This document shows positions 1-64,000 of a DNA stretch of 64,000 nt, one piece after another; the stretch's first letter is position 1; the number at the start of each line of letters is the position of its first letter. A program made the position numbers and the translations under genes. The stretch comes from an uncultured bacterium. Lineage in GTDB: Bacteria; Zixibacteria; MSB-5A5; GN15; FEB-12. The stretch covers positions 64,001-128,000 of the forward strand of contig CBDVDR010000005.1 of NCBI GenBank assembly GCA_965372795.1, read 5' to 3'. The notes under the pieces are model-generated. The model saw nothing but the letters and a program-made list of their open reading frames with translations, was not told the DNA's origin and did not search any database.

Positions 1-35
1 AAGTGTATCAATTTAGCCGGGAAGAAAAAAAATAA
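1..35 (+). CDS. 3' end of upstream gene (…VYQFSREEKK*), probably clpP
   Basis: Open frame ending TAA at 33-35, 16 nt before clpX. Identity is inferred only from the usual clpP-clpX synteny. Confidence 0.35.
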   Translation, partial: VYQFSREEKK

Positions 36-51
36 GTTTGGTTAAAAAATT

Positions 52-1332
52 ATGAGTAAGGGTAAAACACCTCCCACCACTCCACAGCGATGTTCATTCT
101 GTGGAAAGCCTGCCAGTCAGGTTAAAAAACTATTTAGCGGACACGATTCGTTTATCTGTAACGAGTGTGTCGAGTTATGCGGTGATTTGATGGAAAACGC
201 CCCGGTAACTGCCGAGCGTTCCAATGAAATCACCGATCTCCCTTCCCCTGCTGAAATTAAGAATTTTCTCGATCAATGGGTTATTGGTCAGGATGACACA
301 AAAAAAACCGTTGCCGTAGCTGTGTATAATCATTATAAGCGGATTAATTCGCAACTAAATCGACATCTGGAAAGCTATAACGATGAGTCGGATGTGGAAC
401 TTGAAAAGTCTAACATTCTGCTTATCGGTTCAACCGGTACCGGAAAAACATTGATTGCCAGGTCACTGGCAAAATATCTCAAAGTGCCATTTACAATTGC
501 CGATGCAACCGTTCTTACCGAAGCCGGTTATGTTGGTGAAGATGTTGAGAATATTCTTGTTCGACTTTATCAGTCGTCCGATTTTAATCAAACTAAAACC
601 GAACGCGGAATTATCTATATTGATGAGATTGATAAAATCTCCCGTCGGGACGGCAATCCATCAATCACCCGTGATGTTTCAGGTGAGGGTGTCCAGCAGG
701 GATTATTGAAAATCCTTGAAGGTACCATTGCCAATATCCCGCCAAAAGGCGGCAGGAAGCATCCCGAACAATCATTTGTTCCGATCAATACATCCAACAT
801 CCTTTTCATCTGCGGTGGTGCTTTTGATGGTTTGGAAAAAATGATTGCAAGGCGCTTAGGTAAAAAAACAGTTGGCTTCGAAACTGACAAAAAGTTTATT
901 GATCATTCCTCAGCGGACATTCTCGATTTTGTCACTCCATCCGATCTGATCGAATTTGGTTTGATACCTGAGATGGTCGGAAGACTTCCGGTTTATGCCA
1001 CTTTAAAGCCGCTTGATGAGGAGGCTCTTTTAAATATCCTGACTCAACCCAAAAACGCTATTATCAAACAGTATGCAAAACTACTGGCGATGGATGGTGT
1101 TAAACTAACGGTTACACAAGATGCGCTTGAAGCCGCTGTTGAACTGGCTATCGAAAGAAAAACCGGTGCCAGAGCATTGCGTTCAATCTTTGAAAAAGCA
1201 ATGCTTGAGGTTATGTACGAGGTGCCTTCAACTCCAGAGATTGCTGAAGTGATAGTTTCTGCGGAAACTATTATTGACGGTAAACAGGCAAAACTTGTGA
1301 TGCACAATGATAATGACAAAAAAGCTTCTTAG
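52..1332 (+). CDS. clpX: ATP-dependent Clp protease ATP-binding subunit ClpX
   Basis: N-terminal C4 zinc finger (CSFC…ICNECVELC), Walker [41 protein letters not shown] loop, TGARALR. Confidence 0.99.
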
Positions 1333-1348
1333 CAGTTTTCAAATATTG

Positions 1349-1381
1349 AAAAAAACCGGAATCAGTTGATTCCGGTTTTTT
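1349..1381 (+). terminator. Intrinsic terminator (possibly bidirectional) after clpX
   Basis: AAAAAAACCGGAATCA-GT-TGATTCCGGTTTTTT perfect inverted repeat with A/T tails. Confidence 0.9.
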
Positions 1382-1557
1382 CATATCTTATATTAAGGGG
1401 CAGACGAGGGCGTCTACCGCCCACACCGATTAACCTAATGTAATTTTAGCTTCAATTTCGATATATTTCTGATCTACTGCCTTCAATATAATTATCAATT
1501 TATCCATTAAAAATCGATCAAATATTCCGATATATATATCAAATGAAAGGTCAACTT

Positions 1558-2094
1558 ATGTCGTTTAGAAAACTACTTGTTTTAGCAATATTAGCTATTT
1601 GTCTGACTTCCTGTCAGAGTCATCAAAAACTTGAAATAACAAAAATATCATCGCTGGCAGAAAATCTTTCAATAAAGTTTGATAAAATCAGTGATTTCAT
1701 AGAAAACAATCATTTTGACAGTCTCGAAACTCTTATCGACCCGATTGAATTGATATCTTTAAAGTTCAAAGCCGAAGTAAATCGTACCCGCGATATTAAT
1801 CATTATATAAAGAGGAACTATTCCTCACTGCCACATACTGATACTTTGCAATTCTATGAAATAAAAAATACGGAAAATTTCATTCGGGTTACCTACATTG
1901 GCGACGGTAATAAGTACCAAAATAAAACCGAACGAGTTCTTTATACTTTTCTATTATTTAGAAACTGTGAATCAGTTTGGAAACTTGCGGCAACATCTTC
2001 AATTGAAAAAGAGAGATTTGACAGTTACGGTAACGAGATGACATTTCACGAGACTGAACTCCCCGCGCTGTTTAGATTTCCAAGAATTATATAA
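1558..2094 (+). CDS. Hypothetical lipoprotein
   Basis: Signal peptide with lipobox LTSC; ATG at 1558 preceded by AAAGG (ORF track starts at 1543). Confidence 0.7.
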   Translation: MSFRKLLVLAILAICLTSCQSHQKLEITKISSLAENLSIKFDKISDFIENNHFDSLETLIDPIELISLKFKAEVNRTRDINHYIKRNYSSLPHTDTLQFYEIKNTENFIRVTYIGDGNKYQNKTERVLYTFLLFRNCESVWKLAATSSIEKERFDSYGNEMTFHETELPALFRFPRII

Positions 2095-2130
2095 TTATCG
2101 GTTGAATTTCAATGGCAAAAAACAACGCTG

Positions 2131-3303
2131 CTACCCTTTGATATTGAAAATCGGTTTTAATTCTGTTTTAATATCAACCAGTTCCTCTTGATAGCCCATG
2201 ACCATTTTAATATTTTTATAAGCATCCGGCGCCTCATCGAGATGATTTTTATTTACCGACTCCGAGTAGATACCATCCATTTGATCCCTGAACTTGTTTA
2301 TTTCAATCACTCGTTTTGCCTGCCTGCGAGACATCACCCTCCCGGCACCATGAGCGCAAGAATTAAATGAATCATCATTACCCTTGCCACTAACAATATA
2401 AGAGGGATTTGCCATAGATCCCGGAATTATACCAACGGTATCGCTTGAGGCTTTGGTGGCTCCTTTTCTATGCACCCAAACATAACTTCCAAAATGTTTT
2501 TCCCGTTCAGCATAGTTATGATGAATATTTATGGTCGATTCAAATTTGACTTTTTGGAAAATATCTTCAATGATAGATTTAACAATCTCAACCATAACAA
2601 AACGATTCTGACGGGCAAACTCCATCGAAAAACTCATATCATCAATGTATTTGATACCAAGATCTGAATCCTCTTCCAAAAAATCCAAACCGGCTAAATT
2701 TTGATGGTTCTTTTTTGATATTTTGCGGGCCAGTTTGATATATTCAGTCGCCAGTAAATTGCCAATATTTCTTGAACCGGAATGTAACATAATCCAGATA
2801 TTATCATTTTCATCTTTTTGGAGTTCAATAAAATGATTCCCGCCCCCAAGTGTTCCCAACTGGGGCAGAACCTTATTTTTGCTCCATTTCTCATATGGTT
2901 TAATATCATTCAGAAGATTTTTCGAGCTAAACTTGTAAACATCTTTCATCTGTCCGGGATTTCTATGCTCAAATCCGAGCGGTATCCGGTGGAGAATTCT
3001 ATTGTGAATATTTTTCATTTGTGGTTTTATTTCTGAAAGATCAAGATCCGTTTTAACCGCACACATCCCGCAACCAATATCTACCCCGACCGCCGCAGGA
3101 ATTAACACACCTTCCATTGGCAGAACCGCCCCGATTGTGGCACCAATCCCCATATGAACATCCGGCATTATAGACACCCATTTATAAATTCTTGGGTGGT
3201 TAGCCATATTATAGACCTGTTCCAATGCCGAAGATTCAATATCTTCCTTTGGAATCCATAATTTGGCTTTAATATTACCTTTACTGTCAGTTATAATATT
3301 CAT
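2131..3303 (-). CDS. rtcB: RtcB family RNA ligase
   Basis: MPDVH, VGVDIGCGM, LGTLGGGNHFIE, LHSGSR, IHHNYA, VHRKGAT, IPGSM, HGAGRVMSR, DEAPDAYK motifs. Confidence 0.97.
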   Translation of the reverse strand: MNIITDSKGNIKAKLWIPKEDIESSALEQVYNMANHPRIYKWVSIMPDVHMGIGATIGAVLPMEGVLIPAAVGVDIGCGMCAVKTDLDLSEIKPQMKNIHNRILHRIPLGFEHRNPGQMKDVYKFSSKNLLNDIKPYEKWSKNKVLPQLGTLGGGNHFIELQKDENDNIWIMLHSGSRNIGNLLATEYIKLARKISKKNHQNLAGLDFLEEDSDLGIKYIDDMSFSMEFARQNRFVMVEIVKSIIEDIFQKVKFESTINIHHNYAEREKHFGSYVWVHRKGATKASSDTVGIIPGSMANPSYIVSGKGNDDSFNSCAHGAGRVMSRRQAKRVIEINKFRDQMDGIYSESVNKNHLDEAPDAYKNIKMVMGYQEELVDIKTELKPIFNIKG

Positions 3304-3474
3304 TTAATAATTCTCATATCTTATTTAACTTAATAAATATATTATAATTTTGAAACTTCAATAATAATAGCTTTCGGTTCAGAATGTTAACTTAATAGCC
3401 TTAAGCAGCTTAAGAACTTTTGAATTGCTTGAGTGATTTATACTGCCTATATTACCACAAAAATGGAGAAATAT

Positions 3475-3816
3475 ATGTGTGACAGGGTAAAAAAGTTTAG
3501 AGAAGAACGTGAGCAATTAAATGAAATAGTATTGGGACAGGATGACATAAATATCAAAAGATTTTTTTCTCTTGATACTGCCGTCTATCGAGCGGGTGCT
3601 CTTGATGCAAAGACTAAAGAACTGCTTGGGTTGGTGGCATCATTAGTATTGCGTTGTGATGATTGTATTACTTACCATGTTATAAAGGTAAAAGAAGAAA
3701 AGACAACTGATGCTGAATTTAGTGAAGTTATGTCAATTGGTCTTGTTGTTGGAGGATCTATCACTATTCCGCATGTCAGAAGAGCGTATAAACTCTGGGA
3801 AGATTTAAATAATTGA
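3475..3816 (+). CDS. Carboxymuconolactone decarboxylase / AhpD-like protein
   Basis: GALDAKTKELLGLVASLVLRCDDCITYH (CxxC..H); ATG 3475 after GGAGA. Confidence 0.88.
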   Translation: MCDRVKKFREEREQLNEIVLGQDDINIKRFFSLDTAVYRAGALDAKTKELLGLVASLVLRCDDCITYHVIKVKEEKTTDAEFSEVMSIGLVVGGSITIPHVRRAYKLWEDLNN

Positions 3817-3828
3817 GGATTTTAATTT

Positions 3829-4734
3829 ATGAAAAATGTTAAAAATTTATTGACCCTGTTATTAATTATCTCTGCTATTTCTCTTACAACAAACTCATTT
3901 GCACAAACCGAAAAAGAAGTGCCGCTAATTGTTAAGCAGTATAGACAATCATACAGTTTTATCAGTATGTCTGATTCTATTTATACGTCTCAATCCGAAT
4001 TTATTTTACCTGATGGTTTTTCTTATCCAGAGCCTAATAAAATGACTTCTTTTCAAAACTGGATATCCAATTTCCCTTTGTGGCACAAATACAAACCAAT
4101 CGGCATCTGGAAAGGGAGCAAAAAATATGAATATGGCGAGGTTGCTCGTGGAGTTCATCTTCCCTGGACCGGAAAAATATATACCGATCTGAATTTCCCG
4201 ATTCGATTTTTGGGAGAATTTGTTCTTTACAAGAAGAATGATCTTAAATTTTCATTTACACCTATGAAAGGCGATGACCTTTTGTATTCAGATTGGCTGG
4301 AAAGTATACCAAAATATAGTGGGCAAAAAGAAGTTATGCTGGTTCCCGATATGAAACGCGATGCCAGCGAAACTGAGTTTTTTAAATTTATGCACTTTTG
4401 CATGGTCAATAATCATTATTTTAATCTGACTAGAAATTGCGATTCCTTATCTGAAGCTGAGGTTATGCCGGGAGATATGTTTATTGCCCGTAATAAAAAT
4501 GGGCGTAAAGGACGCGTACTTTTTATTATGAATATGATTCAAAATAAAAAGGGAAATAAATTATACACATTTGCAACCGGATGCGAGGATGATGCCTGTG
4601 ATATGCATATCCCTCTTATGAATAATGACCGTAACAACCCCTGGGTAACTTTGGATCAGGTTAAAACCTATGTTGAGCCATTTGAACAAAGAGGTTTTTA
4701 CAGATTTAAATTGTTATCAGACTTTGATAATTGA
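3829..4734 (+). CDS. Secreted protein, DUF4846-like
   Basis: Signal peptide; LPDGF…SFQNWISNFPL and PGDMFI…G segments resemble DUF4846 from memory. Confidence 0.55.
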   Translation: MKNVKNLLTLLLIISAISLTTNSFAQTEKEVPLIVKQYRQSYSFISMSDSIYTSQSEFILPDGFSYPEPNKMTSFQNWISNFPLWHKYKPIGIWKGSKKYEYGEVARGVHLPWTGKIYTDLNFPIRFLGEFVLYKKNDLKFSFTPMKGDDLLYSDWLESIPKYSGQKEVMLVPDMKRDASETEFFKFMHFCMVNNHYFNLTRNCDSLSEAEVMPGDMFIARNKNGRKGRVLFIMNMIQNKKGNKLYTFATGCEDDACDMHIPLMNNDRNNPWVTLDQVKTYVEPFEQRGFYRFKLLSDFDN

Positions 4735-4741
4735 GAGTAAT

Positions 4742-5926
4742 ATGAATATAAAAAATGATATTTTAAATAAAGTTAAAGCCCAACATAAAGAACAGATCAA
4801 ACACCGCCGTCATATTCATCAGAATCCGGAAATTTCTTATCAGGAAATAAAAACTACTGCTTATTTAAAACAGGAAGTAAAAAAACTTGGGTTGAAAATA
4901 CTCCCGTTAAAAATGGAAACAGGTCTACTTGCTGAAATAAAAGGCGCTCACCCGGGACCAACCATTGCAATCAGAACCGACATTGATGCTTTACCGATTA
5001 CCGAGCAAACGAAGCTTCCTTTTAAATCAAAAAATATAGGCTGTATGCACGCTTGCGGACATGATATGCATATGGCAACAATATTAGGGACCGCCAAAGT
5101 TCTGTCTCAAATGAAAGAACATCTTCACGGCAATGTAAGATTTCTATTTCAACCGGCCGAAGAGGTCCCGCCCGGAGGCGCCAAAACGATGATTGAACTG
5201 GGTGCCCTTGATGGGGTTTCGATGATTTTTGGTCTTCATGTTGATCCGCATCTTGCAACCGGTAAAATCGGGCTTCGTGATGGGATAACAATGGCGGCAG
5301 TTACCGACCTTGATATTATTATTCATGGCAAAGGCGGTCATGCGGCAAGACCGCAATATGCTGTCGATGCAGTAGTGACTGCTACTGAGATTATCGAATC
5401 CTTACAAAAAATAGTATCAAGAGAAACCGACCCTATCTCTCCGGTTGTAATCACCTTTGGAAAAATAGAAGGCGGCACAGCTCGTAATGTCATCGCCGAA
5501 AAAGTTATACTTACCGGTACAATTCGCGCGCTCTCAGCTCAATCAGCCAAGCAGGTGCCGAAATTAGTTAAACGAACCGTTGATGCTATTTGTAAAGCTC
5601 GCGGTGCCAAAGCTGAAATTAATATTCTGGCGGCATATCCGGTGCTGGATAATCATCTGAAAGTTAACAAAATATTTAAAAAGAGTTATGATATATTGTT
5701 TGGTAAAGGGAAAATAGAAGTTACCGACCAGACCTTAGGCGGTGAAGATTTTGCTTATTATCAACAAATAGTACCCGGCGCAACTTTTAGAGTGGGAGTT
5801 ATGAATAAAAAAATCGGAGCCGATAAATCATGGCATTCATCATTGTTTATCGCCGATGAAAACGGATTGATCTATTCAACGGCGTTGTTGGTTGGGTCCA
5901 CTCTTGACTTTTTATCAGACAGCTAA
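4742..5926 (+). CDS. M20 family amidohydrolase
   Basis: RRHIHQNPE, RTDIDALP, MHACGHDMH, FQPAEE, GKGGHAA, GGEDF, WHS; ATG 4742 preferred over the ORF-track start. Confidence 0.95.
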   Translation: MNIKNDILNKVKAQHKEQIKHRRHIHQNPEISYQEIKTTAYLKQEVKKLGLKILPLKMETGLLAEIKGAHPGPTIAIRTDIDALPITEQTKLPFKSKNIGCMHACGHDMHMATILGTAKVLSQMKEHLHGNVRFLFQPAEEVPPGGAKTMIELGALDGVSMIFGLHVDPHLATGKIGLRDGITMAAVTDLDIIIHGKGGHAARPQYAVDAVVTATEIIESLQKIVSRETDPISPVVITFGKIEGGTARNVIAEKVILTGTIRALSAQSAKQVPKLVKRTVDAICKARGAKAEINILAAYPVLDNHLKVNKIFKKSYDILFGKGKIEVTDQTLGGEDFAYYQQIVPGATFRVGVMNKKIGADKSWHSSLFIADENGLIYSTALLVGSTLDFLSDS

Positions 5927-5935
5927 ATAAAACTG

Positions 5936-7414
5936 ATGACTACAAAAATTAAAATTTTCCTGTTGGTTCTCGGATTGTTCTGTCTACCTGCATTTAGTTC
6001 TACAACGGCAAGCGAACTGCCAATTGAGGTAGTAACCTATTCTAATTTTAATTATATTTTATATGTCACCAGTTCATTAAAACATACCTACTTCGCTACA
6101 ACAGAAGGCATTATCCGCTATAATAATATGGAAGAAAGCTGGGCTGAACCTCTTACAGGAACTTATGGGATTGACCATCAGGATATAAGGCGTATCTGGG
6201 TAGATAAGTTTGATGAAAAGCTGTTTGCTCAAACCGGATCATTTCTTTATGAATATGATTTCCTTTTTGAAAAATGGTTTCCATTATCAGAACTGCCTGC
6301 TTTTGAATATGATTTCCGGCATATCAAGGCTCCCGAATTTTTCCATCCGCCATCAGGATATATTTATTCTCCCGATGGCAGCCTGACTGATGCTTTTGGA
6401 CGAGATTATGTGTTGACCGATTTAATCAATGACGGCTCTGGAAATATCTGGATCGGCAGCTGGGGTTTGGGACCGATGCAATCAAGCGAATTAACTTCAT
6501 CGCTGGAACTGTTGCCTTATGGTCTTTTACAAAAACGAGTTGATGCTATCTTAAATGATATGGGTACTTTGTGGGTTGGCGGGTATGCAATTGACCCGGT
6601 TCGGTCCGGGGTGACTATCTTTAATCCCGATGATGATAATTTCAGCTATATAGAATCCGGTCTTCAACTCTATTTTCCGGTTGTCAACATCAGCTGTTTT
6701 GAACAGTTTAATGATTTGATGGTAATCGGTTCAGATAATGGCGTATATTTTGTAGATAAAGAAAAATTTGATGTCTCTGAAAATCTCAATCGCAGAGATG
6801 GAATAACCGACAATAAAATTCTTAGCCTGTTGGCAATTGGTGATACTCTTCTGGTGGGAACTGCCAATGGAATGAATATGGTTACTTCATCCGGCAAGGA
6901 TGTACAACTGGTTTACCCGTCTGAATTTATAAACAAAGTCATATATGATTTCCAACTGGTTGATTCGTCGGTTTGGATTGCAAGCTCATACGGTGTTTAC
7001 CGGATGGCAATTCCATCAGGGAAACTTCAGCAATTCCAGGACAATGAAATGTTCATATTTAATGATGTCTATGATATTGAGCAGTTCGATGATTTTCTCT
7101 TTTTCTCAACCAATAGCGGAGTTTTACAACTAAATATTATGACTGCCGAAATGGTGACTCACCCTTCACAGTCCCACCAATTCACGCCAAGGAAACTGGC
7201 CGTTAATGAAAAAATTATTGCCTTGGGATCAAATGATGGCTTAACAATCATCTTTTACGATAACGATCCGCCTTACAGCAGAACTTTTACAACCGAAGAC
7301 GGATTTCCATCAAACCGAATTTATTCACTTGAAATGGATGGGGATTTTCTATGGATCGGCACTGACAATGGATTAAGCCGATTTTGGTGGAATAATCCGA
7401 GTCGAGTTGATTAA
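5936..7414 (+). CDS. Secreted beta-propeller repeat protein (two-component-regulator propeller-like)
   Basis: Signal peptide; repeated WIGT.NGL / DG.PSN.I blades. Confidence 0.75.
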   Translation: MTTKIKIFLLVLGLFCLPAFSSTTASELPIEVVTYSNFNYILYVTSSLKHTYFATTEGIIRYNNMEESWAEPLTGTYGIDHQDIRRIWVDKFDEKLFAQTGSFLYEYDFLFEKWFPLSELPAFEYDFRHIKAPEFFHPPSGYIYSPDGSLTDAFGRDYVLTDLINDGSGNIWIGSWGLGPMQSSELTSSLELLPYGLLQKRVDAILNDMGTLWVGGYAIDPVRSGVTIFNPDDDNFSYIESGLQLYFPVVNISCFEQFNDLMVIGSDNGVYFVDKEKFDVSENLNRRDGITDNKILSLLAIGDTLLVGTANGMNMVTSSGKDVQLVYPSEFINKVIYDFQLVDSSVWIASSYGVYRMAIPSGKLQQFQDNEMFIFNDVYDIEQFDDFLFFSTNSGVLQLNIMTAEMVTHPSQSHQFTPRKLAVNEKIIALGSNDGLTIIFYDNDPPYSRTFTTEDGFPSNRIYSLEMDGDFLWIGTDNGLSRFWWNNPSRVD

Positions 7415-7489
7415 TATTATTGTTTTATCATTGAATCTCAATGAGATATCTATTACTATATTGATGGAATTAATTTGCTATAAAATCTA

Positions 7490-8413
7490 ATGAAATTAAA
7501 ATTATTTGAACATTTCGGGCTTAAGTTATTTGCGATTATTATGGGATTGCTTTTGTGGTTTCATGTTGCTACTGAAAAAACATACAAGCACCAGATAAAT
7601 CTTCCCATTGCTGAAATCAGCTTAAGCGACGACCTTAGTATCGCCAGTGAATTGCCGGATTCACTCACAGTTATCGTAAACGCTACCGGTAAACAGTTAC
7701 TGCGCAAAAAATGGCGATCCCGAGGACTTAGAATCAATGCGACCCAATTTCATGCCGGTCGTCATAATCTCACGCTTAATACCCAAAACACATCTCTCTC
7801 AAGCGGTGAAGATCTTGTGTCGCTTGAGGAAATTATTTTCCCAACTTCGATACAACTAAATATTGATTTCAAACTCAAAAAAATAATTTATGTGTTACCG
7901 GATATAAATACAATTCCCGATGATGGATTTGCAGTCAGTGAAATAAATATTTCCGAACCGAACGAAATTACAATCTCAGGACCGAGATCAATTATTAAGA
8001 ATATTCATTCTGTGACAACCGAGCCCAAGAAATTAACCTCGCTTCGAAATGACATCAGTTTAACCCTGGCAATTTTAAGACCCGGAAACGGTAATGTCAC
8101 CCTTGATCCTGATTCGGTTGAAGTTAACATAAAAGTTGTGCCGGTTAAGACAAGGGTTTTTGAGGCAATACCGATTGTTATATTTAACTCCCCTTCTACA
8201 ACCGGTTTTAGGACTGTTCCTGAATTCATTAAAATCGAATTAACCGGACCGCCTGAAGAAATCACTAATATGAGCAGTAATAATATTATCGCTTCCGTAG
8301 ATTATTTAACCGCCGACAGTATTAGTCTGATTGCGGCAGTTAAAGTAGAATGTCCGGCTCGTTTCCAGATCAAATCAATATCAAGCGATTCAATAAAAAT
8401 TATTGAGCAATAA
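7490..8413 (+). CDS. YbbR/CdaR-like protein
   Basis: N-terminal TM (KLFAIIMGLLLWFHV) followed by three YbbR-like repeats (P..ITISGP, PEFIKIELTGP). Confidence 0.8.
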   Translation: MKLKLFEHFGLKLFAIIMGLLLWFHVATEKTYKHQINLPIAEISLSDDLSIASELPDSLTVIVNATGKQLLRKKWRSRGLRINATQFHAGRHNLTLNTQNTSLSSGEDLVSLEEIIFPTSIQLNIDFKLKKIIYVLPDINTIPDDGFAVSEINISEPNEITISGPRSIIKNIHSVTTEPKKLTSLRNDISLTLAILRPGNGNVTLDPDSVEVNIKVVPVKTRVFEAIPIVIFNSPSTTGFRTVPEFIKIELTGPPEEITNMSSNNIIASVDYLTADSISLIAAVKVECPARFQIKSISSDSIKIIEQ

Positions 8414-8414
8414 G

Positions 8415-9416
8415 ATGATTACCCTCGGAATAGAAACCTCCTGTGATGAAACATCCTGCGCCGTTGTCAAAGACGGCGAACAGATTCTTTCTAATATTAT
8501 ATATTCACAGGAAGACCACCAAAAATTCGGCGGGGTTGTTCCCGAAGTTGCCAGTCGGGCACATGTAAAGAAAATCGTTCCGATATATGAACAGGCATTG
8601 AAAGAAGCTGATCTACCAATTGAGAAAATAGATTTAATCGCCGCGACCATGGGTCCCGGACTGGTCGGACCGTTGCTGGTCGGACTCACTTTTGCCAAAG
8701 GTCTTGCCTTTGCCAGCGGTAAACAATTTATTCCGGTTAATCATATGGAAGGGCATCTGGCGGCAAACATTCTGGAGCATCGCGAGCTTGATGAAAAACA
8801 CCTGACCCTTATTGTTTCGGGTGGTCATACAATGCTGGTCGAAATAAACGGATTCGGGAATTATGAACTGCTCGGGCAAACAATCGACGATGCTGCCGGA
8901 GAAGCGTTTGATAAAGTTGGAAAAATAATGGGGCTTGGCTATCCCGGCGGAATTGCAATTGATAGACTTGCCAAGCAAGGCAACTCGTCATATGTAAAAT
9001 TCCCCCGCCCGTTGGTTCATGAGAAAAGTTACCGCTTCTCATACTCCGGCTTGAAAACTGCCGTAGCATTATATATTAAGAAACTCAGCCCTGAAGAATT
9101 TGAAAAACATAAGGCTGACATTGCCGCCTCGTTTCAGGAAGCAGCCGTTGAAGTGCTGGTAATCAAAACGCTCAAGGCTGCAATTGAGAAAAATATTCGC
9201 CATGTAACATTATCCGGCGGGGTTGCTGCCAATAGCCGACTTCGCTCAATGATGAAAGAGAAACTTGAAAATAATAAGCTTCGCTTGTTTTATCCTTCTA
9301 TTAAACTTTGCACCGATAATGCTGCGATGATTGCGGCTGCCGGTACCTATAGATTTGAAAAGGAAGGACCGGGCGAGTTTGCCGCCAATGCAATCCCCTA
9401 TCTGAGATTAGTTTAG
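8415..9416 (+). CDS. tsaD: tRNA N6-adenosine threonylcarbamoyltransferase TsaD
   Basis: LGIETSCDET, GGVVPEVASRAH, GPGL, NHMEGH, VSGGHT, DDAAGEAFDK, FSYSGLKT, GGVAAN, CTDNAAMI; alternative TTG start at 8403. Confidence 0.98.
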   Translation: MITLGIETSCDETSCAVVKDGEQILSNIIYSQEDHQKFGGVVPEVASRAHVKKIVPIYEQALKEADLPIEKIDLIAATMGPGLVGPLLVGLTFAKGLAFASGKQFIPVNHMEGHLAANILEHRELDEKHLTLIVSGGHTMLVEINGFGNYELLGQTIDDAAGEAFDKVGKIMGLGYPGGIAIDRLAKQGNSSYVKFPRPLVHEKSYRFSYSGLKTAVALYIKKLSPEEFEKHKADIAASFQEAAVEVLVIKTLKAAIEKNIRHVTLSGGVAANSRLRSMMKEKLENNKLRLFYPSIKLCTDNAAMIAAAGTYRFEKEGPGEFAANAIPYLRLV

Positions 9417-9451
9417 GAATTTCCTGATTCGTATTGAATGAAATTATATTT

Positions 9452-10207
9452 ATGAGTAAAATTGTTTTATGTGATGATTGTGATCCCCAAAAAGTATCTG
9501 AACTCTGTAAGAAATATAATATGGGGATGGAAATACAATCATTTTATGATCCGGCATATATAGAAAAAAATCCTGATGCCATAGAAGAGCATATCAATTT
9601 TATCAAAGATATCCCTGTTAGATATTTTCACGCCCCCTTTGCTGATTTATGCTCTGGTAGTATAGACCCGCTTGTGCGTGAAACAGCTCTTATACGGTAT
9701 AAGCTTGCACTCGAAATTACGACAAAACTAAATATCACCAATATCATTTATCATATTGGCAATGTACCAAACACAGGCAGTGTTATTAACTGGATAAATA
9801 GAAGCTCAAAATTATGGAATAATTTTATTGAAACGGTTCCTGATACTTTCAATTTTTACTTTGAAAATCTTTTTGAGAAAGACCCGCAAATTGTTAAAGA
9901 CTTCATAGAAAGCATAGATAGCTCGCGAATGAAAGTTTGCCTTGATATCGGTCATGTTCATTGTTATGCAAAATCGGACATTGTTAGTTGGATTAAAGAA
10001 TTGGGCAGTCATATCGGATATATTCATGTTCATGATAATAATAGCGAAAAAGATGATCATTTAGGAATAAGCAAAGGAACCATTCCTTTCAATGAAGTTT
10101 TTCAGGCTTTAAATGAATATGCATCCGAATCTGTATGGGCTTTGGAAGTAAACCTGGACAGTATGGAAAGTTCAATCGATTGGCTGAAAGAACATAGTTT
10201 TATTTGA
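9452..10207 (+). CDS. Sugar phosphate isomerase/epimerase / AP endonuclease 2 family TIM barrel
   Basis: HAPF, FEN, CLDIGH, HVHDN, DDHL, E metal ligands. Confidence 0.85.
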   Translation: MSKIVLCDDCDPQKVSELCKKYNMGMEIQSFYDPAYIEKNPDAIEEHINFIKDIPVRYFHAPFADLCSGSIDPLVRETALIRYKLALEITTKLNITNIIYHIGNVPNTGSVINWINRSSKLWNNFIETVPDTFNFYFENLFEKDPQIVKDFIESIDSSRMKVCLDIGHVHCYAKSDIVSWIKELGSHIGYIHVHDNNSEKDDHLGISKGTIPFNEVFQALNEYASESVWALEVNLDSMESSIDWLKEHSFI

Positions 10208-10345
10208 ATGTGAAGAAAATTCAAAACGATTACATCATTGCAAATCTTAGCTCTTTTCGGACAATTCTTCTTTAGGCAATGTTACAATCAGACCTTAAAC
10301 TATCTCATAATAGTACAAAATACTTGAAAATTATTAACTTCAACC

Positions 10346-10374
10346 TTGACGTTTACAAAGATATTATATATTTT
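10346..10374 (+). promoter_or_regulatory. Putative sigma-70 promoter of the DUF4388 operon
   Basis: TTGACG-N17-TATTTT (or N15-TATATT). Confidence 0.45.
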
Positions 10375-10529
10375 CAATTACATTGAGTTGGGTATAACTC
10401 TTTATAAAGTATAGAGTTTTCATCCTAATTATTTTACAACAAACGTATTTGATTGTCGTATAAAGAGTAACGAATAAAGAGTTAAATTTTGACGGTTATG
10501 CCGTCAATTAAATTATATTGGAGTTTATG

Positions 10530-11399
10530 ATGGAACTCGACCTTCAGGGAAATATAGAACAATTCACATTACCGGAAATTTTTCAATTAGTTGCTTCGGG
10601 ACGTAAATCCGGAACTTTGGGTATTCAGCAAGAAGATACCATTGTTATGATTTATTTCCAGGAAGGTGAGATTATTTACGGGTATGGTCCTCGTGAGACA
10701 TTTCATATTGGCAGTTTACTTAAGGATAAAGGAATCATTTCCAGCGAGCAGCTTGATGAGGCGGTTCGTCAACAAGCCAAAACAGAAAACACAAAGCGCC
10801 TTGGTGAAATTCTTATATCCAAAAATTATATTGATAAGACCGATCTAAATAATGTTGTCACCAATCAGATTGAAGAACTTCTATATTCTCTTCTGACCTG
10901 GAAATCGGGCACCTTTAAGTTTTATGAAAACCAATTCCCCACTGATGAAGAAATTACTGTTAAAGTATCGGTTGAAAATGTTATTCTTGAGGGACTTCGC
11001 CGAACCGATGAAATGAATATGGTCAAAATGACATTACCGGACATTAATAAAGTGTACACCATCTCTGCCACTCAGGGAGACCGACCCCGGGATTTATCTA
11101 TGAAAGCTGATGAGTGGAATATTATGGCATTAGTTGACGGCCATAAAAATATTGATGAGATTTGTCAGATGAGTCATTTGTCTCGCGAGAAAACTTTGGT
11201 AAAACTGGCTCAACTCAAACTTGCCGGTTTAATCACTCCTTATGATCGTCCAAAATCTTCCGGATCATCAGGTGCTCCTGATCTTGAAAATATGATCAAT
11301 CATCTGGCTGGATTATTCGAAGACTACTTGACGGCTAAATCAGAATCCCGCCTTGACCATAGACAGACGACCAACACTTTTGTGGAGAATCTCGATTGA
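10530..11399 (+). CDS. DUF4388 (PatA-N-like) domain protein with MshEN-like insert and C-terminal wHTH-like region
   Basis: LQGNIEQFTLPEIFQLV…KSGTL…IYF.EGEI, LLTWKSGTFKF, ILEGLRRTDE; internal IGSLL…RLGEILI. Confidence 0.85.
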   Translation: MELDLQGNIEQFTLPEIFQLVASGRKSGTLGIQQEDTIVMIYFQEGEIIYGYGPRETFHIGSLLKDKGIISSEQLDEAVRQQAKTENTKRLGEILISKNYIDKTDLNNVVTNQIEELLYSLLTWKSGTFKFYENQFPTDEEITVKVSVENVILEGLRRTDEMNMVKMTLPDINKVYTISATQGDRPRDLSMKADEWNIMALVDGHKNIDEICQMSHLSREKTLVKLAQLKLAGLITPYDRPKSSGSSGAPDLENMINHLAGLFEDYLTAKSESRLDHRQTTNTFVENLD

Positions 11400-12058
11400 C
11401 CGATTATTTTACATTAAAATCCCTTGAAGGATTGCTTGAGGCATTTCTTGCCGGAGTGGTTCATGTTAAACAGAACAGGTTAAAAGTTATAGAGGGAATT
11501 AACCGCCTTGATGATATAGCTCGCTTTACGGATGAAAAGGGTTCAATTGATGATGCAATTGGTGATTGGTTTGCAGATCATTCCCAATGGCTGAATAAGC
11601 AGGATTTGAAGGAAAATGATATTTCACGTATAGGTGGACTTTTAGAAAATATCAGAGGTCATCTTGATCAGAATAAATTAAGTTCTCCTTCCCGCCGGAA
11701 AATCAGTTCAGAAATTGACCGGTGGAGTTCGATGGTAAGTAAAACTCCTAGAAAAGTAGTTTTAAAACGACCTCCAGAACTTAAAACATCAACCGAACAC
11801 GATACTATTGCGATGTATGCCAATCACTTAGATGACATGACCGCTCTTTTCAAGGATAAGGTTGAAGGAAAGAAACATATTCTTTCAATATTGGATGATG
11901 CCTTAAAATCGGCTGTTGACCAAAAGAATAAACAAGCCTTGCTTTTATCGGGGTATATCATATATTATCTCAAACTTGACGGGTACCTTGTCGAGCCTTA
12001 CGTAAAAAGGCTCAAACAAGCCGAACAGTTGCAAAAAGGAGACATGACAAATGCTTAA
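11396..12058 (+). CDS. Hypothetical protein
   Basis: 220-aa ORF, 4-nt overlap with upstream stop, GGAG RBS. Confidence 0.75.
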   Translation: MTDYFTLKSLEGLLEAFLAGVVHVKQNRLKVIEGINRLDDIARFTDEKGSIDDAIGDWFADHSQWLNKQDLKENDISRIGGLLENIRGHLDQNKLSSPSRRKISSEIDRWSSMVSKTPRKVVLKRPPELKTSTEHDTIAMYANHLDDMTALFKDKVEGKKHILSILDDALKSAVDQKNKQALLLSGYIIYYLKLDGYLVEPYVKRLKQAEQLQKGDMTNA

Positions 12059-12299
12059 TCATTTTGAGAAAGCATATTGCCAGGCAATTATTGCACTCAA
12101 GGAGAAAAAATACCGTCAGGCAGCCAGTTGCTTTGAAAATGCGGCACCTTATTATTCCGATAACAAAGAATTTACTTTGTTGATGGAAACAAATAAGATG
12201 CTTTTGGTTGTTAAAGAGAAACTGGCCGAAGAAGAAAATGAAGAGATAATTATAAAGGAGGCGTTCGCGCATGGCAAAGAAACAGAGCTTCTCGGATAA
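12051..12299 (+). CDS. Small hypothetical protein (single TPR-like helical hairpin)
   Basis: AGGAG RBS, overlaps upstream gene, A…K.Y.QA…FE.A pattern. Confidence 0.65.
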   Translation: MLNHFEKAYCQAIIALKEKKYRQAASCFENAAPYYSDNKEFTLLMETNKMLLVVKEKLAEEENEEIIIKEAFAHGKETELLG

Positions 12300-12459
12300 A
12301 TCATCCAAAAAGTCTCATTCTATGAGTTGCCCGGTTTGTCAGGAAGGTTTTCAGTTTATCAAATTTGTGAAGTCTGTCAAGACTGACGTTGGTGCTTGGA
12401 AATTCCGCTCACAAAATATCGGTGTCTGCAAATGTAACCATAAAGAAGTTTACGGCTAA
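12271..12459 (+). CDS. Small basic Cys4 protein, DUF4295/bL38-like candidate
   Basis: AAGGAGG RBS; MAKKQSF…CPVC…IKFVKSVKT..GAWKF…CKC. Confidence 0.7.
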   Translation: MAKKQSFSDKSSKKSHSMSCPVCQEGFQFIKFVKSVKTDVGAWKFRSQNIGVCKCNHKEVYG

Positions 12460-12505
12460 GCGATTTAATCGCTTTATTATACCTACACAGGTTACAACAA
12501 AATTT

Positions 12506-12536
12506 AAAAAGCTCTTCCATCCGGGAGAGTTTTTTT
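12506..12536. terminator. Intrinsic terminator between convergent operons
   Basis: AAAAAGCTCTTCC-ATCC-GGGAGAGTTTTTTT hairpin with G-U pairs and U tract. Confidence 0.85.
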
Positions 12537-12577
12537 GTTTGGGGGTATCTATTAATAATTATAATTGATTTGTTAAA

Positions 12578-14632
12578 TTACTTATCCAATTGGTCTTTTG
12601 GATCTATTGGTTTTCCAGCTTTAATTAAGTCGTGTAGCTTCTGAACTCTTGATTCATTGGGACTCTTAATCTCATGAAAAATCTTTATTGCCTCTTCAAA
12701 ATTCCGTATTGATTGTTCAATGTTTTTAGCTCCATAAAAAGCCTTACCCATTTGCCAAAGTGTTAATCCTTTCTCTGAGGGAATTTCTATTTCGCTGTAA
12801 TAAGTAAGTGCCTCTTCATATTTTAAAATTGCCTGATCCCATCTTTCGTAAGCTCTGTCAACATTACCTAATCCCACCAAACAGTCTACTTCTCCATATC
12901 TATTTTTAATTTTTCGAAAAGTTATTTTAGCCTTTTCAAATAACTTTTCAGCAGAATTAAATTTGTTTTGCACTCGTTGAATATTGCCTTGTGAATAAAG
13001 AGTATTTACTTCACCAAATTCATCTCCAATTTTTTGATAGATCGATTTAGCCTTTTCATAATAATCTCTTGCAGAAACATATTGACGCTTCTGAAATTCT
13101 ATACCACCTTGCGAAAAAAGAACATTTGCGACTCCCTGTTTATCTCCAATTTTTTCGTAGATAGATTTTGCCTGCTTATAAAATTCTTCTGCAGAATCAA
13201 ATTGATATAGATAAAAATCAATATCGCCTTGCGATTTAAGAGTATTTGCTTCACCATGTTTACTTCCAATTTCTTGATAGATTGATTCCGCCCTTTTATA
13301 ATATTCTTTTGATAATTCATATTGATCCTTCTGTAACTCTATGCCGCCTTTTGAAAAAAGAACATTTGCAACACCCTGTTTATCTCCGATTTTTATGTAG
13401 ATAGATTCAGCCTGTTCATAAAATTCTTTTGCAGAATCATATTGATCCAGATAAAATTCTATATCACCTTGTGAGCGGAGCGTATTTGCTTTTCCCAGTT
13501 TACTTCCAATTTCTATGTAGATAGATTCAGCCTGTTCATAAAATTCTTTTGCAGAATGATATTGATCTTTTCGAAGTTCAATATCGCCAAGTGAACAGAG
13601 TGTAGTTGCTTCTCCGAGTTTATCGCCAATTTCTCGGTAGATTGTTTCGGCATGTATAAAATATTCTTTTGCTGTGTCGAATTGTTCCTCGTGCAGTTCT
13701 AAATCGCCCTGTGAAAGAAGTGTGTTCGCTTGACCAAGTTTATTCCCAATTTCCCAATATATTATTTTACTCTGTTCGTAATATTCTTTTGCTGAGTCAT
13801 ATTGGTTCTTCCTATGCTCAATATCGCCTTGTAATTTTATAGTATTTGCTACTCCGAGTTTATTTCCAATTTTATGGTAGATAGTTTCAGACTTTTTATA
13901 ATATATTTTTGCCTTATCATAATTTGATAATCTGTTTAGGGCCTGACCATGCGAAAAATTCAGATTCCCCCAAAACAAATCATCATCAATCTTTATTTCT
14001 CTTATTAAATGAATTTTGTCTAAAGCATTGTTCAATTGATATTTGTATAAATCAACTTGTATCTCCCAAAAAAGACAATAAGCTAAAGCTTTTTTTGAAA
14101 CAAGGGCAGCGAAACTTTGCTCATATATATTTCTTATAAGAGCTTCTATTTTATCATAAGCATAAAATGGAGGATTTAACCAATTTATACATGTATTATA
14201 AAATATATCTTCTCCTTTTTCAGCATCTGCGACCAAAAGATTTCGTATATATTCAATCATCCATCCGGTATCATCAAGGTTTTGATCTTTCCCGTAATTT
14301 GCTGCATTGAAACTTAGTATTTTGTAAGTTTTAGGATCGTTCTCCCACAAATGTTTTTGAAGTATTTTCCGGCTTCGTTCGTGAATGTTAAATCCTTTTC
14401 CTTCAAAAGGTTCAACATAGCTTAACGAAATCAAATCATCGAAACCTTTTATCGATGACTTATCTAGAGTTGCACTCAGATATTTTTCATCAAACCAAGT
14501 TAGAATTGAAGCTGCCCTGACTGCGTCACGAATTTCAGAATTGAGGTTTTCAAGGCTGAACTCCATAACCAGCCATTCCCGCTCTTCATCATTTTTGGCA
14601 TTTTCAAGTTTTGCCAGAAAATCTTCAATCAT
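12578..14632 (-). CDS. STAND-type winged-helix + tetratricopeptide repeat protein (sensor half of split NLR-like pair)
   Basis: N-terminal AVRAASILTWFD…L.SLSYVE…FNIHERSR (WHD-like) followed by about 11 40-aa TPR units (G.ANTL..QGDI…QYDSAKE.YEQA.SIY..IG). Confidence 0.9.
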   Translation of the reverse strand: MIEDFLAKLENAKNDEEREWLVMEFSLENLNSEIRDAVRAASILTWFDEKYLSATLDKSSIKGFDDLISLSYVEPFEGKGFNIHERSRKILQKHLWENDPKTYKILSFNAANYGKDQNLDDTGWMIEYIRNLLVADAEKGEDIFYNTCINWLNPPFYAYDKIEALIRNIYEQSFAALVSKKALAYCLFWEIQVDLYKYQLNNALDKIHLIREIKIDDDLFWGNLNFSHGQALNRLSNYDKAKIYYKKSETIYHKIGNKLGVANTIKLQGDIEHRKNQYDSAKEYYEQSKIIYWEIGNKLGQANTLLSQGDLELHEEQFDTAKEYFIHAETIYREIGDKLGEATTLCSLGDIELRKDQYHSAKEFYEQAESIYIEIGSKLGKANTLRSQGDIEFYLDQYDSAKEFYEQAESIYIKIGDKQGVANVLFSKGGIELQKDQYELSKEYYKRAESIYQEIGSKHGEANTLKSQGDIDFYLYQFDSAEEFYKQAKSIYEKIGDKQGVANVLFSQGGIEFQKRQYVSARDYYEKAKSIYQKIGDEFGEVNTLYSQGNIQRVQNKFNSAEKLFEKAKITFRKIKNRYGEVDCLVGLGNVDRAYERWDQAILKYEEALTYYSEIEIPSEKGLTLWQMGKAFYGAKNIEQSIRNFEEAIKIFHEIKSPNESRVQKLHDLIKAGKPIDPKDQLDK
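13020..13925 (-). repeat. 120-bp tandem coding repeats (TPR units)
   Basis: 120-nt periodicity, e.g. a 44-nt exact match between 13394-13437 and 13514-13557. Confidence 0.9.
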
Positions 14633-15423
14633 TATTTATCTGTCTTTAATGGTAAATTCATAATTACTTTCATAATTGCTTCTGGTCGACCCTTGAAAGC
14701 ATGACATACACCTGCAAGCCAGTTCAGTGGATTCTCCACCTCAATATGACGATTTAATTCTTCAACAACAGGCATCCAATCTTTAGCATCAGGGATTCCC
14801 AATAAAGGATAATGATTACAACAATCACCCCACCCAATATTTTTTATATCTGGTATACATTGACCGGCTACAAGAACTCTCATTTGAGGAGTATCTGAGA
14901 CATGTCCTAAAAATGAATCATCCAACCAACTTTTAAACACACTTGTTGCTTTTTCAAAAGTATCTATAATTATCAGCAGGTTATTATCAAAATTTTTAAT
15001 ATCCTGAAACCATGCGTTTGTTAATATCGATTGACGTATTCTTTTATCTTCTTCCTTTTCAGCTCTTAAGGCAATTTCAATACTGCTTCTATCACCTTTT
15101 AATTTGACGTCTTTAATATTAAGATTTATAGTCGTATGTTCAGAATATGTTGAAACCTCATGTTGGAATTCAGGCAATAGTTCCCAGCCCAGTTTATTTA
15201 CTGATCTATAAAAAATATCTGTAACAGAGATTGTTCCGGATTTGCAATCAAAGCCAATATGAATAAGGTCATCTGGGATCCTATTCTTACAGTCAAAAAG
15301 CAGTTTAGTTTTCCCACTACCACTTTCACCTTCAAAAAATAAAATAGGCTTGTCACAATCGGAACAACATAACTCATCAAAAGCGGAACGTTCATCTACA
15401 TAATCTGCGAAAACAGTTGACAT
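14632..15423 (-). CDS. STAND/AAA_16-like P-loop NTPase
   Basis: Walker A GESGSGKT, Walker B LLIIIDTFE, sensor strand RVLVAGQ, C-terminal GxP (KGRP); TAATG overlap with the TPR gene. Confidence 0.85.
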   Translation of the reverse strand: MSTVFADYVDERSAFDELCCSDCDKPILFFEGESGSGKTKLLFDCKNRIPDDLIHIGFDCKSGTISVTDIFYRSVNKLGWELLPEFQHEVSTYSEHTTINLNIKDVKLKGDRSSIEIALRAEKEEDKRIRQSILTNAWFQDIKNFDNNLLIIIDTFEKATSVFKSWLDDSFLGHVSDTPQMRVLVAGQCIPDIKNIGWGDCCNHYPLLGIPDAKDWMPVVEELNRHIEVENPLNWLAGVCHAFKGRPEAIMKVIMNLPLKTDK

Positions 15424-15431
15424 ATTGTTTA

Positions 15432-15749
15432 TTAGTCCTCTTTAGGTCCGATATCAATCTTACTACCTTTACCAATAATTTGAATTTTCTTTGCCTCTAA
15501 ATCATCACCCTTAATTTTAATCTCACTTTCGTCACCATCGATCTTAACATCTTCAATGTCTGCTTTTGTTTCTCCTGTTTGACCGGTGTCTTTCATCTCA
15601 ACCCCGGCCTCTATGCCATCATTGTTAAATTTAAGAAATAATTTCTTTATTTTTTTGCGATTTGGATAAATTACAACAAAAAATAACACCAAGACTACAA
15701 AAGAAATTAAAATAACTAATTGGGTTGTATCCATATCGAAAATCCCCAC
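15432..15749 (-). CDS. Small single-TM protein with C-terminal beta-repeat pair
   Basis: TM helix aa 11-28, basic stop-transfer RKKIKK, two 15-aa repeats 21 aa apart; its 3' end supplies a GAGGA RBS for the NTPase. Confidence 0.75.
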   Translation of the reverse strand: MGIFDMDTTQLVILISFVVLVLFFVVIYPNRKKIKKLFLKFNNDGIEAGVEMKDTGQTGETKADIEDVKIDGDESEIKIKGDDLEAKKIQIIGKGSKIDIGPKED

Positions 15750-15897
15750 ATGTATAATTAGAAAGTCTTATAACTATTTTTTAATTCTTATTATCCTAAT
15801 ATCTGCCTGCTATAGAGATATATCTCTAATATCATTATATAATATTAAATAGTGAACCAATTATCAATAGATTTTTTCTAGTATTTTGTATTGTCCC

Positions 15898-16788
15898 CTA
15901 AGCGTGGGATGTGAGCGGGAAAAGGTATTCAGTATCTTCAAGGGGGAAATCACTCAACAGGTGGGTGCCGTTATCGGTTACCGGAATTAAGTTATCTGCG
16001 ACTGAAACTGAATTGAATTCTTCTAACTTTAATTTGTCCGGCATAAATAAAAACTCGACCGCCTTATCACTCTCATTACAGAGGTATGGATACAGTTCCG
16101 AAAATATCGGAATCTTTTTAGCAACAATATCATAAACGGTAACCGTTCCCTTGTCCCGTTTGAATGATACGATTGTATCAAGCTCTTTGATGTAGTAAAG
16201 ATTATCATTCAAAACATATAAACACCAAAACATAAACAGACGCGGATTGTAAACACCTAACAGGTCAGAGACTGATTCTCTTTCATTGGCATATTTGTAA
16301 ATAAAATCAAGGTCGGCTTTATTGCTGATCTCCAACTTTTTCAAATCTCGTTTGGGAGTTCCCCCGTCAATTTTAATATTTGTTTTATACTCTTCTACTT
16401 TCCTAAAACCGCGATTTTTATAATATTCCTGGGCATCTTCATCAGCAAAAAGGAAAAAGAAATCATGGTTCGGTTTTGCCCAATCCATTGCTTTTTGAGT
16501 AAGTTCAAGATTCAACCCCTGTTTGCGATAATCAGGATGCGTCCCTACCCCGGAAATTTGAGCCACCAATTTACGCTGGCCATTTACAACCATATCCATA
16601 GAATAGACGCAAACATTTGACACTAACATATCTTTGTTAAAGTATGAGAAGGGTCGATAATTATTATCCCAGTAGCCGGCTTTATCCCAAAGAGTAAGAT
16701 CAAGGTTGTGGATAAAATTAAGATGTTTGATGAATTTATCTTTTGACTCTAAATCGTTCCAGTAATTTTCTTTATAAATCAAATCCAT
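15898..16788 (-). CDS. GNAT family N-acetyltransferase
   Basis: VGTHPDYRKQGL acetyl-CoA motif, YYKNRGF. Confidence 0.9.
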   Translation of the reverse strand: MDLIYKENYWNDLESKDKFIKHLNFIHNLDLTLWDKAGYWDNNYRPFSYFNKDMLVSNVCVYSMDMVVNGQRKLVAQISGVGTHPDYRKQGLNLELTQKAMDWAKPNHDFFFLFADEDAQEYYKNRGFRKVEEYKTNIKIDGGTPKRDLKKLEISNKADLDFIYKYANERESVSDLLGVYNPRLFMFWCLYVLNDNLYYIKELDTIVSFKRDKGTVTVYDIVAKKIPIFSELYPYLCNESDKAVEFLFMPDKLKLEEFNSVSVADNLIPVTDNGTHLLSDFPLEDTEYLFPLTSHA

Positions 16789-16821
16789 AAAAAACAATAC
16801 CTTTGTATAATCGTAGAGAAT

Positions 16822-17697
16822 TTATTCGCGCCACAAAGGTCTTGTCAGACAGGTAGGACCGCCGGCACCTTTGGCGGATATTTCATTTCCCTTATAGGTC
16901 AGCACCTCGGCACCAGCCTTTTCAAGGCGTTTCTTTGTAACCGGATTACCCTCAATAGCAATACATTTACGAGGAGCAATCGCCAGGACATTGCAACCCA
17001 TCGAATCAAATTCTTCTTCAGGGACTTCCACCAGTTCTATCCCCCGTTCAAGCAGCCAATTTCTGAAGGGAACCGGCATGATTTTAGAATAAACCAGGGC
17101 AAGGTTTGAATCTATCGGACTGATAAATGACATGAGATGCATGACATCATTAACACCCGTCCAATGCGGAAGCGGCACAACAACAAACTCATCAACTAAG
17201 TCAATCGTTAATTCTCTAAGCTGATCAATGCCAGCTTTATTGGTTCGATAGCCATGCCCAACAACCAAGGTTCGCTCATCAAGCCAGACAATATCGCCAC
17301 CCTCCATTGAACCATCCTCGCAAATCTTCCCTAAAACCGGTACTCCGATTTTTTCAAGATACGCTCCGACCAGAGCCGGTTCGTTTTTTCGATCTTCTTT
17401 TCCCATATTAGCCAAAATCGCACCGTTTTTTGTAATTATAGAAGTATCACGCACGTAGATAGAATCTATTCCAGCTTCAACCGATGATGGCAAATACTCA
17501 AAGTTATCAATCTCAGATTTTAATAATTCCTCAAATTGTTCATACTCATCGAGGGCTTCATTAAAATCAGGGCAATCAAGATAGTTAAATTTTTTCCAGT
17601 ATTCGTCAAGTTTTGATTGGGCGATAAAAGCATCTTTGGGATGACTTAAAAGAATTCTTCTGATATTCGAGATTTCAGACTGACTGCCATGAGACAT
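16822..17697 (-). CDS. Amidinotransferase / dimethylarginine dimethylaminohydrolase-like protein
   Basis: YVRD, EGGD, RTN, MHL, GAGGPTCLTRPL with catalytic Cys. Confidence 0.92.
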   Translation of the reverse strand: MSHGSQSEISNIRRILLSHPKDAFIAQSKLDEYWKKFNYLDCPDFNEALDEYEQFEELLKSEIDNFEYLPSSVEAGIDSIYVRDTSIITKNGAILANMGKEDRKNEPALVGAYLEKIGVPVLGKICEDGSMEGGDIVWLDERTLVVGHGYRTNKAGIDQLRELTIDLVDEFVVVPLPHWTGVNDVMHLMSFISPIDSNLALVYSKIMPVPFRNWLLERGIELVEVPEEEFDSMGCNVLAIAPRKCIAIEGNPVTKKRLEKAGAEVLTYKGNEISAKGAGGPTCLTRPLWRE

Positions 17698-17766
17698 ACT
17701 TACTCCTTTAAAAAACAGGGAAAACCAGTAAGTTATTAAAATTATTGAATTAATAGCCCTTTATAT

Positions 17767-20700
17767 TCATTCATCAGAATCTATTAGTTTTTGAATAGTA
17801 AAGTCAAGTTCAGAAAATTTATAAGGTTTTGAGATGACAGCAGAAAAGCCATACTTTTCATGGTCAGCCAAAATCAAATCATTTGAGAAGCCACTGCATA
17901 CAATTGCTTTAACTTTCGGATCAATACGAAGCAATTGTTCGATTGTCTCTTCCCCCCCCATTCCTTCGGGAACAACGAGATCAAGAACAACCACATTATA
18001 AGGTTTTTTGTTCTTCTTAGCTTTCTTGAACAGCTTAAGGGCTTCTTCGCCATCTTTGGCAACATCAATTTTATAACCATATTTTGTAAAGGATCGAATT
18101 GCAAGATTACGCAATAATTCTTCATCATCCATAATTAAAACAAAACCTTTGTTAACTTTTTTGATTCCTTCAATATGTTTAGGTTTTGTTTTTGTAGCAG
18201 CAGGCAGATAAATTGTAAAGACCGACCCCGTACCAATTACAGAATCAACTTCAATGTGTCCTTCGTGTTTAACTAAGATAGAATACGCCGCCGCTAATCC
18301 AAGCCCAGAATGAGAAGTACGGGTTGAGAAATAAGGGTCAAAAACTTTTCTCAGGTTCTTTTTTGAAATCCCTTTACCTGCATCCGTGAACGAAACTTTG
18401 ATGAATTTTCCATTTTTAACTGGGAGCTTATTTTTTTCAGTAATTAAAATATTGGAAGCAGCTATTTTGACAGAACCACCATTGGGCATAGCCTGGATGG
18501 CATTTTCAACGATGTTATGGATTACCTGACTTATCTGGCTAATATCAATGTTTACAGACTGAAGATTTTTAGCAATTTCCACCTCAGCTTTTATTTTTGA
18601 ATCAGTTAAAGCCAACATGACCGAATCACGCAATAATCTTTCAATTTCGGCGGGTTCTTTTACCAGGTTACTGCCTTCTGAGTAGGTCAATAACTGCTGG
18701 GTTAAACTTCTTGCACGCCAACCCGCCTTCTCAGCTTCGGTCAACACATCAAAAAGGTCATCATCTTCATCAAGGTCAAGTTTTGCAAAAGAGATATTCC
18801 CAAGGATACCAGTTAATAGGTTATTAAATCCGTGAGCAATACCACCAGCTAAAGTTGCAACCGATTCGAGTTTTTGATTATTTAAAAGTTCCTGTTCATA
18901 TTTTTTTCGTTCAATAAAAGTTCCGATTTCAATTGCAAGGGTCTCCAGGAGCTGTTTTTCTTCTTCATGAAAAGATTCTTCAAATTTCAAAGATTTTTCA
19001 TTCTTGCGATAGACTTCAAGCGTGCCGTATTTATCACCAGAGATAGAAAATTTAAAAATTTTATTACAATTTGATTTTTTAAATTTATTTGAAGATATTT
19101 CTCTATTATCGAACACAATCCTAACAGACGAACAATTGGGATAGCGCAGAGACTTCGCAATTAAGTTAGTGATTTCCTGTAAGACGGTATCTTCAGATTT
19201 GTCAAATTGAATAACAAGTTTTGCAAATTTATTTAAACAATTAAGCTGATTAACTTTAATTTTTAATTGTTCAGTTTGTTCTCGAGCAATTTTCTGAGCT
19301 AATTTTTTTTCAGTAATATCAACACCGACACCATCAATATATTGAATTTCGCCTTTATCGTTTTTTATGGCTGTCATGTTTGCTGAGATCCACCGGGAAG
19401 TACCATCTTTTCTTTTTACATAAAGTTCAATATCTTTGGCAATTCCCTTTTTATTAAGAATATCTATCATTTTTTTTCTAGCATCGGGATCGACATAAAA
19501 TTCACGGCTAGAGACAGCAAGCATTTCTTTCTCTGATTTATATCCCGCGGCTTTTAAAACCGTCGTATTGACCGAGATAAGTTTCCCTTTGGGAGTGGAA
19601 CGGAAAATTCCAACCGGTACATTATTCTGTAAGGTCCGAAGTCTGTTTTCCGACTCCTTAATAGCTTCCTCATTTCGCCGCCTCTCAATCGCATTAGCAA
19701 AAATATCCCCAACAAACCTAAGTAAGGAAATCAGTTTTTCATCCCATTCTCGAACTTCCCCTACATCATCAAAAACACCAAGGGCTCCAATTAAATTTTC
19801 TTCAGTAGTAAGCGGAACAAATAAAAACGGTCGGAATTCTTTCTTTTTTAACCAAAGGATTTCAGGCTTTAGATATGACGGTATATCTTCCAAACTTGAG
19901 AATGCCACATTTTCATCTCTTTTAAATTGTTCGAGATAGAACCCAAAAACTTCAATCGGCACATCCTTAAGCAGTTCAATCTGAGAATCTTTTCTTTTTG
20001 CGCACCACTCATGAGAGTTATAGACTTCTTCGAGATCGGGTGAAAAGAGGAAAAGGGAACATCTTGAAACAGATGCAAATTTTGCAATTTCTTTCAGAGC
20101 TTGAGTGATTGAGCGGTCAATTTTATTTACGGGAATATTAATTAATTCTGCCGAAATTGCAGAGATAAGCTGCTCAAAATCAAGCCAATACTTTAGTTCA
20201 TCTTCAGAACGCTGGCGCTGGGTTATATCCAAAACAGTGCCTATCATTCTTGCAGGTTGGCCAGAATCATCAACAAATATTTCCGATTCTGAATGAAAAT
20301 ATTTGATTTCTCCGTCTTCACAAATGATCCCATAATCAGCACCGAATCCTTTTTCACCGGCGGCAGCTTGTTTCATTAACTTTTTAATTCTTTGCCGATC
20401 TTCCGGAATAACATAGTCGATCCATTCATGGTGCAATGGTCCCAATTCTTTGGGGCGTTTATAAAAAGTGTATAATTCATCAGACCAGGTTATTTCATCA
20501 TTGATCATATCCCATTCCCAGTATCCAATTTGAGCAACTCGCCGTGATTCAGCAAACAGGTTATGGCTTTCACGCAAGGCTCTTTCAGCAAGGATAGTTT
20601 CGGTTCTGTCTTCATGGGTGATTATAACATTGATGACTTTGCCATTTGTGTCTTTAAGAGGAAAGATTCGGCTATTAACCCATCGTGCATTAGACTGAGT

Positions 20701-21543
20701 TTCAGAGATGATAGGCTCCAACTCAACATTGGAAAGGATTGTATTTTTTCCTTTTCTAGCTTTTTCAAAAGCTGAGGTATAACCCTGGATTATTGCTGTT
20801 GGATCGGAAAGAATATTATACTGGTCGATTGCTTGATTAGCTATAACATCAAAAAAGTTTTCAAAAGCTTGATTCACTCTAATTTGAAAACCATTTAAAT
20901 CAAAAATTTCAATAGGGACGGGTGATTGCTCAATTATCAGGTCAGCTAATAGTTTTGTTTCCTGAAGCTTCTTTTCCTGATTTTTAATCTGGGTTAAATC
21001 AGTTATTGAAGTACGAATCTGGAAAAATTCTTTCATATCCCCAAAAACAGGAATGCTTTCCAGATAAACATCGAAAATTGAACCATCTTTTTTTACCAGC
21101 TTGAGTTCGCAAAACTGCTTTGTTTTAGAATCTTCTACTTTTTGTCTATGCAGGGTAAAGTGTTTTTTGTCTTTTGAGGATATAAACGGGTTAAAGGTCT
21201 GACCGATAATGCTTCGTTTATCAATCCCTAAAAGGTCGGCACCATGCTGGTTAATTTCGAGGACTTTCCCTTTACTGCAAAATGATACATATCCGATGGG
21301 AGCAAAATCATATAAGTTATAATATCTATTTCTGGAGAGCTCAAGTTCATTTTTAACAGTCTGAAATTCAATACAGTTTTCTTCTAATACCGTTAGAGTT
21401 TCTTTGGTTTCATTTAGAAATTTATTAAACTGCTTTTCAAAGGCTGAATTTAGATTTTTAGTTTTATTTGCAAGAAGTTTTTCTATTTTAGACTGTAATT
21501 GATTTGTTTTCTTTAAAAAATTATTAGATTTATTCACGTTCAA
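17767..21543 (-). CDS. Hybrid sensor histidine kinase (multiple PAS, GAF, HisKA, HATPase, REC)
   Basis: PAS/PAC motifs (DITE, GYWEWD), GAF, H-box AGGIAHGFNNLL, N/G1/F/G2 boxes, receiver VLIMDDE…LDL…KPY. Confidence 0.95.
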   Translation of the reverse strand: MNVNKSNNFLKKTNQLQSKIEKLLANKTKNLNSAFEKQFNKFLNETKETLTVLEENCIEFQTVKNELELSRNRYYNLYDFAPIGYVSFCSKGKVLEINQHGADLLGIDKRSIIGQTFNPFISSKDKKHFTLHRQKVEDSKTKQFCELKLVKKDGSIFDVYLESIPVFGDMKEFFQIRTSITDLTQIKNQEKKLQETKLLADLIIEQSPVPIEIFDLNGFQIRVNQAFENFFDVIANQAIDQYNILSDPTAIIQGYTSAFEKARKGKNTILSNVELEPIISETQSNARWVNSRIFPLKDTNGKVINVIITHEDRTETILAERALRESHNLFAESRRVAQIGYWEWDMINDEITWSDELYTFYKRPKELGPLHHEWIDYVIPEDRQRIKKLMKQAAAGEKGFGADYGIICEDGEIKYFHSESEIFVDDSGQPARMIGTVLDITQRQRSEDELKYWLDFEQLISAISAELINIPVNKIDRSITQALKEIAKFASVSRCSLFLFSPDLEEVYNSHEWCAKRKDSQIELLKDVPIEVFGFYLEQFKRDENVAFSSLEDIPSYLKPEILWLKKKEFRPFLFVPLTTEENLIGALGVFDDVGEVREWDEKLISLLRFVGDIFANAIERRRNEEAIKESENRLRTLQNNVPVGIFRSTPKGKLISVNTTVLKAAGYKSEKEMLAVSSREFYVDPDARKKMIDILNKKGIAKDIELYVKRKDGTSRWISANMTAIKNDKGEIQYIDGVGVDITEKKLAQKIAREQTEQLKIKVNQLNCLNKFAKLVIQFDKSEDTVLQEITNLIAKSLRYPNCSSVRIVFDNREISSNKFKKSNCNKIFKFSISGDKYGTLEVYRKNEKSLKFEESFHEEEKQLLETLAIEIGTFIERKKYEQELLNNQKLESVATLAGGIAHGFNNLLTGILGNISFAKLDLDEDDDLFDVLTEAEKAGWRARSLTQQLLTYSEGSNLVKEPAEIERLLRDSVMLALTDSKIKAEVEIAKNLQSVNIDISQISQVIHNIVENAIQAMPNGGSVKIAASNILITEKNKLPVKNGKFIKVSFTDAGKGISKKNLRKVFDPYFSTRTSHSGLGLAAAYSILVKHEGHIEVDSVIGTGSVFTIYLPAATKTKPKHIEGIKKVNKGFVLIMDDEELLRNLAIRSFTKYGYKIDVAKDGEEALKLFKKAKKNKKPYNVVVLDLVVPEGMGGEETIEQLLRIDPKVKAIVCSGFSNDLILADHEKYGFSAVISKPYKFSELDFTIQKLIDSDE

Positions 21544-21791
21544 CTTTCTACATCCGGCATTTCATATTTCCGAACAGCCCTAAAATATAGGTATCAGTAT
21601 TAGTTTTATCATTATTATTCCCAAAAAAACGTACAACCTCAAAGATTATCTTTGAAAGTAATAAAAGCAAGAGAATTATTTATTAGTGCTTTTCCTCTCC
21701 CCTCTAAGCAACTAATATGAAATAGTTTATTGATTTTATTCGATTAATTTTTTATAACATATATAAGAATAATCTAATTGAAGGAACAATC

Positions 21792-22241
21792 ATGAATGAT
21801 TCACAAACTGGAATTTACAAAGTTAGCTTGAAAATCTGGATTGACTCAAGTAGAGATCAGGTATGGGACTGTTTCACACAAGAGATTAACAACTGGTGGC
21901 CCAAAGAATTTTATGCCCTTGAAGAACATTTAGAAACAAAATTTGAACCGCAGGTTGGCGGAAGGCTTTATGAAACCGGAGCAAACGAAAGCAGTCTTTT
22001 GTGGTTTACGGTTTCAGTTATTATACCCAAAATGAGCATTAATTTGACGGGACAGGTTGCGCCTCCTTTTGGTGGACCTGCGATCTCGATGCTTCAATTA
22101 AATTTCATTGAAACTGATGAGGGTAAAACTATTTTTGAAGTGATTGATACTTTAATAGGTGCTAAACCTCATGATGGTCTTGAAGATGACTGGCGAAAAC
22201 TGTTTGAAACCGGTTTAAAGAAGTACATTGAAAACAAATAA
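21792..22241 (+). CDS. SRPBCC / AHSA1-like domain protein
   Basis: VWDCFT…NWWP, FEPQVGGRLYE, W..L….LK.YIE; AAGGA RBS. Confidence 0.85.
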   Translation: MNDSQTGIYKVSLKIWIDSSRDQVWDCFTQEINNWWPKEFYALEEHLETKFEPQVGGRLYETGANESSLLWFTVSVIIPKMSINLTGQVAPPFGGPAISMLQLNFIETDEGKTIFEVIDTLIGAKPHDGLEDDWRKLFETGLKKYIENK

Positions 22242-22244
22242 GTT

Positions 22245-22676
22245 ATGTTAAAACGGCGTTTTTTTAAAAACGGCAAAGTTTCACCTCCGGCTGGAATAAA
22301 AAAGCCGCGTCTGATGAAATTTCAACCGACGATCAAAACTAAATCCGGGGTGTGTGTCAGGTCAAAGTATGAACAAACTTGCGCCGATTTTTTATTTATC
22401 CATAATATCAAATTCCAATATGAGCCATTAATGCTTATTGAAGGGCGTCAATTTCGGCCTGATTTTTATTTATCTGATTATAATCTTTTTTTAGAAATCT
22501 GCGGGTATACCCATATGCCTTATTACAATGATCGAGTAGCCCAAAAGAAAGAAATTTACAAAAAGGGTAATTTGACCTCGATTTTTATTTCGTATCAGGG
22601 AAGGGGTTCGCTTCAAAATATTTTGTCACAAAAGCTCCAAGAGCATAATATCAATATAGAAAATAAGCCAGAATAA
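22245..22676 (+). CDS. PD-(D/E)XK nuclease-like protein
   Basis: VRSKYE…FL…I.FQYEP…FRPDFYL…LEICG motif. Confidence 0.65.
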   Translation: MLKRRFFKNGKVSPPAGIKKPRLMKFQPTIKTKSGVCVRSKYEQTCADFLFIHNIKFQYEPLMLIEGRQFRPDFYLSDYNLFLEICGYTHMPYYNDRVAQKKEIYKKGNLTSIFISYQGRGSLQNILSQKLQEHNINIENKPE

Positions 22677-22828
22677 TATCCTTCCGTTTATTAATAATAT
22701 TTATTAAAAGTTCAATAATGACGTTTTACTCAAATCAGGGAACAAATTAATCTACTTTATTCGTTATAAGTTATAATTCAACTTACCTAATTGATAGTGA
22801 TTTATTCCGGGTAAATCGGAGATTAGTA

Positions 22829-23833
22829 TTGAACCTTAAAAATTACTACATTAATTCAAGCCGGATTAAAAAATTATTATACACCCTCATAATATTTTTT
22901 TTCTCCACTTCAATTGTAACCAGTCAGACTTGCAGTTGCGGAGGTCCTCCCCTGCTTGGGTCTTTAGAATCATCAGGAGTGTTTTATAAAAGTTTACAAA
23001 TTGGGGTAACTTATGAATACAGTTCCATCTCAGATTTAGTCAACAATACTGATAAGATCGATAATCAAACTCGCGAACGGGATATAAAAGCGGCGTTGTT
23101 TCAAATAGACTACGGCTTAACTCCGCAAATTACACTGGCAGCATCAATGTCTATTTTGGAGCAGAGACGAACCACCCTTTCTGAAACCGGAGTGGTAGAA
23201 AATTTGAATACACGTGGGGTGGGTGATGTTTTATTTCTCGTCAAATATTCTTTAAAAGCACCTTCTATTTTTAATCGCATCTCTTTTTCAATCGGCGGCG
23301 GGATTAAATTTCCGACCGGGAAATCGACTTTGAAAAATAATAATCTTTTAATAAGCGCAGATATGCAGCCCGGTACTGGGGCAATTGATGGAATTATCTG
23401 GAGCTCTTATTCGCAACCAATTTTAAATACATCTAATATTTCTCTATTGGGAAATTTGATCTATCGTTTTAACGGACCCAATGACAGGTTCGGCAGTAAT
23501 TTTGATAATTATAAATTCGGGAATGAATTCATTCTAAATCTCGGCGCCGGTTATAATTTTTCGACAAATTTGGGTACTACTCTTTTTCTTAGATACCGAA
23601 ACAGCCAGGCGGATAAATTTTCAGATCAAAGTCTGCCAAATTCCGGAGGAAAATGGTTGAACCTTGTCCCGGGGATTAATGCATCAATTTCACCTTCGAT
23701 AACTCTTCGAGGATCGGGGCAACTGCCTGTTTATAGAGAATTGGAAGGCGTACAATTTAGTACCAGTTACTCATTTTCAATCTCACTATTTTATACTTTT
23801 TTAAACAAGGGATCACCCAATGACTTACTTTAG
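22829..23833 (+). CDS. Outer-membrane beta-barrel 'transporter' (MetA-pathway/phenol-degradation-like family)
   Basis: Signal peptide then CSC; GVGD, GIKFPTG, MQPGTGA.D, alternating beta strands. Confidence 0.7.
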   Translation: MNLKNYYINSSRIKKLLYTLIIFFFSTSIVTSQTCSCGGPPLLGSLESSGVFYKSLQIGVTYEYSSISDLVNNTDKIDNQTRERDIKAALFQIDYGLTPQITLAASMSILEQRRTTLSETGVVENLNTRGVGDVLFLVKYSLKAPSIFNRISFSIGGGIKFPTGKSTLKNNNLLISADMQPGTGAIDGIIWSSYSQPILNTSNISLLGNLIYRFNGPNDRFGSNFDNYKFGNEFILNLGAGYNFSTNLGTTLFLRYRNSQADKFSDQSLPNSGGKWLNLVPGINASISPSITLRGSGQLPVYRELEGVQFSTSYSFSISLFYTFLNKGSPNDLL

Positions 23834-24926
23834 AGAAAAAATTCAAATCTCAGGCATAATTCTGATCGTGCTAACTCTCGTATCTTTTTTATTTAAAGGG
23901 TGCAGTAATAATGTTGACAGTAATTCCCCTACTTCAAGCGGAGGAACAGAGCCTGGTTCCGGGTCGACATGGTTAATTCCGGAGAGTGAAGTTTTCGGAG
24001 GCGGTCCCGGTAAAGATGGCATACCGGCTTTGCTCTCTCCGGCGATTCAATCAGTTTCACAAATAAATTTTCTTGATGATGACGATCTGATCATCGGTAT
24101 CAGAGTAAAAGATGAAGTAAGAGGTTATCCTCATCAAATTCTCGACTGGCATGAAATTATCAATGACGACATGGGCGGAGAATTTTTTGCAGTCACTTAC
24201 TGTCCCTTAACCGGTTCAGGAATTGGGTGGAGTCGAAATGTAAACGGCAATGTTACTACTTTTGGAGTTTCGGGACTATTGTATAATACAAATTTGATTC
24301 CTTATGATCGTGCCACGGGAAGTAACTGGTCACAAATGAAATTACAAAGCGTTAACGGCGTTCTTAAATCAACCAATGCCACCTTGGTTCCGGTTGTTGA
24401 AACAACTTGGAAAACATTCTCTCAATTATATCCGGATGCAAAAGTTGTAACGCAAAACACCGGGTCATCGCGCCCTTATGGGTCTTATCCTTATGGTGAC
24501 TACCGGACGAACAATTCAAGGCTTTTGTTCCCGGTTGATAATTTTGATGAGAGACTTCCCGGGAAAAGCAGGATTGTGGGTGTTGCCATTGATGGGAAAA
24601 GCAAAGCTTTCAATATTTTAAATTTCACCGATAATACTACCGCACAAAATTTAGTTTTCAATAAGGTACCCATTGTTGTGGTTGGGAATAGATTTAAAAA
24701 TTTTGGAGTCATCTACCAGAGAACTCTCAATAATGGCACCCTGCTTACTTTTGAACCAATTAATAGTAACACTGCCGGAGTGATGATTGACAATGAAGGC
24801 ACAACCTGGGATCTGTTTGGGTACGGACTAAGCGGACCGCGAGCCGGCGAAAGACTTCAAACGGTGGAATCATATATTGCCTATTGGTTTGCCTGGGGAG
24901 CATTTCATCCGGATTCGGAGTTGTAA
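23820..24926 (+). CDS. DUF3179 domain lipoprotein
   Basis: Lipobox FKGC; GGPGKDGIPAL, WHEIIND, TYCPLTGS, FGVSGLLY..NL..YDR.T.S.WSQ, YWFAW..FHP. Confidence 0.9.
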   Translation: MTYFREKIQISGIILIVLTLVSFLFKGCSNNVDSNSPTSSGGTEPGSGSTWLIPESEVFGGGPGKDGIPALLSPAIQSVSQINFLDDDDLIIGIRVKDEVRGYPHQILDWHEIINDDMGGEFFAVTYCPLTGSGIGWSRNVNGNVTTFGVSGLLYNTNLIPYDRATGSNWSQMKLQSVNGVLKSTNATLVPVVETTWKTFSQLYPDAKVVTQNTGSSRPYGSYPYGDYRTNNSRLLFPVDNFDERLPGKSRIVGVAIDGKSKAFNILNFTDNTTAQNLVFNKVPIVVVGNRFKNFGVIYQRTLNNGTLLTFEPINSNTAGVMIDNEGTTWDLFGYGLSGPRAGERLQTVESYIAYWFAWGAFHPDSEL

Positions 24927-24933
24927 AATATGC

Positions 24934-25398
24934 TTAGTTCATATTAAGAATTGTTTTTCGACAGTCAGGGGCACCACATTTACAAGGGTAGCTTTTCTGG
25001 GCTTCTTCAATTGTCTCATCGTCGGCAACAAATGAATAGTCGTAGGTTAGCTCTTCGCCTTTTTCAATTGTACAAATGGCTTCAATAAAAATACGATCGT
25101 TAACATTAATAGACTCACAGTTAGGTGAGCAGGAATGATTTATATAACGGGCATCATTACCTCTAACTGTAGCATCAATTGTAATTTCATCATCAATTTC
25201 AAACAGATAAGTCTGGTGTCTTTCCGGATCTACTTCACTGTAACGGCGTTCTTCTTCCTCGACTGTTATAATCTCACCGAGATATTCAATAATGCGTTTA
25301 CCTTTTTTAATTCTATTGGATGCAAAGACACCTTTACCATGTATCCCTGAATCTTCAACAATTATCATATTCTTTTTTTGTTTTCTAACTGAAGTCAT
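24934..25398 (-). CDS. SET domain protein-lysine methyltransferase
   Basis: SGIHGKGVFA, IIEYLGE, ARYINHSCSPN, GEELTYDY, post-SET CKCGAPDCR. Confidence 0.95.
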   Translation of the reverse strand: MTSVRKQKKNMIIVEDSGIHGKGVFASNRIKKGKRIIEYLGEIITVEEEERRYSEVDPERHQTYLFEIDDEITIDATVRGNDARYINHSCSPNCESINVNDRIFIEAICTIEKGEELTYDYSFVADDETIEEAQKSYPCKCGAPDCRKTILNMN

Positions 25399-25558
25399 GT
25401 TTAAACCTTTTACAATTTCTGATATTAACAATCAAATAATATTTGACTAAATTTAACCACTATTTAAATAATTCAAAGAGCAAATTTTGAACAGCTTTTG
25501 ATTTCCCCAAAACAATTCAACTTTGCTTGTCTACTAAACATTACGTATAAAAAATAAA

Positions 25559-26710
25559 TTATTGAATAGTGGCAAGATCTTTTTTTGAAGGAATAGCTAT
25601 TGCAAATAGCATATCTACAAAAACGATTACAGCCCCGACTAAAAAAGTTAATTCGTAACTAAACATTGTCCAAAGAATTCCCCCAACAATGGGAATTATA
25701 ACTGCCGTAATATGATTGGCTGTCATCCCAAACGATAAACAACTGGTAAGATCTTCATCGGAAGAAATCTTCCTGAGGTATGATTTTAATGCTATTGAAG
25801 AACCAAACAGAATATTATCGACAAAATACAATCCGATCAATAACGGTAGGTAGGTTACATAAGCATAGCCGGTGAAGATAAAAACCAATAACAGAGAAGA
25901 TGTAACAAGCACAATTTTTTCACCTACATGGTCACTTAGATAACCCAGATATCGATTTGTAAAAATGGTAACAAAATTAGTTGCCAGCATTATTATTGCG
26001 ACCATGGTAATATCGAGTTCATAGTTTTTGACTAATAAAAAAATCGCAAAGGTTGTAAAAATATGTCTCCGGCAACCACGAAGAAAAGCCAGCGTATAAT
26101 ACAATTTGTATTTTTTCTTTAAATGAATTTTACGGGTTTCAGAACCGGTTCTGTTTGATGGGAGAGCATAAGCCAGATAGCACCCGATTACAACTACAAT
26201 TCCGCCAATAATATAGAATGATTGTCGGTAATCAAGAAATAACGTCATGAAAAGAATCAACCCTGCCCCGGCAAGTCCTGCCATTGATTCATAGGAGCGA
26301 AGTTTCCCCTGCACTTTTCCAAGGTCTCCGGACTTACTAATCATTAATAATTGAGATGAATTAGTCGGTTCAAAATAATGAAATCCAAATGACATAAGTA
26401 CCGTAGCGCAAGCCAGCATCAAAATTGAATTTGATAAACCGCACAATAATAAACCCAACCCAACAGTAATGATTGATATAGCGGCAATTTTGGACTCGGT
26501 AAAATAAATTGCCAATGCCCCAACCCCAAAAGCCAGTAATCCGGGAATCTCGCGTACGGCTTGAATCATGCCAACATCATTTGGAGTAGCATTAAAAACA
26601 TCAATGGCAAAATTATTGAACATAATTCGCCAGCTTGAAAAACCCATCCACATTACAACTGCTGAGAAAGTTATGGTAAAGACAGAGATGTTTTTAATTT
26701 TAAGATTCAT
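25559..26710 (-). CDS. MFS transporter
   Basis: About 12 hydrophobic segments; REIPG, GYLSDHVGEK motif A-like. Confidence 0.9.
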   Translation of the reverse strand: MNLKIKNISVFTITFSAVVMWMGFSSWRIMFNNFAIDVFNATPNDVGMIQAVREIPGLLAFGVGALAIYFTESKIAAISIITVGLGLLLCGLSNSILMLACATVLMSFGFHYFEPTNSSQLLMISKSGDLGKVQGKLRSYESMAGLAGAGLILFMTLFLDYRQSFYIIGGIVVVIGCYLAYALPSNRTGSETRKIHLKKKYKLYYTLAFLRGCRRHIFTTFAIFLLVKNYELDITMVAIIMLATNFVTIFTNRYLGYLSDHVGEKIVLVTSSLLLVFIFTGYAYVTYLPLLIGLYFVDNILFGSSIALKSYLRKISSDEDLTSCLSFGMTANHITAVIIPIVGGILWTMFSYELTFLVGAVIVFVDMLFAIAIPSKKDLATIQ

Positions 26711-26918
26711 TACGGGCTAAGATACAGGCTGTTGATTATGAAGCAACCGATTATTGATAAACAGACAAACTATATCGGTGCATAGCCTTATATTGCAAGA
26801 GAGTCAATTAAGTTTTTAATCTCTTCCAAAAGATATCAATAACCACGAATTTTTTGATTTACAATGAAGTTATTTGGAGGCTTATTAACAAAAAGTTTAA
26901 CAATTTAAAGGAGAAATA

Positions 26919-27989
26919 ATGAAAAGAGGAATTACTATATTAATTGTCTGCCTTCTGTTTTTAGGATGTGTTCAAAAAGTTGATGACAAAGCCGATCAAA
27001 CCTCAGCAACTGATGGAACCCCGACAATTTTTGAAAATGAAAAACATTTTAAAAATATTAAGCAACTTACTTTTGGCGGTCAGAACGCCGAAGCCTATTT
27101 TTCTTATGATGCCTCCGAACTAATCTTTCAGGCTACAATCGATGATATGGAGTGTGATGCAATTTTTCGAATGAATTCAGATGGTTCCAATGTTCGTCAG
27201 GTATCCTCTGGTTTGGGAACTACTACTTGTTCGTTTATTTCACCTGATAAGACAAATATTATATATGCTTCGACCCATCTGATTGATTCGACCTGCCCGC
27301 CCAAGCCGGATATGTCCCGAGGCTATGTTTGGCCATTATACAAAAGCTATGATATTTTTAAAGCTGACCCGGATGGTTCAAATATCGTTCAGCTTACTCA
27401 AACCGAGGGTTATGATGCTGAAGCTGTATACTCTACCCAGGGCGACAAAATCATTTTCACTTCGGTTAGATCCGGCGATCTTGAACTATTCCTGATGGAC
27501 CCCGATGGTGACAACGTCGAACAACTAACTCATGAAATGGGCTATGATGGCGGAGCTTTTTTCTCACTTGATGGAGAATGGATCTGCTGGCGTGCCTCAA
27601 GACCTCAAGGAGACGAACTTAAGGATTATCAAGCCCTGCTTAAAGATGGTATGATCCGACCAAGTATGCTTGAAATTTTCATAATGAATTTGAAACAACG
27701 CAAACCTATTCAATTAACTAATAATGGTGCCGCTAATTTTGGACCATATTTCCACCCTGATGGCAAACATGTCATTTTCTGCTCAAATGTTGCTGATTCC
27801 TTGGGTAGAAATTTTGATCTTCATATGGTCAATATCGACACCAAAGAAGTTGAACAGATTACTCATAACAAAACCTTTGATGGATTCCCAATGTTCAGCC
27901 ATGATGGCAGTAAATTGGTTTTTGCTTCCAACAGAAATAATTCTGTAAAAGGTGAAACCAATGTCTTTATCGCCGATTGGGTCTGGTAA
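26919..27989 (+). CDS. TolB-like PD40/WD40 beta-propeller lipoprotein
   Basis: Lipobox FLGC; repeated QLT…YD.EA.FS.DG..I.F.S.R. Confidence 0.88.
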   Translation: MKRGITILIVCLLFLGCVQKVDDKADQTSATDGTPTIFENEKHFKNIKQLTFGGQNAEAYFSYDASELIFQATIDDMECDAIFRMNSDGSNVRQVSSGLGTTTCSFISPDKTNIIYASTHLIDSTCPPKPDMSRGYVWPLYKSYDIFKADPDGSNIVQLTQTEGYDAEAVYSTQGDKIIFTSVRSGDLELFLMDPDGDNVEQLTHEMGYDGGAFFSLDGEWICWRASRPQGDELKDYQALLKDGMIRPSMLEIFIMNLKQRKPIQLTNNGAANFGPYFHPDGKHVIFCSNVADSLGRNFDLHMVNIDTKEVEQITHNKTFDGFPMFSHDGSKLVFASNRNNSVKGETNVFIADWVW

Positions 27990-28000
27990 AAAATCTGCTT

Positions 28001-28032
28001 TAAAAGAGGAGTAGTTAAATACTCCTCTTTTA
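28001..28032 (+). terminator. Intrinsic terminator
   Basis: TAAAAGAGGAGTA-GTTAAA-TACTCCTCTTTTA perfect 13-bp stem. Confidence 0.85.
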
Positions 28033-28227
28033 CTCTTGTTTTCTTCAAAATTACAATGTTTATCACAATGTGCATCAAATTACATAGTTTTTCTTTTTAA
28101 TTAACTACTAATAACTCTTCATTATTTATTTGGCGGGGCTTTATCGCCCTTCTCATCGCCCCCTATCTCATTGTATTACAGCACCATAACAATTATGTGT
28201 AAAGACATAATTCGTTTCCTTTATAAA

Positions 28228-28243
28228 TGGCACAGCCTATGCT
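28228..28243 (+). promoter_or_regulatory. Sigma-54 (-24/-12) promoter
   Basis: TGGCACAGCCTATGCT: GG-N10-GC spacing with TGGCAC, about 40 nt upstream of the next start codon (AAGGAG RBS in between). Confidence 0.7.
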
Positions 28244-28284
28244 CAAAGGGATATTAGATTGAAGAATAAAATCAAGGAGAGTTG

Positions 28285-28905
28285 ATGATCGCAACAAATT
28301 TACAGCCAGGGTTTTCAAACGAAGTATTGGCAACCATGAATGATCCCCGAATTCGCAAGGATGAAGCGGGGTATTTTATTATGTCTTTATCAGAAAATAG
28401 TAAGGTCTATTTCGATGATTATTACAAATTTCTCGATCTGGCTTTCAATCGGGCAAAGACGGAACGTGAATATTTAAACGACAAAATTGCTTCTACAGCA
28501 TCGGATAACCTCGAAATACTGGCATATTACCGAGCTCGTGGGGTAATTGTAGATTTATTAATGAGAACTATTAAACGATTTTATGCTGATGCCACCAATT
28601 TTGGGATTGTAATGACCCCTTGGTGTTTTGGAACCGTTGTTTTAGAGAAGATAGAGGTTTACCGGGACCGAATCAGCAGAGGCGATGTTCAAGACCCTAA
28701 TGTTGTTGATTATCCTTATTATGTAGTAAAATATATAGATGAAATATATAAAATCACTCTCTTAGAGATGTTTGATTTTCCTGAAAATGCATTTCAGATG
28801 CGCTGGCAGTATTCAGAGCTTCTGAAAAAATATTCAAAAATTCTCACTAATATAACCGGATCTTTGAATTCGGTACTTTCCATGATAAAAAATTATGAAA
28901 AGTAA
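28285..28905 (+). CDS. Hypothetical all-helical cytoplasmic protein
   Basis: 206-aa ORF with AAGGAG RBS, own promoter and terminator. Confidence 0.8.
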   Translation: MIATNLQPGFSNEVLATMNDPRIRKDEAGYFIMSLSENSKVYFDDYYKFLDLAFNRAKTEREYLNDKIASTASDNLEILAYYRARGVIVDLLMRTIKRFYADATNFGIVMTPWCFGTVVLEKIEVYRDRISRGDVQDPNVVDYPYYVVKYIDEIYKITLLEMFDFPENAFQMRWQYSELLKKYSKILTNITGSLNSVLSMIKNYEK

Positions 28906-28928
28906 CTTTCGATTGCTCTAAGCCCTCC

Positions 28929-28960
28929 AACCCCTGTCAATTGGCAGGGGTTATTTTTTT
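28929..28960 (+). terminator. Intrinsic terminator
   Basis: AACCCCTGTCA-AT-TGGCAGGGGTT followed by ATTTTTTT. Confidence 0.85.
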
Positions 28961-29054
28961 AACTATTTTCAAATAATTACCGATAATATTCACTAAATAA
29001 CCGGGTTTATAGAAATACGGCGTTTGAACTATTAATAAATTTTAATGCAAATTT

Positions 29055-30032
29055 ATGACTTCTACAGCAATAAAAAAAAGAACTGAAGAAAAATATATAG
29101 CAATATTGTTAGATTCTATCAGGGTCGATTCGATCCTTGATTTTGATCTTTACATAAGTATTGATAACAATCTGGTTTTATATCGATCTGCTGATTTACC
29201 CTTTACTGAAAAAACCCGTTTAAAACTTATGGAGAATAAAGTTGAACGACTTTATATAGAAACGGTAAACAAAAAGAAATATCAGCTCTATATTGAAAAG
29301 AATCTAAATATAATCTTACATGATCCCACAATTCAGGAAGTAAAAAAAGCCGGGATTCTTTATGACACCTCAACCGCTCTAGTAAAAGATATTTTAGAAA
29401 AACCGACCAACAGCGAAAATATTGATCGTTCCAAAGAATTAGTTGGCAATACCGTAGGCTATATCCTTCAAGGAAGAGAAGCCTTTTTAAACCTATTAAC
29501 GATTACTTCTTTTGATTATTACACCTATACTCATTCGGTCAATGTCTGTACTTTTTCAATTGCCCTGGCTCAACAACTGGGTTTTACAGATGATCAATTC
29601 TTACACGAATTAGGAGTCGGAGCGCTTCTTCATGATGTGGGTAAATCAAAAGTCTCCGAACGAATTTTGAATAAACGCACTTCATTGAATCAAATAGAAT
29701 TTGAAATAATGAAAAAGCATCCCAAGTGGGGTATCGACATTCTAACTGAAACCGATATGATTGCTGCCTCATCCTACTATCCAGTACTTCAGCATCATGA
29801 ACGGGGTGACCGTACCGGTTATCCAAGCGGACTAAAACTTGATGAGATGCATATCTATTCAAAGATAGTTGCTGTCTGCGATACATTTGATGCGATGACC
29901 TCGGAGCGGGTTTATCAAAAAGCAATGGACTCTTACCCAGCTCTTAAAGTAATGATGACTCAAAGCTCCTGCTTTGATGATAAAATCCTTCAAGCTTTTA
30001 TTGCTCTAATGGGACCGGGCGGTCTGAAATAG
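29055..30032 (+). CDS. HD-GYP domain cyclic-dinucleotide phosphodiesterase
   Basis: YTYTHSVNV, LLHDVGK, KKHP, QHHER..GYP, AVCDTFDAMTS.R.Y. Confidence 0.93.
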   Translation: MTSTAIKKRTEEKYIAILLDSIRVDSILDFDLYISIDNNLVLYRSADLPFTEKTRLKLMENKVERLYIETVNKKKYQLYIEKNLNIILHDPTIQEVKKAGILYDTSTALVKDILEKPTNSENIDRSKELVGNTVGYILQGREAFLNLLTITSFDYYTYTHSVNVCTFSIALAQQLGFTDDQFLHELGVGALLHDVGKSKVSERILNKRTSLNQIEFEIMKKHPKWGIDILTETDMIAASSYYPVLQHHERGDRTGYPSGLKLDEMHIYSKIVAVCDTFDAMTSERVYQKAMDSYPALKVMMTQSSCFDDKILQAFIALMGPGGLK

Positions 30033-30132
30033 ACAAACAAATATTTCTTATACTTTATCTTTCTTTTTCTCTAAATTTATCATAATAATAGATAAATATT
30101 AATCTTATATTTAAAAAATAATGGAGTATTAT

Positions 30133-30519
30133 ATGAAAACCGTTATAAACACCGATAAAGCCCCATCTGCAATAGGTCCGTATTCCCAGGCAATCAAAGT
30201 AAAACCAAACGAAATGATGTTTATCTCAGGACAGATCCCACTTGATCCTGAAACAATGGAGATTGTTGGTAATTCTGCCTCGCAACAATGTAAACAGGTG
30301 ATGGATAATTTATCGCAGATCCTCAAAGCGGGTGGTGCCGAGTTTTCAAATATTGTAAAAACAACTATCTACTTAAGTAATATGAATGATTTTGGACCTG
30401 TAAACGAAATGTACGCAACTTACTTTGATTCCAATCCACCTGCCCGTGCAACGGTTGAAGTTAGCAGACTTCCAAAAGATGTCAAAGTAGAGATTGATGC
30501 TATTGTAGTTTTTAAATAG
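30133..30519 (+). CDS. ridA: RidA / YjgF family reactive intermediate deaminase
   Basis: APSAIGPYSQA, SGQIP, VKTTIYL, N..Y..YF…PARATVEV..LP….VEID. Confidence 0.95.
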   Translation: MKTVINTDKAPSAIGPYSQAIKVKPNEMMFISGQIPLDPETMEIVGNSASQQCKQVMDNLSQILKAGGAEFSNIVKTTIYLSNMNDFGPVNEMYATYFDSNPPARATVEVSRLPKDVKVEIDAIVVFK

Positions 30520-30636
30520 TTTTTTAAGTTATACTATATTCCATTATTTTGTTGCAATGACATAGCTTTGAATTTATTATAAAAAACATAGATAAATCAA
30601 ATATATTATATCTTATATTTATTAATTGGAGGAACA

Positions 30637-31089
30637 ATGAGCAAACAAAAACCCAATCGACGAGGGTTTTTGGAAATTATCCTTGGGGGTGGCGCTTTAG
30701 CTACTCTTGGAGCTATATTTTACCCAATCGGAAAATACCTCGTTCCACCCAAAACTGCTGAAGCAAATTTATCTCAATTGAAATTGGATTTCACCAGAGA
30801 TGATATTAATGCAGATGAGAAAAAAGCCAAGTACTTTAAGTATGGCAGAGATCTCGGGATAATTTTCTTAACTGGTTCAAATGAATTAAAAGCACTGGCT
30901 GCAACCTGCACCCATCTCGATTGCACGGTCCAACATCGTCCGGATCTCGGAATCATTTGGTGTTCATGTCATAATGGAAGGTATAGCAATGATGGTTTAA
31001 ATGTTTCCGGTCCACCTCCAAAACCGCTTGCCAAATATGTTGTAAAAGAGGAAAATAATGAAATATTCGTCAGCAAGGAGGATAGCTGA
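30637..31089 (+). CDS. Rieske iron-sulfur subunit of a bc-type complex
   Basis: Tat-like NRRGFL plus TM; CTHLDC and CSCHNGRY ligands; GPPPKPL. Confidence 0.93.
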   Translation: MSKQKPNRRGFLEIILGGGALATLGAIFYPIGKYLVPPKTAEANLSQLKLDFTRDDINADEKKAKYFKYGRDLGIIFLTGSNELKALAATCTHLDCTVQHRPDLGIIWCSCHNGRYSNDGLNVSGPPPKPLAKYVVKEENNEIFVSKEDS

Positions 31090-32207
31090 TGGATAATCAA
31101 AAGAAATTATTACCGGACTCAAAGTCTTTTAAGTGGCTTGATGATCGTTTTAAAATAAACGCCTTAGTTGAATATATGGGAGACAAAGTTGTTCCCGTAC
31201 ATGGTCACTCGGCTTTTTACTATTTTGGCGGCATCTCTCTATTTTTATTTATTGTACAAGTCATCTCGGGAATTTTACTACTGATGTATTACCGTCCCGG
31301 AGCTGATTCGGCTTACGAATCGGTCCAGTTTTTAATTACAAATGTATCATTTGGCTGGTTGATACGGGCAGTGCACGCATGGTCGGCAAACCTGATGGTA
31401 CTGGCGGTATTTATACATATGTTTTCGGTATATTTTACTTCGGCATATCGAAAACCACGCGAAATGACCTGGTTGTCCGGAATGGTCTTATTTGCTCTTT
31501 CGTTAGCCTTTGGCTTTTCAGGATATCTACTTCCCTGGAACGAACTTGCGTTTTTTGCAACCAGAGTCGGAACCGGAATGGTAGGAGCAGTTCCTATTAT
31601 AGGAGAACAACTACTAATTGTCGCCCGTGGTGGAGAAGAAGTTACCGGTGCTACAATTGGAAGATTTTTTGGGCTTCATGTTGCTATTTTACCGGGGATT
31701 TTTACAGTTATGCTTTCTGCTCATTTGGTATTCATTCAACGACAAGGCATGAGTGAACCTCTTGAATGGGCCAACAAACCTCAGGAACAGAAAAAATACC
31801 AGAAATTTTTCCCTAACTTTCTATTGAAAGATCTTCTGGTTTGGTTAATAGTTCTTAATGTATTAGTTATTTTAGCGGTTTTATTCCCTGATGGCATTGG
31901 TGTAATTCACTGGCCTCTGGGTGAAAAGGCAGATGCATTTGCTCCTCCTCCGGCAGTTATTCGACCGGAATGGTATTTCATGTTTGCATTTCAGGCTTTG
32001 AAAATGATTCCGGCACATGTCCTCTTTATGGAGGGAGAATTGTTCGGTATTATTGCGTTTTCAATAGGTGGATTAATTTGGGCAATAGTGCCTTTTATAA
32101 ATAAAAAATCAAAGACAGATCAAGATTCTAAACTGTATCAATATTTTGGATATTTTGTTCTTCTGTTTATAATTGGAATGACCATTTATGGTTATTTGGT
32201 AGAATAG
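31089..32207 (+). CDS. Cytochrome b (b6 + subunit IV fused) of a bc-type complex
   Basis: SGILL.MYY, GWLIR..H.WSA…H, GYLLPW, RFF.LH…H, PEWYF. Confidence 0.95.
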   Translation: MDNQKKLLPDSKSFKWLDDRFKINALVEYMGDKVVPVHGHSAFYYFGGISLFLFIVQVISGILLLMYYRPGADSAYESVQFLITNVSFGWLIRAVHAWSANLMVLAVFIHMFSVYFTSAYRKPREMTWLSGMVLFALSLAFGFSGYLLPWNELAFFATRVGTGMVGAVPIIGEQLLIVARGGEEVTGATIGRFFGLHVAILPGIFTVMLSAHLVFIQRQGMSEPLEWANKPQEQKKYQKFFPNFLLKDLLVWLIVLNVLVILAVLFPDGIGVIHWPLGEKADAFAPPPAVIRPEWYFMFAFQALKMIPAHVLFMEGELFGIIAFSIGGLIWAIVPFINKKSKTDQDSKLYQYFGYFVLLFIIGMTIYGYLVE

Positions 32208-32216
32208 GAGTCAGTC

Positions 32217-33455
32217 ATGGTAAAATTAAGTACAACTTTATTACTATGTTTAATAATACTTTTGGGTATTTCCGGGCTGGCATTTGCATCTGAGAATAAT
32301 TGCATGACCTGCCATCAGGATTTTGAAGATGACGACGGTCCAGCTCATAAGATTTCATCTGATATTCATTACGTGAATGGATTAGGATGTGTTGATTGTC
32401 ATGGAGGTGATCCCTCTTTAGATGATATGGATGATGTTCGTGACAGTAAGGGCTACCGAGGTGTTCCTGATTTTAAGGAAGTCCCTGGTTTTTGTGCAAG
32501 TTGCCATAGCGATGCAGCTTATATGCATGAACACAATCCTGCACTTCCAACCGATCAGCTTTTAAAATATAAAACCTCAACTCATGGGAAACAATTATTT
32601 GGCAAAGGAGATACCAATGTTGCCAATTGTATTTCCTGTCATACCGTTCATGAAATCGGGGATGCAAATATGCCCCATTCATCTACTTACGCACAGAATA
32701 TTCCGGCGACCTGCGGAAAATGTCACAGCGATTCCGAACATATGGCTCCCTACAATATTTCTGCGACTCAGGTTGATGATTATAAAAAATCAGTTCATGG
32801 AATTGCATTACTTGAAAAAAATGATTTAGGCGCTCCGGTTTGTAATGATTGCCATGGCAATCATGGTGCCGCACCTCCGGGAATAGGATCAGTAGCAGAT
32901 GTATGTGGAAACTGCCATGCTCTTGAAGCTGAATTATTTAATGATTCACCTCATAAAGAGGCTTTTTCTGATAATGAAATTCCAATGTGCGAAGTCTGTC
33001 ATTCTAATCATTTTATTGAAAAACCAAATGATGCCATGATTGGTATTGAAGAACCGGCGCTTTGTGTAAATTGCCATTCTGCAGATGACGGTACCAAAGG
33101 GTTTGAAACCGCAAAAGGTATGTCGGAATCAATAAATAAGCTGGTTAATGCCCATAATGAGGCAAAATTGGTACTCGATGAAGCGATTGAAAAAGGGATG
33201 ATGACAACCGATGAAGAGTTTCGATTAAAAGAAGTTGGGCAGATTTTGATTCAAACCCGTGCTTCTATCCACTCATATGATCTCAATACTGTATTGCCAA
33301 AAGCTGAAGAAGGTATGAAAAGAGCAGATACAGTTAAAAATAACTCTGCTGCGTTAATTGATGAGTATTATTTCCGCCGTAAAGGCTTGGGCTTTGCGAC
33401 CCTGTTTATAACAGTTGTCTGCATAGCCTTATATATGAGAATTCGACGACTCTAA
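32217..33455 (+). CDS. Membrane-anchored multiheme cytochrome c (9 CxxCH)
   Basis: Signal peptide; CMTCH, CVDCH, CASCH, CISCH, CGKCH, CNDCH, CGNCH, CEVCH, CVNCH; helical region and C-terminal TM. Confidence 0.93.
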   Translation: MVKLSTTLLLCLIILLGISGLAFASENNCMTCHQDFEDDDGPAHKISSDIHYVNGLGCVDCHGGDPSLDDMDDVRDSKGYRGVPDFKEVPGFCASCHSDAAYMHEHNPALPTDQLLKYKTSTHGKQLFGKGDTNVANCISCHTVHEIGDANMPHSSTYAQNIPATCGKCHSDSEHMAPYNISATQVDDYKKSVHGIALLEKNDLGAPVCNDCHGNHGAAPPGIGSVADVCGNCHALEAELFNDSPHKEAFSDNEIPMCEVCHSNHFIEKPNDAMIGIEEPALCVNCHSADDGTKGFETAKGMSESINKLVNAHNEAKLVLDEAIEKGMMTTDEEFRLKEVGQILIQTRASIHSYDLNTVLPKAEEGMKRADTVKNNSAALIDEYYFRRKGLGFATLFITVVCIALYMRIRRL

Positions 33456-33482
33456 AATAGATTTAGTATCAGATACATGTAA

Positions 33483-33527
33483 ATGAGCAGGTCTAAATGA
33501 AAACCTATATCATTCAGACCTGTTCAT
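33483..33527 (+). terminator. Long stem-loop after the bc/multiheme operon
   Basis: ATGAGCAGGTCTAAATGA…TCATTCAGACCTGTTCAT 18-bp stem (one G-U, one mismatch); weak U tract. Confidence 0.55.
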
Positions 33528-33635
33528 CTTCAAAAATTAATTCACACAAATTAGTATAGAATCCTTTTATATCCTTTTTCTTAAAACAATTTTGTCATAG
33601 TAAGAAAAACGTTTTAAAAATACATATAAAAGAGC

Positions 33636-33663
33636 TTGACTATAAATGAAAAGGCAATAACTT
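33636..33663 (+). promoter_or_regulatory. Putative sigma-70 promoter of the nuo operon
   Basis: TTGACT-N16-TAACTT. Confidence 0.5.
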
Positions 33664-33673
33664 ATCCAAAAAA

Positions 33674-33691
33674 TTGTGAATTCCGTCACAT
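33674..33691. promoter_or_regulatory. Rex-like (or CRP/FNR-family) operator upstream of nuoA
   Basis: TTGTGAATTCCGTCACAT, i.e. TGTGA-N6-TCACA, just downstream of the putative -10. Confidence 0.65.
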
Positions 33692-33722
33692 AGTCGGGAA
33701 GTGTCCCGCACAGGAGAAGTAA

Positions 33723-34076
33723 ATGTCAGCCTACTTGGCGATCCCAATGTTCATCGTTGCCGGGACGGCGATTGTTTTAATCACTTTCAGCATCGCCCGG
33801 TTACTTAGACCATCAAATCCATATAGGGAAAAAAATATAAACTATGAATGTGCCGAAGAACCAATCGGAGATTCATGGATTAAATTTAATCCTCGCTTTT
33901 ACGTCTTCGCATTAATTTTTGTAATTTTTGATGTCGAAGTAGTATTCTTATTTCCCTGGGCAGTAGCTTTTGGAAAGCTTGGTTTGTTTGCCCTGGTTGA
34001 GATGGTAATTTTTATCCTTATTCTTTTCTTTGGTTTATTCTATGCCTGGAAAAAAGGAGCATTAAAATGGGTATAA
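33723..34076 (+). CDS. nuoA: NADH-quinone oxidoreductase subunit A
   Basis: [35 protein letters not shown]. Confidence 0.97.
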
Positions 34077-34579
34077 TTAAAAAACTACCTGTATACACAG
34101 AAAAAATTCCCGGTGGAGGAATAGTTGTTACTTCATTAGAAGCTGTTCTCAATCAGGCACGTGCAAAATCATTGTGGTATCTTTTATTTGGAACCGCATG
34201 TTGTGCTATAGAGCTGATGTGCACCGGCGCCTCAAGATACGATTTTGACCGGTTAGGAATGATTTTCCGAGCCACTCCCCGTCAGGCTGATTTAATTATT
34301 GCCGCCGGAACTATTACTAAAAAGATGGCACCGCGTTTAAGACGTTTGTATGATCAAATGTCTGAGCCGCGCTATGTTATTGCTATGGGTGGATGTACCA
34401 TCAAAGGCGGACCTTTTTACTACGACAGTTACGCTGTAGAAAAAGGAATAGATCATATTATCCCGGTTGATATTCATATCCCCGGCTGCCCTCCTCGTCC
34501 TGAATCTCTGCTTGAAGGATGTATCCATTTGCAGGAGAAGATTAAAAAAGAGAAACTTTCAGATTGGCAGGAAAAATAG
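34067..34579 (+). CDS. nuoB: NADH-quinone oxidoreductase subunit B
   Basis: [38 protein letters not shown]. Confidence 0.97.
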
Positions 34580-34580
34580 A

Positions 34581-35051
34581 ATGACCAAAGAAAATCTGAA
34601 AGAATATATCGATAAAAATTATCAGGAGAAGCTAACTTTCCTTGATACCGGTAGGTACGATTTAATGTATGAAGTCAAAGCTTCTGATTTGGTCGAACTT
34701 TGCAAGTCGCTACGGGATGATGAAAGTTTGAAATTTGATTTCTTCTGTAATCTTGGCGGCGTTGATACCGGTGAAAGTTTTGAAGCTGTTTATAGCATTG
34801 CTTCCACTATTAATAAAACACGTCTTGATTTTAAAATATTTCTTCCATATGAAAATGCTGCGATTGACTCGGTACAGGAAATCTGGCCGGCTGCCAACTG
34901 GTACGAACGTGAGATATGGGAGCTGTATGGAATCAATGTTAACAATCATGATAATCTAACCAGATTCTTACTTCCTGATGACTGGGATCAGGGTCATCCA
35001 ATGCGTAAGGATTGGGATGCTCCCGATTTTATCAGAATGCCGGAGTTATAA
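34581..35051 (+). CDS. nuoC: NADH-quinone oxidoreductase subunit C
   Basis: WPAANWYEREIWELYGI…H..L.R.LLP..W..GHPMRKD; ATG at 34581 follows the nuoB stop. Confidence 0.95.
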   Translation: MTKENLKEYIDKNYQEKLTFLDTGRYDLMYEVKASDLVELCKSLRDDESLKFDFFCNLGGVDTGESFEAVYSIASTINKTRLDFKIFLPYENAAIDSVQEIWPAANWYEREIWELYGINVNNHDNLTRFLLPDDWDQGHPMRKDWDAPDFIRMPEL

Positions 35052-35054
35052 ACG

Positions 35055-36158
35055 ATGGGTGAATTAAAGACTGACGAATTTGTTGTAAACATGGGCCCCC
35101 ATCATCCTTCGACTCACGGAGTATGTCGTCTTGTGTTAACAATGAGCGGTGAAAAGGTAGTCAAGATCGAACCGGTCATTGGTTATCTTCACCGGGCACT
35201 TGAAAAAATCTGCGAAAACCGCACTTATGCTATGTGTATTCCGATTATGGATCGGTTTGAGTATGTGACAGCGATGTCATGCAATCAGGTTTTTTCAATG
35301 GCAGCCGAACGGCTTGCAGAAATTGAAGTCCCTGAACGGGCTGAATATATTCGAATTATTATGCTCGAATTGAATCGTGTCGCTTCTCACTTAATTTTTT
35401 ATGGTGTAACAGCGATGGATATCGGGGCGTTGACTCCGTTCCTTTATGGTTTACGGGAACGGGAAATGATTATTGACCTGTTTGAGATGACTTGCGGACA
35501 AAGACTGACTTACAATTACATTCGTGTTGGCGGAGTTGCAAAAGACCTCCCCAAAGAATTTATTCCGCAATGTCGTCATACTATTAAAACAATCAGGGAA
35601 AAACTTAAAGACTATGAAGGTCTTCTCAATGAAAACCCGATCTGGCTGGTACGCAACAAAGGTATCGGACATCTCTCAGCTGAGATGGGAATCGCTTATG
35701 GCGTATCGGGACCGGTTTTGAGAGCTTCTGGGGTTGAGTATGATTTGCGAAAACATGATCCTTACTCAATCTATGATAGATTTGATTTTAAAATATCAAC
35801 CCGTCCTAACGGTGATTGTTATGACCGGTATTTGCTTCGGCTTGATGAGATTAAACAATCTCTCAATATAGTTGAACAGGCACTTGACGGACTTCCAGAA
35901 GGACCGATCAAAGCCAAAGTATCACCAAACTTTAAACCACCGGCAGGTGAAGTTTATGCACGCGTTGAAAATTCGCGTGGAGAACTAGGAGTTTACATTC
36001 AATCTGACGGCAGTAAGAAACCGATGAGAGTTAAGATGCGTGGCGGTTCATTCAACCAGCTTCAAGTAATTCCTTTTATTGGTACTGATTGTCTTATTGC
36101 TGATCTGGTTGCAATTTTTGCATCACTTGATATCATTTTGCCGGAGGTGGATAGATGA
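35055..36158 (+). CDS. nuoD: NADH-quinone oxidoreductase subunit D
   Basis: NMGPHHPSTHGVCRL, IGYLHR..EK, GPVLRASG, GDCYDRY, E..RGELG, D….EVDR; no NiFe CxxC motifs. Confidence 0.97.
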   Translation: MGELKTDEFVVNMGPHHPSTHGVCRLVLTMSGEKVVKIEPVIGYLHRALEKICENRTYAMCIPIMDRFEYVTAMSCNQVFSMAAERLAEIEVPERAEYIRIIMLELNRVASHLIFYGVTAMDIGALTPFLYGLREREMIIDLFEMTCGQRLTYNYIRVGGVAKDLPKEFIPQCRHTIKTIREKLKDYEGLLNENPIWLVRNKGIGHLSAEMGIAYGVSGPVLRASGVEYDLRKHDPYSIYDRFDFKISTRPNGDCYDRYLLRLDEIKQSLNIVEQALDGLPEGPIKAKVSPNFKPPAGEVYARVENSRGELGVYIQSDGSKKPMRVKMRGGSFNQLQVIPFIGTDCLIADLVAIFASLDIILPEVDR

Positions 36159-37219
36159 CCCCAATTATTGCTGTTGGAGAACTTCACGGCCTCTTTACAT
36201 GGTTATACGAACTTCTTTCCAGCCTTGGAATAGAACAGCCCTGGCTTGATATTATCAGATACGTTGCCCTCGGGGCAATGATGTTTGGTCTTTTGTCTGT
36301 CATCGCTTTATTCCTCGTTTGGTGGGAAAGAAAAATTGCTGCTCATCTTCAGCAACGCTTCGGACCGATGCGTCATGGCTGGCATGGGTGGTATCAGACC
36401 GTCATGGATGCTATCAAACTGCTTCAAAAGGAAGATATTCTGGTTGATTCCCGGGATAAGATGGTCTTTTTCTGGGCTCCGGTTCTTTGTTTTGTAGCTG
36501 CTTTTCTTGCTTATATAACAATGCCTTTCGGAGAGGGATTGATTGTCGCTGATTTAAATATTGGAATTCTTTATATAATCGCAATCACCACTTTTACAGT
36601 TATCTCATTATTAATGGCCGGTTGGGGTTCGAATAACAAGTATGCCCTGCTTGGCGGAATGCGTTCGGCAGCACAGTTAGTGAGTTATGAAATTCCAATG
36701 GTAGTTTCGATTCTGGTAGTTGTACTTTTTGTCGGCTCCCTTTCGATGGTTGATATTGTAAATGCTCAGTCCGGAATGTTTTACAACTGGTTTATCTTCC
36801 GCTTCCCGTTCGGACCAATCGCATTTATAACCTATATAATTGCAGCAACAGCTGAGGCAAACAGAACTCCCTTCGATATTCCCGAAGCAGAGCAGGAACT
36901 GGTTGCCGGATATAATATTGAATACTCCGGAATGAAATTTGCAATGTTTTTTCTGGCTGAATTTATCAACGGTTTCACCGTTTCGGCAATCGCTGTGACT
37001 CTTTTCCTTGGTGGTTGGAACGGACCGTTTCTTCCATCATGGGTTTGGTTTTTAATAAAAACATTAGGGGTTGTCTTTTTACTGATGATGTTCCGCTGGA
37101 CCTATCCTCGTTTAAGAGTCGATCAGCTAATGGAATTTGCATGGAAATTCTTAGTTCCGGTGACTTTCGCAAACTTAATCCTCGGCGCCTGGTTTAAATA
37201 CGCCGGTTGGTACTGGTAA
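36155..37219 (+). CDS. nuoH: NADH-quinone oxidoreductase subunit H
   Basis: ERKIAA..Q.R.GP, DAIKLL.KE, SNNKYALLGGMRS.AQ..SYE, NRTPFD.PEAEQELVAGY, PRLRVDQ. Confidence 0.97.
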   Translation: MTPIIAVGELHGLFTWLYELLSSLGIEQPWLDIIRYVALGAMMFGLLSVIALFLVWWERKIAAHLQQRFGPMRHGWHGWYQTVMDAIKLLQKEDILVDSRDKMVFFWAPVLCFVAAFLAYITMPFGEGLIVADLNIGILYIIAITTFTVISLLMAGWGSNNKYALLGGMRSAAQLVSYEIPMVVSILVVVLFVGSLSMVDIVNAQSGMFYNWFIFRFPFGPIAFITYIIAATAEANRTPFDIPEAEQELVAGYNIEYSGMKFAMFFLAEFINGFTVSAIAVTLFLGGWNGPFLPSWVWFLIKTLGVVFLLMMFRWTYPRLRVDQLMEFAWKFLVPVTFANLILGAWFKYAGWYW

Positions 37220-37234
37220 AGTGAGTATGGCAAA

Positions 37235-37867
37235 ATGAAGCTATTTAAAGATATAAAAAACCTGATTGCGGGACTGGGTATCACCGGGAAACATCTCGGT
37301 CGACATGCTATCACGCTTCAGTACCCTGAAGAAAAATGGACCATGCCCGAACGATCTCGAGGAGTAGTCGTTCTGCTTTCTGACAAAGAGAGCGGCGAAC
37401 TAAATTGCACCGGCTGTCTAATATGTATGAAAGCCTGTCCTTCAGCAGCTATTGAGATAGATGCCCCTCGTGATCCGGAAACCAAAAAAAGAACCTTGTT
37501 GAAATTTACGGTCGACAATGCCCTCTGTTGTTATTGCGGACTTTGTGAAGAAGCCTGTAATTTCAGTGCTATTAAAATGGCAAACAATTACGAAATGTCG
37601 ATGGACAACAAAGATGAATTTGTTTGGGATATGAAGAAGTTGCAGGAAATGGGTATTGACACTCCTTATATAGATACTCGTAAGAAGAAAAAACCAAAAC
37701 CGGAACCTAAACCTGCAGTAGCTGCAAATCCGGGAGAGGCTGTTCCAGAAGCTAAAGCTGATGTGAAGCCTGAGAATAAAACTGAAAATACTTCTGATAT
37801 AAAAGCAGATGATAAAGATAATAACAATGCAGCTGATGCTGCAAATAATAAAGAAAACGAGGGATAG
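37235..37867 (+). CDS. nuoI: NADH-quinone oxidoreductase subunit I with low-complexity C-terminal tail
   Basis: T.QYPEE, CTGCLICMKACP, CCYCGLCEEAC. Confidence 0.95.
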   Translation: MKLFKDIKNLIAGLGITGKHLGRHAITLQYPEEKWTMPERSRGVVVLLSDKESGELNCTGCLICMKACPSAAIEIDAPRDPETKKRTLLKFTVDNALCCYCGLCEEACNFSAIKMANNYEMSMDNKDEFVWDMKKLQEMGIDTPYIDTRKKKKPKPEPKPAVAANPGEAVPEAKADVKPENKTENTSDIKADDKDNNNAADAANNKENEG

Positions 37868-37870
37868 GTA

Positions 37871-38374
37871 ATGGAAGGTGATATTGGAATTGCTTTTTGG
37901 ATTCTCTCGGTAATCATACTTGTTTCGGGATTTATGGTTGTCACGTTGAAAAACATATTTCACTGTGCGTTATATTTGATAATATGTCTTTTCTCGGTAG
38001 CCGGTATTTTTGTCCTGTTAAACGCTGAGTTTTTAGCTGTAGCCCAGGTACTTATTTATGTTGGAGCGGTGTCAATCCTTATGATTTTCGCTGTCATGTT
38101 AACCAGTCAATTAGCCTCTAAGCGAATCAGCCAGACAAATGAAAACAAACTTGTTGGATTTTTTGTCAGTTTAGTTTTTGCTATGAGCACGATTGTTTTG
38201 ATTGCCAACACAAGAGTCTGGCGTTATACCGATAAAGAACTCCCTGCAGACAACATTATGAATCTTGGCATATCATTGATGACCGATTTTGTACTTCCTT
38301 TTGAGGTTGTATCGATTCTTCTATTAGCATCTATGATTGGTGCTATCGCTTTGGTGAGAGAGGAGAATTCCTGA
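37871..38374 (+). CDS. nuoJ: NADH-quinone oxidoreductase subunit J
   Basis: LNAEFLA..QVLIYVGAV.IL..F..ML, PFE..S.LLL..MIGA. Confidence 0.96.
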   Translation: MEGDIGIAFWILSVIILVSGFMVVTLKNIFHCALYLIICLFSVAGIFVLLNAEFLAVAQVLIYVGAVSILMIFAVMLTSQLASKRISQTNENKLVGFFVSLVFAMSTIVLIANTRVWRYTDKELPADNIMNLGISLMTDFVLPFEVVSILLLASMIGAIALVREENS

Positions 38375-38673
38375 TGTTTCATTATCTCGCATTAGCTGCA
38401 ATTCTCTTTTCAATCGGATTATACGGAGTACTGACCCGACGTAATGTTATCGGTATTCTCATGTCTCTTGAATTGATGTTCAACGCTGCCAATATAAATT
38501 TTGTGGCGTTCAATAAATATATTATCAGCGATGGTTTCACCGGACAGATATTTGCATTATTTGTTATCGTGGTAGCCGCGGCTGAGGCTGTTGTCGGTCT
38601 TGCCTTAGTTCTGCTTATTTATCGGAACTGGCAGGGTGTTAAAACTGATTATGTCAACGTGATGAAGTGGTAG
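38374..38673 (+). CDS. nuoK: NADH-quinone oxidoreductase subunit K
   Basis: LFSIGLYG.L.RRN…LMSLELM.NA, AAAEA.VGLA. Confidence 0.97.
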   Translation: MFHYLALAAILFSIGLYGVLTRRNVIGILMSLELMFNAANINFVAFNKYIISDGFTGQIFALFVIVVAAAEAVVGLALVLLIYRNWQGVKTDYVNVMKW

Positions 38674-38683
38674 GAATTATAAA

Positions 38684-40768
38684 ATGACAGAAAAAGCTTA
38701 TTTGATTGGTCTTTTACCGCTTATATCCTTTGTGATGATTGTCTTTTTCCTTCGCTGGAAGGAAAAATTAGCTGCCGGTTTTTCGATAGCGACGATTGTC
38801 AGTTGTTGGGTAATGTCAGTTTGGGTGTTGTTTGAAACAATTGCCCGTGACGGTGCGGCGTATGAGATTTTTTATAATTTTGTCTCATTCAAAGGATTTA
38901 ATCTTGAGATTGGAATCCTTATAGATCCGTTAACGGCGGTAATGCTGGTCGTGGTTACAACCGTTGGATCATGTGTTCAAATTTATTCAACCGGCTATAT
39001 GAAGGGCGATCCTCGTTATAGCCGATTTTTTGCATACTTGTCACTCTTCCTTTTCTCAATGCTTGGGTTAGTGCTGGCGAATAATTTCTTCATGATATTT
39101 ATCTTCTGGGAATTAGTCGGTCTGACAAGTTATCTGTTGATCGGTTTCTGGTTTGAGAAAAAATCCGCAGCTGACGCCTGTAAAAAGGCATTTATCACTA
39201 CTCGTATTGGTGATCTCGGATTTTTATTAAGCCTTTTAATAATGGCGGTCTTTGCCGGAACATTAAACTACGCCGGAGTTTTTGAACAGGTTTCAGCCGG
39301 TGCCTTCCCGACTGTTGTTTTAACGGTAATGGCAATTTTCCTTTTCTGTGGCGCGGTTGGTAAATCGGCTCAGTTCCCGCTCCATGTCTGGCTTCCGGAT
39401 GCTATGGAAGGTCCAACCCCGGTGTCGGCCTTGATTCATGCGGCAACGATGGTAGCAGCCGGAGTTTATCTGGTTGCCCGATCAATGAATATTTTCATTG
39501 CCTCGGCAGATGCTTCGATGGTAGTTGCGATTATCGGTTTGATAACTTCGTTCCTAGCTGCCTCGATTGCAATTACTCAAAATGATATTAAACGGGTTCT
39601 GGCTTACTCAACCGTCAGTCAGCTCGGATATATGATAATGGCTTTAGGTTTGTACGGATACGACACGAACCTTGGTCACCAATCTCCCGGATACTACGCC
39701 GGAACTTTCCATTTAATGACTCATGCTTTCTTTAAAGGTTTGTTATTCCTTGGAGCCGGTTCAGTGATTCATGCGGTTCATACCAATGATATTCAGGAGA
39801 TGGGCGGTTTGCTCAAAAAAATGAAATATACCGCTCCAACCTTTATGATAGCATCTCTTTCAATTGCCGGAATTTTCCCTCTGGCAGGGTTCTGGTCTAA
39901 AGATGAAATTGTTGCTTCGACATTGGGGCATCCGGTTTTCATGTTCTTTACCCTGTTGATCGCTTTTATGACCGCTTTCTACATGTGGCGCTTATGCTTC
40001 CTGACCTTCTTAGGGAAACCGCGCGATCAGCAACGGTATGACAATGCTCATGAATCTCCCAATGTCATGACTTATCCTTTGATCTTCCTGGCTGTGCTTT
40101 CAGTAGCCGCCGGCTGGGTGGGACTGCCCTGGTTAAGCAAAGGGTTTGCTTCATTCGCTTATAATGGTGAACCATACTACCCGCACGCGAGCTGGTTATT
40201 GATGGGTATTTCTACTCTTGTTGCTGTTGCCGGTATTTATCTGGCTTATTTGATGTACCATAAAAGATCTATTTCAGCCGACAAGATTGCTGAAAAAATC
40301 AAACCTCTTTATAACCTGTCATTAAACAAATGGTATTTTGACGAAATTTATCAGGTTGCGATTATTGATCCGACTATGAAGTTGGGACGCCTGATGTGGA
40401 ATTTTGATGCCAATGTTGTTGACGGTGCTGTTAACGGCACTGCCTGGTTGACCATGGTCTGGTCAGATATGAAAATGTGGTTTGATGAAAATATTGTTGA
40501 TGGAGCCGTAAACGGATCCGGATGGATTGTTCGAAAAACCGGTGAAGTTTTAAAATATTTACAAAACGGTGCGATGCAGTCTTATGCATTACTTATCGCA
40601 ATCGTGGTTGTTCTTTTTGGCTTATGGAAGTTTGAATTTACTTTCATCAGCGATAACTGGCCAACCATGACTATTATATTCTTTGTCGGAGTAATAATCC
40701 TGACAATATTAACCCGGCTCACAGCGGTTCAATCCGAAGGTGACGGGGAAACAAAACAAGAAAATTAG
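38684..40768 (+). CDS. nuoL: NADH-quinone oxidoreductase subunit L (lengthened lateral helix)
   Basis: YS.GYM..D, WELVGL.SYLLIGFW, GKSAQFPLHVWLPDAMEGPTPVSALIHAATMV, HAFFK.LLFL.AGSVIH. Confidence 0.97.
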   Translation: MTEKAYLIGLLPLISFVMIVFFLRWKEKLAAGFSIATIVSCWVMSVWVLFETIARDGAAYEIFYNFVSFKGFNLEIGILIDPLTAVMLVVVTTVGSCVQIYSTGYMKGDPRYSRFFAYLSLFLFSMLGLVLANNFFMIFIFWELVGLTSYLLIGFWFEKKSAADACKKAFITTRIGDLGFLLSLLIMAVFAGTLNYAGVFEQVSAGAFPTVVLTVMAIFLFCGAVGKSAQFPLHVWLPDAMEGPTPVSALIHAATMVAAGVYLVARSMNIFIASADASMVVAIIGLITSFLAASIAITQNDIKRVLAYSTVSQLGYMIMALGLYGYDTNLGHQSPGYYAGTFHLMTHAFFKGLLFLGAGSVIHAVHTNDIQEMGGLLKKMKYTAPTFMIASLSIAGIFPLAGFWSKDEIVASTLGHPVFMFFTLLIAFMTAFYMWRLCFLTFLGKPRDQQRYDNAHESPNVMTYPLIFLAVLSVAAGWVGLPWLSKGFASFAYNGEPYYPHASWLLMGISTLVAVAGIYLAYLMYHKRSISADKIAEKIKPLYNLSLNKWYFDEIYQVAIIDPTMKLGRLMWNFDANVVDGAVNGTAWLTMVWSDMKMWFDENIVDGAVNGSGWIVRKTGEVLKYLQNGAMQSYALLIAIVVVLFGLWKFEFTFISDNWPTMTIIFFVGVIILTILTRLTAVQSEGDGETKQEN

Positions 40769-40793
40769 ATTGAAATTGGAGGCATAAACTAGA

Positions 40794-42284
40794 ATGGATT
40801 TCCCTTATTTAAGTACCTTGGTTTTCGTCCCACTGCTTGGGATGGGCGTTGTCATGCTTTTACCCAAGAATCAGTTTGGGGTTATTCGCTGGACTGCGAC
40901 GATTTTCAGTCTCCCGCCACTGTTACTTTCAGCCTGGTTGATGATGGATTATTTTACAAATTTTGCGGCGGCAGGCACAATGGCATATATGGAAGGACCG
41001 TTTGAATGGATTCCTTCCCTTAACGTGCAATACTATCTTGGTGTTGACGGCATTTCGGTTCCGATGTTATTCTTAACCGGATTGTTATCAACGATATCAT
41101 TGATTGCATCTTTTGGTATCAAAGACAGAGTTAAGGAATACTTTGCCTTTTTCCTTTTATTGGAAGCTGGAATGATGGGCGTTTTTGTTGCGCTTGATTT
41201 CTTCCTCTTCTATGTCTTCTGGGAAATTATGCTGGTTCCAATGTATTTCTTGATCGGTGTCTGGGGTGGACCGAGAAAAGAATATGCAGCTATTAAATTC
41301 TTCCTCTATACACTTTTTGGCTCGATCTTTATGCTTGTTGCAATTCTTATAATGTACTTCACATCTGAACCGCATACTCTGAATATGATGACTCTGCTTG
41401 ACCATGGTCCAACCTTAGCTCACAACTTACAAATTATCTGTTTCTCATTTTTCTTTATTGCTTTTGCAATCAAAGTTCCGGTCTGGCCATTTCATACCTG
41501 GTTGCCGGATGCTCATGTTCAGGCACCTACGGCGGTATCGGTTATCCTTGCCGGCGTCCTGCTTAAGATGGGAACTTATGCTATGCTTCGAATAAACTGG
41601 CCGATGTTTCCAGATGCTTTAAGATCCCTCTCATTCTGGATTGCGGTCTTAGGAGTAATAGCGATTATCTACGGAGCTTTAGTTTCATTAGCTCAGAAAG
41701 ACTTGAAAAAACTGGTGGCATACTCCTCGGTTTCCCACATGGGATACTGTATGCTGGCCCTGGCTGCTTTTTCATCGACAACGGCTATAGCTGGAGTGAT
41801 GTTCCAAATGATCTCACATGGATTGATTACCGGCGCCTTATTCCTATTGGTTGGGGTACTATATGACCGGGCTCATACCAGAGAGATTGCAGCTTTTGGC
41901 GGAATTGGATCGAAACTTCCAATTTATTCCGGCATTATGGTTTTCTTCTCAATGGCAGCTTTGGGACTACCGGGAATGTCAGGATTCGTTTCTGAATTCA
42001 TGATATTTGTTGGAGCCTTTGGCGCTTTGAATAAAGTGTTAGTCGGAATTTCTGTTTTAGGAGTTGTCCTCGGAGCCGCTTATATGCTTCGCATGGTTCA
42101 AAATGTATTCCTTGGAGAGTTTAATCTAAAGCGTTGGGGTGGTTTGACAGAAATAAATGCCCGTGAGTTAGTAACCGTTGTTCCACTAATGATACTGACT
42201 TTATTAGTAGGTATTTATCCCAAACCGCTTAATGACCTGATGGCTGGTACTATTGAAAACCTAGTTAATTTAATGGCACGGTAA
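40794..42284 (+). CDS. nuoM: NADH-quinone oxidoreductase subunit M
   Basis: LGVDGIS, FYVFWE..LVPMY, AIKVP.WPFHTWLPDAH..APT, LLKMG.Y, AYSSVSHMG. Confidence 0.97.
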   Translation: MDFPYLSTLVFVPLLGMGVVMLLPKNQFGVIRWTATIFSLPPLLLSAWLMMDYFTNFAAAGTMAYMEGPFEWIPSLNVQYYLGVDGISVPMLFLTGLLSTISLIASFGIKDRVKEYFAFFLLLEAGMMGVFVALDFFLFYVFWEIMLVPMYFLIGVWGGPRKEYAAIKFFLYTLFGSIFMLVAILIMYFTSEPHTLNMMTLLDHGPTLAHNLQIICFSFFFIAFAIKVPVWPFHTWLPDAHVQAPTAVSVILAGVLLKMGTYAMLRINWPMFPDALRSLSFWIAVLGVIAIIYGALVSLAQKDLKKLVAYSSVSHMGYCMLALAAFSSTTAIAGVMFQMISHGLITGALFLLVGVLYDRAHTREIAAFGGIGSKLPIYSGIMVFFSMAALGLPGMSGFVSEFMIFVGAFGALNKVLVGISVLGVVLGAAYMLRMVQNVFLGEFNLKRWGGLTEINARELVTVVPLMILTLLVGIYPKPLNDLMAGTIENLVNLMAR

Positions 42285-42289
42285 TAAAA

Positions 42290-43798
42290 ATGGATTTTCA
42301 ACTACCAGAATATAATTTACAGATAATGCTTCCGGAGATATTCCTTTTTCTCTGGGCATTGGTAGTAATAACTTTTGATGTTGTTACTAAAAGAAAAACA
42401 GAAACCGCTGTTGGCTATCTTGCCTTAGCAGGAATTTTAATTACGGCTATAATACTTTCCTTCACCGGTTATGGTCGCGGATTCGGTTCGATGTTTTTCA
42501 ATGACCCGTTGGCTTTGTTTTTTAAGATAATTTTCCTCGGAGCAGCCTTTATGGCGATTGGCAGTTCTTTTGGAATCACAACTCAAAAGATTAAAAATCA
42601 TCGGGGTGAATATTTCGGGTTAATTCTTTTCTCAACGATTGGAATGATGTTTCTTGCTTCATCGCAGGAATTATTATCACTTTATATCGGTCTTGAATTA
42701 ACTACTATTCCGCTGTTTATATTAGCTGCTTTTTACAAAGACAATAAACTTTCCGTAGAAGCGGGAATCAAATATTTTGTAGTCGGTGCTTTTTCATCGG
42801 CGCTGTTACTTTATGGAATTTCGTTCTTATTTGGACTTTCAGGAACTACTGATATAATTCAGATGAAAATCAATATCGCAATCACTCATCTGACTTTTAG
42901 AGATATTGGAGTAACCCTTATTTTAGCGGTGGTGCTGATTCTGGCCGGAATAGGTTTCAAACTTGCTCTCCCCCCGTTTCATCAATGGGCTCCGGATGTT
43001 TACGAAGGTTCGCCCACTCCGATAGCAGCCTTTTTATCAGTTGGCTCCAAAGCCGCCGGTTTGGCTGCCTTTGCTAAAATATTTGTCAATGGTCTGTCAG
43101 CTTTTCATGGTCCGGAGATGTTGCCCAATGATTGGGGTAAACTGGTAGCCTTTGTAGCTGCTTTGGCGATGATAATTGGTAATATAGTCGCTATCAGACA
43201 AACTGATATTAAGCGAATGCTCGCATACTCTTCTATTGCCCAGGCTGGTTATATCATGGTTGGAATGGTTGCTATGAATGAGCTTGGTATCTCATCAGCC
43301 TCTTTCTATATGTTTGTCTATCTCTTTGCTAATATGGGAGTTTTTGCAATAGTAGCCATGTTTGAAGACAAAACCGGATCTACCCAGATCGCAAGTTATA
43401 AAGGACTGGCAAAAACTTCAATGGGTGTTGCCATGGCTATGACAATATTTTTGTTGTCCCTTGCCGGAATTCCACCGCTTGCCGGATTTCTTGCCAAATA
43501 CTATGTATTTGCAGCCGCTATCAAAATGGCAACTGAAGTTGATGGTATGAACTGGGTTTATTGGCTGGTCGGAGTAGGCTTGCTTACTTCGGTATTCTCA
43601 TTGTATTATTATGCCAACGTAATCAGACTGATGTTCTTTACAACTGATACTTCACCCTACAAAATTGAATATACCGCCCCAACTGCGTCAGTAATTGCTC
43701 TGGCTCTTATTGGAGTTATTCTTTTTGGACTATATCCTGAACCGATTATGCAGTTTGCATCAGAAATATCTATTTCGTTTGGATTTTTACCGAACTAG
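42290..43798 (+). CDS. nuoN: NADH-quinone oxidoreductase subunit N
   Basis: EAGIKYF..GA.SS, FKL…PFHQW.PDVYEGSPTP, KRMLAYSSI..AGY, SLAGIPP..GF..K. Confidence 0.97.
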   Translation: MDFQLPEYNLQIMLPEIFLFLWALVVITFDVVTKRKTETAVGYLALAGILITAIILSFTGYGRGFGSMFFNDPLALFFKIIFLGAAFMAIGSSFGITTQKIKNHRGEYFGLILFSTIGMMFLASSQELLSLYIGLELTTIPLFILAAFYKDNKLSVEAGIKYFVVGAFSSALLLYGISFLFGLSGTTDIIQMKINIAITHLTFRDIGVTLILAVVLILAGIGFKLALPPFHQWAPDVYEGSPTPIAAFLSVGSKAAGLAAFAKIFVNGLSAFHGPEMLPNDWGKLVAFVAALAMIIGNIVAIRQTDIKRMLAYSSIAQAGYIMVGMVAMNELGISSASFYMFVYLFANMGVFAIVAMFEDKTGSTQIASYKGLAKTSMGVAMAMTIFLLSLAGIPPLAGFLAKYYVFAAAIKMATEVDGMNWVYWLVGVGLLTSVFSLYYYANVIRLMFFTTDTSPYKIEYTAPTASVIALALIGVILFGLYPEPIMQFASEISISFGFLPN

Positions 43799-43864
43799 TC
43801 AAAAACAATTGACTTAAAACTATAAGACGACTATTTTTTACTTGAAAGGATAAAAGTAAAAAAT

Positions 43865-44527
43865 ATGTCGTTTTTTAGTAAACTCTCTTTTGGAATAAAA
43901 AGATACTTCATTTCAGGAGTACTGGTTGTAGTTCCTGTAATTCTGACTTACATCGTACTTAAATTTCTTTTTGAATCTCTCGACGGTTTATTACAGCCTA
44001 TAATCCATAGTCTGCTTGGGTATTACATCCCCGGGCTGGGCGTCTTTACAACTTTGCTTTTAATCATTTTTGCCGGTATTTTGACCCGCAATTTTATCGG
44101 AGCAAAATTATTCCAGATTGGTGATAAGATCCTTGATCGGGTGCCGATTATCCGACCTATTTATTCAGCAGCAAAACAACTTCTATCGGCGGTCGCTGAA
44201 CCATCGATGTCATCTTTTAAAGAAGTCGCCTTAGTGGAATACCCTCGCAAAGGAGTTTATGCACTTGGTTTTATTTCCAACAAAATTAAAATGAATGTAA
44301 ACGATAAAGAAGAAGAATTTATTGCTTTATTTATGCCCTCGACTCCAACCCCGATATCAGGCATGGTAATTGTGGTCCCTAAGGCAGATGTCATCCCATT
44401 GGAGATGACAGTTGAAGCCGGATTCAAGTTTCTTGTTTCAGGCGGAGTTGCATCACCCGATATTTTAACTAAGAAAAAATCTCTAAATAATGATAACGAA
44501 CATGAGGTAATTGGTGAAACTAGCTAA
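43865..44527 (+). CDS. DUF502 domain membrane protein
   Basis: YFISG.LV..P, P.IR.IYS..KQ, VEYPRKG, F.PSTP.P.SG, SGG. Confidence 0.92.
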   Translation: MSFFSKLSFGIKRYFISGVLVVVPVILTYIVLKFLFESLDGLLQPIIHSLLGYYIPGLGVFTTLLLIIFAGILTRNFIGAKLFQIGDKILDRVPIIRPIYSAAKQLLSAVAEPSMSSFKEVALVEYPRKGVYALGFISNKIKMNVNDKEEEFIALFMPSTPTPISGMVIVVPKADVIPLEMTVEAGFKFLVSGGVASPDILTKKKSLNNDNEHEVIGETS

Positions 44528-45419
44528 TCTTTTAATGGAACGCAGAATAAATATTGATCTTAAATCCCGAACCAAAGAAGACGCTATCCGAGAATTACTC
44601 GGACTCATCGAAGAGGAAGGCATAAAACTTGAATTTGACAAAGTGCTTCAATCTATTTTCGAACGGGAAGAAATCGAAGATACCTCTTACGGTCACGGAT
44701 TTGCATTTCCTCATGCTCGAACCGATGCTGTTAAAGAGCTGTTTATTCTGGTCGGTATATCCAAAGAAGGATTGAAAGATAGCACCAAAGATGGTATTCC
44801 GGTGCATGTCGTCTGTTTATTGCTAACTCCTTCAACAATTGCAAAGCTGTATCTGCAAACTCTTTCAGGAATGGCAACCTTTGCCCGTATGGAAGGTAAC
44901 TTAGAAAAAGTTCTTCAAATCTCTCACCAAAACGACCTGATTAAGCTTATAGCCAATGCTAATGTTACTGTTGACAAAGAACTCATGGTAAAGGATATAA
45001 TGCGTCACAACGTGGCTACGGTAACCCCTGATGACACTCTCAAAGAAGTTGCCAATCAGATGTTTAGAAACCGTTTGTCCGCTCTGGCGGTGGTCGATGA
45101 GACCGGTAAGCTTTTAGGTGTAATCAACGACCGTGACCTGATAAAAGCGGCACTCCCTGATTATAAATCTTTGATATCAAACTTAAATTATTCGATGGAT
45201 ATTGAACCGTTTGAAGAACTGCTCAAACAGGAAGATAAAATCAAAGTGTCTCAACTGTATCGGGAAAATTATGAAAAGACATCTTCTGACACAAGAATTG
45301 TGGAAGTTGCCGCAATGATGATTTTTAAGGATATTAGAAGAGTTTTCGTAACTGAGAATGATAATTTAGTCGGCGTTCTTTTAAGAAAAGACATTGTCAA
45401 TATGGTAATCCGTGGCTAA
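44511..45419 (+). CDS. PTS EIIA (Fru/Ntr-type) domain fused to tandem CBS domains
   Basis: ERE….T..G.G.AFPHAR (phospho-His) followed by VKDIM…V.PDDTL…VVDE.GKLLGVI…D CBS pair. Confidence 0.9.
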   Translation: MVKLANLLMERRINIDLKSRTKEDAIRELLGLIEEEGIKLEFDKVLQSIFEREEIEDTSYGHGFAFPHARTDAVKELFILVGISKEGLKDSTKDGIPVHVVCLLLTPSTIAKLYLQTLSGMATFARMEGNLEKVLQISHQNDLIKLIANANVTVDKELMVKDIMRHNVATVTPDDTLKEVANQMFRNRLSALAVVDETGKLLGVINDRDLIKAALPDYKSLISNLNYSMDIEPFEELLKQEDKIKVSQLYRENYEKTSSDTRIVEVAAMMIFKDIRRVFVTENDNLVGVLLRKDIVNMVIRG

Positions 45420-45573
45420 ACAAGTCATCTGATAGTTTTATTATTTTTAGTTTGCTGTGTTAATTGTAAAGTTCTTCAAATTGAATTTGACATCAAAGAA
45501 TATTTACTATTTCTTCCCTGACAATTGAATAATAATAAACATGATAAGTAATGTGTAAAAAAGGCGTTAAAGA

Positions 45574-46776
45574 TTGAGCCAAACTACTGAAAAATACGAA
45601 ATAACACCAGGCTTATACTGGGCTTTGCTAATTACAACCCTTGTCACTCTTCCGGGTCTTTACTACGGCTTTACCAGTACTCATGTCTCTCCACTTAACG
45701 GGACTCTCTTTTTTGGAATCGCAATATTTGGAGCAGCGTTTATGTTATCCTGGGCTGCTGAAGCAGCTCAAATTGATATGTCGGAATCGCTGGCTATCGC
45801 CATTTTGGCTCTATTAGCTGTTTTACCGGAATATGCGGTCGATTTTGTTTTCACCTGGAAATCAGCCCATGACCCCTCTCAGGCTCAATATGCAATAGCA
45901 AACATGACCGGAGCTAACCGATTACTGGTCGGATTTGCCTGGCCGGTGGTATTGTTTTTGTATGTCTTTTTTAGAAAGAAAAAAGAGATCAATCTTGATA
46001 AAACTCAACATGTTGAAATTTTTTATCTCGCCATGGCAACCATTTACTCCTTCACAATTCCACTCAAGGGATATCTGAGTCTGATTGATACTGTTATTCT
46101 GGTTACTATTTTCGGTATGTATACCAGAAGGGCGGCACAGATGGAGCATACTGAACCGGAATTTGTCGGACCTGTTAAGATAATTGTCAATATGGATACT
46201 TTTTGGAGAAGAGTCAGCACATATTCTCTTTTTGGCTTTGCAGGTGTAGTCATATTTCTTGTTTCAGAGCCTTTTGCAGAATCTCTTGTTGCAATGGGTG
46301 GAGAGTTTGGAATTGATGAGTTTTTACTGGTTCAATGGCTGGCTCCGTTGGCAAGTGAGGCTCCCGAATTTATCATTGCCGCCACCTGGACCCTTCGAGG
46401 AAATGCCAACTCAGCCATGCGGGCTTTGATTTCATCAAAAGTAAACCAGTGGACACTATTGATTGGTACGATCCCGCTTGTATACGCGATCTCCGGCAGT
46501 GAAATAAAACCGTTTATTCTAACCGGAATTCAGGATCACGAACTTTACTTAACGGCGGCTCAGTCATTATTTGCTGTCGCAATTCTGGTTAATCTTAATT
46601 TTAATCGAAGAGAAGGTGTTTTGTTGTTAGTGCTCTTTTTGAGTCAATTGATTTTTTCAGAAATCCGAATGGAGGTTGCAGCAATCTATCTCATCCTTGC
46701 CGTGATATATCATTATCTTAATCGCAAATCTTTGATTCCGGCATTCAGAACCGGATTGGGTTTGAAGAACAAATAA
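45574..46776 (+). CDS. Sodium/calcium (cation:Ca2+) antiporter family protein
   Basis: Two alpha repeats LAVLPEYAV…ANMTGANR and PLASEAPE…SSKVNQ. Confidence 0.88.
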   Translation: MSQTTEKYEITPGLYWALLITTLVTLPGLYYGFTSTHVSPLNGTLFFGIAIFGAAFMLSWAAEAAQIDMSESLAIAILALLAVLPEYAVDFVFTWKSAHDPSQAQYAIANMTGANRLLVGFAWPVVLFLYVFFRKKKEINLDKTQHVEIFYLAMATIYSFTIPLKGYLSLIDTVILVTIFGMYTRRAAQMEHTEPEFVGPVKIIVNMDTFWRRVSTYSLFGFAGVVIFLVSEPFAESLVAMGGEFGIDEFLLVQWLAPLASEAPEFIIAATWTLRGNANSAMRALISSKVNQWTLLIGTIPLVYAISGSEIKPFILTGIQDHELYLTAAQSLFAVAILVNLNFNRREGVLLLVLFLSQLIFSEIRMEVAAIYLILAVIYHYLNRKSLIPAFRTGLGLKNK

Positions 46777-46790
46777 TTTACGATAAATAT

Positions 46791-46822
46791 AAAAAAAGCA
46801 GGATTAACTCCTGCTTTTTTTT
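46791..46822. terminator. Bidirectional intrinsic terminator
   Basis: AAAAAAAGCAGGA-TTAAC-TCCTGCTTTTTTTT between convergent genes. Confidence 0.92.
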
Positions 46823-46872
46823 TATATTCAAGTATAAATTAACTTAAATGCGAAGCATCAAAGTGACTTATG

Positions 46873-47544
46873 TCACTTCTTTTTTTCTCTGAATCCGATA
46901 CGCGGGAACGGATTAACAATCGCCGATGCAATATTGGTCAGATGAGCATTAATACGTTTCAGATATCTGGCATAGAGTGCCAGTGCGACCGCATCAGAGG
47001 TAGTAAGTTTTTTATCATGATGAAGAATCATATTTGAAACTATTTTATCAGAAATTTTACCAATGGCTTCTTCTGCTTTCAAAATTTGGCGAGCTACTTT
47101 TTTATCCTGCGACTTTAAAACACTTAAGACCATTGGGAAAGTTTCCTTGATATGATCCTCAATTTTTTTCAACGTCACTTCATCTTTACCACCTAATAGT
47201 CGCTGTTTGTGAATACTTGCCAAGCCAGCAATATTTTTTGTATAATCTCCGATTCGTTCAACATCAATTACAATTGAAATCAGAACCAGACCTGGGACAA
47301 TATTCTGAGTTCCGGCAATAGAGAGATGGGTCAACACATTTCGCCGGACTTCACGCTCAAACTTGTTTATTTTGCGGTCAGTTTTTCTGATATCAAAAGA
47401 TAATTCGCTATCATCGCGTAACCTGAGGGTTTCGAAAGATGCTTTATACATTTTGAAATCAAATTCAAGCATCGTCAGAGCCGTATTAAAAGCGGTATCT
47501 AACAAATTCTCACTACTGAAAAGTTCTTTGAATTTTTCAAACAT
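46873..47544 (-). CDS. PhoU domain protein
   Basis: D..IN..E, DVERIGDY.KNI, RYLKRI.AH..NIA; downstream of the Na/Pi transporter. Confidence 0.88.
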   Translation of the reverse strand: MFEKFKELFSSENLLDTAFNTALTMLEFDFKMYKASFETLRLRDDSELSFDIRKTDRKINKFEREVRRNVLTHLSIAGTQNIVPGLVLISIVIDVERIGDYTKNIAGLASIHKQRLLGGKDEVTLKKIEDHIKETFPMVLSVLKSQDKKVARQILKAEEAIGKISDKIVSNMILHHDKKLTTSDAVALALYARYLKRINAHLTNIASAIVNPFPRIGFREKKK

Positions 47545-47548
47545 TTTA

Positions 47549-48688
47549 TTACCTCAAAAAATAAATTAACAATCCTGGTATCGTAAAAAATATTATCAAT
47601 ACATATAATATCGGAAATAACTTTGATCTTTGAGTTAGTTCGGCTATTTGCTTTCCCATCCACATCGGGATTTTCTTTAAAGGCCAAAATATCATTATAC
47701 CATAGACATTAAACAAAAGATGCGCAAAAGCGACACTTACCGCCTCTGGAGAACCTATTACAAACGAAGCTAAGAACGCCGTGATAGTTGTACCTATATT
47801 GGCGCCTAGTAAATAAGGGTATATTTGTACAAGGGTAATTACACCGGCTCCAATCAAAGGCACTACCATCGAAGTTGTAATGGATGAAGACTGAACCATA
47901 GTTGTTATCCCAATACCAAGAATGAAACTTAATATAGGAGTGCGGAAAATATATCGCTGGAAGAATTTTTCTACTCTGGAAATGACCAGTGATTTTAACA
48001 CTCTTACAATATAGGTTAAGGCAAAAATTAAAAAGATAAAGGCAATCATAACCCCTATCCAGGCAACATCGCCAGTAGAATGTAAAATCCATTTTGCAAC
48101 CGGTTTTGTTATTGCCTTTAATGGTGAACTAAATGTTAATCCCCCAAACCCGACAAATATCTTCTCCATAAACCGCGCGGAATGACCTATTACATTGAAG
48201 TAAATTTGCAGCGGCATAATTACTATTACAGCACAGAGATTGAAGTTATCATGAAGAAGTGATCCCTGGAATGCTCGTTTAAACTCATCACTCCTTGATA
48301 TATGTCCCAACGAAACAATAATATTAGTCACCGAGGTGCCAATGTTCGCCCCCATTACCATCGGTATCGCAGCTTCAAAAGTTAACCCTGTCCCTGTTGC
48401 TGATCCGGCTGCAACCAACCCGACAATTAATGATGTAGTCGTTGAGGAGGATTGAATAATTGCCGTAGCAAGAATTCCGATCATCAGCCCTACAATTGGA
48501 TTAGAGGTTGTTTGGAAAATTGCTTTTGCAAAGTCTTCCCCAAACAACTTGAATGACCCCCCTAAGAGGGTAATCGAAAGAATAAATAGATAGATGAGAA
48601 AAAATAGAAAAAGAATTTTCAAAAAAATCAAAGAGCGGCTGTTAGATCCATCTGGTAAATTAGGACCTAACGCTGTTGAGTCACTCAT
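47549..48688 (-). CDS. Na+/phosphate cotransporter (NptA/SLC34-like)
   Basis: Two QSSS repeats (IIQSSSTTTS, VQSSSITTS) and GANIGT twice. Confidence 0.93.
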   Translation of the reverse strand: MSDSTALGPNLPDGSNSRSLIFLKILFLFFLIYLFILSITLLGGSFKLFGEDFAKAIFQTTSNPIVGLMIGILATAIIQSSSTTTSLIVGLVAAGSATGTGLTFEAAIPMVMGANIGTSVTNIIVSLGHISRSDEFKRAFQGSLLHDNFNLCAVIVIMPLQIYFNVIGHSARFMEKIFVGFGGLTFSSPLKAITKPVAKWILHSTGDVAWIGVMIAFIFLIFALTYIVRVLKSLVISRVEKFFQRYIFRTPILSFILGIGITTMVQSSSITTSMVVPLIGAGVITLVQIYPYLLGANIGTTITAFLASFVIGSPEAVSVAFAHLLFNVYGIMIFWPLKKIPMWMGKQIAELTQRSKLFPILYVLIIFFTIPGLLIYFLR

Positions 48689-48829
48689 TTATTTTTATTC
48701 CTTTAACTTAAATTTGCCCATTTTTTGGGGGTTATATACGCTAACCAAAAAGATTGTCAAGTTAAATGAACAATAAAAATAAATAAATTCTTATTAGTTT
48801 TCAAGCTATTGTAATTAAACAACTTTCGT

Positions 48830-51586
48830 TTATAATTTACCGGCTGAAGTCAATATATAAGCATCCGTTTTGAAATATTTAGACATGATTTGTCTAATTT
48901 TATTATTATCTACTTCAGAAAGATTTTTTATAAACAGAGGATCGTTCTTATATCCTTTTCCATAAAATTCATCAAGACATAAGTAATAAGCCTGATTGAT
49001 GTTTGATAATTTTGCGCTCATCTGTCTACCCCAAAGCTGATTACGGGCGCGATCAATTTCTTCCTGAGTTGGTCCATCAAATTTTAATTTATCAATTTGC
49101 AGAAGGATGCCATCAAGAGCTTCCTGATAATTTTCAAATCCGGTTCCAATCGAGCAATAGTACCATCCGAAATCACGATCAAATCTTGATCCTGCTCCAA
49201 CAGAATAAGCCAGCCCCTGTTTTTCTCTAAGATTAAGATAAAGGCGGCTTGATAAAATAGAAGTAGTCACAGCCAGTGTTGCTGATTCATCACTGTTCGC
49301 ACCGGGTAAATTTCCTCCTAAGAAGATAGTGATTTGTTCCTTATCAAGTTCGGCATGTTCATTTTTTATTTCAAAAATTGGTTTTGGAATTGAAGGGGTT
49401 TTTGATTCAAAGCCGGCAGAGTTTAAACGCCCGAAACTACCATTGATCCAGTTCATCACTTCATCGGTGGATTTATTAGATACAATCGATATAATCATAT
49501 TTTCCGGTGAATAGAAATCGGCATGATGTTTTTTTAAATCATCAACAGTAATCGCCCCAATCGTTCCAGATGACCCCATGACTGGATTTGAAAAAACAGA
49601 GTTATCAAATAAAGATTCGTAGAAAAGTTTACTGGCGACTTTACCCGGGGAATTCAAATTTCGGCCTAATACTCCAAGCATTCCCTGGCGAACATTTTCA
49701 ACTTCATCCGATTCAAAGGCCGGATTAAGAATCATCTCTGTAAACAGATGAAAACCTTTTTTGCCATAATCATCAATTGTTTCGAATTTCATAAATGTAT
49801 AACTACGGCTGGTATAGCGGTCATCATAAGGAATCCAGGGATTGTCATATAATGTTACGTTAGCGCCAATAGAGGCAAGATCACGTGACAATTCGAAGCT
49901 GTTACGGGTTACAGTCCCTTTTTCAACACAACGATTTACAAAATCAGTAATCCCGGCTTTACCATCGGGTTCATTAGCGGTTCTGTTTTTACCAAAAACA
50001 TTCAGAGCAAAAACCCGGCTATCAGGTCGAGACTTTACAATTATTGTTAAACCGTTAGGAAGTACTTCCCGATGGTAATCAGCATTATCAACAATTTCAA
50101 AACTGACCGAATCGGTTGATGGGAAATTTATTTTTTCTTTTTCAGTCAAATTATACTGCGTGAAGTTTACCGTATCAAAATGGGATATTACTTCCTCGGC
50201 AGTTATACCTCTTGGAATGTACCCTTCAGTACCTTCCGGATTAGGCGTAACAACCGTGGCAATATAATTTGGATTATCAAACCATTTTTGAGCTGCATTT
50301 TGACAATTGCTCCAATTAACCGCAGCAATCATATCACCATAATTCTGAATAAACTCCCAGCCCCCGCTCATCATGGTTGGCGCTATCATAAAGCCATAGT
50401 AGTGAAGTTTATCAGAATTATAAATCTCGTTACATTTGGTTGAGACTTTGATCCCTTTAAGAATTTCCTGATCGGCATTATGACGACTGATATTTTTAAC
50501 ATTATTTATAATAGCTTCAACAATAGCATCCCGTTTTGAGACATCATTAGCAATGGCATATATTTCTAACCGTGAGAATTCTTCATAAGTACTAAGTCCA
50601 ACCCCGGCTTCGATAGCCAGCGGATCGGCGCCATCTTTTAATATTTTCATCAATGGTGAAACATCATCCATTCCCAGATAAGATGCCAGAAGGTCAACAG
50701 CTATATAATCAGAGTCTGAAATATGAGGCGCATCAAAACTAAAATTAACATAAGTAGATTTTACGTCTGCGGTAGTATCAATTAATTGCTGTCCCTTGAG
50801 AGAGTAGTCAACCGAGGCCGGTTCAATCGGCTCAACAGCAGCCATAGTATCGAGGCTTATTGGCTCATCTCTTTTCATCGCACCAAATATCTCAGCAACA
50901 GTCTTTTTCATCTCTTCAGTGTCAAAATCACCAATTACAAGGGCTGTCATATTTTCCGGAGTGTAGGCTGATTTCCAGTATTCCACTATCGCTTCTCTTG
51001 GAATATTTTCAATAAAGGCTTTGAAACCCAAGACCGGGCGGTCATAGGGCGTGCCGGCATATGCGGTTTGGGTAAAGAAATCTTCTGCCGGAGCTCCCGC
51101 AGCGTCTGCAGATCGATTGATCTCTTCGATGACAACTTTTCTCTCTTTGGTTAATTCTTCTTCGGGAATTAACGAATTAAAAAGCATATCCATCTGAATT
51201 GTCATCCCGTAGTCGATATATTGTTTTGGCAAAAGGACCAGATAAGCGGTCAGTTCTTTTCGTGTAAAAGCGTTGAGATATCCGCCTAAATCTCTAATCG
51301 AAAGATCGAGCTCTTCTCTGGTCAGACTGGTTGTTCCGTCAAAAAGAAAATGCTCAAGAAAATGAGTTACCCCATTTTCAAATTTGGATTCATATTTGCT
51401 TCCTGATTTAACAAAAACAATACTGGCAACCATGGGAGAACCGTGTTTTTCTTTGAGAATAATCTCCATTCCATTGTCAAGATGATAGGATTTAGATTCT
51501 TCTGACATGATATTGACAGAAAAAATCAGAAAAATCATGAAAACTATTGCAGAAATTAAGCGGACATTTAACGTCTTGATTATCAT
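48830..51586 (-). CDS. M16 family zinc peptidase (two-module fusion)
   Basis: Signal peptide; HFLEH (HxxEH), NAFT, E..VV.EE; second module lacks ligands but has LREKQGLAY. Confidence 0.93.
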   Translation of the reverse strand: MIIKTLNVRLISAIVFMIFLIFSVNIMSEESKSYHLDNGMEIILKEKHGSPMVASIVFVKSGSKYESKFENGVTHFLEHFLFDGTTSLTREELDLSIRDLGGYLNAFTRKELTAYLVLLPKQYIDYGMTIQMDMLFNSLIPEEELTKERKVVIEEINRSADAAGAPAEDFFTQTAYAGTPYDRPVLGFKAFIENIPREAIVEYWKSAYTPENMTALVIGDFDTEEMKKTVAEIFGAMKRDEPISLDTMAAVEPIEPASVDYSLKGQQLIDTTADVKSTYVNFSFDAPHISDSDYIAVDLLASYLGMDDVSPLMKILKDGADPLAIEAGVGLSTYEEFSRLEIYAIANDVSKRDAIVEAIINNVKNISRHNADQEILKGIKVSTKCNEIYNSDKLHYYGFMIAPTMMSGGWEFIQNYGDMIAAVNWSNCQNAAQKWFDNPNYIATVVTPNPEGTEGYIPRGITAEEVISHFDTVNFTQYNLTEKEKINFPSTDSVSFEIVDNADYHREVLPNGLTIIVKSRPDSRVFALNVFGKNRTANEPDGKAGITDFVNRCVEKGTVTRNSFELSRDLASIGANVTLYDNPWIPYDDRYTSRSYTFMKFETIDDYGKKGFHLFTEMILNPAFESDEVENVRQGMLGVLGRNLNSPGKVASKLFYESLFDNSVFSNPVMGSSGTIGAITVDDLKKHHADFYSPENMIISIVSNKSTDEVMNWINGSFGRLNSAGFESKTPSIPKPIFEIKNEHAELDKEQITIFLGGNLPGANSDESATLAVTTSILSSRLYLNLREKQGLAYSVGAGSRFDRDFGWYYCSIGTGFENYQEALDGILLQIDKLKFDGPTQEEIDRARNQLWGRQMSAKLSNINQAYYLCLDEFYGKGYKNDPLFIKNLSEVDNNKIRQIMSKYFKTDAYILTSAGKL

Positions 51587-51694
51587 AGTTTTATCCTTTT
51601 CGTTTATTAATAATTATGAAAATTTCCCGAAATATATTGTATGGGTACAATATTAAATGCAATTAATAATGTCAACGATTGAAGGGAATTTGAA

Positions 51695-51722
51695 TTGACT
51701 TATCTCGATATTAGCCTATATT
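51695..51722 (+). promoter_or_regulatory. Putative sigma-70 promoter for leader-secD-secF
   Basis: TTGACT-N16-TATATT. Confidence 0.55.
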
Positions 51723-51744
51723 CAAAAGCCGAAGAAAGCCTGTA

Positions 51745-52185
51745 ATGAAAATAGTAATTTTAAAAAATTCAACCCTGGTACAGAAATCAATTTCTGTAAT
51801 TATCCTACTGGCCCTGGTTATATCCGGGACCGGAACCGGTTTTCTGCAATACTTACAGGACGACAACAAATTTCTGATTAAAGAAGTTTATTCAGAATAT
51901 TCTGTATTTGACATTTCCGATCTTTCTGATGATTCTCCGAATCGGATGTCAACCGATGGCATTCCCCCCGCAAGTAATTATGCTTATATCGTACCTCTTG
52001 TAAATTTCCAAACCAGCAACGGGTACAATAAATATCAATATTTGAAAAGTACGGCGTTAAAAATTGATAGCCGTATTGGTCATTCGTTTGAGAAATCGAC
52101 AGCCCAAACATCATCCTCCCTTGTATCTGCAAAAATTGGGAAAATGTTTACACTTGTCGGTGCCAAGCCCTCTGGCACAAGCTAA
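51745..52185 (+). CDS. Hypothetical exported protein; candidate secretion-monitor/arrest leader of secDF
   Basis: 146-aa ORF with N-terminal hydrophobic segment, co-oriented 71 nt upstream of secD. Confidence 0.65.
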   Translation: MKIVILKNSTLVQKSISVIILLALVISGTGTGFLQYLQDDNKFLIKEVYSEYSVFDISDLSDDSPNRMSTDGIPPASNYAYIVPLVNFQTSNGYNKYQYLKSTALKIDSRIGHSFEKSTAQTSSSLVSAKIGKMFTLVGAKPSGTS

Positions 52186-52256
52186 CAGTTTTACTTTAGC
52201 TTCTTTTATTTTATAAAATCAATATTACATAATAATATATTTGGAAAGGGATTTTT

Positions 52257-53966
52257 ATGTCCAAACAAAATTGGCGGATTATTCTTACTAGTGCTCTTCT
52301 CATATTAGCAGTAGTAGCTTTTTGGAACACATTAAAATTGTGGACAATGAGTGAAGAAGATCGTATCGCCATGCAGGAAGCCGATCCGGGTGCTCTGCTT
52401 CATCTACAGCAGAAAGCAATTCGTCTGGGACTCGATTTACAAGGTGGTATTCACGTTGTGTTACGAGTTAAAATGGAAGAAATGGATCCCGGCAGCCGTG
52501 AAGGTGCGGTTGAGCGGGCTATTCAGGTTATCCGAAACCGTATTGATGGTTTGGGAGTTGCGGAACCGGTAATTCAAAAACAGGGTAATGACCGAATCAT
52601 TATTGATCTTCCCGGTTATACCGACGCCGAACGCGCTGAGGACCTTATCGGTCAAACAGCCCTTCTGCAATTTAAACTCATGGAATCATCTGAAAACTCT
52701 TCATTGATTCTTAGCAAAATCGATGTGATAGTTTCTGAATATTTGAGAGCTAATAAACCGGCTTCAGAAAAAACTGAAGAACCTTCAGAAACTGTTGAAG
52801 AATCATTCGTTGACAATAGTGATATTCTTGCAGAATTGATGGGTGACTCGGTTGCTGATACAACCGGTAAATATGATTTTGATGAATCCATATCTTTTGA
52901 TGAGGAAGTTAATCCGCTTGGGACTCGTCTGGAAATAGCTATGGCTTCACAACGTACCGGAGTAAGCTGGCCCGGTTACATTGTTAAAAAACAGGATAAA
53001 GAATTAATAAATAAATGGTTGAATCTCCCGGAAGTAAAAAGAGTTATACCGGAAGATGTTATGTTTAGCTGGTCAACCCGTCCGGAGATCAGAAACAACC
53101 GCGAAGTATATTTTTTATATCTGATAAAAAGAAAAGTACAATTTTTGGGTAAATTCCTTGAGAATATCTCTCTTGGTCAGGATTCCTATGGTGGATATAC
53201 GGTTGATTTTGCTCTTTCCGGAGAAGGTGCGGCTCGCTTTGCTCAGCTTACCGGAGCCAATATTGATAAACCTCTGGTAATTGTAATTGATGATAGAGTT
53301 GAATCAGCTCCTTTTATCAATTCAAAAATTCGTAAACGCGGTCAGATTACAATGGGATCATCAGCTGGTATAAAAGATGCCCGTAATCTTGAAATCGTTT
53401 TAAAGGCTGGTGCTCTTCCTGCTCCGGTTGAAATTATTGAAAAGAATGTTGTTGGTGCATCACTAGGTGCCGATTCTATTCGTAAAGGTTTTTATGCTTC
53501 CCTGATCGGACTTGGATTAGTGCTGCTTTACATTGGAATATATTATCGTCTTTCCGGCTTTATTGCCGACATCGGACTGATTTTCAATATTTTCTTCCTT
53601 CTTTCAATTATGGCAGGTTTAGGGGCAACCTTAACAATGCCTGGAATTGCAGGTATTATTCTAACCATTGGTATCTCGGTTGATGCTAATATTCTGATTT
53701 TTGAACGAATTCGCGAAGAGTTGCGAACCGGTAAAACAGTTCGTGCTTCGATTGATGCCGGTTACAACCGGGCATTTGTGGCAATTTTTGACTCTCATGT
53801 CACGACCTTGATTACCGCCGCTGCCTTGTTCCTTTTAGGATCAGGACCGATTAAAGGTTTTGCTGTCACATTATTCTGGGGTGTTACAATTTCATTGTAT
53901 ACTGCTTATGTTATCACCCGTCAGATATTTGAACTTCGCAAAGGTTATCGTTCACTTAGCATATAA
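52257..53966 (+). CDS. secD: Protein translocase subunit SecD
   Basis: LGLDLQGG, IRNRID.LGVAEP, LKAGALPAP, VGASLG.DSI, TLTMPGIAG, VDANILIFERIREE. Confidence 0.98.
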   Translation: MSKQNWRIILTSALLILAVVAFWNTLKLWTMSEEDRIAMQEADPGALLHLQQKAIRLGLDLQGGIHVVLRVKMEEMDPGSREGAVERAIQVIRNRIDGLGVAEPVIQKQGNDRIIIDLPGYTDAERAEDLIGQTALLQFKLMESSENSSLILSKIDVIVSEYLRANKPASEKTEEPSETVEESFVDNSDILAELMGDSVADTTGKYDFDESISFDEEVNPLGTRLEIAMASQRTGVSWPGYIVKKQDKELINKWLNLPEVKRVIPEDVMFSWSTRPEIRNNREVYFLYLIKRKVQFLGKFLENISLGQDSYGGYTVDFALSGEGAARFAQLTGANIDKPLVIVIDDRVESAPFINSKIRKRGQITMGSSAGIKDARNLEIVLKAGALPAPVEIIEKNVVGASLGADSIRKGFYASLIGLGLVLLYIGIYYRLSGFIADIGLIFNIFFLLSIMAGLGATLTMPGIAGIILTIGISVDANILIFERIREELRTGKTVRASIDAGYNRAFVAIFDSHVTTLITAAALFLLGSGPIKGFAVTLFWGVTISLYTAYVITRQIFELRKGYRSLSI

Positions 53967-53985
53967 CAAAAGAGGATTATAAATT

Positions 53986-54915
53986 ATGTTTAGAATAATT
54001 GGAGATACAAATATTGATTTCATTGGCCTGCGCAAGTATGCTTTTATGATCTCATTGGTATTGGTATCATTGGGGATTTTTTCCTTTATCATGATATCTA
54101 CCGGTAAAGCGAATATGGGTATCGACTTCGCTGGTGGAGTCATGCTCAAAGGATATTTCAACGATGAAGTTACAATCGAGAATCTTCGATCCTCGGTTGG
54201 AAGTGCTTTTCCAGACGCACAAATAACTCAGATGGAGGGATTTGAACTATCCCCATACGCTTTTATTATGAAAATTAAGCGTCCTGAGACTGAATCTGAA
54301 GGAAAAGAAAAAGTCACTGAACTTAAGGCTCTTATTGCAGCCAATTTCCCTGGAAATAATTTTGAAGTTGTTTCAGAACATATTATCGGACCGGCAGTCG
54401 GTGAAACCCTTCGGAATGATGCTCAAAAAGCAATTATGCTTTCTTTGTTCGGTATAATTGTCTATATCTGGATTCGCTTTGACTTCAGAAGTGGTATTGC
54501 GGCCACAATCGCAACCTTCCATGATGTACTGGCAGTAATGGGAATATTCTATATCCTGGGATTTGAATATGACCTTTTAGTTGTTACCGCCTTGCTCACT
54601 CTTGCGGGATATTCACTAACGGATACGGTGGTTGTCTTTGATCGTATTCGTGAGAATCTGAAAAAACACCGCACCAAAGGTGAGTTTGCCGGAGCTGTCA
54701 ACACTTCTATCAACGAAGTTCTTTCAAGAACTATTAATACTTCAATCACAGTTCTCTTTGTGGTTGGAACCCTTTATCTCATCGGTGGTGATGTTCTTAA
54801 AGGTTTCTCGCTGGCATTGATTCTTGGAGTTATAATCGGAACTTATAGTTCAATTTTTGTTGCAAGTCCGATTGTTGTTGAATGGGAAGCCCGTCGACCG
54901 GTGCGTTTTAAATAA
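53986..54915 (+). CDS. secF: Protein translocase subunit SecF
   Basis: GIDFAGG, IGP.VG..L, HD, GYSL.DTVVVFDRIRE, GTYSSIFVASP. Confidence 0.98.
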   Translation: MFRIIGDTNIDFIGLRKYAFMISLVLVSLGIFSFIMISTGKANMGIDFAGGVMLKGYFNDEVTIENLRSSVGSAFPDAQITQMEGFELSPYAFIMKIKRPETESEGKEKVTELKALIAANFPGNNFEVVSEHIIGPAVGETLRNDAQKAIMLSLFGIIVYIWIRFDFRSGIAATIATFHDVLAVMGIFYILGFEYDLLVVTALLTLAGYSLTDTVVVFDRIRENLKKHRTKGEFAGAVNTSINEVLSRTINTSITVLFVVGTLYLIGGDVLKGFSLALILGVIIGTYSSIFVASPIVVEWEARRPVRFK

Positions 54916-54942
54916 GAAATATTCATTTCTTATATCAAATTG

Positions 54943-54976
54943 AAAACCGGAGGATATTTTTTCTCCGGTTTTTTTA
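54943..54976 (+). terminator. Intrinsic terminator after secF
   Basis: AAAACCGGAG…CTCCGGTTTT plus T run. Confidence 0.85.
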
Positions 54977-55043
54977 TCTTTCTTGATTATTTTCAATTAA
55001 CAGTATAAGATACTCCGTAATATTAAGATATGAGGTATATAAT

Positions 55044-56873
55044 ATGATCGCATCTTTGCTGTTACTTTCATTTTTATCAACTGTGGATTCAACCGAGATA
55101 ACCCAAACCTCAGTTGAACTGGATCCAATAATTGTAACAGCCAAAAGAGAACCAACCCGATTGTCAAAAATTGTAAATTCGGCTATTTTAATTTCACATA
55201 AACAGATATCCAATATACCCGATGAAAATATTTTATCGGTCTTTGATAAATATAACAGTTCTATTATGATAACTTCCAATGCTAACGGAGGTTATGGCTT
55301 AGGTACTCGCGGACAGGGGAAAATCATGATTCGCGGGATGGGTTTTTCACCAAATCGGGGGGTGTTGGTTTTAACTGACGGACGACCGGATATTGCCGGA
55401 CTTTTTGGTCACCCTCTCCCTGACACCTATCGTAAGCCGGGCATCTATTCAGCTGAACTAATCAAAGGTGCCGCTTCAACTCTTTATGGTTCCAACGCTG
55501 TTGGCGGAGTAATTGAGCTGACTTCGTTTTATCGACCTGATATTGACAAATTTGCAAAAGTTGAATTAACCAGTGGAAGTTTTGATACCTTTGACGGGAA
55601 CATCCAATACTCCCAAAAACATGGTGACTATATCACCGCCGGCTGGTATGATTATGAGCAAACCGATAACCAGCGAATTAATAATGAATATCTTAATCGT
55701 TCCGGTGGTGTACGGATACAATTTCCTTCTTATAATGGTTATGATTTTTTCTTTGCTGGAAAACTAAGTTCTTATGAATTCACAGATCCGGGACCTGATT
55801 ATAACTTGTCACCGTTTTCAGGCGATATTCTTCGCAGTGGCGCAACTATCGGCATTGATAAATCGACTACAAATTATTCTTTGTCTTTAAGGACATTTAA
55901 TAATTATGGCGAACACCAATTCTCTGATGGTTTTAATTCGATTGACCGATTAAACGGTTTGGATATTTTTGGACGCTTAAAAAATATCAGCCAATCGGGT
56001 CTTAATCTTTCTGGTGGTCTTTCGGTGAATCGTTTGAGTGGATCGGCTTCCAACGGCACGCCTTTTATAAATGGCGGTTCATTTCATGAGGATGAATATT
56101 CAGCTCAAATGCAATCTGATTATCAGTTAAACGAAGGGCTGAATTTTTCTGTCTCCGGAAGATTTATAAATCATTCAGAATATTCTTCTCATTTTGTTTA
56201 TAACGGAGGGATCGTTTACTCGCCTAAAAATATAGGATCATTCAAACTTTCTGCCGGGACATCTTATCGTAATCCGACAATTAACGAGGCTCAGTTATTC
56301 TTAATCTCTAACAGTGATTCGTTGAAACCGGAAGAAGGACAATATTATGAGTTTGGTTATTTTAATAAAATAAATTCTGAGCTTTCAGTTGAATCGGCTG
56401 TTTTTTATATGGAAGGTAACAACCTGATCCAGACTGTTTTCAACCCGGCTCCTCCTCCCCCGGCTTACTTTGCCAACAGCGGCTCATATTCTCAATCCGG
56501 CTGGGAAATGGGCATTGTCTATTCAAAAAATATTTATACTGTAAATTCATCATTCAGCCATTTGAATCTATCTGATTATAATTCATCGGTCCCTGAGGAT
56601 CGGATCAATATCAATCTGTCAGCCGCTAACCAAAAATTTTCAGCCCATTTATCAGTTATCGCTGCATTTAAAACTCATTCGGATTCAGCGGGTACCCTTG
56701 TTATTCTCGATGATTATACAATTGCCAATTTTGATGTCTCTTACAACTTAGGTGAGATTGTGAATTTGAAGCTGTTGGTAAAAAATATTTTCGACAACGA
56801 TTATCAGCAGATCCATGGTTATCCAATGGCAGGAATAAATTTTAGAAGTACGATCTCTTTTATTTTGAAATAA
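55044..56873 (+). CDS. TonB-dependent receptor
   Basis: TonB box IIVTA, plug IRGMG…DGRP…E.IKG.AS.LYGSNA.GGVI, L.PE, NIFD..Y…GYP..G C-terminus. Confidence 0.93.
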   Translation: MIASLLLLSFLSTVDSTEITQTSVELDPIIVTAKREPTRLSKIVNSAILISHKQISNIPDENILSVFDKYNSSIMITSNANGGYGLGTRGQGKIMIRGMGFSPNRGVLVLTDGRPDIAGLFGHPLPDTYRKPGIYSAELIKGAASTLYGSNAVGGVIELTSFYRPDIDKFAKVELTSGSFDTFDGNIQYSQKHGDYITAGWYDYEQTDNQRINNEYLNRSGGVRIQFPSYNGYDFFFAGKLSSYEFTDPGPDYNLSPFSGDILRSGATIGIDKSTTNYSLSLRTFNNYGEHQFSDGFNSIDRLNGLDIFGRLKNISQSGLNLSGGLSVNRLSGSASNGTPFINGGSFHEDEYSAQMQSDYQLNEGLNFSVSGRFINHSEYSSHFVYNGGIVYSPKNIGSFKLSAGTSYRNPTINEAQLFLISNSDSLKPEEGQYYEFGYFNKINSELSVESAVFYMEGNNLIQTVFNPAPPPPAYFANSGSYSQSGWEMGIVYSKNIYTVNSSFSHLNLSDYNSSVPEDRININLSAANQKFSAHLSVIAAFKTHSDSAGTLVILDDYTIANFDVSYNLGEIVNLKLLVKNIFDNDYQQIHGYPMAGINFRSTISFILK

Positions 56874-56956
56874 AATCTCTTAATCATTGTAATTAAATCA
56901 TATTTCTTGTAATTTGTTGTAACAAATTATCTTAATAATTGTCTTTAGTACAAATA

Positions 56957-57475
56957 ATGAATCAATCAGATAAAAAAGACTGGCAGGATTTCTGTAGAGG
57001 GGATCAAAATGCCCTCAACAGAATATATGAAAGGCATAAAGATTCGATGTTTACGTACTGTATTTATCTAAGCAATGACCGCCACTTGAGCGAAGAAATT
57101 ATACAGGACAGTTTTACCAAGCTGATTGAGCAAAAAAATAAAATTCACAAAATTGATTCAATCAAAAACTGGCTGTTTATCTGTTGTCGGAATCTAATGT
57201 TTAACCAATTGAAAAAGATCAAGCAATACAATTCAGAAACATCATCAATTGTAATATCGAACAAAACCGAAACAGATTTTGAGATAAAAGAATTTATAGA
57301 AAAAGTTTTATTCAAGCTAAGCCCTGATGAAAGAGATCTGATCTTACTTAGAGAATATCAAGCTTTCCCCATTAAGGAGATGGCTCAGATGTTGAAGATT
57401 ACCGAGGAATCTGTTCGGGTCAAACTTTTTCGTATCAGAAAGAAGATGCAGTTAATCGGAAAGGCAATATTATGA
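56957..57475 (+). CDS. ECF RNA polymerase sigma factor
   Basis: Region 2 (EEIIQDSF…WLF…RN) and region 4 (L…ER….LR……KEMA.ML…E.SVRV.LFR.RKK). Confidence 0.92.
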   Translation: MNQSDKKDWQDFCRGDQNALNRIYERHKDSMFTYCIYLSNDRHLSEEIIQDSFTKLIEQKNKIHKIDSIKNWLFICCRNLMFNQLKKIKQYNSETSSIVISNKTETDFEIKEFIEKVLFKLSPDERDLILLREYQAFPIKEMAQMLKITEESVRVKLFRIRKKMQLIGKAIL

Positions 57476-57927
57476 ACGATTGCAGATATTTTGAAAAATT
57501 GATCTCTGACCAACTCGACAATGAGTTAGAAAATAATCAAACCCTCGCATTAAACCAGCATCTGAACAGTTGTACTAATTGTCAGGAATTCAAAACTACA
57601 ATTGAAAAAGTCCGTGCAAAAATAAAATTGTTTCCAACTCAAGAGATTAAATCAGTCGATAACATTTCAACTCAAAGTCGAATTGCTATTAATCCCTTTA
57701 AGAAATTATGGTCGTTGAAAATCACTATCCCGTTTCCGGCTGCAGCCTTATTGTTGTTGGTATTATTCAGCTGGAGCTTAACGACATTTTCAATAATCAA
57801 TCAAACAGAGAACGATCAAAAACAGTTAATTGATAAACAGGAAAATATCTCTATAGAATATGTCCAGACTGAACGCCTGAAACCGGTGCAGGCTGTTTCG
57901 TTACCATTAAATCAGTTAAATAAATGA
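57472..57927 (+). CDS. Zinc-finger (ZAS) anti-sigma factor with TM helix
   Basis: C…..IS..LD.EL…HL..C..C; single TM; ATGA overlap with the sigma gene. Confidence 0.9.
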   Translation: MNDCRYFEKLISDQLDNELENNQTLALNQHLNSCTNCQEFKTTIEKVRAKIKLFPTQEIKSVDNISTQSRIAINPFKKLWSLKITIPFPAAALLLLVLFSWSLTTFSIINQTENDQKQLIDKQENISIEYVQTERLKPVQAVSLPLNQLNK

Positions 57928-57937
57928 GGAGAATAAA

Positions 57938-58849
57938 ATGAAAAAAATCATTTTTCTATTTATAATTCTGTTTACGTTTTCATTGACGGCTCTACCTGCG
58001 AATGAGATGTATTATGTCGTGATTGATTATCTAACCGGTCAACCCGATAATTTGCAGGAAGAAGCATCAGCGATGCATGTCACAGCAATAGGGGTTCGAT
58101 TCCAGGAAGACTACTATATCTCAAAAACCAGCGTCGGTATTCATGGTGGGAGTTTATTAAATAACAATGAAGATTTAACCTTCGAAATGCCGGCAATGAT
58201 GAGATTAATTGAGGATGAAAACGGACTTTATCTGCAAGGCGTTATATATGTTCTAAATTATGGAGAAAAAAACCAAATCATTGGCGGTGATAAAATACAT
58301 TTTAAAGAAATAATTGAGCTGGGAAAACCGTTTGAAATTGATGCGGCTACTCATGCTAATGGTGAAGTTATTGTACTCCGATTATCTGTTTATGATAAAA
58401 AGCCAATCAAACAGCATTTACAATTCTTCAACGGGATATCCCTGTTAACACAGATGTTAATTGATGGAAAACCATTCAGCAGCAGTACGAACAGCAAGAA
58501 CAGAGTAAATGACACAACCAATTTTAGAACCGGATTTGGTCTTCCCTCTAAATATTCAAACCTAGATAATTCCCAACAGCTGTTTTATAAAATGCAGATT
58601 ATTTTGGAACCACTCATGAGCAATCTTGAGTCATCAACCAATCGAAAACTTACTTTTAACAGAACTTATTATATTGATACAAATTCAACAATCGGAGATG
58701 AATTTGACACAAATCTGGTATTTACTTCCCAATATTCAAAAAATGTGAACTTAAGGCGAGGCAAAATGATTCAATTGATATTCCCTCCTGACAGCCCGGC
58801 TGTACATAATTTCGATATTGAGGACACCCTGATTATAATCCCTCGGTGA
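57938..58849 (+). CDS. Hypothetical secreted protein
   Basis: GAGGAG RBS, Sec signal peptide, beta-rich. Confidence 0.75.
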   Translation: MKKIIFLFIILFTFSLTALPANEMYYVVIDYLTGQPDNLQEEASAMHVTAIGVRFQEDYYISKTSVGIHGGSLLNNNEDLTFEMPAMMRLIEDENGLYLQGVIYVLNYGEKNQIIGGDKIHFKEIIELGKPFEIDAATHANGEVIVLRLSVYDKKPIKQHLQFFNGISLLTQMLIDGKPFSSSTNSKNRVNDTTNFRTGFGLPSKYSNLDNSQQLFYKMQIILEPLMSNLESSTNRKLTFNRTYYIDTNSTIGDEFDTNLVFTSQYSKNVNLRRGKMIQLIFPPDSPAVHNFDIEDTLIIIPR

Positions 58850-58902
58850 ATTAACTGCGTATCATATATGCATTTTCAATTATATTAAAGTGGCGATACC
58901 AC

Positions 58903-58931
58903 AAAAAGGTGCTTTTTAGCACCTTTTTTTT
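58903..58931 (+). terminator. Intrinsic terminator
   Basis: AAAAAGGTGCT-TTTT-AGCACCTTTTTTTT. Confidence 0.88.
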
Positions 58932-58966
58932 AAGCAAAATGACGACTTATGCTGTATACTATATAT

Positions 58967-59704
58967 ATGTTTAAGAATTACAAAATTTATCTGATAATTA
59001 CGGCTATATTTCTAATTGTCGGTACTTCTGTTTTCGCCCAAAGGGATCAACAGGATATTATCCGTCAGCTTAGAAACAATAAAATACAACCCACCTCCAA
59101 TACGAATCCGTCTGCAATCAAAGTCGCCCGTTTGCATTACAGCGGTGGCGGCGATTGGTATTGGGGCAATTCTGCAATTCCTAATTTTCTTCATTTTATC
59201 AAAAACAATACTCCTTATCCGGTTGATACGCTTGAAAAACAGGTAACCATCATGGATGCAGACCTTTTCAAATACCCATTTCTGTTTGCAACCGGTCATG
59301 GAGTCATAAATTTCAGCAGTGAGGAAAAAGACCGCCTGAGACAGTACCTTGCCGGCGGGGGATTTTTATTTGTAAATGATTCTTACGGGATGGACCGATC
59401 TTTCCGAAAAGAGATGGCGGAGCTTTTCCCCGAACGTGAAATTGTTGAACTTCCTTTTTCTCATTCTTTATACCACGCCTATTACGATTTCCCAAACGGA
59501 CCGCCTAAAATACATGAACATGACAACAACCCTCCCCGTGGTTATGCCATAATTTTAAATGGCCGGGTAGTGTTATATTTTCTGGTCGAATCAGATATTG
59601 GCGACGGGTGGGAGGATCAGCAGGTTCATAACGATCCTGATGAAAAAAGAGACCAGGCTTTTAAAATGGGCTTGAACATTTTAACCTATGCTTTGTTAAA
59701 CTGA
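58967..59704 (+). CDS. DUF4159 domain protein
   Basis: ARL.Y.GGGDWY, YPFLF.TGHG, LR.YL..GGFL, PKIHEHD, D.GDGWED…H.DP…R..A.KMG.N. Confidence 0.92.
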   Translation: MFKNYKIYLIITAIFLIVGTSVFAQRDQQDIIRQLRNNKIQPTSNTNPSAIKVARLHYSGGGDWYWGNSAIPNFLHFIKNNTPYPVDTLEKQVTIMDADLFKYPFLFATGHGVINFSSEEKDRLRQYLAGGGFLFVNDSYGMDRSFRKEMAELFPEREIVELPFSHSLYHAYYDFPNGPPKIHEHDNNPPRGYAIILNGRVVLYFLVESDIGDGWEDQQVHNDPDEKRDQAFKMGLNILTYALLN

Positions 59705-59772
59705 TAATAAAGCTGATATTTATATAGATAGTACCGGGTCTTACCGATAACAGTACAAAAGAGGTTTCCGGC

Positions 59773-62700
59773 ATGAGTAAATTTGAATCAATAGAAAAAC
59801 TGAAAAAAACACTAACAAATATTCTCCTGAAACAGAGAATTATTTATTTCAGTGCCGGACTACTTACGTCTATCACAGCTATAATTGTAGCCTCGATCCT
59901 TCTCTCACTTATTGCAAAAATCATTATTTTGCCGGTAGCAGTCAAAATCAGCATCCTTGCCCTCGCCGGAATTTCAACTCTGTATATTTTCATCCGTTAT
60001 GCTTTAAAGCGTCTGAATCATGGCAGCATTGAAAAAGTAGCGACCCTGCTTGAATCAAAGAATAAAGCCCTCAAAGGTCGGCTGATTGCTGCAATTCAAT
60101 TTTCTGATAATAACGAAACCGACCATTTTTCAAAAGAACTGGTTAACCTGACGCTGAAACAGGCTCTTGAGAAAGCTGGCAATGTTGATTTTTCTGATGC
60201 CTACTCGGTGAACCCGCTTATAAAAAATGGTAGAAATTTGATAATTTCCGGTGCCTTAGGATTAGCGATGCTTCTGCTGCTCCCGGGATTGTTCAGCTAT
60301 TCTTATGAAGTATATTCTAATCCAACCGAAGTTATCGCACCACCGCTTGGATATAGCGTTGTTCCGACTCCCGGAACCACTGAGTGGGTCAAATATCGTG
60401 ATATTGAAATAGGTGCGGCAATATTTGGTACTGATCTACCAGAAAAGGCAACAATCCATTTTCGAATGGCGGGTGGTAACTGGCAGGATAACGAAATTGA
60501 TTTAAGAAAACAGCGTCACCATGAATTTGAAATGGGTGATTCAGTAAATATTATGACGACAATTCGTCAAACCAACAAGTCTTTCGATTACTATGTAACT
60601 GCCGGAAGAGTTGAAACAGAGATTCAAAAAATTGATGTGGTTGATCGACCCCGAGTCAATGAGATCAAACTCTCAATATTTTATCCTGACTACACCGGAT
60701 TGGAACCGACAATTGTTAATGAAAATAACGGTTCATTCTCTGCTGTTGTTGGAAGTCGTGTCAACCTGCAAATCGGCAGTAACCTTCCGGTTGAAACCGC
60801 AACCCTGCTTCTTGAGGATTCCAGCCGGGTACCTTTAATAGTTGATGGTAAAAGCTGTGAAACCTCTTTGTTAGTTGATAAGTCACTTTCATATTATATT
60901 CGTCTGGTTGATCATCTGGGTGAAGAAAACCCGGACCCGATAGAATATTATATTACTGCGATTCCTGATGAATATCCCTCGATAGATGTTTTAAGACCGG
61001 GATTCGATGTAAATCTTTCCGATGATATGTATCTCCCTTTGAAAGTACGAATTTTTGATGACTTTGGATTTTCATCATTGGTGTTAAAATATTCGGTTAT
61101 TTCAAGACAGATGAGATCGGAAGAACATGTTGCGGTCCTTCATTTTTCCGACAGAATTAAAACCGAAGGTGAGATTGAGTTTAACTGGGATATGGATCAG
61201 TTAAACTTATTCCCCGGAGATTATGTCAGTTATTATTTTGAAGTAGCCGATAATGACCGAATTACCGGACCAAAGATTACAAAATCTCGTCAGTATATTG
61301 CCCGTCTCCCCTCACTTGATGAGTTGATTACTCAAAATGAAGGTCAATCGGCTAAACGAATTATCAACACCGAACAGCTATTGAAATCCGGCAGAGAGCT
61401 TTCCGAGCGGCTCAAAAAATCGGTTCGCAAAATGAAAGCAGATCAGAAGAACCCCAAAAATGCTGACTGGCAGCAACAAAAAGAGCTTGAGAATATTGCG
61501 GCAAAAAATGAAGAGATGATGGACAAAATCAAAAAAATGTCTCAGGACATGGATAAATCATTAAAAGAAATGTCTGAAAATAATCTGATGAGCCGGGAGG
61601 TTCTTGAAAAACTTGCCCAGATTCAAAAACTGTTTGAAGAGGTCGCTACTCCGGAGATGAAAGAAGCACAACGGAAACTGATGGAAGCTATGAAGCAGAT
61701 AGACAAGCAGAAAATGGAAGACGCTTTAAAAGATTTTGAAATGTCACAGGATGAACTTCTCAAAAGGCTCGAACGAACTCTGGCACTGCTTAAGAAAATG
61801 CAACTTGAGCAAAAGATGGAAGCGATGCTTCGCAAAGTTGAGCAACTTGCCGACCAACAGGACAAAATGAACAAAGAGGCTGAAAAATCAAATAAAGATA
61901 AACTTCCTTCGCTTAGCAAAACAGAAGATGAAATCAAAAAAGAGCTTGAGGCTATCAAGAGTGAACTTGATGAATTAAAAAAACTCGCCGAAGATGCCAA
62001 ACTGGGTGAATCGCCCGAAGTAAAGAAATTTTCTGAATCACTTGAGAAAAATGATGCTGATCAAAATATGGAAAAGATGTCAAAATCTATGAATCAGCAA
62101 AACAAAGAAGAATCCGTCAGTCAGGGTAAAAAAGCCTATTCAAAGCTGCTTCAGATGCTCGACCAGATGCAGCAGGAATTGATGGCTATGAAAGGCGGAG
62201 ATCAGGAAAAAATTAAAAAAGCGATGCGGGCGGCTTTGGATGATGCTAATTATCTTTCTGAAAATCAGGAAGACCTTTTAAAAGAATCCGGCACCGTCAA
62301 TCCAAATTCGGTTGTGATGCGCGATCTGGCAACCGCCCAGCAGGATTTATTGAATTCATGCAGCGGGCTTAAAAACAGAATTACCGAACTCGGAAAAGAA
62401 TCACCCTTTGTTGCAGCAGAATTACAATCTCTGGTTGATAAAGCGACCAAAGAGATGGAAATGGCTATGATGGGGATGGGTGAGAAAAAAGGATTCATGG
62501 CTAACCAGAATCAGCGTGAGGCAATGGTGAAACTGAACAAAGCCTCTATCCGACTTATGGAATCTATGCAGCAACAGAAAGATTGTAACAAAGGCGGTAG
62601 TTGTGATAAACCAACTCAACAATTGCAATCTCTTTGTAACAAGCAAAATGAATTAAATCAGCAGACTAAAAACCAGTGCAACAAACCGGGCGATGCTAAA

Positions 62701-63165
62701 CCAAAATCAGGAGATGGCGTCAAAGAATACCTGCGGCTTGCCGGTGAACAGAAAGCGATAAGAAAATCACTCGAAGAATTGGGTCGTGAGTTTGGCAATT
62801 CCCGACAAATATTAGGGCGTTTGGATGATATGGGCAAAGAAATGAAAGAAATAGAAGAAGCCTTAGCCAATGGTGATGTCAGTCAGGAAGTTCTTGATCG
62901 ACAAGTCAAGGTTTACTCACGGATGCTTGATGCCAGCCGGTCGCTTTATCGCAGAGATTTCTCAGAACAGCGAAAAGCCAATACCGCTTCAAACAATGCT
63001 ATATTTTTACCGCAGGAATTAACAAATGATATTTTGAATGATAAATCCAAACTTGAAGATCGGTTGCGTAAATATCTAGGTGAGAATTATCCACCTCAAT
63101 ATGAAAAACAGATTAAAGCTTACTTTAAAGCCCTTCTGCAATTAGAATCTGGAAGTACCCAATAA
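59773..63165 (+). CDS. DUF4175-like large membrane-anchored coiled-coil protein
   Basis: Three N-terminal TMs, Ig-like region (P.YT, DDFG, PGD.V.Y..EV.DND…GPK), long Q/K/E/M-rich coiled coil, YP..Y…IK.YF end. Confidence 0.85.
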   Translation: MSKFESIEKLKKTLTNILLKQRIIYFSAGLLTSITAIIVASILLSLIAKIIILPVAVKISILALAGISTLYIFIRYALKRLNHGSIEKVATLLESKNKALKGRLIAAIQFSDNNETDHFSKELVNLTLKQALEKAGNVDFSDAYSVNPLIKNGRNLIISGALGLAMLLLLPGLFSYSYEVYSNPTEVIAPPLGYSVVPTPGTTEWVKYRDIEIGAAIFGTDLPEKATIHFRMAGGNWQDNEIDLRKQRHHEFEMGDSVNIMTTIRQTNKSFDYYVTAGRVETEIQKIDVVDRPRVNEIKLSIFYPDYTGLEPTIVNENNGSFSAVVGSRVNLQIGSNLPVETATLLLEDSSRVPLIVDGKSCETSLLVDKSLSYYIRLVDHLGEENPDPIEYYITAIPDEYPSIDVLRPGFDVNLSDDMYLPLKVRIFDDFGFSSLVLKYSVISRQMRSEEHVAVLHFSDRIKTEGEIEFNWDMDQLNLFPGDYVSYYFEVADNDRITGPKITKSRQYIARLPSLDELITQNEGQSAKRIINTEQLLKSGRELSERLKKSVRKMKADQKNPKNADWQQQKELENIAAKNEEMMDKIKKMSQDMDKSLKEMSENNLMSREVLEKLAQIQKLFEEVATPEMKEAQRKLMEAMKQIDKQKMEDALKDFEMSQDELLKRLERTLALLKKMQLEQKMEAMLRKVEQLADQQDKMNKEAEKSNKDKLPSLSKTEDEIKKELEAIKSELDELKKLAEDAKLGESPEVKKFSESLEKNDADQNMEKMSKSMNQQNKEESVSQGKKAYSKLLQMLDQMQQELMAMKGGDQEKIKKAMRAALDDANYLSENQEDLLKESGTVNPNSVVMRDLATAQQDLLNSCSGLKNRITELGKESPFVAAELQSLVDKATKEMEMAMMGMGEKKGFMANQNQREAMVKLNKASIRLMESMQQQKDCNKGGSCDKPTQQLQSLCNKQNELNQQTKNQCNKPGDAKPKSGDGVKEYLRLAGEQKAIRKSLEELGREFGNSRQILGRLDDMGKEMKEIEEALANGDVSQEVLDRQVKVYSRMLDASRSLYRRDFSEQRKANTASNNAIFLPQELTNDILNDKSKLEDRLRKYLGENYPPQYEKQIKAYFKALLQLESGSTQ

Positions 63166-63181
63166 CGGATTATATTTTTTT

Positions 63182-64000
63182 ATGAATAAATGTTTTAAAA
63201 TTTCTATATGCATCTTGGCCCTGTTGATATTATCCCCATTGAATTTAATTGCAGAGAAGATCAATAAAGACGTCCAAATACAAAAACCAAGAGTTATTCA
63301 AAATAGCCAGAATGCTGCGATACTTGAGAAGTTAAACCTCGCCCGGAAACTGATGGGGATGAACAACTATGATGCCGCCATGGCAATTCTTGAAGTTCTA
63401 TATGAAGAAAACCCATCCAACGGATCTGTTATTAGTAATCTGATCAGATGCTATGACCGTTTAACAATTTATACCAAGGCTGAAGAACTTGCCCGCAGAC
63501 AAATAAAAAAATACGATAAGAATGTTCATTATCAAATGACTCTGGCTGAGTTTCTTGCCAAACAGGATAAAAAAGAAGAAAGCATTCAAGCTTACAACGA
63601 TGCTATAGCAATGGTTAAACCGAAGAATGTAAACCGGTATTTGGGTCTTGTTCGAAGTATGATGAAGTTTGATTTTCCTGAAAATACACTTAGTCTTATT
63701 GATAAAGTTAGAACTGATAACAATGACAGCACCATATTTGCAATCGAATACGGAACAATTCTTGAACAGCAAAAAAGCTATGGCAAAGCTGCCTTGGAAT
63801 TTTCAAAAATTATTGATGATACCACCCGTACTGCTGCCACCAGTGAAAATAAACTGATGTCATTATTGCAATTTGAAGAATCCTCGCCCATTGTTGAAAA
63901 AGTACTTCTTACTCTGGTAGACAAATCGACTTCCGCCCGTCTCCCCCGTATCCTTTCGGGATATTATTTAAAGGCTTATAAATTTGAACAGGCATTTAAT
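63182..64000 (+). CDS. Secreted tetratricopeptide repeat protein (partial, runs off window; absent from ORF track)
   Basis: ATG 63182, MNKCFKISICILALLILSPLNLIA signal, then TPR-like helices (YDAAMAILE.LYEENP.N; LAE.L…K.EE.I.AY); frame open to 64000. Confidence 0.85.
   Translation, partial: MNKCFKISICILALLILSPLNLIAEKINKDVQIQKPRVIQNSQNAAILEKLNLARKLMGMNNYDAAMAILEVLYEENPSNGSVISNLIRCYDRLTIYTKAEELARRQIKKYDKNVHYQMTLAEFLAKQDKKEESIQAYNDAIAMVKPKNVNRYLGLVRSMMKFDFPENTLSLIDKVRTDNNDSTIFAIEYGTILEQQKSYGKAALEFSKIIDDTTRTAATSENKLMSLLQFEESSPIVEKVLLTLVDKSTSARLPRILSGYYLKAYKFEQAFN

Follow-up and report, generated by a model that had tools for sequence, protein, structure and literature searches.

Three closely spaced genes on the minus strand of the window (the whole 64,000-nucleotide stretch of DNA that was analysed) encode a small protein with an N-terminal TM helix, a 263 aa P-loop NTPase, and a TPR protein. 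The genes are coupled; 8 nt lie between the stop codon of the small gene and the start of the NTPase gene, while the start of the TPR gene overlaps the NTPase stop codon by 1 nt. A promoter-like site matching 10 of 12 consensus positions is located 5' of the small gene (15839..15867, minus strand), and is considered a candidate only because the number of such sites in the region does not exceed that expected from shuffled sequence. The genes around the locus are housekeeping or signalling genes, and among the PADLOC models no family is matched by the NTPase or the small protein and only generic TPR models are matched by the third protein; on these grounds the locus is not placed in a defence island.

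The TPR protein (684 aa; 12578..14632, minus strand) carries a conserved domain of ~230 aa at its N-terminus, ahead of the TPR repeats; this domain is also encoded downstream of the NTPase in the related loci L002-L008, L013, and L014. The NTPase and the TPR protein are separate, translationally coupled genes in every locus read, and in none of these loci are the NTPase and sensor repeats joined in one polypeptide, as would be expected of a STAND NTPase.

The NTPase (14632..15423, minus strand) appears AAA+/STAND-like by profile, AlphaFold2, and fold comparison, and its profile recovers 1232 cluster representatives at E<=1e-3. Walker A (aa 31-39; 15307..15333, minus strand) features the invariant residues G32, G35, G37, K38, and T39; the Walker B strand and the acidic residues after it (aa 149-157; 14953..14979, minus strand) include invariant D154 and E157, with the strand modelled from 149-154. 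The preliminary description of the locus named this protein a STAND NTPase, which is borne out by fold, as Foldseek aligns the AlphaFold2 model with probability 1.0 to the archaeal ATPase 2qen, MalT (8bob_C), ORC subunits, and CED-4 (TM-scores 0.35-0.55), but only weakly by sequence, where the curated STAND models of Pfam fall below their cut-offs (AAA_22 19.7, AAA_16 14.9, and NACHT 13.7 bits); the AAA_16 cut-off is reached by some relatives. From its conserved residues and its predicted structure, the protein is a P-loop NTPase with Walker A and B motifs and a STAND/ORC-like fold.

Between Walker A and Walker B, in the segment from helix 84-97 to helix 124-142, the NTPase carries a 17-residue motif termed R0 (aa 101-117; 15073..15123, minus strand), first described as the 15-mer aa 103-117 (nt 15073-15117). 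Within R0, G110 and I115 are invariant and N113 is nearly invariant. AlphaFold2 models the first half of R0 as an exposed loop of low confidence (residues 99-108 have pLDDT <50), and the second half as a helix of the NTPase fold (residues 111-119, in a block with pLDDT 87). Since 111-119 is modelled as helix and the invariant residues I115, A118, and L119 fit helical spacing, it may be that R0 is free at rest over its first half only.

The small membrane protein (15432..15749, minus strand) is 105 aa long if translation begins at GTG 15749, but is probably a 100 aa protein from ATG 15734, where its homologues begin; 76 homologues were found with lengths of 81-151 aa, and searches of Pfam, NCBIfam, PADLOC, and the PDB returned no family match beyond TM-helix noise. 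The N-terminal hydrophobic helix (aa 3-22 of the 100 aa form; 15669..15728, minus strand) is modelled with pLDDT 92-95 and is retained in the alignments; position 2-3 is acidic, and basic residues C-terminal of the helix place the tail in the cytoplasm. The tail is modelled as six strands with pLDDT 70-80. The first two (29-37 and 40-47) form a predicted β-hairpin unit (aa 29-47 of the 100 aa form; 15594..15650, minus strand) which is conserved in the alignments and contains the invariant E42. The remaining four belong to two copies of the 17-residue motif: R1 (15513..15563, minus strand; initially the 15-mer aa 65-79, nt 15513-15557) with predicted strands at 58-66 and 71-75, and R2 (15450..15500, minus strand; initially the 15-mer aa 86-100, nt 15450-15494) with predicted strands at 79-87 and 92-96. 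The coordinates and residues first reported for R0, R1, and R2 are correct, as is the position of R0 between the two Walker motifs.

The motif has a strand-turn-strand pattern of roughly h-x-h-x-x-N-x-x-h-G-x-x-[NQ]-x-I-x-V. By eye, the 15-mers of R0 and R1 are identical at nine of 15 positions, and of the six positions that differ four show a charge reversal, as had been claimed. When 17-mers were compared without gaps (BLOSUM62) across 29,694 six-frame ORFs of the same genome, comprising 2.6 million residues, R0 and R1 scored 46 and were reciprocal best non-self matches, the next best score being 36 for each; the likeness of this pair is therefore more than chance. Judged from this genome alone, the scores of R2 against R0 (27) and of R1 against R2 do not reach significance, though the likeness of both pairs is taken to be real because a spacing of 21 residues between copies recurs in 58 of the 76 homologues. 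Beyond this genome, the R0 site of a locus's own NTPase is the best ungapped match for the small-protein repeat in 17 of 18 scans. When a PSSM built from 112 distinct small-protein repeats, with those of the window left out, was run against 110 plain NTPase representatives, its top-scoring position was the R0 site in 102 of them, with a median of +7.6 bits at the site and -17.3 for the best match elsewhere in the same proteins.

A chance or compositional likeness between two low-complexity, β-prone segments with no functional link is consistent with the scores involving R2, which in the window alone lie inside genome-wide noise, and with a short local HMM made from the repeats of other loci, which ranked R0 only sixth of the 29,694 ORFs. 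This explanation is nevertheless very improbable; it is contradicted by the reciprocal best match, by the cognate scans which converge on one site, and by the hits at that site of a matrix derived from a different protein family. At the level of sequence, the evidence supports a genuine and conserved motif that the TM protein and the NTPase have in common, and that is specific to this pair of genes.

The preliminary description also proposed a check of whether repeat and R0 co-vary from locus to locus. Cognate pairs have a summed score of 276, compared to 206 (sd 27) for permuted pairs, and 0.6% of permutations reach 276, in a test uncorrected for phylogeny and composition; the signal is mainly between two large clades. 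Locus-specific co-variation is clear between the two main clades and only there. Within the Chloroflexota-type clade, the best score belongs to a pair other than the cognate one.

R1 and R2 lie exactly 21 residues apart in the window protein and carry opposite charges at five aligned positions, both as first noted, and these properties hold across the family. The spacing is exact in 58 of the 76 homologues (those with two copies, of which two have three), and with the repeats in register 114 opposite-charge and 19 same-charge pairs are counted; shifted registers give at most 85 opposite-charge pairs and opposite/same ratios of 0.5-2.2, except for the +1 shift (68 opposite vs 6 same). Averaged over the family R1 is basic (mean net charge +1.3) and R2 is acidic (-1.7). 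K, D, and E are very abundant in the copies of the window, which are without the N/Q ladder positions of most relatives. Two pseudo-repeats, a fixed rung length, and in-register complementary charges are features of the HET-s type, and the 21-residue period, the charge pairing, and the N/Q/G pattern together would fit an amyloid or β-solenoid mechanism. The modelled strands fall where a solenoid of this type would need them. In a structure search with the small-protein model, the HET-s fibril 2kj3 was the only solved chain in the top 50 to align to the repeats, at values within noise (Z 2.6, rmsd 5.2 Å over 45 residues).

The small TM gene, the NTPase gene, and a TPR-type gene occur in the same order in all nine loci with a full motif-bearing NTPase and readable upstream DNA (the window, L002-L008, and L013). 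Apart from the window, the sequences that hold these loci are labelled as Brocadia, Paraglaciecola (a MAG), Anaerolineae/Chloroflexota, and Acidobacteriota, and the set spans several bacterial phyla. In the phylum of the window one genome out of 285 was found to have the system, as was one of 401 sampled in the phylum of G285; such a sporadic distribution is as expected for a mobile conflict system.

Relatives of the NTPase that differ in architecture point to a function for the R0 site. The motif is absent from all 15 representatives with a C-terminal extension of at least 80 aa (best PSSM score -8.6), and also from N-terminal TIR_2, Trypsin_2, and Peptidase_C14 fusions of the NTPase and from the trypsin-fused protein of L014. 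All four of the C-terminally extended relatives tested contain EAD7, and one has PNP_UDP; this EAD7-extended group may be one clade and represent one evolutionary event. The relative P0066 has its EAD7 domain (aa 110-171) as an insertion exactly where R0 would be. P0150 combines an N-terminal EAD7 with the motif, which shows that one does not strictly exclude the other. No EAD domain is present in the three proteins of the window. As the PSSM finds the R0 site in plain NTPases and in none of the extended relatives, and EAD7 is inserted there in P0066, R0 is best read as an effector-recruiting adaptor; the sequence comparisons support the R0 site as an adaptor site, equivalent to the points of adaptor or effector attachment in relatives.

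An adaptor site could also serve a constitutive membrane tether, with R0 forming a third rung or edge strand on a stably folded R1/R2 unit and an NTPase-TPR machine anchored at the inner membrane face; the output would then be signalling or regulation and not killing. The shared motif, the conserved trio, and the adaptor-site logic fit a tether equally well, the model of the tail as a monomeric β unit (pLDDT 70-80) and its cytoplasmic placement from the basic residues after the helix agree with it, and so does the location of the locus outside a defence island. Transcriptional outputs are hinted at in some relatives as L008 has a sigma-70-like region where the TPRs would be and P0038 has an OmpR-type DNA-binding domain, both of which suggest regulation. 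However, relatives bear EAD7 or death/effector domains (TIR, caspase, trypsin, PNP_UDP) at the R0 position or at their termini, from which it is argued that the partner of the NTPase is an effector and not an anchor; three repeats in some small proteins together with the strict 21-residue period suggest open-ended stacking, and the distribution resembles that of conflict systems. Overall a tether is considered rather unlikely.

The preferred reading, given about an even chance, is that the trio is a three-gene NLR/STAND-type conflict module of sensor and effector, with the TPR protein as sensor, a P-loop NTPase that oligomerises and has a gene of its own, and the small membrane protein as a minimal effector, in which R0 templates an R1/R2 β-solenoid or amyloid-like stack that damages the membrane. 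The single copy in the NTPase, R0, is displayed on a flexible loop that lies between the two Walker motifs, and the effector has two copies on its cytoplasmic tail. Sensing of a ligand by the TPR protein would trigger NTP-dependent assembly of the NTPase, which would gather several R0 loops; the stacked R0 copies might act as a template or as a cooperative binding platform on which the R1 and R2 rungs fold in register, producing a β-solenoid or amyloid-like stack held by Asn/Gln ladders and salt bridges. The N-terminal TM helices would be clustered as a result, and the ensuing membrane damage could lead to abortive infection or regulated cell death. Oligomerisation, cross-β structure, templating, membrane damage or pore formation, and a role in defence, including defence against phage, are each putative. 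This is close to what was originally suggested, and the parts that hold are the shared motif, the period, the charge pairing, and the adaptor site; the confident helix modelled for the second half of R0 and the position of the locus outside a defence island sit less well with it. The same is true of the window copies without N/Q ladder positions, the co-variation seen mainly between clades, the joint presence of EAD7 and motif in P0150, the possible single origin of the EAD7-extended group, and the hints of transcriptional output in L008 and P0038.

It has also been considered that the repeats imitate R0 and occupy the place where R0 itself would bind, either within the assembled NTPase or on its TPR partner, holding the system off or buffered until a trigger arrives. 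Such mimicry would account for the motif identity between the two proteins, for R0/R1 differences in the window that are mostly charge reversals (as expected of competition or pairing), and for the second half of R0 being modelled as part of the NTPase fold, but it leaves unexplained the TM helix, the two or three in-register, charge-paired repeats, and the relatives that have EAD7 or effector domains instead of the motif, and is regarded as improbable.

The templating module proposed here resembles several described systems. Amyloid signalling from an NLR-type sensor to a death effector is known from fungi, from animals (RHIM), and recently from bacteria, and to our knowledge the sensor-side motif is a terminal appendage in every described case. 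In the HET-S/NWD2 pair of Podospora (HRAM; HET-s(218-289) fibril, PDB 2kj3) two pseudo-repeats are present on the effector and one on the NLR, and the HET-s rung is 21 residues with charge pairs between stacked repeats. The present system shares two repeats on the effector and one on the sensor, the 21-residue period, the charge pairs, and an N-terminal membrane-inserting helix; it differs in having no HeLo domain, repeats that abut without a 15-residue loop, an internal sensor copy, and no sequence relationship.

The Bell-domain/BASS-NLR pairs of bacteria and archaea, as presented in the portions of Dyrka et al. 2020 (bioRxiv 10.1101/2020.01.06.895854) available, are similar in gene arrangement (adjacent, collinear, and nearly abutting), in the short β-prone motif, with many G, N, Q, and hydrophobic residues, that the C-terminal region of a small protein has in common with a TPR-linked NTPase sensor, in the pseudo-repeats, of which the effector sometimes has two or three where the sensor has one, and in a hydrophobic helix at the N-terminus that goes with an acidic residue at position 2-3. 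In those same portions the motif is N-terminal on the NLR, whereas here it occupies aa 101-117 of 263 within the NTPase domain; the small protein is predicted to have one helix (3-22) and six strands rather than a five-helix Bell bundle, the NTPase falls below the Pfam NACHT and NB-ARC cut-offs and is encoded separately from the TPR protein, and the hosts include Planctomycetota and Acidobacteriota. The motif pattern is also unlike the example sequences of BASS1-10 in the part of the PMC8086366 supplement available, in a comparison made by eye only. The published BASS screens, as described in the available text of bioRxiv 10.1101/2020.01.06.895854, covered NLR N-termini only, and would for this reason have missed the present class.

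The Bab/Agp BASS11 antiphage system of E. coli, for which the accessible part of Ibarlosa et al. 2024 (bioRxiv 10.1101/2024.11.07.622273) proposes and shows abortive infection, likewise features a ~109 aa protein that starts with a hydrophobic helix and has an amyloid motif at its C-terminus, beside a TPR-containing sensor with the same motif; from that part, Agp is without an NTPase and has its motif at the N-terminus, while Bab has a small helical domain, and the two systems are set side by side by architecture only. Kaur, Burroughs, Iyer, Aravind 2020 (PMC7159879) describe EADs as adaptors that recruit effectors and occur twice, on the core protein and on the effector. The EAD-coupled NTPase systems likewise duplicate a small non-enzymatic module on a core NTPase and a separately encoded effector; close relatives of the NTPase have EAD7 at the C-terminus, the N-terminus, or the R0 site. 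EADs are helical and ~60 aa or more, in contrast to the 17-residue β motif and bare TM effector found here.

By analogy to BASS and HET-s-type signalling, what looks new is the internal motif, the minimal TM effector, and the split sensor; the first two had been singled out as unusual in the preliminary description, and are now seen to be general across the family. In the literature searched, which for the bioRxiv preprints covered the main text, no description of an internal motif of the R0 kind was found. The motif lies within the nucleotide-binding domain itself, at the site where relatives insert the death-fold-like adaptor EAD7; if the proposed mechanism is true, NTP-driven oligomerisation would be linked directly and structurally to template formation, and amyloid signalling would be extended to Planctomycetota, Acidobacteriota, and other lineages. 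It is possible, though somewhat doubtful, that the family constitutes an unrecognised prion-like immune class of hundreds to about a thousand sequence clusters, whose nucleating motif sits in a loop of the NTPase domain so that ring assembly directly makes the cross-β template, and whose executioner is a single TM helix with a two-rung, charge-zipped solenoid. Existing motif screens miss this family of ~1232 NTPase clusters and at least 76 small-protein clusters. Even if the β-assembly is a plain heteromeric sheet, the finding would define a new kind of short adaptor in the conflict systems of prokaryotes; the effector, at ~100 aa, is very small and easy to test.

Curli are a further point of comparison, as CsgB and CsgA follow a nucleator-subunit logic with repeats of ~20 residues around Q/N-x-G-x-G-N-like cores; curli are extracellular and have a different repeat register, and the Curlin_rpt model matched one of 39 small proteins (E 0.018).

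The small membrane protein is encoded on the minus strand at 15432−15749, which gives 105 aa when counted from a GTG; the protein is probably 100 aa long, as the ATG at 15734 is where its homologues start. A profile built on eight sequences recovered 76 small proteins of 81−151 aa; a single-sequence word search with the window's protein matched only the protein itself. Family members have an acidic residue at position 2−3 of the N-terminus and a hydrophobic helix some 20 residues long, after which come basic residues, a short conserved block, a variable linker and finally the repeats. The common motif is approximately h-x-h-x-x-N-x-x-h-G-x-x-[NQ]-x-I-x-V and is followed by a four-residue connector, usually with a second Gly; pairs of motifs (R1 and R2) lie exactly 21 residues apart in 58 of the 76 proteins. 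Across the family R1 is on average basic (mean charge +1.3) and R2 acidic (−1.7). Aligned in register, the two repeats give 114 opposite-charge and 19 same-charge pairs, counts that are not independent events because the small proteins are mutually related; the other registers from −5 to +5 have fewer opposite-charge pairs at ratios of 0.5−2.2, except for +1 (68 opposite, 6 same). Two of the 76 proteins, P0195 (145 aa) and P0214 (141 aa), contain three copies of the motif each, with a successive spacing of 21 residues.

AlphaFold2 modeling of the small protein with 39 sequences predicts a confident helix at residues 3−22 (pLDDT 92−95) and six strands at pLDDT 70−80, two each in R1, R2 and the post-helix block. 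Searches of Pfam, NCBIfam, PADLOC and PDB sequences with the protein returned no family beyond TM-helix noise, namely Flp1_like in 28/39, RexB, Hok/gef, and Curlin_rpt in 1/39. With the model as query, Foldseek found nothing at E≤0.001 and a wide VIA-align search nothing at Z≥5, most matches consisting of the TM helix only; the HET-s(218−289) fibril 2kj3 was the only one of the top 50 chains to align to the repeat region (model mcbbab8e8ff56, residues 54−100), and this match (Z 2.6, rmsd 5.2 Å over 45 residues) is within noise.

The P-loop NTPase (14632−15423, minus strand, 263 aa) starts 8 nt past the stop codon of the small gene. All of its Pfam matches fall below the cut-offs; by Foldseek (probability 1.0, TM-scores 0.35−0.55) its AlphaFold2 model, with a pLDDT of 88, is similar to an archaeal Walker ATPase, MalT, ORC/Cdc6 subunits and CED-4. 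The preliminary description reported that a motif of the TM protein recurs inside the NTPase, and this observation is confirmed: R1, R2 (21 aa apart) and the NTPase copy R0 (aa 103−117) lie exactly where they had been placed, the 9/15 identity of R0 and R1 and their charge reversals are correct, and two alignments, through their invariant columns, as well as the AlphaFold2 model show that R0 lies between Walker A (aa 31−39) and the Walker B strand (aa 149−154).

Run against all ORFs, a short local HMM built on the repeats ranked R0 sixth among mostly partial matches; this approach is too weak for 17-mers and was therefore replaced by full-length ungapped scoring. The repeats were taken as 17-mers and compared by BLOSUM62 with all 17-mers in the window's genome, drawn from 29,694 six-frame ORFs totaling 2.6 million residues. 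R0 is the best non-self match of R1 and R1 that of R0, each with a score of 46, the next best being 36; the R0−R1 match is more than chance. R2 scores 27 against R0, which is not above noise within the window's genome alone; the reality of R2 rests on the family.

Among 1.84 billion cluster representatives, a profile search identified 1232 relatives of the NTPase at E≤1e-3, with 169 at E≤1e-30. From 112 distinct small-protein repeats, the window's left out, a position matrix was derived and scanned against the top 150 NTPase representatives, of which 110 cover the R0 site without a large extension; in 102 of these 110 plain representatives no 17-mer anywhere in the protein scores better than the one at the R0 site, with a median of +7.6 bits at the site versus −17.3 for the best match elsewhere. 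Nine loci, with two repeats each, were also scanned individually, and the best ungapped match of a repeat in its own NTPase is the homologous R0 site in 17 of the 18 scans; in 8 of the 18, at most 0.01 equally good chance matches are expected in a protein of that length. Chance resemblance between the two proteins is considered exceedingly improbable, being contradicted by the genome-wide reciprocal best match of R0 and R1, by the 17 cognate scans and by the matrix match in 102 of 110 representatives.

Co-variation of repeat and R0 is clearest between clades. The cognate pairs sum to 276 versus a permuted mean of 206 (sd 27), a statistic that ignores phylogeny and composition, and 0.6% of permutations, with the same two factors ignored, reach the cognate sum. 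Most of the signal reflects the division between a low-GC clade (the window, L002 and L003) and a Chloroflexota-type clade. Within the low-GC clade the window's R1 and the R2 of L002 favor their own R0; within the Chloroflexota-type clade the best-scoring pair is not the cognate one.

Downstream of the NTPase is the gene for a TPR protein (12578−14632, minus strand, 684 aa), whose ATG shares one base with the NTPase stop codon. Relatives of the NTPase share 36−59% identity with it. A scan of species-representative genomes and metagenome contigs yielded loci L002−L009, L013 and L014, at least two loci coming from the metagenome contigs, which were scanned with a broad alignment. The order of small TM gene, NTPase and third gene is found at all nine loci with a readable full-length motif-bearing NTPase and upstream DNA (the window, L002−L008 and L013), and at all nine the third gene opens with an N-terminal domain conserved with that of the window's TPR protein. 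According to their records, loci L002−L008 belong to one Candidatus Brocadia MAG, one MAG labelled Paraglaciecola, four MAGs of Anaerolineae/Chloroflexota and one of Acidobacteriota; L013 is a metagenome contig. The NTPase of the Anaerolineales locus L004 (3617−4789) is split over two frames (ORFs 3617−4276 and 4277−4789), owing to a frameshift or else to misassembly. A Syntrophobacterales MAG (L009:4010−4534) retains a truncated NTPase remnant lacking Walker A and the C-terminus, with the motif still present and no small TM gene upstream; L010−L012 were rejected as family members, being Walker-A-only matches. The distribution is sporadic: whole-genome searches, with only six candidates scored per genome, gave no loci besides those of the starting genomes, so that the module was found in one genome out of 285 in the window's phylum and in one of the 401 sampled in that of genome G285. 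In the Acidobacteriota locus (L008:4746−6263) the N-terminal domain of the third gene is conserved, and the place of the TPR repeats is taken by a segment resembling sigma-70 region 2 (E 0.0017, below cut-off) and then an HTH-like tail, a variant that points to a transcriptional output or to a sensor of another kind.

The relatives of the NTPase indicate that the R0 site behaves as an adaptor site. EADs are small non-enzymatic modules, found on a core NTPase component and on separately encoded effectors, that are thought to recruit effectors (PMC7159879). The most telling evidence is P0066, an NTPase with an EAD7 domain (aa 110−171) inserted at the R0 site itself; in P0145 an unassigned insert of some 110 aa occupies that position. 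The motif is missing from all 15 representatives that cover the R0 site and have a C-terminal extension of at least 80 aa (best score −8.6), their R0 segment showing a different, helix-like pattern, and from a sixteenth that is N-terminally truncated; Pfam identified EAD7 (PF19960) in four of five such proteins and PNP_UDP_1 in one. The N-terminal extensions are Trans_reg_C, EAD7, TIR_2, Peptidase_C14, Trypsin_2 or unassigned: fusions to TIR_2 (P0055), Trypsin_2 (P0094) and Peptidase_C14 (P0085) are without the motif, and the Trans_reg_C fusion P0038 has a degenerate copy at most. P0150 retains the motif together with an N-terminal EAD7, so the exclusion of the two is not absolute. The family thus appears to attach effectors in three modes: direct fusion, EAD7 coupling, or a β-motif shared with a small TM protein, the last in the commonest stand-alone form. 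Fusion of the small protein itself to the NTPase in some relatives was considered and rejected, as the N-terminal extensions examined do not contain a TM region plus repeats. In the distant metagenome relative L014 (581−1936) a trypsin-like peptidase is fused N-terminally to an NTPase without the R0 insert; no small TM gene lies upstream, and a TPR-type gene with the conserved N-terminal domain comes next.

The module is well defined by this comparative evidence, its anatomy being directly observed, and is cheap to test. In the best-supported reading, to which an even chance is given, the TPR protein would sense a trigger, upon which the NTPase would assemble and gather its R0 loops; these would seed the small protein's R1/R2 rungs or bind them cooperatively, and in this way the TM helices would cluster and harm the membrane. 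In ORC/Cdc6-type AAA+ proteins the initiator-specific-motif region faces the ring center, and the stretch from the second strand to Walker B presumably corresponds to it; if this correspondence holds, R0 copies would sit side by side. The interpretation in the preliminary description, that R0 templates an amyloid or β-solenoid fold of R1/R2, is partly supported: it gains from the comparative evidence for a shared motif and adaptor site and is weakened by the model of R0: residues 99−108 (its first half) have a pLDDT below 50, and residues 111−119 (its second half) are modeled as a helix in a block with a pLDDT of 87, which is the chief structural argument against R0 being a simple 'free β tag'. 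A predicted complex of NTPase and small-protein tail gave a score of 0.02 (mark 0.32) and carries no weight for or against. The shared motif could also act through β-sheet complementation as a constitutive membrane tether for the NTPase, which is considered rather unlikely, or represent regulatory mimicry, which is less probable still.

Under the sensing and clustering reading, oligomerization, cross-β structure, templating and killing are proposed by analogy with Bell/BASS-NLR pairs (bioRxiv 10.1101/2020.01.06.895854) and with Bab/Agp (bioRxiv 10.1101/2024.11.07.622273). The module would work like a BASS/HET-s-type amyloid signaling pair but departs from such pairs in several defining features: its sensor copy is internal, its sensor is divided between two genes, its NTPase is not a recognized NACHT or NB-ARC and, in contrast to BASS/Bell pairs, its effector has no Bell bundle. 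By eye, the BASS1−10 example peptides in the supplement of PMC8086366 bear no likeness to the motif. The published motif screens covered NLR N-termini only (bioRxiv 10.1101/2020.01.06.895854), a restriction that would account for their having overlooked the family; in the literature accessible, preprint supplements aside, no description of an internal motif of the R0 kind was found.

The surroundings of the module are no recognizable defense island: the neighbors include a GNAT acetyltransferase, an ADI/DDAH-type enzyme, a large PAS histidine kinase, a DUF4388 protein and TsaD, among others, and PADLOC gave no match for the NTPase or the small protein. The operon has a GC content of 33%, versus 33−43% in nearby DNA. 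A candidate promoter-like site lies upstream of the small gene at 15839−15867 (minus strand); such sites around the module are no more frequent than in shuffled sequence. Two genes upstream of the module and on its strand, 17767−21543 encodes a multi-PAS hybrid histidine kinase of 1258 aa that includes a receiver domain. A 62-aa ORF (12271−12459, plus strand), with CxxC and CxC pairs and a weak DUF7385 match (E 0.02), runs convergently to the 3′ part of the TPR gene; it overlaps an 82-aa ORF (12051−12299), which itself has a weak TPR-like match.

Follow-up and report, generated by a model that had tools for sequence, protein, structure and literature searches.

Can an NLR-like receptor be built from two chains encoded by separate genes, and what would such a receptor control? 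STAND proteins normally carry the NBD, HD1, WHD and sensor in one chain, and NLR/STAND receptors are regarded as single chains that are activated by internal rotation about the HD1–WHD hinge. The question is raised by three coupled genes at positions 12578–15749 of the window, the 64,000-nt stretch of DNA analyzed here, which lie on the minus strand (as do all features below unless stated) in the order gene 1, gene 2, gene 3. The gene 1 stop codon lies 8 nt ahead of the gene 2 start. At the gene 2/gene 3 junction, TAATG (14630–14634; ...gataaaTAATGattgaa...), the stop/start overlap is read directly in the sequence: TAA occupies 14634–14632 and ATG 14632–14630, so the two genes have one base in common. 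The original prediction described two translationally coupled genes, one for an NTPase–HD1 protein that ends soon after its GxP motif and one for a WHD–TPR protein whose N-terminal STAND winged helix, with an 'IHE' segment, precedes about 11 TPRs. ORFs of 263 and 684 aa joined by the TAATG overlap, together with the features set out below, bear out this description.

Gene 2 (14632–15423) encodes a 263-aa STAND-type P-loop NTPase consisting of an NBD and HD1, as judged from the ORF list, motifs and models. Over the 14 sequences used to judge invariance, G32, S34, G35, G37, K38 and T39 of the Walker A motif GESGSGKT (residues 32–39; 15307–15330) are invariant, as are D154 and E157 of the Walker B region (residues 150–157; 14953–14976), which overlaps the stretch LLIIIDTFE (residues 147–155). 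The GxP of HD1, G245-R246-P247 (14683–14691), lies within HAFKGRPEAI (residues 241–250); P247 does not vary, and at least 90% of sequences keep G245. The chain ends 16 residues past the GxP, at residue 263, and in the AlphaFold2 model (pLDDT 83.8) helices at 210–255 come after the NBD. The model matches the fold family of MalT, PAB2304, CED-4, Avs and ORC/Cdc6: the top Foldseek match is MalT (8bob_C, E 1e-5), with PAB2304, ORC and CED-4 next. A VIA comparison with MalT 14–185 gives Z 13.0 (rmsd 3.2, 163 aligned), tied with Cdc6 at Z 13.2, and the modeled structure by itself does not separate a STAND from an Orc/Cdc6 ATPase. Pfam matches are all below threshold, namely AAA_22, AAA_16 (PF13191; 14.9 bits, gathering cut-off 32.6) and NACHT (PF05729; 13.7 bits, gathering cut-off 26.7), and NB-ARC (PF00931) is not among them. 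Four relatives exceed the AAA_16 cut-off (P0122, 38.1 bits; P0051, 37.5; P0144, 34.8; P0068, 33.6), which places the family at the edge of AAA_16. A phmmer search of PDB sequences returned no match, and its profile version only P-loop-level ones such as midasin and Rad24.

The 684-aa sensor subunit encoded by gene 3 (12578–14632) comprises an N-terminal helix, a WHD, a helical arm and a TPR array, according to the ORF list, Pfam and models. The winged-helix domain (about residues 14–98; 14339–14593) includes a wing β-hairpin at residues 73–83 and the stretch FNIHERSRK, in which H84, E85 and R88 are invariant in 18 homologs. The helical arm (about residues 100–219; 13976–14335) aligns with that of MalT up to residue 225. 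Pfam and repeat analysis find 11 TPR_12-type units of 40 aa each at residues 220–659 (12656–13975), with a period of exactly 40 aa from residue 220; the corresponding DNA repeats as 120 bp × 7.8 copies at 69% match and as 240 bp × 2.5 copies at 80%. The Pfam matches are to TPR_12 (E 5.7e-55) and TPR_MalT (E 2.1e-14). Array length differs among loci, the eight complete partner proteins ranging from 438 to 718 aa. For the gene 3 model (pLDDT 95), the top Foldseek match is the STAND-TPR protein 6mfv_A at E 2.7e-3, and none reaches E ≤ 1e-3. The first 225 residues (model residues 14–225) find their top VIA match in the WHD and arm of MalT, 247–417 (Z 13.6, rmsd 3.9, 160 aligned), the sole VIA match that covers the N-terminal part. 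A structural comparison of both proteins, suggested with the original prediction, thus yields consecutive parts of MalT, 14–185 and 247–417.

A second suggested comparison asked whether homologs are split at the same position. In 19 of 20 related loci, which span several phyla, the NTPase stop codon overlaps or abuts a gene with the same conserved N terminus, and 11 of 14 close gene 2 homologs are 258–267 aa long. Most junctions are ATGA or GTGA; others are TGA followed by ATG in frame (L002), overlaps of 8 nt (L022) or 13 nt (L027 and L028) and a 4-nt spacer (L008), at least five geometries overall. A HMMER search with the NTPase family across 1.84 billion representatives returned 1103 matches at E ≤ 1e-3, 153 of them at E ≤ 1e-30. 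The best 150 of the 1103 do not exceed 524 aa, and 101 of them fall between 230 and 300 aa. A word-based search for fused forms among proteins of 462–2000 aa produced 842 candidates and none at E ≤ 0.001, which counts as weak evidence. Across 18 loci, NTPase identity correlates with the identity of the partner N terminus (r = 0.81, reached by none of 5000 Mantel permutations). This covariation indicates that the sensor gene travels with its NTPase, the length of the TPR array being what varies.

We also modeled the two proteins as a complex. The gene 2–gene 3 pair has an ipSAE of 0.79 (runs of 0.81, 0.78 and 0.79) versus 0.01 for the best control, a score that may simply mirror the contacts within the chain of STAND proteins whose single-chain structures are solved. 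Among solved complexes, 116 of 157 attain the mark applied to ipSAE; among mismatched pairs, 2 of 215 do. The runs have at least 92% of contacts in common, with a partner pLDDT of at least 89. NTPase residues 227–257, 34–39, 59–66 and 158–163 face partner residues 1–29, 70–87 and 122–168, and the interface joins gene 3 residues 84–87 to the P-loop residues 34–39. The chains are thus predicted to dock so as to rebuild a closed MalT/Apaf-1-like NOD module, in which the HD1 helices of gene 2 would pack against the initial helices of gene 3 and the His-Glu segment of the WHD would lie over the P-loop. The earlier proposal of a heterodimeric receptor with an independently swappable sensor therefore survives in its first half, given the modeled complex, and is not supported in its second, given the correlation over 18 loci.

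These results support the view that genes 2 and 3 form a STAND/NLR-like module whose division falls between HD1 and WHD. The STAND NTPase definition, attributed to Leipe et al. 2004, is said to include the presence of all modules in one polypeptide, with 'numerous domains'. The window pair has a Walker A/B NBD, an HD1 with GxP and a repeat sensor C-terminal to the NOD; its WHD, with a conserved MHD-like His (H84, E85) whose closure over the nucleotide belongs to the model only, is on a second polypeptide, and in place of a single polypeptide there are two ORFs in the window and in 19 of the 20 related loci. A precedent for trans-complementation in plant NLRs was reportedly provided by Moffett et al. 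2002. In the literature searched, we found no description of a split, bipartite or two-gene NLR or of a split STAND protein. The passages of PMC7159879, PMC8195603 and PMC13581612 drawn on here do not describe the split NTPase family, which could still be listed in their supplements; in those of PMC13581612, 'split proteins' appears only in a methods line on Avs7/Dsr1.

Upstream of the receptor genes, gene 1 encodes a single-pass membrane protein that the ORF list places at 15432–15749 (GTG start, 105 aa) or 15432–15734 (ATG start, 100 aa). The ATG at 15734 is the more likely start because GGGGA lies 8 nt upstream of it and homologs begin at the same Met. No family in Pfam, PADLOC or NCBIfam matches the protein at a credible score. 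A hydrophobic helix, L11–Y28 (15666–15719), is read from the sequence and is followed by the basic stretch NRKKIKK. Under the positive-inside rule, a basic flank of a membrane helix marks the cytoplasmic side, so the C terminus is predicted to be cytoplasmic. Homolog comparison reveals a double pseudo-repeat at this C terminus (residues 64–101; 15447–15560), each copy of the form hydrophobic-x-hydrophobic, G, hydrophobic-x-hydrophobic, with G72 and G93 invariant. The original prediction covered neither this gene nor the motif that it has in common with the NTPase.

That motif, of ∼20 residues, occurs twice at the gene 1 C terminus and once in gene 2, in a disordered NBD loop between Walker A and Walker B (residues 99–119; 15067–15129; G110, I115 and L119 invariant). 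The pLDDT of the loop is below 50 at residues 98–109, and AlphaFold2 builds a short helix only and no β structure. In a 16-mer scan of the genome's 18,075 ORFs with the NTPase loop, gene 1 ranks third (score 47; mean 14.6, sd 5.2) and is the best ORF against the motif core; a PBP-like ORF that scores higher fits the flanking helix and not the motif, and was judged a chance match. Support from profiles is weak: an HMM of 18 NTPase loops retrieved from the same 18,075 ORFs only the NTPase itself and not the gene 1 protein, and hhalign of the loop with the gene 1 motif gives a probability of 21.7% (E 1e-3). Cognate loop–repeat pairs score higher than non-cognate pairs (means of 33.2 vs 24.3), a difference reached by none of 10,000 permutations in a test that kinship among loci inflates. 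The cognate partner ranks first in 6 of 18 loci and tenth or lower in 5 of 18.

Small gene 1 homologs lie immediately upstream of the NTPase in 15 other loci. An upstream collinear gene ending in the double repeat is present in 19 of 22 entries (21 loci and the window), the other three being cut by contig ends; these 19 genes encode 16 small TM proteins, one α/β-hydrolase (Abhydrolase_6, E 1.6e-8) and two EAD7 proteins. With presence defined as HMM i-E ≤ 0.01, the loop motif is found in 51 of 101 bare NTPases vs none of 23 with a fused domain. These 23 are all of the NTPase representatives longer than 300 aa. EAD7 is C-terminal in 14 (three below the Pfam cut-off), N-terminal in one and, in P0064, inserted at residues 110–171, the motif loop; TIR_2, Trypsin_2, PNP_UDP_1 and Trans_reg_C occur once each, a weak Peptidase_C14 once, and two have no extra Pfam domain. 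Judged from sequence, the motif probably couples the gene 1 protein to the NTPase, and as an adaptor it would stand in for a fused effector or EAD domain.

The best interpretation of these results, to which we assign a probability of about 60%, is that 12578–15749 is a translationally coupled three-gene NLR-like (STAND) conflict system, with a two-chain receptor and an effector recruited through a common motif. We favor it because the split is conserved, the folds fit, the complex can be modeled, family members are fused to conflict domains and the motif is present in both partners; the binding, the immune role, the action of the effector and the order of events are what we infer from these observations. 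Ligand binding by the TPR array would release the closed state of the receptor, and the NTPase would then exchange nucleotide and oligomerize. The flexible NBD loops, each with one motif copy, could engage the C-terminal pair of copies on the gene 1 protein, and the membrane proteins so clustered might damage the membrane, an outcome of the abortive-infection type. A bolder and rather doubtful extension is that the locus represents a distinct class of NLR-like receptor, in which the HD1/WHD hinge has become a subunit interface and activation proceeds by release or re-docking of the sensor chain, and in which, in addition, a prion-like, HET-s-style β-arch motif from the NBD loop templates the two-rung repeat of gene 1 and leads to membrane rupture.

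An alternative that we consider unlikely is a split MalT/AfsR-like signaling ATPase with a regulatory role, for instance transcriptional or developmental, rather than an immune one, gene 1 serving only to anchor or localize the complex. MalT, a transcription activator, is the best structural match, P0038 carries an OmpR-type DNA-binding Trans_reg_C domain (E 8.8e-18), and known defense genes are absent from the window, where the neighbors are signaling and housekeeping genes (GNAT, an arginine-deiminase-like protein, a PAS histidine kinase, a SET-domain protein, an MFS transporter and the like). However, Pfam finds no DNA-binding or other output domain in the window proteins, and 20 of the 21 fused forms with an extra Pfam domain carry a conflict-type domain (EAD7, TIR_2, Trypsin_2, PNP_UDP_1 or caspase-like; 17 above the cut-off), against one with a DNA-binding domain. 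The cassette is also scattered in its occurrence, as accessory genes are: a search of 40 related genomes, one of them from the same genus, did not find it, and 400 genomes of another host phylum, that of locus L006, held no further carrier at E ≤ 1e-20 with six candidates scored per genome. The absence from the 40 related genomes supports the original prediction that the cassette is accessory.

It is less probable still that gene 1 encodes an inhibitor or decoy, which would use its motif copies to block the NTPase loop and, like an antitoxin, keep the receptor inactive until displaced. The presence of the motif in both partners and the tight coupling of the genes with gene 1 first would suit such a role, and in the complex model loop residues 101–103 and 120–127 touch the sensor subunit, so the loop may belong to a regulated interface. 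Elsewhere, however, the same double repeat ends an α/β-hydrolase and EAD7 adaptor proteins, and in other members an inserted or fused EAD7 or effector domain takes the place of the loop motif, observations that a recruiting tag fits better than an inhibitor. Least credible, and already all but refuted, is that the split is an artefact, or that a single-chain STAND gene has recently been pseudogenized at 14632 by a frameshift or nonsense mutation: a single chain is the normal one for STAND proteins, but both ORFs are intact and co-diverge (r = 0.81), two ORFs are kept in 19 of 20 loci from several phyla with at least five junction geometries, and all of the 150 best representatives are too short to contain a sensor.

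The conflict-system reading can be set beside known receptors. The order of NBD, HD1 with GxP, WHD with conserved His, helical arm and TPR sensor is that of MalT, PH0952 (6mfv), Avs and AfsR, the two window halves have their best structural matches in consecutive parts of MalT, and the Walker A, Walker B and GxP motifs are conserved. Unlike these single-chain proteins, nearly all members of the window family seen are split between HD1 and WHD, the window proteins lack an effector or DNA-binding domain at the N terminus, an adaptor motif (EAD7 in relatives) sits in a loop inside the NBD, and the window NTPase falls below the Pfam NACHT and AAA_16 thresholds, with NB-ARC not listed.

The nearest parallels for the motif, in the parts of those reports drawn on here, are NLR-associated amyloid pairs, the fungal HET-S/NWD2 (HRAM) and the bacterial BASS1–10 Bell/NLR pairs (Dyrka et al. 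2020, bioRxiv 10.1101/2020.01.06.895854). There too, the effector and NLR genes are collinear and either adjacent or overlapping, and a short G-, N-, Q-, V- and I-rich motif is at the effector C terminus and in the NLR, a likeness for which the window's profile support is weak. In HRAM, BASS1 and BASS6 the effector bears two pseudo-repeats and the NLR a single one, the motif also occurs attached to an α/β-hydrolase, and there are 'all-in-one' relatives with a fused effector. The pairs differ in that the NLR-side motif is at the extreme N terminus, upstream of the NOD, whereas the window copy is internal (residues 99–119); the window effector is a single-TM protein of ∼100 aa, its pre-motif part too short for a Bell domain; the window NLR is split; and the window motif copies are rich in K, D and E. 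By definition, HRAM and BASS motifs form amyloid or prion-like fibrils and template the effector; for the window loop AlphaFold2 confidence is low, and the likeness to BASS is one of description.

Likewise by description, as far as the portions of the report used here go, the Bab/Agp antiphage system of E. coli (Ibarlosa et al. 2024, bioRxiv 10.1101/2024.11.07.622273) has a small executioner, the 109-aa Bab, whose hydrophobic helix is N-terminal and whose C-terminal motif recurs in the adjacent TPR-containing sensor gene. Its motif, BASS11, has four short predicted strands broken by glycines, and the window repeat has four hydrophobic-x-hydrophobic-x-G units; in Bab/Agp, however, the sensor-side motif is N-terminal and Bab has a 90-residue globular domain. 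The EAD principle, in the relevant passages of Kaur et al. 2020 (eLife, PMC7159879) and Kaur et al. 2021 (PMC8195603), is also related: one small adaptor is borne both by a core NTPase and by effectors that have genes of their own, and EAD7 itself is fused to or inserted in the window NTPase family and heads two of the motif-bearing upstream proteins. The window adaptor differs in being a ∼20-residue repeat motif and not a helical Death-like domain.

A natural family cut at the HD1–WHD hinge is a ready system in which to study autoinhibition and activation in trans, and it displays three interchangeable effector attachments: direct fusion, the EAD domain and the short repeat motif. Surveys that need NB-ARC or NACHT matches, N-terminal motifs or a single-gene architecture would be expected to miss it because the window protein does not reach those Pfam cut-offs and carries its motif internally. 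PADLOC-DB v2.0.0 has no family matching gene 1 or gene 2 and only generic TPR models matching gene 3. The NTPase family is mostly metagenomic, and as far as seen it is unannotated: the close homologs whose source names were shown are all 'hypothetical protein', and Atlas clusters are 'hypothetical' or 'putative ATP-binding'.

The surroundings of the cassette were examined as well. A location within a defense island or mobile element was considered and rejected, as integrase, transposase and known defense genes were all absent from the ORFs scanned at 9.4–30 kb. The cassette, described at the outset as visibly AT-rich, does have a lower GC content than the window, but the difference is modest and not striking (0.332 vs 0.379). 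The AT-rich gap noted 5' of gene 1 is there, at 15750–15897 (148 bp), and contains a single promoter-like site, TTGATA-17-TATTAT (15839–15867), a weak candidate; the region holds no more sites of this kind than shuffled sequence would (14 found vs 16.5 expected). At the other end, a hairpin followed by U7 (about 12506–12537, plus strand) lies between gene 3 and a converging plus-strand operon. The hairpin is strong on the plus strand (−15.7 kcal/mol, z −2.86) and weak on the minus strand (−7.5 kcal/mol, z −1.11), so it would mainly terminate the converging operon, which is kept in 5 of 5 relatives checked and onto whose terminator the cassette converges, as predicted for a core operon.

The cassette comprises three coupled genes on the minus strand: gene 1 (15432–15749), encoding a small membrane protein of 105 aa; gene 2 (14632–15423), encoding a 263-aa NTPase; and gene 3 (12578–14632), encoding a 684-aa TPR protein that would serve as the sensor and partner of the NTPase. 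The original prediction, that genes 2 and 3 together specify an NLR-like receptor divided between two chains, was built on features of the sequence that all hold: the open reading frames, their junction, the motifs, the repeats, the base composition and a nearby terminator. At the junction (...aaaTAATGatt...), the stop codon of the 263-aa ORF and the start codon of the 684-aa ORF share a single base. The catalytic motifs of the NTPase are intact, with a Walker A of GESGSGKT and a Walker B of the form hhhhDTFE, and its GxP motif (HAFKGRPEAI, residues 241–250) lies 13 residues before the C-terminal end; across 14 sequences there is no variation at the Walker residues, D154, E157, R182 or P247. 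In the partner, the segment FNIHERSRK (residues 81–89) contains H84, E85 and R88, which are invariant in 18 sequences. The approximately 11 TPRs predicted for this protein are eleven units with an exact 40-aa period, starting at residue 220 (TPR_12, E 5.7e-55; TPR_MalT, E 2.1e-14).

Neither a frameshift nor an assembly error can account for the variety of junction geometries at this division. The commonest arrangement across loci is a four-base ATGA or GTGA overlap, but we also observed an in-frame TGA|ATG (L002), an 8-base overlap (L022), 13-base overlaps (L027 and L028) and a 4-base spacer (L008), in addition to the one-base overlap of the window. The split itself is conserved. In a collection of 5.8 billion proteins, the NTPase has 14 close homologues, 11 of which are 258–267 aa in length and end where the window NTPase ends. 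Pattern scans of genome and metagenome contigs yielded 23 distinct loci with a substantial match (L002–L009 and L013–L028, with L020 on the same contig as L006), and the sequence beyond the NTPase stop could be read in 20 of them. At 19 of these 20 loci, the next gene begins at or over the NTPase stop and encodes the conserved N-terminus of the window TPR protein, so that homologues are divided at the same position. Excluded from this count were L009, a weak partial homologue with no partner, L024, where a truncated NTPase is followed by 105 nt of unlike sequence, and L026, whose contig breaks off within the NTPase gene. When the family profile was run exhaustively with HMMER, 1103 representatives reached E≤1e-3; 507 of them also reached E≤1e-10, and 153 reached E≤1e-30. 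The best 150 of the 1103 are at most 524 aa long, 101 of them measure 230–300 aa, and none is a single-chain NTPase–WHD–TPR form; two word-based searches, which are weak for this purpose, also found no fused form. Two loci carry apparently damaged genes. In L025 (963–1106), the exception among the 20, the gene 3' of the NTPase opens in the manner of the conserved partner and stops after 47 codons, and may be a degraded copy. In L004 (5617–6789), from an Anaerolineales MAG, the NTPase homologue is broken by an in-frame TAG at 6274–6276 into pieces of 219 and 170 aa, which could reflect a pseudogene or a sequencing error; the flanking small-TM and TPR genes look intact.

The predicted structures place the cut within a STAND architecture. 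An AlphaFold2 model of the NTPase, made from a 14-sequence alignment, has a pLDDT of 83.8, and Foldseek matches it best to MalT (8bob_C, E 1e-5), with PAB2304, ORC subunits and CED-4 next in rank. In VIA, a search that does not rely on Foldseek, Cdc6 (Z 13.2), MalT residues 14–185 (Z 13.0) and 6mfv, a STAND-TPR protein (Z 12.3), are all tied, so structure alone would describe the NTPase as STAND or as an Orc/Cdc6-type AAA+ protein. The first 250 residues of the partner are modeled with a pLDDT of 95 as helices, a beta-hairpin wing (residues 73–83) and then paired helices. Foldseek ranks 6mfv_A first for this model, yet returns nothing at E≤0.001, and the top VIA match is MalT residues 247–417 (Z 13.6, rmsd 3.9 Å, 160 aligned), the only VIA row that spans the N-terminal 130 residues of the partner. 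Because the NTPase corresponds to MalT 14–185 and the partner to MalT 247–417, the two gene products resemble consecutive parts of a STAND protein, NBD–HD1 and then WHD–arm, and these models put the receptor cut at the HD1/WHD boundary, in agreement with the initial proposal.

The heterodimer that this arrangement implies was also modeled. The NTPase–partner complex has an ipSAE of 0.79 (0.81, 0.78 and 0.79 in individual runs) compared with 0.01 for the best control. Of 157 solved complexes, 116 attain that mark, as do 2 of 215 mismatched pairs; the runs have at least 92% of contacts in common, with a partner pLDDT of at least 89. In the model, the HD1 helices of the NTPase (residues 227–257) pack on the first helices of the partner (residues 1–29), and the WHD segment 70–87, with H84 and E85, lies beside P-loop residues 34–39 and residues 59–66 and 158–163. 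A STAND module in its closed, resting state has this geometry. A caveat applies here: two halves of a split gene may pass such a test because they resemble solved single-chain structures. The modeling supports binding between the two chains rather than demonstrating it.

One element of the original prediction, a sensor that can be swapped independently, gained no support from comparison of the loci. The identities of the NTPase and of the partner N-terminus co-vary (r = 0.81 over 153 pairs, a value reached in 0 of 5000 Mantel permutations), so the sensor gene is inherited together with its NTPase; these sequence comparisons do not support free exchange at the gene level. The variable part of the sensor is the length of its TPR array, and across other loci the partner proteins vary between 438 and 718 aa. 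The repeats are also apparent in the DNA, as 7.8 copies of a 120-bp unit (69% match) and 2.5 copies of a 240-bp unit (80%). Window positions 12981–13912 show this 120-bp period with its 240-bp super-period at 80% match, and units could be gained or lost by recombination.

Gene 1 stops 8 nt short of the start of the NTPase gene and contains a GAGG in its final codons; its likely start is the ATG at 15734. The protein has one hydrophobic helix (L11–Y28) followed by NRKKIKK, and its C-terminus consists of two tandem copies of a ∼20-residue unit, for which the family consensus is V.ISGN.Q.G..N.IDV and then DV.V.DN.Q.G.DQ.I.V. A single copy of a similar unit (V.IDRNWL.GINN.INVAL) is found at NTPase residues 99–119, in a loop between Walker A and Walker B where the AlphaFold2 pLDDT is below 50. 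An upstream gene ending in the double repeat is present in 19 of 22 entries (21 loci and the window), the remaining three being cut by contig ends. Sixteen of these 19 genes encode small TM proteins. In the other three, the double repeat forms the C-terminus of an alpha/beta-hydrolase of 369 aa (L019; Abhydrolase_6, E 1.6e-8) or of EAD7-domain proteins (L021 and L024; E 1e-19 and 8e-24).

Several comparisons bear on the relationship between the two sets of repeats. Alignment of the gene 1 and NTPase families with hhalign pairs exactly the motif segments, weakly (probability 21.7%, E 1e-3). When the genome of the window was scanned with 16-mers of the NTPase loop, the adjacent small ORF scored 47 (mean 14.6, sd 5.2) and came third among 18,075 ORFs, below the NTPase itself and a PBP/FtsI-like ORF (G000 C1:221995–224118, minus strand; score 53). 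The latter matches only the flanking helix: 16 residues close to its C-terminus are similar to the helix that precedes the loop, and this was judged a chance match. The small protein of the window was not retrieved by the loop HMM. Across 18 loci, motif scores average 33.2 for cognate pairs versus 24.3 for non-cognate pairs, a difference reached in 0 of 10,000 permutations in a test that is inflated by related loci; the cognate ranks first in 6 of the 18, first or second in 8, and 10th or lower in 5. Lineage-specific matches in both proteins are visible by eye, such as FSEND in L027, KLTG in L022 and IKQKG in L002.

The wider family shows other ways of occupying this loop or extending the chain. 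A Pfam scan of all 23 representatives longer than 300 aa found a C-terminal EAD7 in 14 (three of them below the cut-off) and an N-terminal EAD7 in P0143. Other representatives carry conflict-type fusions or further domains: TIR_2 (P0051, E 5.6e-16), Trypsin_2 (P0098, E 1.2e-9), PNP_UDP_1 (P0080, E 1.2e-18), Trans_reg_C (P0038, E 8.8e-18) and a sub-threshold caspase domain (P0084); the scan assigned no additional domain to P0128 or P0155. In P0064, EAD7 is inserted at residues 110–171, the exact place of the short motif in the window NTPase, and P0155 has a different helical insert of ∼100 aa (residues 105–213, approximately) in the same NBD loop. Of the 101 bare NTPases of 230–300 aa, 51 have the loop motif (HMM i-E≤0.01), as do 17 of 26 fragments; of the 23 forms with a fused or inserted domain, none does. 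From this distribution, the motif, the inserted adaptor and the fused effector look like mutual alternatives, and the family context points to a conflict system in which the loop would be the coupling site.

The logic and its components are already known, including STAND/NLR receptors, TPR sensors, EADs and motif-coupled effectors. According to Kaur et al. (2020, PMC7159879), EADs are predicted to act as homotypic adaptors through which effectors are brought to core NTPases. According to Dyrka et al. (2020, bioRxiv 10.1101/2020.01.06.895854), the effector in HRAM, BASS1 and BASS6 amyloid signaling carries two repeats and the NLR one, the two genes being collinear and adjacent or overlapping; an alpha/beta-hydrolase appears as an alternative effector, and ‘all-in-one’ relatives also occur. 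The cassette matches these systems, as described there, in its double and single repeats and its collinear genes. The literature searched, supplements aside, contains no description of a family that combines a receptor cut at the HD1–WHD hinge in nearly every member seen, a coupling element within the NBD and a partner that is a minimal single-TM protein. The cassette is of clear interest for prokaryotic immunity and NLR mechanism, on a purely computational basis.

A plausible mechanism starts from the modeled closed heterodimer. Ligand binding by the TPR array would open the module and the NTPase would oligomerize; the exposed loop motifs could capture the double repeat of the membrane protein, and the clustered membrane proteins would damage the membrane. 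Capture might occur by amyloid-like templating or by simple docking of beta-strands. As an amyloid template, a free N-terminus would be more obvious than an internal loop, and the motif copies in the window proteins are unusually charged.

The cassette is accessory and patchy, as anticipated. Run against 40 related genomes, among them 24 from the same family and one from the same genus, the NTPase profile found nothing except one 20-bit match confined to the P-loop. The converging plus-strand operon (10518–12299) was found in all five relatives tested, and in the three whose flanks were compared, likeness to the window ends where the operon ends. The closest NTPase homologues (55–59% identity) are in MAGs labelled Brocadia and Paraglaciecola, with others in Chloroflexota and Acidobacteriota. 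Absence from relatives, the synteny break and the sources of the homologues together underlie this assignment. The predicted AT-richness is present as a small difference (GC 0.332 versus 0.379 for the window). We found no recognizable defence island or mobile element around the cassette. Directly upstream (15898–17697, minus strand) are GNAT acetyltransferase and arginine-deiminase-like genes; among five related genomes the GNAT has no credible match, the same-genus genome yielding just a 22.7-bit fragment, and the loss of synteny may thus reach past the cassette.

The terminator assigned to the converging operon, a hairpin followed by U7 at ∼12506–12537, is a good one on the plus strand (−15.7 kcal/mol, z −2.86) and a poor one on the minus strand (−7.5 kcal/mol, z −1.11). 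The operon region (10518–12459, plus strand) comprises genes for a DUF4388 protein (E 5e-37) and for a protein of 220 aa that belongs to no Pfam family, together with two small ORFs, of which that at 12271–12459 has a CxxC...CxC spacing; the order of the first three genes is kept in relatives G009, G015 and G022. Elsewhere in the window (24934–25431, minus strand), a gene for a 165-aa bacterial SET-domain protein (PF00856, E 7e-28) adjoins an MFS transporter gene.
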